A stretch of 63,594 bases of DNA, filler included, from Basidiobolus ranarum (GCA_040143965.1; 47 parts of 47 records of this genome joined end to end with filler, not necessarily neighbours in it); one strand, 5' to 3'; shown: positions 1 to 63,594, counted from the whole stretch's first letter. The notes: generated by a model from the sequence alone, not told the origin. Numbers and translations are program-made.

Positions 1-137
1 TGTTGCCTGATTCTACAGCTCTTGAGAAGTTTATCAAGCTCCATTGATACATGTTCTTCACCATGATCTGTTCTTGGAGACTTATTTTTCTTGCCTGTTT
101 CATTCTCTGCTGTGGCTTTAAATTACAAGAGTACTTC

Positions 138-1263
138 CCCTGACAGAAATTTGAGGATTGGTATTGTAGGAAAACCATCACAATTTTAATCCATTTGGGA
201 TTGACTGTTTACTTACCATCATGAAATTGTCATGCTAAATTTGATTTTAATCAATTTTTCACTTTCATTGGTGAAACTTCAAGATCTTGCAAGATAGTTG
301 CCCATGATTGGCTACAATCTCAGAGAATTATCATTCAATGAATGTGCAAAACCATAACTCAAATTTTGCACATTTACCACTTGAATGCTAACTTGTCATC
401 TTTGTATTTCCTAGTTTCTGTGATATATTCTCCTGAATATTCTCATAGAGTTCTTCATACCCAAGGTTTAGCTCTTATCCAACATGAGTTTGTATCAATA
501 TCTCCATCAAAGCCCACCATTGTATAAATGTTGCTGAATCAACATTCTTCCAGCTATCTGGTGGATACCCAGCAATATTGTGCCACTCTGTATCAAGTTC
601 TTCCCAGATATCTGCATAGTCAACACCAGACTGAATGTCAAGTTGAATGTTCTTCTTCTGGAGCCACTTTCTGCATACTTGCACTGTGTTTTTCCCTTCA
701 TACTTTTGAAAATATTCCACAAGCACTTTTACTATTTTCATACATCCTTATAGTGTGACACTACTGAGGGTGCTTTGCAGTGTTTTTGTGGCCTTTTGCT
801 TGCCTTAAACTTTGGGGCTAATTTCAACACTTTGAAAGGTATCAGTTGAGGTTCCCTAACAGAAATTTGAGGATTGTTATTGTAGGAAAACCGTCACAAT
901 TTTAATCCATTTGGGATTGACCATTGACTTACCATCATAAAATTGTCAAGTTAGATTTGATTTTAATCATTTTTTCAGTTTCAGGAGTAAAATTTCAAGA
1001 TCTCTCAAAATAGTTGCAAATGATTGGCTAAAATCTCAGAGAACTATGGATCAATACATGTGCAAAAAAAGTAACTCAAATTTTACACAATTACCACTTG
1101 AACACTAACTTGTCACCTTCGAAATCCCTAGTCTCTTTGATATATTCTCCTAAATATTTTTATAGAGTTCTTCATACCAAAGGTTTAGCTCATACCCAAC
1201 ACAAGTTTGTGTCAATATCTCCATCAAAGCCCACCATTGTATTAACATTGCTGAATCAACATT
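138..1263 (-). mobile_element. CACTA/EnSpm-like DNA transposon right end with 3' part of ORF2; two nested copies starting at 138 and 854
   Basis: Terminus CCCT(A/G)ACAGAAATTTGAGGATTG at 138 and 854. The minus-strand ORF 475-741 (KYEGKNTVQVCRKWLQKKNIQLDIQSGVD) recurs in many contigs. Confidence 0.8.
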
Positions 1264-1363
1264 NNNNNNNNNNNNNNNNNNNNNNNNNNNNNNNNNNNNN
1301 NNNNNNNTTAATTAATTAANNNNNNNNNNNNNNNNNNNNNNNNNNNNNNNNNNNNNNNNNNNN
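1264..1363. other. Artificial contig spacer (first of 46 identical spacers)
   Basis: 44 N + TTAATTAATTAA (stops in all six frames) + 44 N recurs about every 1.35 kb; the intervening contigs shrink steadily from 1263 to 1249 nt. Confidence 0.99.
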
Positions 1364-1392
1364 ATTTACTTTCCTAATGCTGGTGTCATAAT

Positions 1393-1694
1393 TGTTGAAA
1401 TTAGCATTGCCTAAACATCTATATAGTCATATATAGCTTAGTATTTAGTTATCCTATATTGAACCAAGATATCGGAATTTACTTAGAAGTTCTCATATAT
1501 AGATTTTTCAAAGAAGCCCTAAACTTAGCACACATGTTCCTGGGACCTTCCTTAACACATTCTACACGTTAGTTTGTTTACATCTTGACAAAACTATAAA
1601 TATCAACTGAATACGCAATAAATCAATAAGTGAAAACCACCAATTTCTCTAATTCTCCAAACCACTTCCAACAGGCTCGCAAAATATTTCAACA
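1393..1694 (+). mobile_element. Solo Copia LTR (family C1) with 5-bp target-site duplication
   Basis: TGTTGAAAT...ATTTCAACA inverted ends, flanked on both sides by ATAAT. The same LTR is followed by PBS+gag at 29275 and preceded by a PPT at 27701. Confidence 0.9.
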
Positions 1695-2087
1695 ATAATC
1701 TCTACCGATTGCATTTGCGAAGGCATGAAAAGAGTGACCAGAAGTTCTAAAACGGAGTAGATAGCGGAAATACATTTGACGAAATCATCGTGAATCTATG
1801 TAGATTTAGTAGCTCTAGTGTATTATTTCGATAGATTTTACTTTGTCAACAATAATACTCAACTTACTGACTCGGGAGTGATACTAAAAATGTTTAGATA
1901 TTTTAGTTGAAAGTGAATGCAATAATAAACTAGAAATAACCTCAAAGTAGCCATGTTTGCAGTTTGACAGTAACATCTTACAAGTCTATTCACACTGCTA
2001 GAATAATCAAAAAACGATTGGGTGGTCACCATAAGTAGTAATAATACAGCCGTGCCCTCCAAATAAGGGTTAGTAAGAATTGTACTA

Positions 2088-2276
2088 GATGTGTGGAATA
2101 CCACAGCTGATTTTAGACCCGAAAACTACCCGAATACCATACCATTAATTCAAAAAGTGATAGAATATCTACAAAGTCGAAAATGGCGACTAGTCAATCT
2201 AGCAACATGTCTTGGTAGTAAAGCATTTTATCGAGAGCCCACACCATCAGATAGAATTTGTGGAATTAGTGAATGA
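2088..2276 (+). pseudogene. Polysaccharide (chitin) deacetylase C-terminal fragment or terminal exon, paralog of the convergent gene
   Basis: DVWNTTADFRPENYPNTIPLIQKVIEYLQSRKWRLVNLATCLG aligns with the minus-strand paralog; an in-frame stop lies just upstream and no upstream exon was recognised. Confidence 0.65.
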
Positions 2277-2350
2277 CCTTAATAGAAGCAAAATTTCAAA
2301 GAAATCTTTATAAATTATTATATTAAATAAGTAACATTGAATTGAACAAT

Positions 2351-2626
2351 CTAAATGCAATCTTCTTCACCGCAACTATTATCATTAGGATTAGGGTCAC
2401 GATAGAATGGTGCGCTACCCAAACATTCTGGCAAGTTCACCAAATTCCAACCACGGCCTTGAAGATATTCAATAGGACGCTGAGCAAGAGGAATAGTTTT
2501 GGAGTAACTTTCTGGTCTGAAATCGGCGGTGGTATTCCAAACGTCATGATTTAAGGAGATGAATTTACCTACTTTAGGATTAGTAGGTCCGGTTTGCTCC
2601 ACGTATTCTTCATACATCTCATCGAT
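2351..2626 (-). CDS. Polysaccharide/chitin deacetylase (CE4, NodB domain), 3' end
   Basis: FISLNHDV (CE4 motif 5) followed by IEYLQGRGWNLVNLPECLG, typical of the fungal CE4 C-terminus; 5' part cut by the contig end. Confidence 0.8.
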   Translation of the reverse strand: MDEMYEEYVEQTGPTNPKVGKFISLNHDVWNTTADFRPESYSKTIPLAQRPIEYLQGRGWNLVNLPECLGSAPFYRDPNPNDNSCGEEDCI

Positions 2627-2726
2627 NNNNNNNNNNNNNNNNNNNNNNNNNNNNNNNNNNNNNNNNNNNNTTAATTAATTAANNNNNNNNNNNNNNNNNN
2701 NNNNNNNNNNNNNNNNNNNNNNNNNN

Positions 2727-3033
2727 TTAATCTTTATTCAACATCATAGTTAACTTTAGTTATGATACATATATCAGAAACAGAAAGCAACGTATCTATA
2801 GCCCCTATATTCTAAATAGGAATATCTCTATATCTATTTAACAAGTATGTCTTATTACCCCCACTTATCTATTATATCTTATTACACAAACTCCTGAATA
2901 TCTCAAACAATTGATTTACTTTTCTACTATGTAAGTCACCATATACTCTTAAGAATAAACTAGCTAAAACACACTATCATAAATTGCTTCTAATACTCAA
3001 AGTCTACCCCCATTATGTCAAGATCCTCCAACA
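2727..3033 (+). mobile_element. Copia LTR family C3 (partial)
   Basis: Ends ...GATCCTCCAACA. The same LTR precedes PBS+gag at 39370-39579; other copies at about 8172-8279 (-) and 22811-23009. Confidence 0.8.
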
Positions 3034-3175
3034 CTTTCCTTCATAAAATGTTTCTAACCTTTATAGAAGGGCTTCCTATAGCCATATAAGGCAAATTTTC
3101 TGTCCTTGTAGTTGCCTCCTATTTGAATAAATATTCATGCAGGCATCTGGCAAATATATAAATGAGGGTCAAATT

Positions 3176-3882
3176 TGTTTAAATTAGGTAAATAGCAACT
3201 CTTTATTTAGTAGTTAGTATATTCATATTCAGATTATTTAGTACTCAATTCTGCCATTTAAAAACAAGTGTTTATTGCCCTTATTGATAGAAATTTCAAT
3301 TAGATTGCTTTTACCAATTTTTACTATTTTCTCAAAACACCTCCAAATCACCTCAAATTTTCACCCATGCTTAACAGGAATGTTTGTTATCATCTGAGCA
3401 CATTCCATAGTCCAATTTCATAGCAAACTGTATATAGGACATAATTTATACAATAACACTCAAGTGTCAAGTTCACAAATCCAAATCTTGTCCAAAACAC
3501 ATCCATATCCCCTAAGCACTTTTATCAGGTTATGAGCCCAGCGCAAGCTGCTAAAGAAATCTCTACCAGTACTATTACCAACATTTTTGCATCCATGGAA
3601 AAGTTTGATGATCAGAACTTTCACCTTTGGAAGTTCAAGATGCACATGGTGCTAGAAGACAAGGATCTTTGGGGATTTGTGACAGGAGAAGAAATGAGCC
3701 AAAGGGACCACCAGAAGCTATCCTTTCCTTTTGCAAGAAGCAAAGGGAAGCACTCTCTACACTTTGTCTTCTTCTCAGAGACACTCAAATGAGGCACATA
3801 CCATTAGCCAAAAATGTCCTAAATGCTTTGGAAACACTTGAGGGACTATATGAGACTAAGAGTCTAGCTAGTAGGCTATATC
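3176..3882 (+). mobile_element. Copia 5' end: LTR family C2, PBS and degenerate gag
   Basis: LTR 3176-3527, PBS GGTTATGAGCCCAGCGC at 3528, gag motif KFDDQNFHLWKFKMHMVLEDKDLW; truncated by a CACTA terminus at 3883. Confidence 0.88.
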
Positions 3883-3988
3883 CCCTAACAAAAATAAAAT
3901 CGATTTGATCCGGATCGGATCCACCCTCCGAAATAGCAAAACCGTCAGAGAACCGTCACAATATCGTTGGCTTGCATTCTGCCAGGGA
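3883..3988 (+). mobile_element. CACTA-like transposon left end (CpG-intact copy)
   Basis: CCCTAACAAAAATAAAATCG... with AACCGTCA subterminal repeats; also at 49879, 55147, 57531 and 22207 (-). Confidence 0.75.
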
Positions 3989-4121
3989 NNNNNNNNNNNN
4001 NNNNNNNNNNNNNNNNNNNNNNNNNNNNNNNNTTAATTAATTAANNNNNNNNNNNNNNNNNNNNNNNNNNNNNNNNNNNNNNNNNNNNCACAACCCAGTA
4101 ATCAATACGAATAAGAAGATT

Positions 4122-4750
4122 ATGACATTCAAGCAAACTCCACCTCTTAGTCCATATTTGCCAACCTGCAATGTATCCAACTCATCACATGCCCAACTCC
4201 TAAAAACATCTATGAAGCCAATATCCACTGACATTATTGCTGAAGAGCAGAAACCAACAAAACCTATGGTTCATAAGCTCCCACCCAAATTCCAAGCCTT
4301 TGCTGATGTCTTTGAGAAGAAGAAATCTGATATACTCCCAGCTCACCACCCATATAATTGCCCTATAGATCTACAAGAAGGAAAACAACCACTATTTGTG
4401 CCTATATATGGGCTGACCCAGCAAGAACTCAAGATTCTGAAGGAGTATATTGCAGAAAATCTGGAGAAAGGGTTTATCCAACATTCAAAGTCCCCTGCAG
4501 GCTCTCCAATCTTATTTGTTACAAAAGAGGATGGATCCCTCTGTCTCTGTGTTGATTATCAAGGCCTAAATAGCATTACAGTCAAAAATTGGTACCCCTT
4601 GCCATTAATCAACTCACTCTTCAATCAGCTTGCCTCAGCCAAGGTGTTTACAAAGATTGATCTAAGAGGTGCCTATAATCTTGTAAGAATCAAACCAGGA
4701 GACCAATGGAAAACTGCCTTTTGAACTTGCTGTGGACACTTTGAATATTA
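4122..4750 (+). mobile_element. Ty3/Gypsy (Tf1/sushi-type) reverse transcriptase N-terminal fragment
   Basis: LPAHHPYNCPIDL...LEKGFIQHSKSPAGSPILFV...LCVDYQGLN...FTKIDLRGAYNLVRIKPGDQWKTAF, then a TGA in place of the expected Arg (CGA). Confidence 0.93.
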
Positions 4751-4754
4751 TGAC

Positions 4755-5349
4755 TCTTGTACCATTCAGAGGGAAGACTATTTAAGTTGATTAAAATGTT
4801 GGCCAGCAAGCCTCTCTAACAGTATATTTGTTTAGTGAGAAACCATCCATTGCCAATGCAAATGCATGATCATATGTGTTCTCAAAGAAACCTTGACTTT
4901 TCAAAATCTGGTAGTGATATCCATCAGGTATATTGGTAATACCATCAGCTTTAAGGTGAATACTTCAGTATTGGATCAATGATCTATATTTGAGCAATTT
5001 CATCAAAACTTTAAGACAGGGAATCAATGGTATGTAAGCCAAATATGAACAATATTTACCTGATTCATTGATTGCCTATTATGTGCAAACAGTACATGAC
5101 TTCAGGTTTTTCAGATAGCTGGTTAAAGCCAAACTACCATTTGGACAGGAAGGTAGTTTAATTACTGAAGGATTATAAGTCATACAATTGACAAGTGTTT
5201 TCCACTTGTACCAGGTCTGTGGCAAGCATCGGTTGCCAATCAATGGTGGTAAAAGTGTAAGAAAACTAATAAACACCTGGTTGCTAAAATTGGATTGAAC
5301 ACTCCACTCCTCAATAATCAAAGCTGCTTCCTTTGGAGTAAATGCTATG
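4755..5349 (-). mobile_element. CACTA-like transposase, N-terminal/central fragment (degenerate)
   Basis: FLTLLPPLIGNRCLPQTWYKWK...LPSCPNG resembles the LL-P-N-LP and CPxGC region of CACTA transposases; repeated at 18080-18514 and 43430-43620. Confidence 0.72.
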
Positions 5350-5449
5350 NNNNNNNNNNNNNNNNNNNNNNNNNNNNNNNNNNNNNNNNNNNNTTAATTA
5401 ATTAANNNNNNNNNNNNNNNNNNNNNNNNNNNNNNNNNNNNNNNNNNNN

Positions 5450-5724
5450 TCTGTCAATGTATGGTACTTTGGCATTTCAGCTTTACAAGCAACTGATTGG
5501 CCTTAGACTTTGTGTTCAGATGCAGTCACCATACTCCATATTTTCCTCTTTGGGAATTACATTGCTGGGGAACCTTAACCTAGTCTGTGAATGTATGGTA
5601 CTTTGGCATTTCAGCTATACAAGCAACTGATTAGCCTTAGACTTTGTGTTCAGATGCAGTCACCATCCTCCATATTTTCCTCTTTGGGATTACTGCTTGT
5701 ATCACAAGTCACCAGTCTTTCAAC
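5450..5724 (-). repeat. LTR-like repeat (family C5) with an internal ~134-bp tandem duplication
   Basis: ATGTATGGTACTTTGGCATTTCAGC...TTTCCTCTTTGGGA occurs twice; the TGTTGAAAG terminus is shared with copies at 16015 and 21551. Confidence 0.7.
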
Positions 5725-6190
5725 AAGAACTGCCAAAACAATAACTTTTTACTACACTAAGTATATCCTAGCTATACCAAAGAAGTTTGAAATGGAAGAA
5801 TGTGAACCAGTATTTACTCTAATGAAGATAAATCTCAACTTGACCAAACATGGATCAAATCAGACATTTTTGGATTCAAATGAAAGCCAGAAATTTCCTT
5901 ATCAACCTATGTTTGTTAGTTTAATGAATATCATGGTTGGAATATGGCTAGATGTTGCATACTCTGTGGGAGTCATGTGCCAATATCTTCAAAATTATAG
6001 AACTAATCAAATCATACCAGTTAGGTGGATTTTCAGATATTTGATAATTACTGTGGATTGTTGCCAAAAATACACATATTCTGGTTCAAACTTTGACCTA
6101 ATATGCTATTCCGATATAAATAGGGGAAGAGATATTGAAGGCAGGAGATGTGCAACAGGATACTAATTCTTTATTATAATGGTGCTATTC
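5725..6190 (+). mobile_element. Copia RT/RNase H fragment (degenerate)
   Basis: FPYQPMFVSLM...DVAYSVGVMCQY...WIFRYL...CYSDINRGRDIEGRRCATGY. Confidence 0.85.
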
Positions 6191-6333
6191 CTGACACAAT
6201 AAGGAGCTGGACAAGGAGTGAATATAACAACAAGAGGCTAGAAGGTAGCAGAAAACTTGGGTGTAGACCACAAGGCTAGACAAGACTGGACAGGAAAGAT
6301 ACTTTGGCAAGAATCTTGTTTGATAATTGGTGT

Positions 6334-6710
6334 CCCTAACGTAAACTTGAGGATCATTATCATAGGAAAACTATTGCAATTTTAATCCATTAGGGATTGA
6401 CTAATTACTTGCCATCATAAAATTGTCAAGTTAGAGTTAATTTAATAAATTTTTTCAGTTTCAGGAGTGATATTTCCCTTGAATGCTAATTTTGTCACCT
6501 TTGAAATCCCTAATCTCTTTGATATATTCTCCGGAATATGTTTATAGAGTTCTTCATACCCAAGGTTTAGCTCATGCCCAGCACAAGTTTGAATCAATAT
6601 CTCCATTAAAGCCCACCATTATGTTATTGTTGTGAGATCGTCTTTCTTCCAGCTATCTGGAAGATACCCTGCAATATTGTGCCACTCTCTATTAAGTTCT
6701 TCCCAGATAT
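6334..6710 (-). mobile_element. CACTA-like right end inserted in a Gypsy G1 LTR fragment (6191-6333)
   Basis: CCCTAAC terminus at 6334 abuts sequence matching 25302-25445. Confidence 0.72.
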
Positions 6711-6810
6711 NNNNNNNNNNNNNNNNNNNNNNNNNNNNNNNNNNNNNNNNNNNNTTAATTAATTAANNNNNNNNNNNNNNNNNNNNNNNNNNNNNNNNNN
6801 NNNNNNNNNN

Positions 6811-6972
6811 ATCACTATTGCTCATCGACTCTCTACCATTCAGAATGCAGATCTTATAGCGGTGGTTAAGAATGGAGCTGTTATTGAGCTTGGTACGCAT
6901 ACCGAGTTAGTGGCTAAACGAGGATTCTATCACATGCTTGTTAGTAAACAAAATTTGGAAGGCATCCATTAA
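6811..6972 (+). CDS. ABCB/MDR-type ABC transporter, C-terminal end
   Basis: Translates to [53 protein letters not shown] (H-loop of NBD2). Confidence 0.92.
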
Positions 6973-8279
6973 CTCAGAAAATTGAATTACAAGCATTATT
7001 AATTCCGGTAAATTGAACCAAAAACTCATCATCCCCATTGCATTTTTAGCTAGTTCAATGTCCATTAAAGTCAAGGTTAAGTCTCATATTTGAATAACCA
7101 GTAGAATATCGTTCATTTATGTTGGCCACCAATAGCGAAGCAGAAGGAGATAACTTATGCAGCAGTAGTAAAAATGAAACACAACTCACTGTATGTGGGA
7201 TTATATCTAAACAGTGTATTTTGTGAATGGGGTTGAGTATACTAAGGCATTGGCGAAGCCTTGTAGAACTGTCACCTGATTTGAACCTATTTCTGTTTCC
7301 AATCCCTAAAGATAGTGCAACTTTGGTGCTAATTCTCATCCTAACAATGTTCGCAATAGTATTGTTCCATGATCTGTGAGATGGCCAGTCTCTTTGTAAT
7401 TCCGATTGAAGATTCTTCCTATTTGGTGGAGGACTACTAACCCTGCTGTTAATGATTTCAACAGTACTTCCTCCTCACCTTGATATCATATTTATCCTGC
7501 TCTTATAGTTTTGTAGATGCTTAGTTGAGACTGGTAATGAAGGCTACATATTTAGCAATTGGTTTTACCAGTCAGGATTGATTTCAACAAAATATATGGC
7601 GAAGAGAATCAAGCCTTCAATTCAAGGTTCGTTTGAATTCCTGAGGGCTACCATCTATTGTTCTCTTTAGGAATATTTAACTTCTTGAGAGCATTTCAGG
7701 TTTTTGCAGAGAGTTTTAAGAAAAGGAGTAATCATAAGTTTGAGAGATATTTAGCGCTTGGCAGAAGTATAAAATTTGTACTTCTAAAGGTAATATGGAA
7801 CACAAATGATGGGATTAAGTTCAAAATATCAGTGAGAGTTAAATCAGCTATTAGGTTTAGTTTGGGTGACTTTAAATGTCAAACTCAACATTGTGAATTC
7901 TGGCTAATTCATGTATGTTGAAATTAGCATTGCCTAAACACCTATTCAGTCATATATAGCTTAGTACTTAGTTATCTTATATTGAACTAAGATATTATCC
8001 ATTATTCTCATAAGGAATTTACTTAGAAGTTTGAAGATATATAGATTTTGATAACTTGTGCTAGAAGCCCCNNNNNNNNNNNNNNNNNNNNNNNNNNNNN
8101 NNNNNNNNNNNNNNNTTAATTAATTAANNNNNNNNNNNNNNNNNNNNNNNNNNNNNNNNNNNNNNNNNNNNTATTCCTATTTAGAATATAGGGGCTATAG
8201 ATACGTTGCTTTCTGTTTCTGATATATGTATCATAACTAAAGTTAACTATGATGTTGAATAAAGATTAATTATCCAACA

Positions 8280-8760
8280 ATAACTCCCACAAAATATGCA
8301 GTATCTGGCCATGTTCCAACCATGATATACATCAAACTACCAACCATAGATTGACAAGTAAATTTGTGGCTTTCATCTGAATCCAAGAATGTCTGATTTG
8401 AGCCATTTTCAGTTATGTTAAGATTTGTCTCCATTGGGGTAGATACTGCATTACATTCTTCCATTTCAAACTTCTTTAGTATAGCTAGGATATACTTAGA
8501 CTGGTTTCAAGTTATTGTTTTTGTAGTTCTATCAATCTTAATTTGGATTCCAAGATAGTACTTCAGTTCATCAAGATCAGTCATTTTGAGTTTGGCAGAT
8601 AAGCTGGATTTGGTTTTCTCCAAGTTCTTGAAGTCATTGGTTGCTATAATAAGGTCATATACATATATGGCTAATAAAACTGGGTTAGTCTTATCTGGCC
8701 TGAAGTAGAAACTAAAGTTGGCATTAATCTTTTGGAAATTGAGTGTTTCCAAAAAGTATC
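8280..8760 (-). mobile_element. Copia RT fragment
   Basis: LAIYVYDLIIA (degenerate YVDD), KMTDLDELKYYLGIQI, QSMVGSLMY; interrupted by a CACTA right end at 8761. Confidence 0.88.
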
Positions 8761-9135
8761 CCCTAACAGAAATTTGAGGATTGTTATTGTAGGAAAACCA
8801 TCACAATGTTAATCCATTTTGGATTGACTGTTTACTAACCATCATAAAATCATCCAGTTGATTTGAATTTAATCAATTTTTTCAATTTCAGAAGTGAAGT
8901 TTCAAGATCTTGCAAAATAGTTGCACATGATTGGCTACAATCTCAGAGAACTATTGATCAACACATGTGCAAAAAACATAACTCAAATTTTACACAATTA
9001 CCACTTGAATGCTAATTTGTCACCTTCAAAATCCCTAGTTTCTTTGATATATTCTCCTGGATATTTTTATAGAGTTCTTCATACCCAAGGTTTAGCTCAT
9101 ATCCAACACAAGTTTGTATCAATATTGCCATCAAT
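8761..9135 (-). mobile_element. CACTA-like right end
   Basis: CCCTAACAGAAATTTGAGG terminus and ORF2 3' end. Confidence 0.8.
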
Positions 9136-9142
9136 CATAACC

Positions 9143-9431
9143 TATTGGGAAAATATGGGTTGTTTGGAGGAACTATAGAAAAGTGGAGTTGTAAATAGCT
9201 TTGTGAAATAAGTATTTATTATCCAGAAATAAAGCATGTTGAAGTTTATTGTCTTTATCATATTTGTTATCTCTATCGTTATACACCTAACTATTTCATA
9301 TAATACATATAAGTTAGTTCACATTACTTAGTCAAATATCACTTAGCTGAAAATTGGAACATATATTATATATATATGTGAATAATGTAAGAATTAGCAA
9401 TTCCATATTGGAAATTTCAAACTCATCCAAA
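9143..9431. repeat. LTR family C4 fragments (two nested, opposite orientation)
   Basis: TATTGGGAAAATATGGG end at 9143 and TGTTGAAGTTTATTG end at about 9237; other pieces at 20396, 28250, 29680, 44783, 45853 and 56949. Confidence 0.65.
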
Positions 9432-9531
9432 NNNNNNNNNNNNNNNNNNNNNNNNNNNNNNNNNNNNNNNNNNNNTTAATTAATTAANNNNNNNNNNNNN
9501 NNNNNNNNNNNNNNNNNNNNNNNNNNNNNNN

Positions 9532-10130
9532 GCACAGAGGAACTATCTCCAATCATCACTTAAGAATCATTTATCCTAGAGAATCAGAATGCTGTTGATC
9601 CACCACATCAGCAGTAACTACTAAGGAGAAAACTAACATGGTTGAAGCAAGTAAAAACTGTGCAGGAATGTATCTACCAGTTCATATGCATAATGGGCCT
9701 GATCAACAGTGTGCATCAACTGGCCAAAGTGCTACTCATTGTTGAAGGATTGACAGCAAGGATGGAGCTGGAAGTGAACTACCAAGCCTCAAACACCTTA
9801 GAACAGCAAATTAAGATTGCAATCACCTATGACATAGCCATATACAAGAAGAAAGACCATACACTATGGAGAACAGACAACATTATATTTACCCCAGGAG
9901 TCCAACGGAAGGAACTCCCATGTAGATTGATTCCATCAACACTGAGGTTGCTTTCAAGGAATATAAGCAAAGATGATTGTGCTTCACACCCCATAAGAAG
10001 GGATATTATTCAAGATATTGTCAAGACAGAAAGCCAAAAGGAAAGTGAGAACAGCTTTAACATTGTTGAAACAATGCCAGAGCCAGACAACAATTGGGAA
10101 GAAAAAGCTGAGTCCACTTTGCAACTGATA
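9532..10130 (+). mobile_element. Ty3/Gypsy gag fragment (degenerate), followed by a C2 LTR on the minus strand (about 10130-10455)
   Basis: LKQVKTVQECIYQF...EGLTARMELEV...SNTLEQQIKIAI resembles the retrotransposon gag major homology region. Confidence 0.6.
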
Positions 10131-11198
10131 AGGTGTTTAAGAGTTTTGCAGAAGGTTTGGACCAGATTTGTGTTTGTGAAATAAACACTTGAGTTTTATT
10201 GCAATGAATATGTCCTATTTATACTTTACTATGAAATAAAACTATTGGATGTGCTTAGATCATATAAAACATGCCTGTCATGCATGGTTGAAAATTTGAG
10301 ATCATTTGGAGAAGTTTTGTGAAAAAAATAAAAATTGGTTGAAGTGATCTAAATGATACTTATATCAATTAGAGTAATAAACAGATGTTTTTGAATGGTG
10401 GTATGAGTACTAAATAATTGGAATATATATGAACCAACTACTAAATAATGTGTTGCTCTATTACTATTTTCAACATTCTTGCTGAACAAGTTATTTTGTA
10501 TTTCACTAAAACCTGATATATATCTTGATGATTCAAATTGTGCTTTAACAAAAGGTTCTGATAATATGTCATCAATCATTTCTTCCATATATGAGTTCAC
10601 TTACATCTATCTCTATTGCCCCTCTAGCAAAGTGATGCCTAATATATGTAAGTTTTATTCTAGCAAGAAATGTAAGGTTTTCAGCTGATGAAACACAACT
10701 TTGATTATCTTCAAATACAGTAGTAGGATGTTGATGCATTCATTGTAAATGTATAACTAACTTTGTTAACCACATTCCTACTAGAGCAATNNNNNNNNNN
10801 NNNNNNNNNNNNNNNNNNNNNNNNNNNNNNNNNNTTAATTAATTAANNNNNNNNNNNNNNNNNNNNNNNNNNNNNNNNNNNNNNNNNNNNAAAACTATAA
10901 ATGTCAACTTTCAGCTAAATAAATCAATAAGGGAAAACCACCAATTTCTCTATTTTCTCCAAACGAGCTGATTTTATTGAAAGCAATTGCCATTTTGTCT
11001 TTTCGATGTTCGACTTGAGTTGAGCTCGGTGCATTTATAGTTGGAGTAAATAAACTACTTATTTTGCTCAAATGACAAATATCGTTCTCAAATCTCTGTA
11101 CATGAAGAATATTAGCCACCGAACCATTTGTTTTTTGAAGATATTAGAAGAGGCAAGATGGATGGAAAGGTTTGACTAAATACCTGTTAGTGTTTTAG

Positions 11199-11380
11199 CA
11201 TGTGGATCATTCGCTGGTTCATACAGATCCCGTATACCGTTATCAATATGTCTCTAAATTGTTGATCTTACCAAGAAAGATGTTGAAGTTATTAAATCGG
11301 TTTTTGAGTAACTTGCTCCTCTTGGCGCTACTTTAGTCGATGCTGTTTATGATAAACTTGAGAAATTCGACATTATCAAG
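11199..11380 (+). pseudogene. Protoglobin / globin-sensor domain pseudogene fragment
   Basis: HVDHSLVHTDPVYRYQYVSK-(frameshift)-VDLTKKDVEVIKSVFE*LAPLGATLVDAVYDKLEKFDIIK matches the N-terminus of fungal protoglobin-domain proteins (R-x2-Y-x3-F-x-D...P-x4-VDAVY-x-KL-x2-FD). Confidence 0.65.
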
Positions 11381-12250
11381 ACTTGCTGTAGGTTAGAAAG
11401 AAATGAGATTTCGGGTGTGATAAATATATAACAAGTATGTAATTGCTATTATTGACTGCAATGGGTTTTGGTGAAGGATTTAGATGCACAGTATTCAATA
11501 ACTGTTCTATCCCAAAGTTCCTTCATATCCTTTGGTAGAAAAATTTATCTCACCAATTCTTCTTTTACAATAACCCCACATGTACTCCAAAGATCTGAAC
11601 ACTGCTCACTGAAGTAGTTACTCTTTCTGAAGTCATATTTTGTTGTCACCCAAGTGGTATGCTCTAGATCATTATCTTGCTGGAATACAAATATATAGGA
11701 ATTCTTTTGAAATTAGCATTGCCTAAACACCTATATAGTCATATATAGCTTAGTACTTAGTTATCTCATAATTCACTAACATATTATCCATTATTCTCAT
11801 AAGGAATTTACTTAGAAGTTTGAAGATATATGTATTATTCAAACTTATGCTAGAGGCCCCAAACTTTGCATGCATCTTCCTGGGACATTCCTAAGCACAT
11901 TCTACATGTTAGTTTGTTTACATCTTGACAAAACTCCAAATGTCAACTTTCTTCTCAATAAAACAATAAGTGAAAACTGTTAAAGTATTTGGGAGCCTGT
12001 TGGAAGTGGTTTGGAGAATTAGAGGAATAGGTGGTTTTCACTTATTGATTTATTGAGTAAAAAGTTGACATTTATAGTTTTGTCAAGATGTAAACAAAAT
12101 AACATATAGAATTTGTTAAGGAAGGTCCAAGGAACATGTGTGCAAAGTTNNNNNNNNNNNNNNNNNNNNNNNNNNNNNNNNNNNNNNNNNNNNTTAATTA
12201 ATTAANNNNNNNNNNNNNNNNNNNNNNNNNNNNNNNNNNNNNNNNNNNNG

Positions 12251-13507
12251 GAATTGAGCAAGAATGAAGGTTCTACCTTATTTATGACCTTGCTGGCAGC
12301 CTTTGAAATTCTCCTCTACAAGTACACAGGACAAGATGACATTGCTGTTGGCTCTCCAATTGCGAATCGAAATCGCAAGGAAATTGAAGAACTAATTGGT
12401 TTCTTTGTCAACACCCAAGCAATTCGTGTTAAAATGAATCAGGACCTAACATTTAACGAGCTTCTGGCACGAGTCAAAGATGTTACATTGGGTGCCTATA
12501 GTAATCAAGATATTCCATTTGAACAAATCGTTGCTGAACTTCAACCTGAACGTGATCTTAGTAGAAATCCCTTGGTTCAAGTGATGTTTGCTTTACAAGA
12601 TGCCTCCTTTGAAAACTTCAAGTTCAATGATATTACTGCTACACCTTTTGATACTGGAGAAATAACGACTAGATTTGATCTTGAGGTACATTTCTGGAGA
12701 AATGGTGACGGTTTGAAAGCCGATTTCATCTACAGCACCGATTTGTTCAGCTCGGACACGATATTCAGAATGATTTCGGATTTGCGGAAAATATTGAAAG
12801 CTGCTGTTGACAGCCCCGACCAGACCATAGGAATGTTCCAGCTTGTAGATCACATTGAACGTAAGAATCTACTAGTGACAATGAATATGACTGCTACTGA
12901 CTATCCCCGTTATAAATCGATTGTCGACATTTTCGAGCAACAAGTTCGCAATACACCAGATGCCATCGGTGTAGTCCATAATGATGAACAGCTCACATAC
13001 CGAGAGCTTCACCAGTTATCCAATAGGGTTGCATCACGCCTAGCCAGGCTTGGGGTTGGAATCGAATCATCTGTTGGAATATGCATGGAGCGTTCACCTC
13101 TTATGATAGTAGTTCTGTTAGCCGTGCTCAAAACTGGTGGTGCATATGTTCCACTGGATTCCCAGTATCCTCAGGATAGATTACGCTTCATTCTTGAGGA
13201 TACACAGGCTTTAGTAGTGATATGCCAACAGTCGACCTCGTTAGTGATACCAGTGGGGTCGCACAATATTTTATGTTTGGATGATGATATAGCCAGCATT
13301 ATGCAACTGCCAGAAGACTATGTTCCAAGATGCCCAACATCTTCGAATTTGGCTTACACCATCTATACCTCTGGTTCAACTGGAGTTCCTAAGGGTGTAC
13401 TTGTGGAGCATCGCTCTGTAGTTCGCCTAGTTAAAAACACTGAGTATATTAGTATCCAAAGTAATGACAAGATTGCTCATATTGCCAGTACCTCCTTCGA
13501 TGCTGCC
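12251..13507 (+). CDS. Non-ribosomal peptide synthetase, internal condensation-adenylation fragment
   Basis: Open across the whole contig. C domain: TLFMTLLAAF, GSPIANRN, IGFFVNT, QDIPFEQIV. A domain: LTYREL (A1), LKTGGAYVPLD (A2), LAYTIYTSGSTGVPKG (A3), SFDA (A4). Confidence 0.97.
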
Positions 13508-13607
13508 NNNNNNNNNNNNNNNNNNNNNNNNNNNNNNNNNNNNNNNNNNNNTTAATTAATTAANNNNNNNNNNNNNNNNNNNNNNNNNNNNNNNNNNNNN
13601 NNNNNNN

Positions 13608-14053
13608 CTTGCTATACATTCTGGTAGTTCCCAATGGAGTGCACCTGTGATGAAATGATGCTCCATGTGAAATTGTCAGTATTACCATATGCTAATCTGA
13701 TTAACAATGTATCAGAAATATCAGTGATGGATGTAATGCTATGGGTCAAGGAGACTCCAGAGTATATTAACCTGCCAACAAAGGGCTCTTTTCAATGTGC
13801 TCATGCGCTGTTGCATTGTTTGAGCATAATAACAGCAACAAAACCCAATCCACAGACACAGTGTAAGTACCTCTATAATTGGACTAATTTGCTTGTGTGA
13901 TAATCTGAGGGTACTTTTAGGAAAGCTGCAAGACAGACTTCTTGGTGAGATACATCAAGATATGCAGTATTATTGTTTTAGCCATAGGATAATCTATTCC
14001 AACAACAACACATCTACTTGTAGCAGGACATTTGTTGACTGCAAGTTAGGGAT
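13608..14053 (+). mobile_element. CACTA-like transposase C-terminal fragment
   Basis: CYTFW*FPMECTC...VKLSVLPYANL corresponds to the WxFPxER motif of CACTA transposases. Confidence 0.75.
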
Positions 14054-14865
14054 CCCTAACAGAAATTTGAGGATTGTTATTGTAGGAATACCGTCACAAT
14101 TTTAATCCGTTTGGGATTGACCATTTACTTACCATCATAAAATTGTCAAGTTAAATTTGATTTTAATCAATTTTTTCAGTTTCTGGAGTGAAATTTCAAG
14201 ATCTTGCAAAATTGTTGCACATGATTGGCTACAATCTCAATGAACTATGGATCAACACATGTGCAAAAAATGTAACTCAAATTTTACACAATTACCACTT
14301 GATCCATAATTTGTCACCTGCAAAATCCCTAGTCTCTTTGATATATTCTGCTGAATATTTTTATACAGTTCTTCATACCCAAGGTTTAGCTCATACCCAA
14401 CACAAGTTTGTATCAATATCTCCATCAAAGCCCACCTTTGATTATAGTTGCTGAATCAACATTCTTCCAACTATCTGGCAGATGCCCTGTGATATTCAGC
14501 CACTGTTTATTAAGTTCTTCCAAGATATCAGCATGGTCAACACCTGACTGAATGTCAAGTTGAATGTTCTTCTTCTGAAGCCACTTTCTGCATACTTGCG
14601 CTGTGTTTTTCCCTTCATACTTTTGAAAATACTTCTCAAGCACTTTGACTATTGTTGTACATCTTTGTAGTGTGACACTACTGTGGGTGCTTTGTGGTGT
14701 TTGTGTGGCTTTTTACTTGCCTTTACCTTTGGGGCTAATTTCAACAGTTTGAAAAGTACCAGCTGAGGTTGGAGAGCCGTGAGTTTTATTTGTTACTGTT
14801 TTGGCTTGTTGAGAGGTCCCAGGTGTTGGATAAACTTCCAAATTTAGCACTCCTCCAACTGGTGT
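14054..14865 (-). mobile_element. CACTA-like right end with ORF2 3' half
   Basis: CCCTAACAG terminus at 14054, intact AAT/AACCGTCACAAT motif, ORF 14425-14643. Confidence 0.8.
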
Positions 14866-14965
14866 NNNNNNNNNNNNNNNNNNNNNNNNNNNNNNNNNNN
14901 NNNNNNNNNTTAATTAATTAANNNNNNNNNNNNNNNNNNNNNNNNNNNNNNNNNNNNNNNNNNNN

Positions 14966-15759
14966 GAGCTGATCTGCCATATTTTTTATCTGATTTATAT
15001 GATTAAGCATAGAATCATCAGAATGCATCTGAATTGAGAATAATTTTTGCCTATGATATAGCTTATTAGCCAGACTTTTAGTCTCATATAGTCTCTTGAG
15101 TGTTTTCCATGCATTTCTACACTTTTGGCCAATTGTATGTGCCTGAATTGAGTCTCTGAGATATAGACAAAGTGTAGAAAGTGTTTTCCTCTGCTTCTTT
15201 TGAAAGGCAAGGATAGCTTCTGGTAGTCCCTTTTGCTTAATTTCTTCTTCTGTAACAAATCCCCAAAGGTCCTTCTCTTGTAGCACCATTTGCATCTTGA
15301 ACTTCCAAAGGTAACAGTCTTCACCATCAAACGTTGCTGTGGATGCAAAAACATTGGTAATAATACTGGCAGACATTCTTTTAACAGCTAGTAGGGGCCT
15401 CATAACCTGAGAAAAGTGTTTTGCAGACTTGGAAGTGTTTTGGACAAGGTTGGGATTCGTGAATTAGACACTTAAGTTTGATTGAATTAAATATGTCCTG
15501 TTTATAGCTTACTATGAAATAGGACTATTAGATGTTCTTATATCATAACAAGCATGCCTGTTAAGAATGGGTGAAAATTTAAGGTGGTTTGAAGAAGCTT
15601 TGAGAAAATAGCAAAAACTCATAAAAGAAATCTAATTGATATTTATATCAATTAGAGCAATGAACACATGTTTGTGAGTGGCAGAATTGAGTGCTAAATA
15701 ATCAGAATATGAGCATACTAACTACTAATTAATGAGTTGCTATTTACCCAATTTCAATG
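14966..15759 (-). mobile_element. Copia 5' end: LTR C2, PBS and gag
   Basis: LTR 15408-15759, PBS GGTTATGAGGCCC, gag FDGEDCYLWKFKMQMVLQEKDLW...AWKTLKRLYE. Confidence 0.88.
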
Positions 15760-16014
15760 CAGTCTGGACTGCTGCTATTGGCCTCCCAAAATATCTTCCA
15801 ATTTGGTAAACTGTCTTACTTTTCTCTTTACATGTCTATTGATTTTTCTTGCCACAATGTGCTGAAAGATGGTTTTGAACATTGTAACCTCCATTGACAG
15901 TTGCTGCAAAGTTGCAATGAGCAGTTGTAGATATCTGCTTAAACTTCTTTCACCTCCAAAGCACTGCATTGCTGGCTTCCAGCCCATAGAGGTGAACACA
16001 CAGTTGGATGATAA

Positions 16015-16180
16015 TGTTGAAAGTCTGGTGACTTGTGGTACAAGCAGTAATTCCCAAAGAGGAACATATAGAGTATGGTGACTGCATCTGAACATAAAGT
16101 CCAAGGCCAATCAGTTGCTTGTATAGCTAAAATGCCAAAGTACCATATATTGACAGACTAGGTTAAGGTTCCCTAGCAAT
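16015..16180 (+). repeat. LTR-like repeat family C5
   Basis: TGTTGAAAGTCTGGTGACTTG start; homologous to 5450-5724 and 21551-21652. Confidence 0.7.
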
Positions 16181-16197
16181 ATAGGCATAGCATACAA

Positions 16198-16223
16198 GGA
16201 TTGGTAGCTCAGTGGTTAGAGCA
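16198..16223 (+). tRNA. 5' portion of a tRNA or tRNA-derived sequence (isotype unknown, cut by contig end)
   Basis: GGATTGG-TA-GCTC-AGTGGTTA-GAGC-A gives a 7-nt acceptor strand, U8A9, a perfect D-stem and an A-box. Confidence 0.6.
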
Positions 16224-16323
16224 NNNNNNNNNNNNNNNNNNNNNNNNNNNNNNNNNNNNNNNNNNNNTTAATTAATTAANNNNNNNNNNNNNNNNNNNNN
16301 NNNNNNNNNNNNNNNNNNNNNNN

Positions 16324-17581
16324 ACTACAAGTGCTCAATCTAAGGAGAATAAACTATTATATCATATTCTGGAATCAAGCAGCTATACAAGTAGTGAAAC
16401 ATTTGACAACTCTGGAAATCAGCATGTTCTCTCAACTATTGAAAAATATAGAAATTAGAAAAAGGATATTTTCCAGCCAATCAGGAACTTGAAAGTTGGG
16501 CTCAGAAATATGGTGATAGCTCTCTGACCAATCATATACTTCAGAAATATCCTACTCTCAATATGGCTGATATTGAACACAGTCAATTACTGGAAGTATG
16601 CAATCAATCACCACAAGTATGTAATCAAGCACAAAAGTCAGATAATCAGGTCTCAGAAATTCTACTAAGTGGAAATGGGAAACATCCCACAAGTGATCCA
16701 AGGATTGCTGATCAAATAATTAGATGTGAAAACAGGATTTCTTAATGGAGAAATTGATGAAGATATTGTTGAAATTAACATTGCCTAAACACTTATATAG
16801 TCATATATAGCTTAGTTCTTAGTTATCTTATATTTCTCTAAGATATTATCCATTATTCTCAATTGGAACTTGGAATATTTTAACCAACTTAGAAGTTCTC
16901 AGATATATAGATTTTTCAAACTTGTGCTGGAAGCCCCAAACTTTGCACACATGTTCCTGGGACCTTCCTCCACACATTCTGGATGGTTTTTTGTTGACAT
17001 CTTGACAAAACTATAAATGTCAACTTTCTGCTCAATTAATCAACAAGTGAAAACCACCAATTTCTCTAATTCTCCATACCACTTCCAACAGGCTGCTAAA
17101 TGTTAAAGTATTTAGACTTCTCTGTAATTTACATACTTGGTGTTCTTTTTCTTTAGCAATATATCTCTCTGGTTGATCCATGGATATATCTATTAAAGTA
17201 TTTATATGATGGCATAAGCTGATAATAGAAGTGTTCCATTTGCAGTGATAGAGTATGCCAAGATCAGAATCATGACAGTAAACATAGTAAGCAAATATAT
17301 GGAAAATCCTGCAATTGAACATCACATAGCTATGAAACAGATAATATGCTATCTGAAAGGAACAAGACATCATGGGATTCAGTTTAGTAAGCAGTACAAC
17401 ATATCACTCATTTTGGAAGGATATGCTGATGCAGACTGGGCTAACAACTGTTGGATAATTAATCTTTATTCTGTTGAAATTAGCATTGCCTAAACACCTA
17501 TATAGTCATATATAGCTTAGTACTTAGTTATCTTGTAATTCACTAAGATATTATCAATTATTCTCAATCGGAATTTACTTA
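16324..17581. mobile_element. Mosaic of degenerate Copia pol and C1, C3 and G1 LTR pieces
   Basis: FLNGEIDEDI at about 16738, C1 LTR from 16767, LEGYADADWA at about 17410. Confidence 0.75.
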
Positions 17582-18079
17582 NNNNNNNNNNNNNNNNNNN
17601 NNNNNNNNNNNNNNNNNNNNNNNNNTTAATTAATTAANNNNNNNNNNNNNNNNNNNNNNNNNNNNNNNNNNNNNNNNNNNNTTCAGAAGATGGAAAAGTT
17701 CCTTAAATTTGAGAAGTAGACATTACAGAGAGTGAAAGCTTGGGGCTAATAACCTGTTAAAGTATTTGAGAGCCTATTGGAAGTGGTTAGGAGAATTAGA
17801 GGCATTGGTGGTTTTCACTAGTTGATTTATTGAGTAGAAAGTTGAAATTTATAGTTTTGTCAAGACATAAACAAACTAATGTGTAAAATGTGCTCAGGAA
17901 GGTCCCAGAAACATGTGTGCAAAGTTTGGGGCTTTTAGCACAAGTTTGAAAAATCTATATATCTGAGAACTTTTAAGTTGGTAAAAATTTTCCAAGTAAT
18001 TCCAAATGAGAATAGTCGATAATATCTTAGTGTTATAAGAAAGCTAAGTACTAAGTTATGTATGACTATATAGGCTTTT

Positions 18080-18938
18080 AGGCAATGCTAATCTCAACAG
18101 GTAGAAATGCAACTTTGGTCAAAACAGTAAGTCCAGACAACTTTGAGGACTTGCTGCTAGAGGTTGACCTTGATTATTTCAGTACTGATGGTAGTATATC
18201 AGATGTTGAAGAAGAAGGCAATGGTTTTGTTATGGATTCTTGGTTATTGGCAAGCATTAGTCCACTCATAACACTGACAGTAAAGGAAGCAGCTTTGATT
18301 ATTGAGGAGTGGAGAGTTCAATCCATTCTTAGCAACAAGGTGTTTATTGGTTTTCTTACACTTTTACCGCAGTTGATTGGTAACTGTTGCTTGCCACAGA
18401 CCTGGTACAAGTGGAAACACTTGTCAATTTTACGACTTGTAATCCTTCAGTAACTAAACTACCTTCATGTCCAAATGGTTGTTTGGCTTTCATGAGTGAT
18501 CTGAAGAACCTGTACCCTAACAGAAATTTGAGAATTGTTATTGTAGGAAAACCATCACAGTTTTAATGCATTTGGGGTTGACCATTTGCTTACTGTCATA
18601 AAATCATCAAGTTAGATTTGATTTTAATCAATTTTTCAGTTTCAGGAGTAAAACTTTAAGATCTCACAAAATAGTTGTGTATGATTGGCTACAATCTCAG
18701 AGAACTATGGATCAACACATGTGCAAAAAACGTAAGTCAAATTTTACACCATTACTACTTGAATGCTAGTTTGTCACCTTTGAAATCCCTAGTCTCTTTG
18801 ATATATTCTCCTGAATATTTTTATAGAGTTCTTCATACCCTAGGTTTAGATCATACCCAACATGAGTTTGTGTCAATATCTCCATCAAAGTCCATCATTG
18901 TATAAACAGTGCTGAATCAACATTCTTCCAGCTATCTG
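18080..18938. mobile_element. CACTA transposase N-terminal fragment (+) interrupted by a CACTA right end at 18515
   Basis: ORF 18085-18453 followed by VTKLPSCPNGCLAF; CCCTAACAG at 18515. Confidence 0.78.
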
Positions 18939-19154
18939 NNNNNNNNNNNNNNNNNNNNNNNNNNNNNNNNNNNNNNNNNNNNTTAATTAATTAANNNNNN
19001 NNNNNNNNNNNNNNNNNNNNNNNNNNNNNNNNNNNNNNCAAGATTAGTCCAGGTTTGAATTTATTTGTTTCAACTCATTACATTTCGGTGCATTACTTTG
19101 AATTTAATCCCATTTCTCGAACCTCAATCTACCAATAATATCCATCAGGAAACT

Positions 19155-19784
19155 ATGCATCCCGATTTATTTGAGGTCCGAACTAATCTTTTAGAAAAAT
19201 TCTTTGACAAATATGGCTTTGACGCTAACATTTGTCATGCCCACGATTACGTATTACAAAAATTCGAACACAAACTTAAAGAAAAATTTGGTCAGGACAT
19301 AAAATTTGTCCCACCAAAAGTAGATTACGTTGATGCAATAATTAAACGTAAAACTTATGAAGGACATTACGAACACAGTAATGGCAAAATGGTTTGTAAA
19401 CTCCCTCTCGTCAACAACAAGGGTTATTATATCATTGATGGCATGGAACAAGTCCCTCTAATTCAAGAATAACAAAATATTTCTTTTGCCTATGTTTCCA
19501 AGGATGAAAATGTTGTTTATTGCAAAACTAGGTTCAGGGGATCCTTGCTGCCATTAAGGGTCTGCATCAAAAATTCTGTTGATCTTTATCTAGATGTTTC
19601 ATCAACTCACATAGATATTAATGGATTTAAATGTATGTCTGTTTATTGGGTAATGAGAAACTTAGGTTATGACTTTAGTAAAATATATGAACTTTTTGCT
19701 TTTCTTATTGCCAACAAGTCCCACATAAATATTTTCTCAACTGTATTCTTATCCTCTATGACAAAAATCAGAAAATACTATTAC
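19155..19784 (+). pseudogene. Divergent, compact multisubunit RNA polymerase second-largest-subunit (RPB2/beta-like) N-terminal pseudogene
   Basis: One frame with a single TAA at 19470-19472 (ORFs 19065 and 19545 share a frame). Motifs LLEKFFDKYGF, DAIIKRKTYEG, VCKLPLV, GYYIIDGMEQVPLIQE and SVYWVMRNLG are collinear with RPB2 (FF..GL, EAR.R.LTY, IG..PIM, GYFIINGSEKVLIAQE, IP....RALG). Truncated by a Gypsy LTR. Confidence 0.72.
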
Positions 19785-20295
19785 TGTGATGACTCTGATA
19801 CTGGCATACAGATCCAGTGCAAATAGAACTCTTTTATTATTAGATTACAACATCATATCTGCTGTGCCATTACTTCTTGGCAATCTTGTGTTAGTTCATC
19901 CAGGTTACCTTATATGGAAGTCATGTTTGTTGGAATATTCCATGAAACCTAACCAATCATATCATCCCACACATAGTGTATTTTGAGCAAGACCTTCCAT
20001 AGAAGGTCACCTCATCATCCTTACATAAATCCCTTTTTATATTGTTCCTTGTAGTCCCCAACACCCCAACACTTGAACATGCCACAATATATTCCCTATT
20101 CAGTATATTATGATCATCTTTACATCATCTTTACATCCTCCGTTTTTGTATTGGTCCTTGTAGTCCCCAACACCCCAACACTTGAACTTGCCACAGTATA
20201 TTCCCTATTCAGTATATTATGTTTCACCTTGCAATATCTATATAAGCCCCATGTATTCCTTGATCAGACCTCAGTCTGATCAACGCCAGTTATCA
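19785..20295 (+). mobile_element. Gypsy LTR family G1 (partial, with a small internal duplication)
   Basis: Starts TGTGATGAC; homologous to 25302-25721 (-) and 51545-51942 (-). Confidence 0.85.
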
Positions 20296-21829
20296 NNNNN
20301 NNNNNNNNNNNNNNNNNNNNNNNNNNNNNNNNNNNNNNNTTAATTAATTAANNNNNNNNNNNNNNNNNNNNNNNNNNNNNNNNNNNNNNNNNNNNATATT
20401 GGAAATTTCAAACTCGTCCAAATTGCCCCAAAGATAGCTCATTTTACTCCCACAGATGTTCTGAACACAACCCCAGTGTTAGTTTTCTGTATTTCCACCA
20501 AAAAGCCCTTATTTTCCCAATAGTTCTCAGATATATAGATTTTTCAGACTTGTGCTAGAAGCCCCAAGCTTTGCACACATATTCCTGGAACCTTCCTTAA
20601 CACATTTGACTTGTTTGTTTGTTTACATTTTGACAAAACTATATATGTCAACTTTCTACTCAATAAATCAATAAGTGAAAACCACCAATTCCTCTAAATC
20701 TCCAAACCACTTCCAACAGGCTCCCAAATACTTTAACAGTAACATTAACTAGTGATCTTCTGTTATAACTAAATATCCAGATTCAGTATGCTTTCCTTCT
20801 TTTACAATTTTTTTCAATAAATCTTTACTTCAATGGCCAGTTCTTTTACAGTAATCGCAGAATATGCCACTTTTCTTATTTTAGTGCTTTAGATCTTCAT
20901 AGGAAGGTTTCCCAGAGCCTATGAAGCCATTCTCTTCATTCTTTTGGCTGGATTCTTATTAGTATAGAGCTTTACCCTGAACTCTTGCAAATTCATAACT
21001 TTAGGTCAAATTTTCAGTTCTTGATTCTAGAGCAACTATTAGTCTTGTAAACTTGTGTGGTAGGCTACTCAGGACTATGACTATGATATCCTGATCAGTA
21101 GTAGGTTCTTTGATGCATTCTGTTTCATCTATCAGAATAGTGACTATTAATTAGTGATTAAATATCTTCTCCTGGCTTCTTTTTTAAGTTAAAAATTTGC
21201 CTTCTTAGGGATATCTTGTTAGCAGCAGAAAATGTCTGTTAGATGTCTTCCTATTAAGGTAGCTGGGAGCCTGTTGGTGATGGCTTGACAAAATAAATAA
21301 GCTGGTGATTTTGACTTCTTTATCTAATGAGTAGAAAGTCAGCATTTATGGATTGATCAAAATTTCAAGATACAAACATGTAGGATATGCTATCAAAGCC
21401 CCAGGAATATGTGTGTACAGTTAGAGGCTTCTAGCATAGTTTGAAAAATCCATATATATGAGGAACTCTAAGTTGGTAAAAATATTCCAGGCAAGTGCTG
21501 ATTGAGAATAAAGGGTAATATCTTAGTGAAATATTGAATAGCTAAATACTTGTTGAAAGTCTGGTGACTTGTGGTACAAGCAGTAATTCCTAAAGATGAA
21601 AATATGGAGTATGGTGACTGCATCTGAACACAAAGTCTAAGGCCAATCAGTANNNNNNNNNNNNNNNNNNNNNNNNNNNNNNNNNNNNNNNNNNNNTTAA
21701 TTAATTAANNNNNNNNNNNNNNNNNNNNNNNNNNNNNNNNNNNNNNNNNNNNCTCATCCACTGCAAATGGAACACTTCTACTATTAGATTTTGACAACTC
21801 ATCTGCTGTGCCATCCTTTCTTGGCAATC

Positions 21830-22207
21830 TTATGTGTATATGTAGAGACTAAATACAACAGAATCTTGTATTTTTGGATTCTCATTGTGGCTGGAATACA
21901 ATGCCTAAAATATCTAAATAAAGGCATGCACATCAATTTGAATCCCTATGACAGTAAAGCCAGTAATTTGCCATTTAAAAACTAGTTTTTTGCAAAAGTA
22001 TTTGGAAATTAAATTACACATTGCCAAATATGAGGAACAATATTTTACCACATATGAATACCATCAAAATACAGTTAAGAAGCCAGCATCTCACCATCAA
22101 AATCCAGGCAGAATGCAAGCCACCAATATTGGGATGGTTTGCTGAAGGTTTTGCTATCCAGAAGGGTCAAATTGATATGGATCATATTGATTTGATTTTT
22201 GTTAGGG
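21830..22207 (-). mobile_element. CACTA-like left end (diverged)
   Basis: Reverse complement of 55147-55498 and 57531-57900, ending ...TTTTGTTAGGG at 22207. Confidence 0.7.
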
Positions 22208-22810
22208 AACACAGCTGAAAGTCAAGATGCCATGCAGATGCATTAGTATTATCCCAATACAACACTAAACTCCATGATTTTTACCCTCAAGAACCTAGTC
22301 AGATATCCACATGCTCACTGATATCACTTCACCAAAATGTCAGTCCAACATCAAACTTGAGATTAGCTCTAAGCCTTAGATTATATTGCTAAAGAGATCA
22401 GCTGGAATTAGAGCTTCCCATTAGGTACCATGCACTTACTATTCAACAACATTCCAATAATCCTTACCCAGCTGTATAGTGGGAGATTTGATCTGAACAA
22501 GCCATTTGAGGTAGTATCAAAGTTTGATTTAATTGAGAAAATGCTTGAAAACATCAAGAAACCATCATATTTTACCAGGACTCCCATCAATATCCACCTA
22601 TATAGGCATTTATTTAAATGCAACAACTGGAAGTATTGGATTTGTGTATATTCAAGTGGAATCTTGAAAATATTCCTGCCTGAAAAGTATTGGCAACTTT
22701 GGGAGTTGTTTGTGGATATTGTTAATACATTCTTACTGCAGCAACTCATATTGGCAGATCTCAGGCGGATACAGCAACTGTGCAAGCATTTGGTAATTGG
22801 ATATGAAAAC
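22208..22810 (+). mobile_element. CACTA/EnSpm-type transposase catalytic region
   Basis: MHLLFNNI...KPSYFTRTPINI...FKCNNWKYW...ILKIFLPEKYWQLWELFV, matching the (D)xMH, P-x2-F-x-R-x-P, K-x3-W and LP-x2-Y pattern. Confidence 0.8.
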
Positions 22811-23465
22811 TGCTGGATAATTAATCTTTATTCAACATTGTAGTTAACTTTAGTTATGATACATTTATCAGAAACAGAAAGCAACATATCTATAGCCTCT
22901 ATATTCTAAATAGGAATATCTCTATATCTATATACCAAGAATGTCTTATTACCCCCACTTATCTATTATATCTTATTACACAAACTCCTGAATATCTCAA
23001 ACAATTGATNNNNNNNNNNNNNNNNNNNNNNNNNNNNNNNNNNNNNNNNNNNNTTAATTAATTAANNNNNNNNNNNNNNNNNNNNNNNNNNNNNNNNNNN
23101 NNNNNNNNNCGACAATAGAGGATAAGTAATTACTCTCTAAATTTCACTGATTCTAATTGGAGTTTTTTTTTGTTATCACTTTTTGATTAATTTTGGCAAA
23201 CATTTTCGATGGATGAGGTTAGTTAATTAATTGGTTAAAATTGAGCATAATTTACATGTGTTGAGGGGTAATTTAAACCATTTGTAAGCCATTACATAAG
23301 ACAAACACAAGTATTTAGTTGGTTTCATCTAGTATTTCGGGTAAATAGAGGGAAGAAGTAGGGGAAACAAATAGTGATTCAATACTTGTTGACGGAGAAA
23401 TCTACTCATTCCCTAGTCTAATATAAAAGGAACTCCCACTGGGTTTGTATAGCATTCATGTTTAT

Positions 23466-23765
23466 ATGATGTTGATGCACTCAGTATTAAGTTTTGCACT
23501 ACTTTTAGTAAGCTTTGGTGTTGTTCATGGCTCTGCTATCCCACAAGAACAATCGATTCCATCACGTACTGTTCCATGGAGAGTCACAGCCGATCAAGCG
23601 CCACTAGATTGGGTGGACAACGATGGTGGAAGCAATTGTGATCTAGCTGGAAATAATGAATCACTAGGCGCGACTAGTAAGGATGTATTTGGTAGCAGTG
23701 AGGATATCCCATATGAAGGCTCAGCTGGTAACAATAACAATATCTACGATATCACATATCCTTGA
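23466..23765 (+). CDS. Small secreted protein of unknown function
   Basis: Hydrophobic signal peptide (MMLMHSVLSFALLLVSFGVVHG/SAIP), TATAAAAG about 45 nt upstream, CpG-normal sequence. Confidence 0.65.
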   Translation: MMLMHSVLSFALLLVSFGVVHGSAIPQEQSIPSRTVPWRVTADQAPLDWVDNDGGSNCDLAGNNESLGATSKDVFGSSEDIPYEGSAGNNNNIYDITYP

Positions 23766-24042
23766 AGAATTTCAGTTGTTCCCCCAAAGATTTCCATGAT
23801 TTCCGTTATTGGGACTTATATTTATGATTATACCTTGGTATATATTCTCTTTTGTTGATAGTTTGAGTTATACCAGTATTCACCTGAGCTTCTATATTAC
23901 TATCTTATATTCTCTCTCTCTCTATATATATATAATAAATTACTTTATCCAAGTTTTAGATCATTTATTTACATTCATTGCTTTCTAACGAGTTTACCCA
24001 CCCATCAGTTGAGGTATTAGCATGGTGGACTTGTAGACCTAC

Positions 24043-24365
24043 TTATTCCCCATGTTTCAAGACGCGAACGAATTCTCGATAATTAAAGTTATTGTGATGA
24101 TCTACGAATGGTCCTTTGTACATGATATCCACCTAGAGAGAAGAAAGTTAGTAATTGTAGAGGATTTCAACTAAATTCCAATATTTAATTTACCTCCTCA
24201 TCAGTAAACCGATCTCCTATAGAAGTAAGAAATTCTCTAAGGTCATCGGCATTGATATAACCGGAGTTATTATCATCGAAGCAAGAGAAGGCCATCAATA
24301 TATCATGTTCAGGGTCGGTGCCACTTAATTTCTCTCCCATCAAAGTAAGGAACATGGTAAAATTG
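24043..24365 (-). CDS. Myosin regulatory light chain (EF-hand), last two exons; 61-nt GT-AG intron at 24133-24193
   Basis: [30 protein letters not shown]...DRFTDEE | [29 protein letters not shown]. Confidence 0.92.
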
Positions 24366-24465
24366 NNNNNNNNNNNNNNNNNNNNNNNNNNNNNNNNNNN
24401 NNNNNNNNNTTAATTAATTAANNNNNNNNNNNNNNNNNNNNNNNNNNNNNNNNNNNNNNNNNNNN

Positions 24466-35472: not shown

Positions 35473-36382
35473 ATATTGTAAACCAAATTTAAGCTAATTC
35501 CTGATTTTAAACTCTTGAATTCCATACAACAATAATCAGTTGTGCAAACATTACTATTCATGCAGCACATCAATTTTCATCGTACATTTACAAATAAATC
35601 ATAATTATTCCAACCACTTTAACTAATCCTAGTATCTAATTCTTTCGTAGAAACATGTTTTTGCCAGTGAAGGTTTGGGTCTTGAGCAGTACATTTTCTC
35701 CAAGGTTATTCCTTAGCAGGCGATTCTGGCAGTGGAATTTTCATGTATCATGCAAGGTATACATGCATTATTGATGATTGAAGTAGATTCATACTGTAGT
35801 TATGTTGTTATATTTATACGAATGCTTCAAGCACTGGCAAGTTACTGATAATCTGCAATCATTATTAGTACTTTAGAGCTCGTAGGTGATGCGCGGACAT
35901 TCTAGGAAAGCCTGGGGTGCCAACTGATATGTATACTTGCTATTTTCTTATGTGATTATGCGCATGCGATCGCGAAGCAGATGGTATCAGTAATAAAGCC
36001 AGTTTGGATAGAAAATATGCAGCCCGGAGAAAGCTTAAATTCCTATTTCCGTGACTACATTAAGAATTTCGTCACATTTTGAGAGATTGGAATTTAGTCC
36101 AAGTGCATTCTTACTCTACTCTAGTACTCAAAGATTCCTACGTTGGATTCTCGGGCATGAATGTACATTCAGTTCGAATTACCGCGGATTTTCAAACCAA
36201 GGCATCTCTAAAGGGTTGGATTCGCTTTACATCATGTCGTTGAGCGATCGATTTTAAATTTACCGCTAGAGTCATATAAATATGGATGTCTGTCCTGATT
36301 AGTATTCAATAACGTCAACTTGACTTCTCTGTGTGTATCTCTTTCAATAGTATAACAGAAGAACTCCTACAATTAGCATCAA

Positions 36383-36561
36383 ATGATACCATCAAGTCTA
36401 GCCAGAATCATCTCTACCCTCGTCGCGTTGCTTCCTATAGTTCATGCGTAGGTTGATTCAATACAAATACACCCTTCCACGATGTCTTTAGTAATAATCA
36501 TTTGCCTTGCTATAGATATCCCCCTACTTCAGATTATCTTCAACTAAATGTCTCGGGACGG
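36383..36561 (+). CDS. Probable secreted protein, first exon plus intron
   Basis: MIPSSLARIISTLVALLPIVHA signal-like peptide, GTAGGT donor at 36448, candidate acceptors at 36515 or 36532, TATAAA at about 36275. Confidence 0.4.
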
Positions 36562-36661
36562 NNNNNNNNNNNNNNNNNNNNNNNNNNNNNNNNNNNNNNN
36601 NNNNNTTAATTAATTAANNNNNNNNNNNNNNNNNNNNNNNNNNNNNNNNNNNNNNNNNNNN

Positions 36662-37076
36662 TTGCACCTCTGCGTAATAGTACTGGTAGACATTCCTTTA
36701 ACAGCTAGCTCAGGGCTCATAACCTGATAAAAGTGTTTAGGGGATTTGGAAGTATTTTGGACAAGATTTGGATTTGTGAATTAGACACTTAAGTTTTATT
36801 GAATTGAATATGTGACATTTAAAGTATACTATGAAGTAGGACTATTGGATGTGTTTAGATCATAACAAACATGCCTGTAAAGCATGGGTGAAAATTTGAG
36901 GTGATTTGGAAAAGTTTTGAGAAAATAGTGAAAATTGGTAAAAGTGATCTAATTGATATTTTAATCAATTAGAGCAATAAACACACATTTTTGAATGATG
37001 GAATTGAGTACTAAATAATCAGAATATGAATAAACTAACTACTTAATAATGAGTTGATATTTACCTAATTTCAACA
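36662..37076 (-). mobile_element. Copia LTR C2 (36725-37076), PBS and gag start
   Basis: TGTTGAAATTAGG...TTTTATCA followed by GGTTATGAGCCCTG on the minus strand. Confidence 0.88.
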
Positions 37077-37318
37077 ATTACTTTGCAGCGCTGGAACGTA
37101 GATAAGGCTTGAGATTTTGATTTGAGAAAGATTATTCCAGTATATCTTGTTTTGGCATCAGTAAAGTTCAGAAAGTACCATTTGCCATTTAGTGAGACAT
37201 TTTTCATGGATTCCATAGGTCAGAATAAGTTAGGGAAAATTCTAAGCAGATTTGATCTTGCCAGAGCTTGAAAACAGCTGTCTGTGATGTTTACTGTATA
37301 AACAACCTTTGCACAGAT

Positions 37319-37820
37319 CTAGTTTAGTGATGGTGTAGCTGAATTTTCATCTAAATTCAGCACAACGGTGCTCTTACCAACTGCAAGTAGTGCATAGTAG
37401 TCACATAAGCAAACTTTGCATATTTCAATAGGTTTTAAGCTGTGAAACAAATCTCTCTTGTTTGAAATATGCCTGGATGCTCCAGAATTAATGTACCACA
37501 TTTCTGATTCTTATTTAGTACCTACTGATAGGGCAGACACAAACAGATGATTTCTATCAGTGCTTACTTGATTTGCTAGTTCTATTTTTGCTTTTTGCCA
37601 AAAATCCTGTTTCCACAATGTTTGATTAAATGGCCTGGTTTCTTGCAATACTTCCAACTAACTGACTTCCTAGTATCAGCACCATTATAGAAGCCTGTTA
37701 GATGTTCAACAGCTCCAAAAAGTTCCTGATCTGCATTATATAGCTGAGAATTTGATCTCCTTAATTCCCCATAAAAAAGCCTAGCACCAACATATTCCAT
37801 TGTCAAAGGCTCCAATCTTG
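37319..37820 (-). mobile_element. Copia gag-protease fragment
   Basis: WKYCKKPGHLIKHC and WYINSGASRHI. Confidence 0.85.
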
Positions 37821-38015
37821 ATATCAGGAATAATAACGATAAGTTCAGTAAATCCTGTATACTCGGTAATAGGATTAATATCAGTATTTGTAATAAGTGC
37901 TATCTATTTAATAATNNNNNNNNNNNNNNNNNNNNNNNNNNNNNNNNNNNNNNNNNNNNTTAATTAATTAANNNNNNNNNNNNNNNNNNNNNNNNNNNNN
38001 NNNNNNNNNNNNNNN

Positions 38016-39269
38016 TGCAAATCTCTCACCTGCAGTGTCCTCAACCAAGCCTGAGGTGGTTTCATTGCCTAAATTGGTACCAGAAGTTGTAGTGCCAATT
38101 TCCCATCTTAGGAGATCCAATTGGATGAGATCTCTGCCTGATTACTACTCTCACACTAGCCAAAAGGAGCCTAGTGCTAATTTAGCCTTTTCTGATGAAC
38201 CCAAATCAGTACAGGAGGCTATGGAGAGTCCCAACATGAAGTTTTGGAGTGCTGCAATGGCAGAGGAGTATCAGTCACTCATAGATAACCAAACTTGGAC
38301 TTTGGTTAAGTTACCTGATGACCAAAAATCAATTGGATGCAAATGGGTGTTTAAAGTTAAACAGCAAGCTGATGGATCTGTAGAAAGATATAACCCCAGA
38401 CTTGTGGCTAAAGGATACTCTTAAATGGAAGGAGTGGACTACAATGAAGCATTTGCTCCTGTAGCAAAGTTTAATTTTATCAGAACCACAATAGCAGTAG
38501 CAGCAAAACGCAGCTTAAAAATCGATCAAATTGATGTTAATGCTGCTTTTTTGAATGAGGACTTGGAAGAGAATATAGTCATGGAGCAACCAGATGGTTT
38601 TGTGGATCCTGAACACCCTGAGGACATGTGTAAGCTACAAAAATCACTTTATGGACTTAAACAATCACCCAGGGCCTGGCACACTAAGATAGACATATTC
38701 TTGGAATCACTTGATTTCCACAAGAGTACAGCATATTTTGGGATCTACTTTAAGACAGATAAGGGCAATAATGTGATACTTGTCTTATATGTTGACAATC
38801 TGATTATAGCTACCAATAATGATGAAGCTCTTAGGAACACCAAAAGAGATCTATCAGTCCAATTCAAGATGACCAATTTAGGTGAACTTACATATTTTTT
38901 GGGCCTGCAGATCCATACAGATATATTGAGCAAATCTATTACTCTAAATCTATCTATATACATCTCACACATTCTCAGAAATTACAGGATGGGGAATTGT
39001 AAGCCAGTATCAACTCCATAGATCCAGATGTGAAACTAGTCAAAAATCCCATCCAAAATAATGAAAGTTGGCCAAATATGGCTCAAAATATGTCATTTGA
39101 AAGCCCTGAGTGCCCTTATCAGTCTATGGTAGGTAGTTTGATCTATGTTACAACTGGAACCCAGCCAGATATCTCTTTTGCAGTGGGAGTAATTAGCCAA
39201 CATGTGCAAAACCCAGGATCTGAGCATTATGGAGCAGTTAAGTGGATTTTCAGATATTTGAAGGACACA
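38016..39269 (+). mobile_element. Copia reverse transcriptase (few stops)
   Basis: EPKSVQEAM, IGCKWVFKVK, RLVAKGYS, DVNAAFLN, LYGLKQSPRAW, LYVDNL, YQSMVGSL. Confidence 0.95.
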
Positions 39270-39369
39270 NNNNNNNNNNNNNNNNNNNNNNNNNNNNNNN
39301 NNNNNNNNNNNNNTTAATTAATTAANNNNNNNNNNNNNNNNNNNNNNNNNNNNNNNNNNNNNNNNNNNN

Positions 39370-40623
39370 ATCTCTATATCTATATAACTAGTATAACTTA
39401 TTACCCCCACTTATCTATTATATCTGATTACACAAACTCCTGAATATCTCAAACAATGGATTTACTTTTCTACTTTATAAGTAACCATATACTCTTAAGA
39501 ATAAAGTAAATAGAACATACTAGCATAAGTTGCTTATAATACTCAAAGTCTACCCCCATTATGTCAAGATCCTCCAACATGGTAGCAGCAAGTGAATTAG
39601 AGTCTTCATCCCAACAGGAGATTACTAGTATTCTAACATTCAATGGGGAAGATTTCCATGAATGGAAATTCAAGATGCCACTTGTGCTTGAAGAGAAACA
39701 TGTCTGGGAAGTAGTTCAACCCGATGAAGAAGAAGAAACTCTGAAGAAGAAAGTACAGATTCTGACACTGAAACAAAGAAGCCAACACGTAAAGAAGCCA
39801 GGGCAGCCTTCAAAGAAAAAGACAGATTGGCTTTTAGGGAAATATGTCTAAGATGGGGATCACAACAACTTATGCTAGTCAGAGATGCTCACTCTGCCAA
39901 GAATGCATGGGAAATCTTAGTGGAACATAATGAGCAAAAAGGGCTTGCTCACTTGATGATGCTACAAAGGAAATTTTAAACTCCATTATGTCTGAGGATT
40001 CAGATATTATGACATATGTAAATGGTGTCAAGAAACTTGCCCAATAACTGGAATCAGTGAATTATAAAGTACCTGAAATGGATATAATTCTTCCTATAAT
40101 CAATGGTATCCCTGAATCATATTCATTCCTTGTACTCACTTTGGAAGCAATTGTGGATAAGCTTACTTGGCATTATCTGATCACTTGTCTTTGTCAAGAA
40201 GAGTGTAAAAGGAAACACAAAAATCAGCTTGCAGATGAAACAAAATCTACACAAGCATTTTATTCTCAAAATAGCCAACCAGAAAGGAGCATGGTGAAAT
40301 GTTACAAATGTGGAAAACTAGGACACAGCATGTTACTGCAGATCAAAGAAGAAATGGGTTTCAAAGAAAAAGGAAGCATAAAATATCATTAAAAGAGGAA
40401 ATGAACACCAAGTACTTATGGCAACCTCTAAATCAGAAAATGGCACCGCTGATGTATGGATTCTAGATTCTGATGCAAGTGATCATATGTGTCACAATAG
40501 AAATATAATGCATGACTATAAGGAAATAGAACCTCTGGACATTGTGGTAGCTGGAAGAAACAAACTGGCTGCATACAGAATGGGAAAGGTCACACTTGAC
40601 TTACATATAAGTAAAACCAAAAG
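39370..40623 (+). mobile_element. Copia 5' end: LTR C3, PBS TGGTAGCAG, gag and protease
   Basis: LTR ends CCAACA at 39579; FNGEDFHEWKFKM; CYKCGKLGH; WILDSDASDHMC. Confidence 0.92.
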
Positions 40624-40723
40624 NNNNNNNNNNNNNNNNNNNNNNNNNNNNNNNNNNNNNNNNNNNNTTAATTAATTAANNNNNNNNNNNNNNNNNNNNN
40701 NNNNNNNNNNNNNNNNNNNNNNN

Positions 40724-40832
40724 TTTCCAAAATGGTAAATAACATTGTGCCGGATAGTGCCCAATCATGCCAATTTGTGCTGGCACACTTTTTAGCTGGC
40801 CTGATCTGGCTCAATAAAATGGAACAAGTCTA
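40724..40832 (-). repeat. Unclassified repeat terminus (TAGAC...), possible DNA transposon end
   Basis: Nearly identical to 46377-46485; both copies end abruptly at GGAACAAGTCT next to unrelated retroelement sequence. Confidence 0.55.
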
Positions 40833-41620
40833 TACTTCAAGACTAGCAAAGCCACCAAAGTGATAATTGCTCTCTATGTTGATGATATCATAATAGTTAG
40901 TAATTGCCCAAATCTGATCAAACAAACTAAGATCTGGCTATCTACCTAGTGTGAAATGCTAGATCTTGGATCACTAGCATATTGTTGTGGAATGCAGATA
41001 CATCAAAATTCCACTATTGGTGCACTCTGTATTACACAAGAAAAAAATATTTGAGAAGTTTTAAACAGATTCAATATGTCCAAATGAAAAACAGCTTCAA
41101 GTCCACTACATATGCTGAAACTCACTAAGTATATGGAACCAAAGATCTCTGAAATTATTGAAATCATTAATCATATTCCTTACCTTAGTGCAGTTGGAAG
41201 TCTTATATATGCAACAACTGGTACTAGGCCTGATATTGCTACAGCAGTAAGCATAGTAACAAATATATGGAAAATCCTGCAATGGAACATTGGATAGCTG
41301 TGAAACAGATAATACAATATCAGAGAGGAACAATACATCATGGAATTCAATTTAGTAAGCAGTACAACATGACACTTATTTTGATGAACTAGATATGTAT
41401 TTAAGCTAGCAGGTGGGCCAATAAGCTGGATTGGCAAGAAACAACAAACGGTTGCATTATCAACTACAGAAGCAGAATATATGGCAAGCTCTATAAGCTA
41501 TATGGCTAAGGAGTCTTCTCAAGGAACTAGGATATGATTAAGTTAATCCTACCCCAATATATCAAGATAATATTTGTTATGTACAGATCACCAAGAATCC
41601 TGAGCATCACTCAAGGATGA
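40833..41620 (+). mobile_element. Copia RT-RNase H (degenerate)
   Basis: IALYVDDII, PYLSAVGSLIYATTGTRPDIA, KKQQTVALSTTEAEYMA. Confidence 0.9.
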
Positions 41621-42076
41621 AATCCAGTAATTTGCTATTTGAAAGTTAGATTTTTGTAAAAATTGCTGGATATTGCTACTAATCTTGCTTTGTACCAGTT
41701 GATAGATCCATCTGAGTTAAGTTTCAGTTTCAGAATCCATTTATTCCCAAAGGTTTTTCAACCTGTACATAAGTCCACAAGGGTCATTGCGTTATTCTAC
41801 CTTGGGGAGTGAATTTTATCATTAATGGCTTTTCTCCATTATGCTGCTTCATAAGATCTCAGAGATTGTGTCAAATTTTCTGGTTCAGAAAAGACTACAT
41901 GTAAGGCTATATTCCACCCTTTTTCACAATTGAATCTATGGATTTCATGCTCCAATTTAAGACATCTAAAGTCCTTNNNNNNNNNNNNNNNNNNNNNNNN
42001 NNNNNNNNNNNNNNNNNNNNTTAATTAATTAANNNNNNNNNNNNNNNNNNNNNNNNNNNNNNNNNNNNNNNNNNNN

Positions 42077-43043
42077 CTTATTTCACAAGATCCAATATCT
42101 ACAGAATCATATGAAGTAGAAGCCATAGTTGATCATGATGGTGAAGAACCCAACTGCCTTTACTTGGTGAAGTGGAAAGGTTATGATGCACAACACAATA
42201 CCTGGAAGTCCTACAGCTACTTTGATGATATCTCCATCATTGATCAATATTGTAAACATAGCAGATCACCTATCAAGAGTAGTCCTCATCCAGGGAGGGA
42301 ATGATGTTGTGCATTGACATAAAAAGTTGTTTAACTTACGCCATTTTTATACAACTTGCATGAATATCTGCTTAGTTTATCATTATTGCTAACCATTCAC
42401 CTGACCTTATTCAGTACTCTATCATGTGACTTATCACATGACTAAATATGTGTTCTTTTATCCCTTCAATCATATCACATGATCAGTCACTTTAGCATTA
42501 ACCAATCAGTATTAACCTCTGAGTCATCTGTCTGGACAAAAATCAACATGAATCACAAGAGTCATAACCGATGATCTTTCACTGCCAAGACTTCAGCTGA
42601 TACATGACTCACTTCTCTATCTATCTATCTATCCAATCACATTTTCTTGTATCAGAATTAGTCATCTAATTTCTTGGTGCTGATTAATTCACTCTGCCAT
42701 GCAAAAGTATAAATAAAGCTAACTGAACCTTTTGATTTAGTGTGTGTCTCAACAAATATAGGATCTCAACACTTCTTAGTGTTTGTCAACAAATTCAGTA
42801 TTCCTTTCTCATTTCTATCCATGCATAGTATCCACTAGCATTTACTGAACACCAAGCCTTGCAGCCTAGCAAATCTACTCTCTACTGTAACATTGCAACC
42901 CACTGCTATTCCCAAGACATATATGAGTTAGATATGCTATGCTAATATATCCTGCATAAACAGTTCTAAGGTTCTACACTTAACTCTTTCTTTGGTTCAG
43001 TAAAGGTCAAGACTTTTTATCCACTTTTCTCTTGGACACAACA
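42077..43043 (+). mobile_element. Chromovirus 3' end: chromodomain, PPT and complete LTR G2 (42305-43043)
   Basis: YEVEAIVDHDGEEPNCLYLVKWKGYDATHNTW; AGGGAGGGAA PPT; LTR TGTTGTG...CACAACA. Confidence 0.92.
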
Positions 43044-43874
43044 CTGCTTCTGTTATTGAAAGTGCTATTGTAGGTTGTTTCTTTGAATTCCAAGAAATAG
43101 CTCCATTACAGCAAAGAAATGAGTATCTGTTGTAGATCTCCTGTCTTCAATATCTCTTCCCCAATTTACATCACAATATCTTCTCAGATCAAAGTGTGAT
43201 CCAGAATATGTGTATTTCAAGCACAGATCCACAGTATCTTTCAAATATCTAAAAATCTGCTTAACTGCTATGATTTGATTAGATTTGTAACTTTGAAGAT
43301 ATTGCCACATAACTCCGACAGAATATACANNNNNNNNNNNNNNNNNNNNNNNNNNNNNNNNNNNNNNNNNNNNTTAATTAATTAANNNNNNNNNNNNNNN
43401 NNNNNNNNNNNNNNNNNNNNNNNNNNNNNCAATGGTATATAAGCCAAATATGACCAATATTTACCTGATTCAGTGATTGCCAATTGTGTGCCAATAGTAC
43501 ATGACTTCAGGTTTTTTGGATCACTGGTGCAAACAAACAACCATTTGGACATGAAGGTAATTTAATTACTGAAGGATTATAAGTCATACAACTGACAAGT
43601 GTTTTCCACTTGTACCATGCATGCCCTAACAGAAATTTGAGGATTGTTATCAATGGAAAACTGTCACAATTTGAATCCATTTGGGATTGACCCTTTAATT
43701 ACTATCATAAAATAATCAAGTTAGATTTGATTTTCTTCAATTTTTCAGTTTTAGGAGTGAAATTTCAAGATCTTGCAAAATAGTTGCCCATGATGACTAC
43801 AATGTCAGCAAACTATGGATCAATACATGTGTAAAAAATATAACTCAAATTTTACACATTTATCAGTTGAACGC

Positions 43875-44682
43875 TGATTCAACTTCTGATATACTACCAT
43901 TGGTACTGGAATAACTGAGGTCAACATCTAGCAGCAAGTCCTCAAGTTGTTTGGACTTACTGGTTTGACCAAAGTTGCATTTTGACCTCCATCATTCTGG
44001 TCATATAACTGTGGTAACTCCATGGTATCTTGACTTTTGGCAGTGTTACCAAAAGTTTGAGGCAAACTACAGTCAGTGGACTCAATAGGCAAAACTAAAG
44101 TCGATTTAGTGCACTTTTTACTGTTGTTGTACACCAGGCTTTGTGCAGCTGGTGACTTTGTACAGTGACCATGCTTGTGATTATTTTCTCTATGAAGCCT
44201 CTGGCTTTTATAGCACAAGAATTTGTGACAATAATAGCAGGACTTCTTTAAATATTTGTGTTGTGGCATGAGTGGGATATTGTAGAAAAAAAAACACCTC
44301 CCATGTAAGGATGGTATTTTAGGTATAGCCCATCAATATCATCAGCTGATTCTGAGACAGTGTCACAGATGAGTCATCAGGGGATTTACAAGATATTTCC
44401 GGTAATGGATGGCAATTTTGGTTTACTATAAGCTGTTTCTAAGCAATTTCATTACACCAAGTTTACCATCTGAAAATCTCAATGCCATTCAAAAAGCTTT
44501 CAAAATCTAAGTCAAAATTGGCTTCAAGCCAAAGCCTGCTGGCATGAAAGGAAAAAAACCAGCAAGAACAGAGGACTTGATTGATGAGCAGTCTAGCAAT
44601 CCACTATCCACTTTGGAAGGCATTAACTTGCTGGGAACTAACTCAAGTAATGTTGAAGCATTAATCAACTTACCAGATGTGT
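43875..44682. mobile_element. CACTA-like central region: transposase start (-, 44269) and ORF2 start (+, 44482), head-to-head
   Basis: MPQHKYLKKSCYYCHK...NATLVKPVSP links to the 18085 transposase segment; the same arrangement appears inverted at 53560-54147. Confidence 0.7.
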
Positions 44683-44889
44683 NNNNNNNNNNNNNNNNNN
44701 NNNNNNNNNNNNNNNNNNNNNNNNNNTTAATTAATTAANNNNNNNNNNNNNNNNNNNNNNNNNNNNNNNNNNNNNNNNNNNNAAAATGTATAAATGCTTA
44801 ATTTCTGGTCAATAAATAATTATCTCACAAAGCTATTCACAACTCCACTTTTCTAAAGTTCCTCCAAACAGCCCATATTTTCCCAATAA

Positions 44890-45645
44890 ATTTGTCACCT
44901 GTGCAATCTCTGGTTTCTTTCATATATTCTCCTGAATATTTGGATAGAGTTCTTCATACCCATGGTTTAACTCATATCCAACACAAGTTTGTAACAATAT
45001 CTCTCTCAAAGCCCACCTGTGTATCAACATTGCTGAATTATCATGCTTCCAGCTATTTGGCAGACACCCTGCAATATTGTGCCACTTGGTATTAAGTTCT
45101 TCAAAGATATCTGCATGGTCAACACTGGACTGAATGTCAAGTTGGATATTCTTCTTCTGAAGCCACTTTCTGCATCCTTGCATTACATTTTTCCCTTCAT
45201 ACTTTTGAAAATTCTTCTCAGGCACTTTTACCATTTTTATATGCCCTTGTAGTGTGACATTACTGAGTGTGCTTTGCAGTGTTTGTGCAGCTTTTTGCTT
45301 GCCTTTAACTTTGGGGCTAATTTCAACACTTTGAAAAGTGCTAGTTGAGGTTGGAGAGCTATGGGTTTTATTTGATGTTGCTTTGGCTCATCAAGAGGTG
45401 CCAGGTGTTAGATAAACTTCCAAATTTAGCACTGTTCCAACTGGTGTACCTGGTTCCATGGTGAAATTAATCTTTTTTGCTAGTATATCTGACTCTGTAA
45501 ATACAGATTGTCATAATGGTGTGAAGAATTTGGTAAGTGGGACAGTAGAGCCTAAGCTCACTGGCTCCTTTCCTTTTCTCTTGGGTTTACTAACTTCCTG
45601 CTCCTTGAGTACTTCTTTAGCTGCTTTTCTTTCTTTTCCAAGTTA
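44890..45645 (-). mobile_element. CACTA-like ORF2 fragment
   Basis: Homologous to 62900-63594. Confidence 0.75.
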
Positions 45646-46900
45646 AAATTAGTGTACATTTTTGAATGGTTTCTTGAATATGCCTATACTAGCCCTATTG
45701 CCATTTGCTTGCAAATACCCATGATAAGTCACACTGAATAAGTCAAGAACTTTCAGAGTAACACCTGGGTTTTAGTTTTCCCACAATTGGCTCAAATCAT
45801 AGTGATTTTGGGCAAGCTCTCACAAAGTTTCCAAAATGTCAAACCACTAATCTATTGGGAAAATATGGGCTGTTTGGAGGAACTTTAGAAAAGTGAAGTT
45901 GTGAATAGCTTTGTGAGATAATTGTTTATTGACCAGAAATTAAGCATTTATACATTTTGGTGGAAATACAGAAAACTAACACTGGGGTTGTGTTCAGAAC
46001 ATCTGTGGGAGTAAAATGAGCTATCTTTGGGGCAANNNNNNNNNNNNNNNNNNNNNNNNNNNNNNNNNNNNNNNNNNNNTTAATTAATTAANNNNNNNNN
46101 NNNNNNNNNNNNNNNNNNNNNNNNNNNNNNNNNNNTTTCCTAAAGAGATATAGCATTGTAGCAGGAAAGTATAGAGGAAAATCATTTTGTGGGCCTCAAT
46201 CATAGTTAGGCAAAGTAGTCAAAATCTTGATTAATTCTCAATACATTCATACTCAAAGATATCCATTGAGAGCTCTAGACTTAAGACACTATAGATAAAG
46301 CTTCCATCATCTTTTGAATGTGCAATAATGTCTAGAAGTACTTTTCTTTAATATACCACATAAGTAATATAAACTCTTTCCAAAACGGTAAATAACATTG
46401 TGCCAGATAGTGCCCAATCATGCCAATTTGTGCTGGCACACTTTTTAGCTTGCCTGATCTGGCTCAATAAAATGGAACAAGTCTTTTATACTTTTCCCCA
46501 GCTTTGTCTGCATAGGCAAGGAACTTTTGATATCCTTGGATAAATCTCTACAAGTCCATCTGAGTTCAAGACCCTGCTGGCCCAGTTTAGAGTTGTTTTT
46601 GATTGGATTTACCCTTTTTATCCGATCATTCTCAAAGGACACTGAAGCCAGTATATTCTTTTGTAAGGCACCAACATAGTATTCAACAGAAAGCTGGACA
46701 TTGCATTGTGGTTTATCAGTCCTTAGACATTTCTAGAGGCTTGATTCCCTTTAACAAACACCCAAGAGGCAAGAGACAGACCCATGTTAAAGTACATCCC
46801 AGAGTTATTCAACCATGGTTTTTGCACCCTTTGAGCACCTCACAAAACCCTCAGGATATTGCAGTCATAGTTGCTGCTTACACCCTAAAACAACTACATT

Positions 46901-47388
46901 TGGCACCCAACATGGGGGGTTCAACTGAATCTCTCTGAAGAGTTACAACAAGAAAGACTACTACTAGTACAACACATTCAACATGTCAAACCCAATACGT
47001 ACCCTAAGTGTGAAGAAAGTCCTCCTTACAAGTCAGGAGAATTCAGTACTAATGGAGATGCTCCAGAAGAGCAGGGAACAACAGCAACCAAGACCAGAAG
47101 AACCATTGACAAAAAGCAGAACTGGTGATGTTCAGGAAGAACTATCCAACATTAGCAAGAAACTTGAACATCTCACTTTGAAGATTGAGAGCAAGTCCTA
47201 CCAAGGAGGCACCTATCAATCTTCCTACCCATCTAATGTTGTATGGTGTGACTCAACCTAGCTTTCTAAGAAGAACTGTCCTGAATTGAATGAACTACTT
47301 GACAAAGGAGAGCTCCAATTGGACTCAAGAGAGTTTATACTTGATTGTAATGGCAGAAATGTCAGGCCAAACTTTGGAAGGGGAGGTA
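46901..47388 (+). mobile_element. Gypsy family G3: tRNA-Lys PBS and internally deleted gag
   Basis: TGGCACCCAACATGGGG equals TGGCGCCCAACGTGGGG with two CpG>CpA changes; WCDST*LSKKNCPEL...RPNFGRGG is a zinc-knuckle-like region. Confidence 0.65.
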
Positions 47389-47488
47389 NNNNNNNNNNNN
47401 NNNNNNNNNNNNNNNNNNNNNNNNNNNNNNNNTTAATTAATTAANNNNNNNNNNNNNNNNNNNNNNNNNNNNNNNNNNNNNNNNNNNN

Positions 47489-48630
47489 TTAAAACTATCC
47501 CCAAGAGGTTGAAATGATACGATAGATGCCTTTTTGGAAACACTCAAATTCCAAAAGAGTAATGCTAACTATAGTATCTACTTCAGGCCAGATAAGACAA
47601 ACCCAGTTCTATTAGCCTTATATGCAGATAACCTTATTATAGCAACTAATGACTTGAAGACTTTCAAGAAAACCAAATCCAGCTTATTTGTCAAATTCAA
47701 ATTGACTGATCTTGGTGAACTGACATACTATCTTGGAATCCAAATTAAGATATATAGAGCTACCAAAATAATAACTTTAAACCAGTACAAATATCCTCAT
47801 TATATTAAATAAGTTTAAAATGGAAGAATGTAATCAAGTATCTACTCCAGTTGAGACCAATCTTAACTTGAACAATATTAGCTTAATTCAGACATTTTTG
47901 GATACAAGTGAAAGCCAGAAATTTCCTTATCAATCTATGGTTGGTAGCTTGATGTATGGCATGGTTTGAACATGGCCAGAAATTGAATATTCTGTGGGTG
48001 GCATGTGCCAATATCTTCAAAATTATGCATTTGATCAAATTGTAGTGGCTAAGTGGATTTTGAGATATTTTCAAGTTACTGTGGATCTGTGCTTAAAATG
48101 CACATATTTTGGATCAAAGTTTGATATCATGAGATACTCAGATGCAAAGTGGGGAAGAGATATTGAAGACAGGAGATCTACAACAGGATACTTCTTTCTT
48201 TGCCCTAATGGAGCTATTTCTTGGAATTCAAAGGAACAACCTACCATAGCACTCTCATAAACAGAAGCAGAATACAGGGCTACCTGTGAAGCAACAAAAA
48301 AGCAATATGGTTCAGAAAACTCTTAACAGATTTAGGTTATTCTCCAAGTTCACCTACTGCAATATTTCAAGATATTCAAAGTTGTATCAAATTAGCTAAA
48401 AATGCAATGTTTCATAATAGAAGCACACATTTACATACTTAGCAGCACTTCATTAGAGAGACTGTAAAGAATAAGTTTGCTGACTTAGCTTATTGTAGTA
48501 CAGAAGACATGATTGCTGATACATTAACCCAACCATTAGCTTGACAGAAATATGAGAAATTTATACCTTTATTAAGATTAGTTTATACAACTATTTAGTA
48601 GAGAGAGAGTATTGAAATTAGGATTGCCCA
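47489..48630 (+). mobile_element. Copia RT-RNase H, PPT and start of 3' LTR
   Basis: LALYADNLII, YSDAKWGRDIEDRRSTTGY, AISWNSKEQPTIALS, MIADTLTQPL; purine tract at about 48600. Confidence 0.9.
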
Positions 48631-48840
48631 GACCAATTTTTGGTCATAATTTTGACATAAGCAATGCATCCAAAGATCCTCAAATGTTTTACATCAGGTT
48701 TAACTCCAAACCAAGCTTGATATGGTGTAGAGTTAGGCAGNNNNNNNNNNNNNNNNNNNNNNNNNNNNNNNNNNNNNNNNNNNNTTAATTAATTAANNNN
48801 NNNNNNNNNNNNNNNNNNNNNNNNNNNNNNNNNNNNNNNN

Positions 48841-49878
48841 GTGGTTACAACAGAAGATCACTTGTTCATATCTGCTCTATTTATGACTACCAACAAGGAT
48901 TCTCAGATGTGGTATATTGATTCTGGAGCTTCCCAACATTTCACAAATGAAGATCATTGGTTTGGGAATTATGAAGAAATCCCAATTAGAAAGGTTTTCA
49001 TGGGAGATGACCACACATTGGATCCTATGGGAATGGGAACAATTCAAGTCTATTTAACTGGAGCTTCTGAAGAGTAAGTGTATACTTTTAAGGATGTACT
49101 ACATGTTCCAGATATTGCCAAGAATTTAATATCTGTATCCAAGGCCACCTCAGAAAGGATAAAATTCAATTTTGATAAGTGTGGATGCACCATCACTGAT
49201 CAAAATGAGAATTATTTAACTTTGGAAGAAAAGGATCAGAACTTATACAAACTTACATCTAATCCAAGAGGTTTAGGTGTTAATATAAATTATTCCAATC
49301 ACAAAACTATTCAATTATGGCTTAAGAGATTTGGCCATATTGATTTGGATTATTTGAGTATAATGATCAAAAATTTCCTAATTTCTGGAATTCAAATTAA
49401 CCCCTTAACCAAAATGGAAATTTGTGAGGGTTGTATATATGGAAAACAAGCCAGACAACCATTCAAGAGCTCTGGTTTATTCAAATCTGTCAAAAAATTG
49501 GATCTAATTCATTCAGATTTGTGTGGACCTATTCAAAATTTATCTTCAGGTGGAAAAAGATATTTAAGCACATTTTTTGATGATTATACAAGATATACTT
49601 GGGTCAACTTTATGGAAAGAAAAGAAGCTCTCTATATCTTTAGAAACTTTAAAACACTTGTGGAGACTGAAACTGGAACTAAATTCAAGAAAATATGTAT
49701 TGATAATGGTGGAGAATATACTTCAACACTATTTAAGTACTTTTGCAAAGTTCTTGAAATTAAGCAAGAAACTACTGCCCCCTATTCACCTCAACAAAAT
49801 GGAGTTGCTGAAAGAGCTAACAGGACTATTACAGAAATGGCAAGATCTTTGATAAATGCACAAAATATATCTCATAAC
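48841..49878 (+). mobile_element. Copia protease, GAG-pre-integrase and integrase core
   Basis: WYIDSGASQH, CEGCIYGKQ, LDLIHSDLCGP, DNGGEY, YSPQQNGVAERANRT; cut by a CACTA left end at 49879. Confidence 0.95.
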
Positions 49879-50092
49879 CCCTAATAAAAATAAAATCAAT
49901 TTGATCTGGATTGGATCCACCCTCCAAAATAGCAAAACCGTCAGAGAACCATCACAATATTGTTGGCTTGCATTCTGCCAGGGATTTTGATGGTGTGATG
50001 GTGGTTTCTTGACAGTATCTCAATGGTATTCATACAGGTTAAAATATTGATCCTCAAATTTGGCATGCATTTTTCACTATCCAGCAATTTTT
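49879..50092 (+). mobile_element. CACTA-like left end (CpG-decayed copy)
   Basis: Aligns without gaps to 3883-3988. Confidence 0.78.
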
Positions 50093-50192
50093 NNNNNNNN
50101 NNNNNNNNNNNNNNNNNNNNNNNNNNNNNNNNNNNNTTAATTAATTAANNNNNNNNNNNNNNNNNNNNNNNNNNNNNNNNNNNNNNNNNNNN

Positions 50193-51444
50193 CAATTCCA
50201 GAGTCCGATATACTGGCAAAAAAGCTTAATTTCACCATGGCACCAGGTACACCAGTTAGCAGAGGGCTAAATTTGGAAGTTTATCTGAAACCTGGTGTCT
50301 CTCAACAAGCCAAAACACCAGAAAATAAAGCTCACAGCTCTCCAACCTCAACTGGTACTTTTCAAAGTGTTCAAATTAGCCCCAGAGTTAAAGATAAGCA
50401 AAAAGCCAGATATACACTGCAAAGCACCCTCAATAGTGACACTCTACAAGGACATATAAAAACTACAATAACATTCCTCAAATTTTGATTAGGGCAAACC
50501 AAATGTCAGGTTGAATATTCTTCTTCCAAAGCCACTTTTTATATAGTTGTACTGCATTTTTACCTTCACACTTTTGAAAATAATTCTTAAGAAAAACACA
50601 ATGCAAGTATGCAGAAAGTGGCTTCAGAAGAAGAACATTCAACTTGACTTCAATCTAGTGTTGACCATGTGGATATCTGGGAAGAACCTAATACAGGGTG
50701 GCACAATAGCACAGGGTATTTGCCATATAGCTGCAAGAATGTTGATTCAGCAAAATTAGCACAATGGCAGGCTTTGATGGAGATATTGATGCAAACTTGT
50801 GTTCCATATGAGTTAAACCTTGAGTATATGGAACTCTACAAATATATTCAGGAGAATATTTCAAAGAAACTAGATATTTTGAAGGTGACAAATTAGCTTG
50901 CAAGTGGTAAATGTGTAGAATTTGAGTTACATTTTTTGCCCATGCATTGAGCCATAGTTTGCTAAGATTGTTTCCAATCATGTGCAACTATTTTGCAAGA
51001 TCTTGAAATTTCATCCCTGAAACTGAAAATATTGATTAGATCAAATTGGACTTGAAAATTTTATGTCAGTAAGTAAATGGTCAACCCCAAATGTATTAAA
51101 ATTGTGATGGTTTTCCTACAATAACAATCCTCCAATTTCTGATAGGGTACTGTGTGCTAATCTGATTGAAGATGTATCAGCAAAATCAGTAAGGGATGTA
51201 ATGTGACGGGTTAAGCAGACTCCAGAGTATATTCATCTTCCAACACAGGGGTCTTTTCAATTTTCTCACATGTTTTGCATTGTTTGAGCACAATAACAGT
51301 AACAAAGTCCTGTTCATGAATATAGAGTAAGTATCTCTATAATTTGGATTAATTTGTTTGTTTAATAATCTGACAGTATTTCTAGGAAAGAAGCAAAAGA
51401 GACTTCTTGGTGAGGTAGATTGAGATATGCAGTATTATTGTTTT
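50193..51444 (+). mobile_element. CACTA-like ORF2 3' half and right end (terminus 51147), followed by transposase C-terminal fragment
   Basis: ORFs 50237 and 50669 end ...ILKVTN*; terminus TTTCTGATAGGG. Confidence 0.78.
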
Positions 51445-51544
51445 NNNNNNNNNNNNNNNNNNNNNNNNNNNNNNNNNNNNNNNNNNNNTTAATTAATTAA
51501 NNNNNNNNNNNNNNNNNNNNNNNNNNNNNNNNNNNNNNNNNNNN

Positions 51545-52796
51545 ATTACTGGCATTAATCAGACTGAGATCTGATCACGTAATACATAGGGCTTATATAG
51601 ATATTGCAAGATGGAACATAATATACTGAATAGGGAATATACTGTGGCAGGTTTGAGAGTTGGGATGTTGGGGACTACAAGGACCAATACAAAGAGAGAT
51701 GATGTAAGGATGATCAGGTGACCTTGTATGGAAGGTCTTGGTGGAAATACAAATGTGTTAGATGACATGATTGGTTAGGTTTCATGGAATGTTCCAAAGA
51801 ACATGACTTCCATATAGGGTAATCTGGATGAACTAACACTGGATTGCCAAGAAGGGATGGCACAGTAGCTATGATATCATAATCTAATAATAGAAGAGTT
51901 CTACTTGCAGTGGATCAGTATGCTAAGATCAGAATCATGACAGTAAGTGTCAGATTATGTTGCTAAAGGGGTTCAGTTGGAGCCTGAGCTTCCCATTAGG
52001 TACTATGTACTTACTCCAGAACAACATTTGAATAAAACTTACTCAGCTATATAATGGAAAATGCAATAGTAATGAGCCATTCAAAATAGGATCAAATTAT
52101 CAATCAATTGGGAGAATGCTTGTATATGTCAAGAAACCATTGTATTTTATCACAACCCCCATCAGTATCCACTTATCTAGGCATTTATTCAAATGCAAAG
52201 TCTGGAAGTATTGGATTTGTATATATTCAAGCGGATCTTGAAAGGATTTTTGCCTGAAAAGTATTGGCAACATTGGGAGTTATTTGTTGATATTGAAAAT
52301 ATATTCTTATGGCATCAACTCACATTGGTGGATCTCCGTCAGATACAGTCTCTGTCTAAAGATTTTGTGATTGGAAATGAAAAACTGTATTACAGGTGTA
52401 AAGAAGATAGACTAAATCTAAGCCAGTATTCACTACATTGCCTGCCGCATCTTTGACAATGCTTAAAGATTATAGGCCCTTGCTATAAATTCTGGGACTC
52501 TAATAGAAATTTGAGCATTATTAATCTAGGAAAACTTTCACAACTTTAATCCACTTGGGATTGACCGTTTACTTACAGTCATAAAATTATCAAGTTAGAT
52601 TTGATTTTAATCAATTTTTTCAGTTTCAGGAGTGAAATTTCAAGATCTTGCAAAATAGTTGCGCTTGATTGGCTAAAATCTCAGAGAACTATGGATCAAC
52701 ACATGTGCAAAAAATGTTACTCAAATTTTACACAATTACCACTTGAATGCTAATTTGTCACCTTCAAAATCCCTAGTCTCTTTGATATAATCTCCT
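51545..52796. mobile_element. Gypsy LTR G1 (-, to 51942), CACTA transposase core (+) and CACTA right end (from 52498)
   Basis: FLPEKYWQHWELFV...EKLYYRCKEDRL...HCLPHL...GPCYKFW. Confidence 0.8.
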
Positions 52797-53559
52797 NNNN
52801 NNNNNNNNNNNNNNNNNNNNNNNNNNNNNNNNNNNNNNNNTTAATTAATTAANNNNNNNNNNNNNNNNNNNNNNNNNNNNNNNNNNNNNNNNNNNNCAAG
52901 AACATACAAAAATATTAAAACTGGTTGTGGAGTTTTTCAAAAGTATGAGTGGAGAAATGGAGTGCAAGTATGCAGTATGTTGCTTCAGAAGGAGAACATA
53001 TAACTTTACATTCAGTCTGGTGGGCTTTGATGGAGATATTGATACAAACTTGTGTTGGATATGAGCTAAACTTTAAGTAACAAGAACCCTTCAAAATTAT
53101 TCAGAAAAAACATATTTAGAAGAATATATCATAAAAATTAGGGATTTTAAAAGGTGACAGGTTTGTGTTCTAGTGGTACATGTGTAAAATTTAGTTGGGT
53201 TTCTAGCACATATGTTTACCCATATTCTTCTGAGACTGGAACCAATCACATCCAGCTCAAGATGTTGTATCTTCACTCCTAAAACTGAAAAAATTGATTA
53301 AAATCAAATCTAACTTGACAATTTTATGATGGTAGGTACATGGTCAATTCACAATGGAATCAAGTTGCATCAGTGTTCTTACAATAACAGTCCTTCAAAT
53401 TCCAATGGTATATGCAGAGCTCTTTAATAGTTGGCAAAGTAGGCATTATGGAAGTTGATGGTCCTGATGGTAAGTTTGATGAACTTTACTTAACTATTGA
53501 TTAACTATGTAATTTGAAAATTTTAACAATTTCACTTGCACTATTGCTAGAAAGGAACA

Positions 53560-54147
53560 CATTTTTCAGTTCATTGTTGCTTTGTTGCCACTCAACTTAG
53601 TTTCTGGCATATTAGTGCCTTCCAAAGTGGATAGTGGATCACTGAACTGCTCAGCAATTAGGTCCTCTGTTCTTGCTGGTTTTTTTCCTTTTGTGCCAGC
53701 AGGCTTTGGCTTGGAAGCTGATTTTGAATTAGATTTTGAATGCTTTTTTAATGCCAATGCAATATTAAGATGGTAAACTTGATATAATGAAAATACTTAG
53801 AAAGAACTTGTGAGAAACCAAAGTTGTTAACCATCACCGGAAATATCTTGTTAGTTTCATGATGACTCATCTGTGATAACATGTCAGAGTCAGCTGATGA
53901 AATTGAACAAATATATCTGAAATACCATCCTTATGTAGTGGGTGTTTTTTTTCTACAATTACCTTCCCATGCTGCAACACAGATATTCAAAGAAGCTTTC
54001 TAATATTGTCATAGTTTCTTATGCTATTAAAGCAGGAGGCATCATGGAAAAAATAAGCACAGCCACAGTCATGGTACATAGGTACTAGCTGCACAAAGCC
54101 TGGTTAATATCAACAGTAATCCATGCACAAAATCAACTCTAGTTTTT
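53560..54147. mobile_element. CACTA-like central region: ORF2 start (-, 53757) and transposase start (+, about 53969)
   Basis: Reverse-complement homolog of 44100-44682. Confidence 0.7.
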
Positions 54148-54247
54148 NNNNNNNNNNNNNNNNNNNNNNNNNNNNNNNNNNNNNNNNNNNNTTAATTAAT
54201 TAANNNNNNNNNNNNNNNNNNNNNNNNNNNNNNNNNNNNNNNNNNNN

Positions 54248-55498
54248 TCACATATACCTAGGGTGTTCACAATCCACAAAACCCTCTGGTTGATCCATGA
54301 ATATGTCCTCTTCCAAGTCCCCATTCAAAAAAGCAGTTTTAAAATCCATTTGATGGATTTTTACTCTGTGTTTTGCTGCTACTGCTAGTGTGGTTCTGAT
54401 GGAATTAAACTTTGCTACAGGAGAAAATTTTTCATTGTAGTCCACTTCTTCCTTTTGAGAGTATTCTTTGCCACAAGTCTGGCTTTACATATTCTACAGA
54501 TCCATCATCTTACTGTTTAACATAAACACCCATTTACATCCAATTGATTTTTGGTCATCAGGTAACTTAACCAACTCCAGGTTTGGTTATCTATGAGTGA
54601 CTGATACTACTCTGCCATTGCAGCACTCCAAAACTCTGTGTTGGGACTCTCCATAGTTTCCTGTACTGATTTGGGCTCATCAGAAAAGGCTAAATTAGTC
54701 CGTGGCTCTTTTTGACTAGGTAACTGGTGCTTGAAGGGAAACATGTCTGGGAAGTAGCTGATTCAGATGAAGAAGAAGCAACTACTGAAGACGAAAGTAC
54801 AGATTCTGACACAAAAACAAAGAAGCCAACATATAAAGAAGCCAGGGCAGCCTTCAAAGAAAAAGACAGATTGGCATTTAGGGAAATATGTCTAAAACTG
54901 GAATCACAACAACTTATGCTAGGCAGAGATGCTGACTCTGCCAGGAATGCATGCAAAATCCTAATGGAACAGCATGAGCAAAAAGGGCTTGCTGACTTGA
55001 TGCTACAAATAATATTCTTAAACTCTTGTAGATGTGAGAATTCTGATATTATGACATATATAATGGTGTCAAGAAACTTGCACAACAACTGGACTTAGTG
55101 AATTATGAAGTACCAGAAATGGATAAAATTTTTACCATAATCAATGCCCTAACAAAAATAAAATCGATTGGATCCGGATCGGATCCACCCTCCAAAATAG
55201 CAAAACCGTCAGAGAACCATCACAATATTGTTGGCTTGCATTCTGCCAGGGATTTTGATGATGTGACGGCGGTTTCTTGACGGTATCTTGGCAGTATTCA
55301 TACATGTTAAAATATTGATCCTCAAATTTGGCATGCGTTATTCAATATCCAGCAATTTTAGCAAAAATATAATTTTTGAATGGCAAATTACTGGGTTTAC
55401 TGCTGTAGGAATTTGAATTAATATGCATGCCTTTATTTAGATATTTTAGGCTTTGTATTCCAGCCATAATGAGAATCAAAAAATACAAGAATCTCGTT
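54248..55498. mobile_element. Copia RT (-), Copia C3-family gag (+) and CACTA left end from 55147
   Basis: IHQMDFKTAFLNGDLEEDI; gag homologous to 39680-40100; CCCTAACAAAAATAAAATCG terminus. Confidence 0.85.
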
Positions 55499-56373
55499 NN
55501 NNNNNNNNNNNNNNNNNNNNNNNNNNNNNNNNNNNNNNNNNNTTAATTAATTAANNNNNNNNNNNNNNNNNNNNNNNNNNNNNNNNNNNNNNNNNNNNCC
55601 CGGATAATTCATCTGAATATAATTTAATTATAACAGATAAAACAAAAGGTTTCAAATCGGGGTTAATATCGGATTTTTCGACTTATATATCACAATGTAC
55701 GTACCCGAAATAAGTCACGTACACCTGATGCTTTGTTGAATAAGAAACAGACAGGTATGGCCAAGTTGAAAAAACTTCAATAGGGTTGTGTTGCTAAGCC
55801 ACCAAGAAAGTTATAGAAAGCATTAGAGGAGATTCTTATTAGTTTGAATATGATTTTTTCTCAACGTAACTCCTGGTATGGATATTAGAGTCAATAAGCA
55901 TTGGCAAATGTGTTACAAGTCAAGTCTGACGGAATTGTGGATTTTTTCGAAATTGATGTCTTTCTTTATCGTTACTAGATAATAATTGAGCTATTCACAA
56001 GCACCCTGGGTTAGATAAACAAATGAAAGAATTGATATACAAGAAACTTGATGAGGTAAGATAATGTACTGGGAAGACTATTAATTTGTAAGACTTTAAC
56101 ACCTACTTCAAAATATGAGTATAAATTTGATGCTTGACAGCCATGTACACAGAGTTAATAAGTAGGCCTATGTGTTATTTACTAACTATATGCATTCAGA
56201 GTAATCAAATTCAATAGTACTTCATGCCGGTTCGATTGGTTCGTACCATCTACACCTATCAGTATCCAAGAACTAGATATTCTATGACTCGGAGCCGTAA
56301 GTTAGAATATAAATGGTCGTTCTCTGTATTATTCACCAACATTTACTGAATAGTCAATTATGCTCCTGATTAA

Positions 56374-56842
56374 ATGTCAACTGATTATACTCCAACAGAA
56401 GTGCCATCAAGGGACCCGCCTCTTGGGTGCCTAACAGCTCAGCAATGTGTTTCACAAGGCTATACAAGTCGCCTGGAAGAGTGGTTTGTAGATATTGCAA
56501 CGTATCAAGAATCCATGAGAGCCTACATCCAGCAATACTTTGTAAATAACACAAAACTTTCAGAAGATACTATTAAAACAATTGTTGTCACTGATATCAA
56601 GAGTATTTATACACTCTTCACTGCCGTACTGGACGAGGACCTTGCAAAGATTCAAAAAGCATTGATTGTGAGAGGATTCAGTGATGTGGCTGCATCACTC
56701 ATCAATCAAAATTCCATTTCCGATTTGTCCAACAATGATTTAAAAGAGTCACCAGCTTGGGTGAAAACATCATTCAGTCAGATCTACGTAGATGAAGTTA
56801 GTCTGGTAGATCGTCTGCTTAACTCTTTGAATGCAGCAGCGG
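56374..56842 (+). CDS. Hypothetical protein, first exon
   Basis: ORF of about 156 codons, TATAAAT about 65 nt upstream, ends at a GTAAGT donor at the contig end; CpG-normal; no family recognised. Confidence 0.7.
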
Positions 56843-57099
56843 GTAAGTNNNNNNNNNNNNNNNNNNNNNNNNNNNNNNNNNNNNNNNNNNNNTTAATTAA
56901 TTAANNNNNNNNNNNNNNNNNNNNNNNNNNNNNNNNNNNNNNNNNNNNCTCACATTATTCACATATATATATAATATATGTTCCAATTTTCAGCTAAGTG
57001 ATATTTGACTAAGTAATGTTAACTAACTTATATGTGACATATGAAATAGTTAGGTGTATAAAGATAGAGATTACAAATATGATAAAGACAATAAACTTC

Positions 57100-58198
57100 A
57101 ACACAAAGCCACCAGCTACACAAAGCCAAGTGTACATCAACAGTAATAAGTGCCCAAAATCAACTTTAGTTTTGAACTCTGGGTCCACTGGCGGTGCTTT
57201 GCCTCAAAGTTTTCCTAACACTGCCAAAATTCATGATACTCTGTAGTACCACAGTTCTATGACCCAAATGATACAGGTAGAAATGCAACTTGGGTCAAAC
57301 TGGTAAGTCCAGACAACTTTGAGAACTTGCTGCTAGATGTTCACCTGGGTTATTCCATTACTGACGGTTGTATATCAGAAGTTAAAGAAGAAGACAATGG
57401 TTTTGTTACAGACTCTTTGTTATCAACAAGAATTAGTCTACTTGTAGCACTTAAAGTAAAGAAAGTAGCTTTGAACATTGAGGAGTGGAGTGCTCAATAC
57501 AATCTGAGCAACCAGGTGTGTATTAGTTTTCCTTAACAAAAATAAAATTGATTTGATCCAGGTTGGATCCACCCTTCTGGATTACAATACCATTAGAGAA
57601 CCATCACAATATTGGTGGCTTGCATTGTGCCAGGGATTTTTATGATGTGATGCTGGCTTTTTGATGGTATTTTGATGGTATTAATAAATGTTGAAATATT
57701 GATCCACACATTTGGCATATGTTTTTTAATTTCTGGCAATTTTTGAAAAAATAACTTTTGAATGGCAAATTACTGGACTTACTGCTGTAGGAATTCAAAT
57801 TAATTTGCATGCCTTTATTTAGATATTTTTGGCTTTGTATTCCAGCCATAATGCAAATCAAAAAATACAAGAATTTTGTTGTGTTTAGTCACAACATATG
57901 CACATACTTGACTAATCCAACATAACACAACAACATCAATATGCTTTGCCAGCAAACTAATGGTGGAAGAATTGCTAAACATCTGAATTCATCAACAGCA
58001 CTGACACTTGGCTAATAGCTTATTCAGGTTACTGTTCACAATGAAAATATACTCATGGATGTTGGCAAATTGCTGTAAAGAATTCAGCCAAAATATACCT
58101 AACTTGCAGTCAACAAATGTCCTGCCACAAGTAGATATATCATTGCTTGAATAGATTACCCAATGGCAAAAATAATAATAGTGCATATGTCCATCTAT
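57100..58198. mobile_element. CACTA transposase N-terminal piece (+) interrupted by a left end (57531) that runs into the transposase 3' end (-)
   Basis: 58095-58190 is the reverse complement of 13960-14050, placing the transposase 3' end next to the left terminus. Confidence 0.75.
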
Positions 58199-58666
58199 NN
58201 NNNNNNNNNNNNNNNNNNNNNNNNNNNNNNNNNNNNNNNNNNTTAATTAATTAANNNNNNNNNNNNNNNNNNNNNNNNNNNNNNNNNNNNNNNNNNNNCC
58301 AATTGATTGCTTTGTACGGTGCAAAGAGCTCATTAGATGTTATGAGGTATTGAGAGCTAAATCTATTTGCTGGGTGAGCTGAATTGGTTCCTTTGTGATA
58401 TTCATCTCACCGCTCTTTTTCAAACATTTAACATAGGTTTCATCGATTTAATAAATAAACCATTAAAATCTCTTTCCAACAGGGTTAGTAATATATGAGC
58501 AATAAAAGTGATATACTAGCTCGCAATAAACCAACCAGGAATTGATTAAGTTAAATTATCGTTCGGTGTAATAATACAACTCTTGAATAATCATGGCTAT
58601 AAAATCTTCTCTTTCGGTCTGCTCAATAGTATATTCTTCAGGATATCCTCCACTCATCTAGATATT

Positions 58667-59536
58667 ATGAAATACACCTCTGTAGTTGCTTTTGTGGCCA
58701 TACTCTCTGCTACTACCGCATTGCCAGCATACTATGCGACAAAGCCTAGCTCAAGCAAATATTGTACGGGCCTAGTAGATAAACTCAACACTCTGGGTGC
58801 TAGCTTAGATGTAGCTGTTTGCATTGGAAAGCCCGAGAAATATGGATATGTCGCCACAGATCTTGATAAGATGAGCTGTCAAGATTTAGTCACTGCAGTT
58901 ACAGCATTAGGGATTAAAGTCGATGCGGGTATTTGTACTAAAGGTGATAAGAAGTCTTCTGACTATGGAAATGGTGCTGATCAACCAGGAAAGAAAGGGA
59001 ATACAGATCCTAAAGCAAGTTCATATTCGGACAAGAGCTCTACCAGCTCAAATCAACCCGGAAAGGGTAGTAATCCAGGCGACAAAGGTAGTTCAATGGG
59101 TGATCAGACCCCAGATGGCGGTGAAAATAGTAACAAGTATACTGCTCCTGCCAAAGGCAGTAGTCCAAATAGTTATGAAAGTCCAAACAAGCATGGCGAT
59201 TCTGGTGTCACTCCCGATGGTGACAACAAAGGTAGCAAGGATAAGGATAGCTACAAAATCACGACTTCAGGCGGTGATACTGGAGGCTCTGGTAAATCAA
59301 GTAGCAATACTGGGGACTACACTAAAGGAAGCAAACTAGCCTTTCAACCTTCGTGTAATGATACTTGCAACAGTCTAAGTCTTCTTGGAGTTAAGGTTGA
59401 CGTTAGCATATGTCTCAGTGAGAAAAATGCAGGGCTTACAGCACCAGTATTGTCAGTTAATCTAGGATGTCCGACTCTAATTGCCAATGCTAAGCTACTA
59501 GGTATTGCCCATGTTGATGTGTCTCTGTGCCATTAA
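58667..59536 (+). CDS. Secreted protein with four Cys-bounded LG-x2-VD repeats and a G/S/K/D-rich linker (289 aa)
   Basis: Signal peptide MKYTSVVAFVAILSATTA/LP; complete intronless ORF. Confidence 0.88.
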   Translation: MKYTSVVAFVAILSATTALPAYYATKPSSSKYCTGLVDKLNTLGASLDVAVCIGKPEKYGYVATDLDKMSCQDLVTAVTALGIKVDAGICTKGDKKSSDYGNGADQPGKKGNTDPKASSYSDKSSTSSNQPGKGSNPGDKGSSMGDQTPDGGENSNKYTAPAKGSSPNSYESPNKHGDSGVTPDGDNKGSKDKDSYKITTSGGDTGGSGKSSSNTGDYTKGSKLAFQPSCNDTCNSLSLLGVKVDVSICLSEKNAGLTAPVLSVNLGCPTLIANAKLLGIAHVDVSLCH

Positions 59537-59647
59537 GAAGAAGTTATNNNNNNNNNNNNNNNNNNNNNNNNNNNNNNNNNNNNNNNNNNNNTTAATTAAT
59601 TAANNNNNNNNNNNNNNNNNNNNNNNNNNNNNNNNNNNNNNNNNNNN

Positions 59648-60117
59648 ACAAGAAGATCCTTAAGGCGAGACTCGATGGTGACATTACCACTGCGAGAGAC
59701 AAGCAACTCAACGCGTCTAGTTTCTTCACCATCACGGAAGAAGGAATGAGGGTGAAGCTGGCCATCAATGTTGACACGGGTCCAACGGTGCTGGATGATC
59801 TTGATGTGAACATCGTCGACATGAGAGTATCTGTTGATGAAGTGTTGGCCAATCTCATAGCCGAAGCGTTCAATGGTCTGGACATGGTTTGACTTCTTAG
59901 CAAGAACATAGATGGTATTCTTTACAGTGTCGGTTGGGACAATGGAGCTGTTGTCAGCCTCAGTGTAAGAGGTCTCAAATTTACCGTCAAGAAGCACCTG
60001 GCAAGTAAGTTCAACTACATCATGCCACTCCTTGGTATGGCGAATAACCTTGGTTACGCGGACTTTAGTCTTGCCATAGGCTTGTTTCTTTAGATAAGCA
60101 GTAGTGCTGTTAGACAT
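59648..60117 (-). CDS. Urate oxidase (uricase), N-terminal half, copy 1
   Basis: YGKTKVRV (catalytic Lys), SYTEADNSSIVPTDTVKNT (catalytic Thr), WTRVNIDGQLHPHSF; TATA upstream. Confidence 0.95.
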
Positions 60118-60668
60118 ATTTAGCTGCGAGTAGCTGAGAGTTGATGCTGATATCCGGTGGAGCATGCTAAGACCTTATATAGAACGTAGATTCAATCAGT
60201 GGTTACACCAGATCTGATTTGCAATGAAGAATAGCTGTGGGCGTGATGAAGTCTCGGCCTCGATACAACCCAAGTGGAACAGGTATTACAGAACGAATTC
60301 TCAGGGACAAGTAGTAGATTAGATTCACTAGATGGATAGCGGCACTGATTTTGTTTAATTATTGTTCAGAATTCATTTCACGCATATAAAATGCAACAGG
60401 TGACAATTTTGTGAGAGCTGCCCAAGTTCTCTGTCTAGATAAACAATCTGATCTAATCTTTCGGATGGCCCAGACCAGTTAGCAAATGTGGAGGTATTTG
60501 TGACCAAACAAAATACCTAGTAATACTTAATGTTAGTAAATCCTCCTTCTGACCATATTAAACACTGAAACTCAAGGTAAGGTATATTTGAAATTTGTAA
60601 CTATATAAAGTCATTACAGGGTGTACTGAAAGTTAGAACTCTCTACTTGACAAAGTATCTAACTAGCC

Positions 60669-60896
60669 ATGTCTTCATCTGTTGAATTAAAACGCCAGGC
60701 TTACGGTAAAGCTAAGGTCAGAGTCACTAAAGCGATCCGTCACACCACCGAGTGGAACGATATTGTCGAACTTACCTGCCAAGTTCTCCTTGAGGGTGAC
60801 TTTGAGACGGCTTACACCGAGGCTGACAACAGCATGGTAGTTCCAACTGACACAGTCAAGAACACTTGCTATGTCATTGCCAAGAAGTCTAACCAT
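60669..60896 (+). CDS. Urate oxidase (uricase), N-terminus, copy 2
   Basis: YGKAKVRV and AYTEADNSMVVPTDTVKNT; TATATAAA at about 60602. Confidence 0.93.
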
Positions 60897-60996
60897 NNNN
60901 NNNNNNNNNNNNNNNNNNNNNNNNNNNNNNNNNNNNNNNNTTAATTAATTAANNNNNNNNNNNNNNNNNNNNNNNNNNNNNNNNNNNNNNNNNNNN

Positions 60997-63594: not shown

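What the first reader, a model, noticed from the sequence alone, without database searches (positions are those of the whole stretch)
19155..19784. Minimal RPB2/beta-like RNA polymerase gene: candidate endogenous virus or cytoplasmic linear-plasmid relic
Seen: an intronless frame of about 210 codons with one stop, carrying five RPB2-like blocks in order. It reaches GYYIIDGMEQVPLIQE within about 105 aa, roughly half the distance in cellular RPB2. The spacing LPLVNNKGYY equals bacterial RpoB (IPLMTDNGTF), while the residues look eukaryote/archaea-like. Knowledge: cellular Pol I/II/III subunits are far more conserved than this, whereas reduced two-barrel RNAPs occur in yeast pGKL2-type cytoplasmic plasmids and in large DNA viruses. 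Inference: this is a nuclear-integrated relic of a possibly undescribed fungal DNA virus or virus-like element, later hit by a Gypsy LTR.
Basis: partly seen in the sequence, partly recalled or inferred. Interest (0 to 1): 0.8.

Follow-up and report, generated by a model that had tools for sequence, protein, structure and literature searches.

The report
Dead giant-virus RNA polymerase gene fragment
This is the broken front fifth of an RNA polymerase gene left in a probably fungal genome by a relative of giant viruses and then cut off by a jumping gene; such viral relics in fungi and moss are already published, so it is real but not a new kind of thing.

Summary
Window 19155-19772 (+) encodes the first 206 residues of an Rpb2/beta-type RNA polymerase subunit, with one in-frame TAA at codon 106. 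An LTR retrotransposon repeat starting at about 19779 cuts it off.

Pfam and PDB sequence searches of the fragment find nothing. An exhaustive HMMER search links it (E 1e-31) to unnamed 860-966 aa "compact" Rpb2 proteins, and it is 74% identical to a Basidiobolus ranarum protein. The predicted fold matches only RNAP beta chains.

On virus-like contigs these compact Rpb2 genes sit beside a D5 primase-helicase, an SNF2-type helicase, a two-gene (split) Rpb1, TFIIS, UDG and flap endonuclease. That is the gene set published for NCLDV-like insertions in Physcomitrella (Maumus 2014) and for "fundsalphavirus" relics in fungi, including Basidiobolus and Mortierella (Gong 2020).

So this is a decayed endogenous giant-virus-relative fragment. 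It is not a pGKL2-type plasmid polymerase and not a host polymerase.

The window is a chain of 47 unrelated ~1.25-kb contigs, so the only real context is this 1257-bp contig. This scan noted the same polymerase lineage before, on other DNA.

The parts
19039..19154 (+). Unique 5' flank of the contig, upstream of the start codon. No function assigned.
   Evidence: The contig starts at 19039, after the spacer. It has no match to the other 46 contigs. The gene's first residue aligns with residue 1 of P0027.
19155..19772 (+). N-terminal 206 codons of a compact Rpb2/beta-type RNA polymerase subunit (protrusion and start of lobe region). It is a pseudogene fragment and the catalytic domains are absent.
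   Evidence: HMMER gives E 1.1e-31 to P0003 and 1.5e-20 to P0004. It is 74% identical over 206 aa to P0027. In the ESM Atlas, 27 of the 30 nearest clusters carry PF04563. All top 50 Foldseek PDB hits are RNAP beta chains.
19401..19469 (+). Conserved block L-P-L-V-x3-G-Y-Y-I-I-D-G-x-E-Q-V-P-L-I-Q-E (residues 83-105), with bacterial-type Pro-to-Gly spacing.
   Evidence: P84, G90, G96 and E105 are invariant in the 18-row alignment A2.
19470..19472 (+). In-frame TAA stop at codon 106.
   Evidence: Translation. Relatives align on both sides of it. The B. ranarum relative has a sense codon at this position.
19779..20295 (+). Start of an LTR of a retrotransposon that truncates the gene. It runs to the end of the contig. 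The boundary is uncertain by a few bases (19775-19781).
   Evidence: It is 86-95% identical to stretches of contigs 51545-52796, 24466-25721 and 21753-23009. In contig 24466-25721 the same repeat is followed by a gag ORF (DUF4939 53.6 bits, Retrotrans_gag 25.8 bits, weak Ty3_capsid).
20030..20247 (+). Tandem duplication of a 109-nt unit inside the LTR.
   Evidence: the repeat finder family D1: two copies, 84% identical.

Best explanation
The stretch is a dead endogenous viral element. It is the first ~206 codons of the second-largest RNA polymerase subunit (Rpb2/beta homologue) of a large DNA virus. That virus belongs to the lineage that left the 'NCLDV-like regions' in moss and the 'fundsalphavirus' relics in early-diverging fungi.

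In the virus (inferred), a compact subunit of about 900-960 aa would pair with an Rpb1 encoded as two genes. Together they would form a virus-encoded multisubunit polymerase that transcribes viral genes independently of the host nucleus.

In this genome (shown), the gene has an in-frame stop at codon 106. It ends at codon ~207, where an LTR retrotransposon begins, so the fork, hybrid-binding and anchor domains are missing and it cannot make a polymerase subunit.

The host is probably a fungus close to Basidiobolus. This is inferred from the nearest relative and is not shown.
For: (1) Homology. E 1e-31 and 1e-20 to 963 and 966 aa proteins, across both sides of the stop. I scanned 10 of the 13 non-self hits with Pfam, and all 10 carry at least one Rpb2 domain at E<=0.01. 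Eight have Rpb2_6 at E 1e-48 to 1e-79. P0008, P0010 and P0012 were not scanned.

(2) Fold. AF2 model, mean pLDDT 71.7. All 50 listed Foldseek PDB hits are RNAP beta chains, best E 4e-5. In BFVD the top 15 are all RNA polymerases of large DNA viruses; 7 are 'Pithovirus LC...' bins and 1 is Cedratvirus.

(3) Nearest named relatives are fungal. P0027 is from Basidiobolus ranarum (74% identity). P0014 is KAG0067766.1 from Linnemannia (Mortierella) elongata.

(4) Tree of 38 rows. Window + P0027 100*; with P0003 and P0004 100*; compact clade of 16 rows 100*. The clade is separate from the RPA2, RPC2 and archaeal-like rows.

(5) Gene neighbourhood of relatives.
- One 51.7-kb IMG/VR contig (L161/L162) carries an 891-aa compact Rpb2, a 610-aa Rpb1 N-half, a 416-aa Rpb1 C-half and a D5-like primase-helicase. 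It also carries a ResIII/SNF2 helicase, TFIIS, a weak UDG match and an XPG/flap endonuclease.
- Metagenome contig L081 carries an 862-aa compact Rpb2 beside a D5-like protein and an SNF2-type helicase.
- This matches the gene lists in PMC4083422 (passages and Table 1) and PMC7017919 (section 2). The latter names Basidiobolus meristosporus, B. heterosporus and Mortierella elongata as hosts.

(6) Integration and decay. There is a stop codon. The junction is to a repeat that has 3 other copies among the window's contigs, one of which leads into a gag ORF.
Against: - Pfam gives no hit on the fragment itself at E<=10, and PDB sequences give no RNAP hit. The assignment therefore rests on intermediate sequences and the predicted fold.
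- Foldseek TM-scores are low (about 0.25).
- No capsid or DNA polymerase gene was seen in the held parts of L081, L161 or L162. That those contigs are viral rests on their gene set and on their presence in IMG/VR.
- I could not compare with the published moss and fungal RPB2 sequences because supplements are closed. Identity with that lineage is inferred from host names and gene content.
- In my tree the compact clade does not sit inside the giant-virus Rpb2 clade. An AU test does not reject joining them (p 0.284), but I named that group after seeing the tree.
- The junction with the LTR rests on a 1257-bp assembled contig. Reads could not be examined, so a chimeric assembly is not excluded.
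- No other virus-like piece was found in the other 46 contigs of the window.
Confidence: 0.82

Rival explanations
1. It is a relic of a pGKL2-type cytoplasmic linear plasmid (virus-like element), whose large RNAP subunit is a reduced beta-beta' fusion.
For: The protein is compact and AT-rich (GC 0.31-0.34 across the ORF), and the probable host is a fungus. K2ORF6p also keeps the beta regions with shortened spacing (PMC6211774, passages).
Against: The full-length relatives end in Rpb2 domains 6 and 7 (for example P0003: 536-869 and 871-954 of 963) and have no Rpb1 domain. A separate Rpb1 N-half and C-half lie on the same contig as a compact Rpb2. The neighbours are a D5 primase-helicase, TFIIS, UDG and flap endonuclease, not a terminal-protein DNA polymerase. 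No pGKL2 sequence was available for direct comparison, and the window's own C-terminus is missing.
Confidence: 0.04
2. It is DNA of an exogenous virus or another organism in the sample, joined to a host LTR by misassembly and not integrated.
For: The contig is an unplaced 1257-bp piece. At least one other contig in the window has a very different composition (31244-32498, GC 0.69), so the assembly may hold foreign DNA. The junction was not checked with reads.
Against: The in-frame stop and the end of homology exactly where the repeat begins are what decay in a genome produces. The GC of the fragment (0.31-0.34) equals that of the flanking repeat and of most neighbouring contigs. A 74%-identical copy is annotated in a Basidiobolus ranarum assembly, and Gong 2020 reports such relics in two Basidiobolus genomes.
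Confidence: 0.08
3. It is a pseudogene or diverged paralogue of the host's own RPA2, RPB2 or RPC2.
For: It belongs to the Rpb2/beta family. The family profile scores best against Pol II among solved structures (551 bits).
Against: The fragment has no detectable similarity to any solved cellular Rpb2, Rpa2 or Rpc2 chain at E<=10. The named cellular hits of its relative P0003 are 29-31% identical over about 63% of its length. It lacks the 20-24 residue archaeo-eukaryotic insert before the G-Y-F motif and about 95 N-terminal residues. The tree separates it from the RPA2 and RPC2 rows. No Pol II Rpb2 and no host sequence was in that tree.
Confidence: 0.01
4. The surviving 105-codon ORF has been co-opted as a small host protein.
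For: It is annotated as a protein in public databases (P0002; sources NCBI and UniRef). Its start codon and first 105 codons are intact.
Against: Homology continues at the same level past the stop, which is typical of a recent nonsense mutation. A lone piece of the protrusion domain has no known activity. No expression data were available.
Confidence: 0.03

Closest known systems
RPB2 genes of the NCLDV-like regions of Physcomitrella patens (Maumus et al. 2014, PMC4083422) and of endogenous 'fundsalphaviruses' of fungi (Gong, Zhang & Han 2020, PMC7017919)
   Same: Both are endogenous, decayed and often associated with LTR retrotransposons. Published hosts include Basidiobolus and Mortierella. 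Relatives of this fragment are linked to the same gene set: D5, SNF2 helicase, split RP1n/RP1c, TFIIS, UDG and FLAP.
   Different: Only a 206-codon stump is present here, with none of the companion genes on the contig. No direct sequence comparison with the published copies was possible because supplements are closed. In the passages I read, neither paper mentions the short N-terminus or the bacterial-type spacing.
Canonical Rpb2 of giant viruses (Nucleocytoviricota; for example the Pithovirus, mimivirus and ascovirus entries matched in BFVD)
   Same: Same fold and the same conserved G-Y-F-I-I-x-G-x-E-K-V block. An AU test does not reject a common clade (p 0.284).
   Different: Giant-virus and other Rpb2 ORFs fetched here have a median length of 1186 aa, with the motif at a median residue of 184 and a Pro-to-Gly distance of 25-30. 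The compact family is 862-966 aa, with the motif at residues 69-103 and a distance of 6. The best IMG/VR matches to the family from the alignment-based scan are only about 27-34% identical.
K2ORF6p, large RNAP subunit of yeast cytoplasmic linear plasmid pGKL2 (Sykora et al. 2018, PMC6211774)
   Same: A reduced two-barrel RNAP subunit of a fungal extrachromosomal or viral element, with shortened spacing between the beta regions.
   Different: K2ORF6p is a beta-beta' fusion, with residues 754-974 homologous to beta'. The relatives of this fragment are stand-alone Rpb2 proteins with separate Rpb1 genes.
Bacterial RpoB (beta subunit)
   Same: Identical Pro-to-Gly spacing in the I-P-L-M-T-x-x-G-T-F-I-I-N-G block (P0026). 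The top Foldseek PDB hits for the fragment model are bacterial and plastid beta chains.
   Different: Full-length relatives score far better against Pol II, Pol III and archaeal chains (515-551 bits) than against bacterial beta (about 240-265 bits). They also carry the archaeo-eukaryotic C-terminal Rpb2_7 domain.

Membership tests
Multisubunit RNA polymerase second-largest subunit (Rpb2/beta) | Significant sequence similarity to bona fide Rpb2/beta proteins | tested here: met
   E 1.1e-31 and 1.5e-20 to P0003 and P0004, which carry Rpb2_3, Rpb2_6 (E about 1e-76) and Rpb2_7. A direct Pfam scan of the fragment gave no hit.
Multisubunit RNA polymerase second-largest subunit (Rpb2/beta) | N-terminal protrusion/lobe (beta1-beta2) fold | tested here: met
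   AF2 model, pLDDT 71.7. All 50 listed PDB hits are RNAP beta chains, including the isolated beta1-beta2 domain entries 4kbm and 4kbj; E is 4e-5 to 2e-3 but TMq is only about 0.25. The Atlas structure search gave TM 0.62-0.64 to Rpb2_1 fragments.
Multisubunit RNA polymerase second-largest subunit (Rpb2/beta) | Catalytic hybrid-binding domain (Rpb2_6) and anchor (Rpb2_7) present | tested here: not met
   Homology ends at codon 206, where the LTR begins. tblastn of six family proteins found no further piece in the window. It is a fragment of a member, not a functional member.
Moss/fungal NCLDV-like lineage (P. patens NCLDV-like regions; fundsalphaviruses) | Closest relatives come from the fungal hosts in which the lineage was described | tested here: met
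   74% identity to a Basidiobolus ranarum protein. The family includes Linnemannia (Mortierella) elongata KAG0067766.1. The host list of Gong 2020 was read.
Moss/fungal NCLDV-like lineage (P. patens NCLDV-like regions; fundsalphaviruses) | Linkage to D5, D6/D11-like SNF2 helicase, split RP1n/RP1c, TFIIS, UDG and FLAP | tested here: inconclusive
   Met for relatives on L161/L162 and L081. It cannot be seen for the window's copy, because the contig holds only the fragment and an LTR.
Moss/fungal NCLDV-like lineage (P. patens NCLDV-like regions; fundsalphaviruses) | Placement with the published sequences in a DNA polymerase B or RPB2 phylogeny | not testable with these tools
   The published alignments are in supplementary files, which are closed. 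No PolB is linked to this fragment.
pGKL2-type cytoplasmic linear plasmid RNAP (K2ORF6p) | Fusion of beta and beta' regions in one polypeptide | tested here: not met
   Tested on relatives only. No Rpb1 domain was found in 10 scanned family proteins, and separate Rpb1 N- and C-half genes lie on the L161/L162 contig. The defining feature is taken from PMC6211774.
Host cellular RPA2/RPB2/RPC2 | High similarity to cellular orthologues and the archaeo-eukaryotic insert before the G-Y-F motif | tested here: not met
   No PDB cellular chain matched at E<=10. The Pro-to-Gly distance is 6 versus 30. It forms a separate clade.
LTR retrotransposon, Ty3/gypsy type (the inserted repeat) | Dispersed copies of the repeat, with a gag gene downstream of the LTR | tested here: met
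   Three other contigs hold copies at 81-95% identity. In contig 24466-25721 the gag ORF carries DUF4939 (53.6 bits), Retrotrans_gag (25.8) and Ty3_capsid (21.2, below the cut-off). The order of RT and integrase, which separates gypsy from copia, was not tested.

The most novel reading that the evidence does not exclude
The compact polymerase family to which this fragment belongs may not be a shrunken giant-virus (Pol II-like) polymerase. It could be an independent, deep branch of multisubunit RNA polymerases that kept a bacterial-like architecture at the start of the beta subunit. The family has Rpb2 of 862-966 aa, an N-terminus about 95 residues shorter, a bacterial-type Pro-to-Gly spacing without the 20-24 residue archaeo-eukaryotic insert, and Rpb1 split at the archaeal position. 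In the 38-row tree rooted on one bacterial RpoB, the family branches outside a 97*-supported group of archaeal-like, eukaryotic and giant-virus Rpb2. Long-branch attraction is a ready alternative, and the AU test does not reject a union with the giant-virus rows.
Probability: 0.1. Interest if true: 0.65.

Novelty: new member of a known kind. Interest (0 to 1): 0.27.

Why it matters
The fragment adds one more decayed copy to a published class of giant-virus-relative insertions in early-diverging fungi, so it changes little. It is useful as a marker: the source genome, probably a Basidiobolus-like fungus, was once invaded by this virus lineage, for which I found no isolate described. The family-wide miniaturisation of the polymerase deserves attention. 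Its features are the short N-terminus, the loss or absence of the archaeo-eukaryotic insert, and the split Rpb1. It is one of the smallest Rpb2-type subunits that keeps all the catalytic domains, and it bears on how viral polymerases relate to cellular ones.

Tried and rejected
- Pfam scan of the 223-aa read-through: no family at E<=10.
- phmmer against PDB sequences: only two chance hits, a formate-nitrite transporter (E 0.021) and EF-2 (E 1.5).
- Word-based search for longer relatives of the fragment: none among 343 candidates.
- Own-genome search: no genome is held.
The junction, read depth and expression are therefore untested.
They returned mostly ordinary ~1100-1200 aa Rpb2 at 27-34% identity. 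Only L081 (1 of 160 loci) was a compact family member.
- Single-protein scan with P0013 in IMG/VR: nothing.
- The genome search on the record of L161: not held.
- tblastn of 29 proteins against the whole window (6 family Rpb2 and 23 neighbouring ORFs of L081 and L161): only the known site, plus two chance-level hits at E 0.03-0.07.
- The scan's earlier notes by place (genome), by words and by P0027: nothing.
- Paper search for 'Linnemannia elongata' with 'giant virus': 0 papers.
- Mirusvirus and named pGKL2 sequences could not be included in a tree because none was obtainable with the tools.
- Among the 149 ORFs, six besides L081 had the motif before residue 100 (L019, L082, L086, L109, L126, L128; 1011-1100 aa). 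I did not examine whether they are cut by contig ends.

Full report
**What the window is.** The 63,594-base window is not one stretch of a chromosome. It holds 47 pieces of 1249-1263 bp in descending order of length. Each pair is separated by 44 N, a 12-base all-frame stop linker and 44 N. The finding lies in the piece 19039-20295 (1257 bp). Neighbouring pieces are therefore not genomic context. Anything said about surroundings must come from these 1257 bases, or from repeats shared between pieces. No whole genome is held for the window.

**The observation.** The + strand from 19155 opens with ATG and reads 105 codons, a TAA (19470-19472), then 117 more codons to a stop at 19824-19826.

Direct searches with the read-through (X at the stop; P0001) were negative. 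Pfam gave no family at E<=10, and PDB sequences gave only two chance hits.

An exhaustive HMMER search of 1.84 billion representative proteins gave 14 hits at E<=0.001. These were the window's own 105-aa ORF (P0002), then P0003 (963 aa, E 1.1e-31, 34% identity, query 8-203 on residues 7-200) and P0004 (966 aa, E 1.5e-20), then proteins of 221-940 aa.

I scanned 10 of the 13 non-self hits with Pfam. All 10 have at least one Rpb2 domain at E<=0.01. Eight have Rpb2_6 (E 3e-48 to 3e-79), together with Rpb2_3 in all eight and Rpb2_7 in seven, and none has an Rpb1 domain. P0008, P0010 and P0012 were not scanned.

The ESM Atlas placed residues 1-105 among clusters of which 27 of the 30 nearest carry PF04563. 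Its stored model matched Rpb2_1 fragments at TM 0.62-0.64.

An AlphaFold2 model built on an 18-row family alignment had mean pLDDT 71.7. In Foldseek against the PDB, all 50 listed matches were RNAP beta chains, including the isolated beta1-beta2 domain entries. The best E was 4e-5, although TM-scores were low at about 0.25. Against BFVD the top 15 were all RNA polymerases of large DNA viruses.

**Where it ends.** A BLAST of the contig against the other 46 pieces shows that 19781-20295 is repeated. It is 86% identical to 51545-52796, 82-95% to 24466-25721 and 81% to 21753-23009. Nothing before 19781 matches.

A three-way alignment puts the start of the shared sequence at about 19775-19781, beginning TGT, which is the usual way an LTR starts (from general knowledge). 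In piece 24466-25721 the same repeat is followed by a 190-codon ORF with DUF4939 (53.6 bits), Retrotrans_gag (25.8 bits) and a sub-threshold Ty3_capsid match.

Homology to the closest relative stops at residue 206, which is base 19772. The LTR contains a 109-nt tandem duplication at 20030-20247.

**Relatives and their shape.** A word-based search with the fragment found one protein in the 122-391 aa range. It is P0027, 'hypothetical protein K7432_017439 [Basidiobolus ranarum]' (UniRef name: DNA-directed RNA polymerase). It is 152/206 identical with no gaps and has a sense codon where the window has TAA.

One family member, P0014, is KAG0067766.1 of Linnemannia elongata. The rest are unnamed proteins from metagenome or run assemblies.

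Twelve full-length members align at 28-41% identity to P0003. The named cellular hits, microsporidian RPC2 and a Halteromyces protein, are 29-31% identical over about 63% of P0003.

The family is short:
- Members are 862-966 aa, with the G-Y-F-I-I motif at residues 69-103. In 149 Rpb2 ORFs extracted from 160 fetched loci the median length is 1186 aa and the median motif position is 184.
- Six of those ORFs, besides the family member L081, also had an early motif. I did not examine them.
- A family profile aligns its positions 83-87 to residues 164-200 of solved Pol II and Pol III chains and to about 150 of archaeal chains. It scores 551 bits on Pol II, about 520 on archaeal Rpo2, 515 on Pol III, 329 on the African swine fever virus subunit, 250 on vaccinia Rpo132 and about 240-265 on bacterial beta.

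- The distance from the Pro of I-P-x-M to the Gly of G-Y-F is 6 in the window, in P0027, in 6 of 13 compact rows by a strict pattern and in a bacterial RpoB.
- Five more compact rows show the same spacing, or one residue more, by eye.
- The distance is 25-30 in 15 of 17 giant-virus or archaeal-like ORFs. The other two show the long spacing by eye.
- It is 30 in a fungal RPA2.

**What element the family belongs to.** I tested this lead on sequences fetched here.

Metagenome contig L081 (15.3 kb) carries an 862-aa compact Rpb2 flanked by:
- a D5-like primase-helicase (DUF5906 28.9 bits; D5_N 22.0, just under the cut-off);
- an 833-aa SNF2/DEAD-type helicase;
- a Ser/Thr kinase with Sel1 repeats;
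- a GDSL-lipase-like protein.

A 51.7-kb IMG/VR contig (L161 and L162) carries:
- an 891-aa compact Rpb2;
- an adjacent 610-aa protein with Rpb1 domains 1-4 and the first 53 positions of domain 5;
- a separate 416-aa protein with the rest of Rpb1 domain 5;
- a D5-like primase-helicase;
- a ResIII/SNF2 helicase;
- TFIIS;
- a weak UDG match (20.9 bits, below the cut-off);
- an XPG_I flap-endonuclease match;
- a DUF5757 protein.

No capsid or DNA polymerase gene lay in the parts I held.

This set coincides with the 20-family list that Maumus et al. give for the NCLDV-like regions of Physcomitrella patens: D5, DNAP, FLAP, UDG, SSB, capping methyltransferase, SNF2, RP1n, RP1c, RPB2, RPB5 and TFIIS (PMC4083422, passages and Table 1). 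It also coincides with the genes that Gong et al. report as shared by endogenous 'fundsalphaviruses' in 14 fungi, among them Basidiobolus meristosporus, B. heterosporus and Mortierella elongata (PMC7017919, section 2). Gong et al. place the moss sequences inside fundsalphavirus diversity and near Pithovirus. Both papers note retrotransposons beside the insertions.

**Phylogeny.** The tree had 38 rows. They were the window fragment, P0027, 13 compact proteins, P0021, three microsporidian RPC2, one fungal RPA2, one bacterial RpoB and 17 locus ORFs. The 17 were chosen as mutually less than 48% identical out of 136. The method was IQ-TREE quick search with LG+C20 PMSF.

The tree joins the window to P0027 (100*), then to P0003 and P0004 (100*), inside a 16-row compact clade (100*) on a long stem. 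All other non-bacterial rows form a group with 97* support.

The tool warned of long branches and compositional heterogeneity. No Pol II Rpb2, no host sequence and no named giant virus was in the tree.

An AU test of 'compact family plus the 14 giant-virus-type ORFs as one clade' gave a log-likelihood difference of 7.2 and p 0.284, so that union is not rejected. I named this group after seeing the tree.

The tree therefore excludes the sampled cellular clades as home for the fragment. It leaves the family's relation to other giant-virus polymerases open.

**Rivals.**
- pGKL2-type plasmid polymerase. K2ORF6p is defined by a beta-beta' fusion (PMC6211774, passages). The relatives here end in Rpb2_7 and have separate Rpb1 genes, so this reading is unlikely.
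- Host polymerase pseudogene. This is excluded by the lack of any similarity to solved cellular chains, by the missing insert and by the tree.
- Contamination or chimeric assembly. This cannot be excluded without reads. However, the stop codon, the composition equal to the flanking repeat and the annotated 74%-identical copy in a Basidiobolus assembly all argue for integration.
- Other pieces. No other piece of the virus was found in the remaining 46 contigs of the window.

**Verdict.** The stretch is a decayed, LTR-truncated N-terminal fragment of the compact Rpb2 of a giant-virus relative of the published moss/fungal lineage, in a probably Basidiobolus-like fungal genome. Its interpretation is right about an endogenous viral relic hit by an LTR element. 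It is wrong that the element is undescribed, and its linear-plasmid alternative fails. The only mildly new point is the family-wide bacterial-like compactness of the subunit's N-terminus, which I did not see mentioned in the passages I read.

Noticed in passing
window 1-63594: The window is a chain of 47 separate contigs (1249-1263 bp, sorted by length) joined by 100-nt spacers of N plus an all-frame stop linker. Adjacency between pieces carries no biological meaning.
   Followed up: yes
window 31244-32498: One contig has GC 0.69, against 0.31-0.43 for the other 46. It may be foreign (bacterial?) DNA or an unusual repeat. Seven long open frames gave no Pfam hit at E<=0.001.
   Followed up: partly
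window 24483-25055 (-): A retrotransposon gag ORF (DUF4939, Retrotrans_gag, weak Ty3_capsid) lies downstream of the same LTR that truncates the RPB2-like gene.
   Followed up: yes
window 52181-52456 (+) and 22412-22843 (+): Two contigs share an ORF family with the motif E-K-Y-W-Q-x-W-E-L-F-V-D-I. It has no Pfam hit and is probably another repeated element of the host.
   Followed up: partly
window 17218-17493 (+): An ORF with a G-Y-A-D-A-D-W-A motif. From memory this resembles the RNase H region of Ty1/copia elements. It was not tested.
   Followed up: no
L161 6237-8069 (-) and L162 4092-5342 (+): On the IMG/VR contig with a compact Rpb2, Rpb1 is encoded as two genes (610 aa and 416 aa). The break falls early in Rpb1 domain 5, the position of the archaeal A'/A'' split.
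   Followed up: partly
L161 8149-10026 (+): A 625-aa protein with DUF5757 (E 8e-19) lies directly upstream of the compact Rpb2 gene and overlaps its start. Its function is unknown.
   Followed up: no
L081 12071-13306 (-): A Ser/Thr protein kinase fused to Sel1/TPR repeats lies on the virus-like metagenome contig that carries a compact Rpb2.
   Followed up: no
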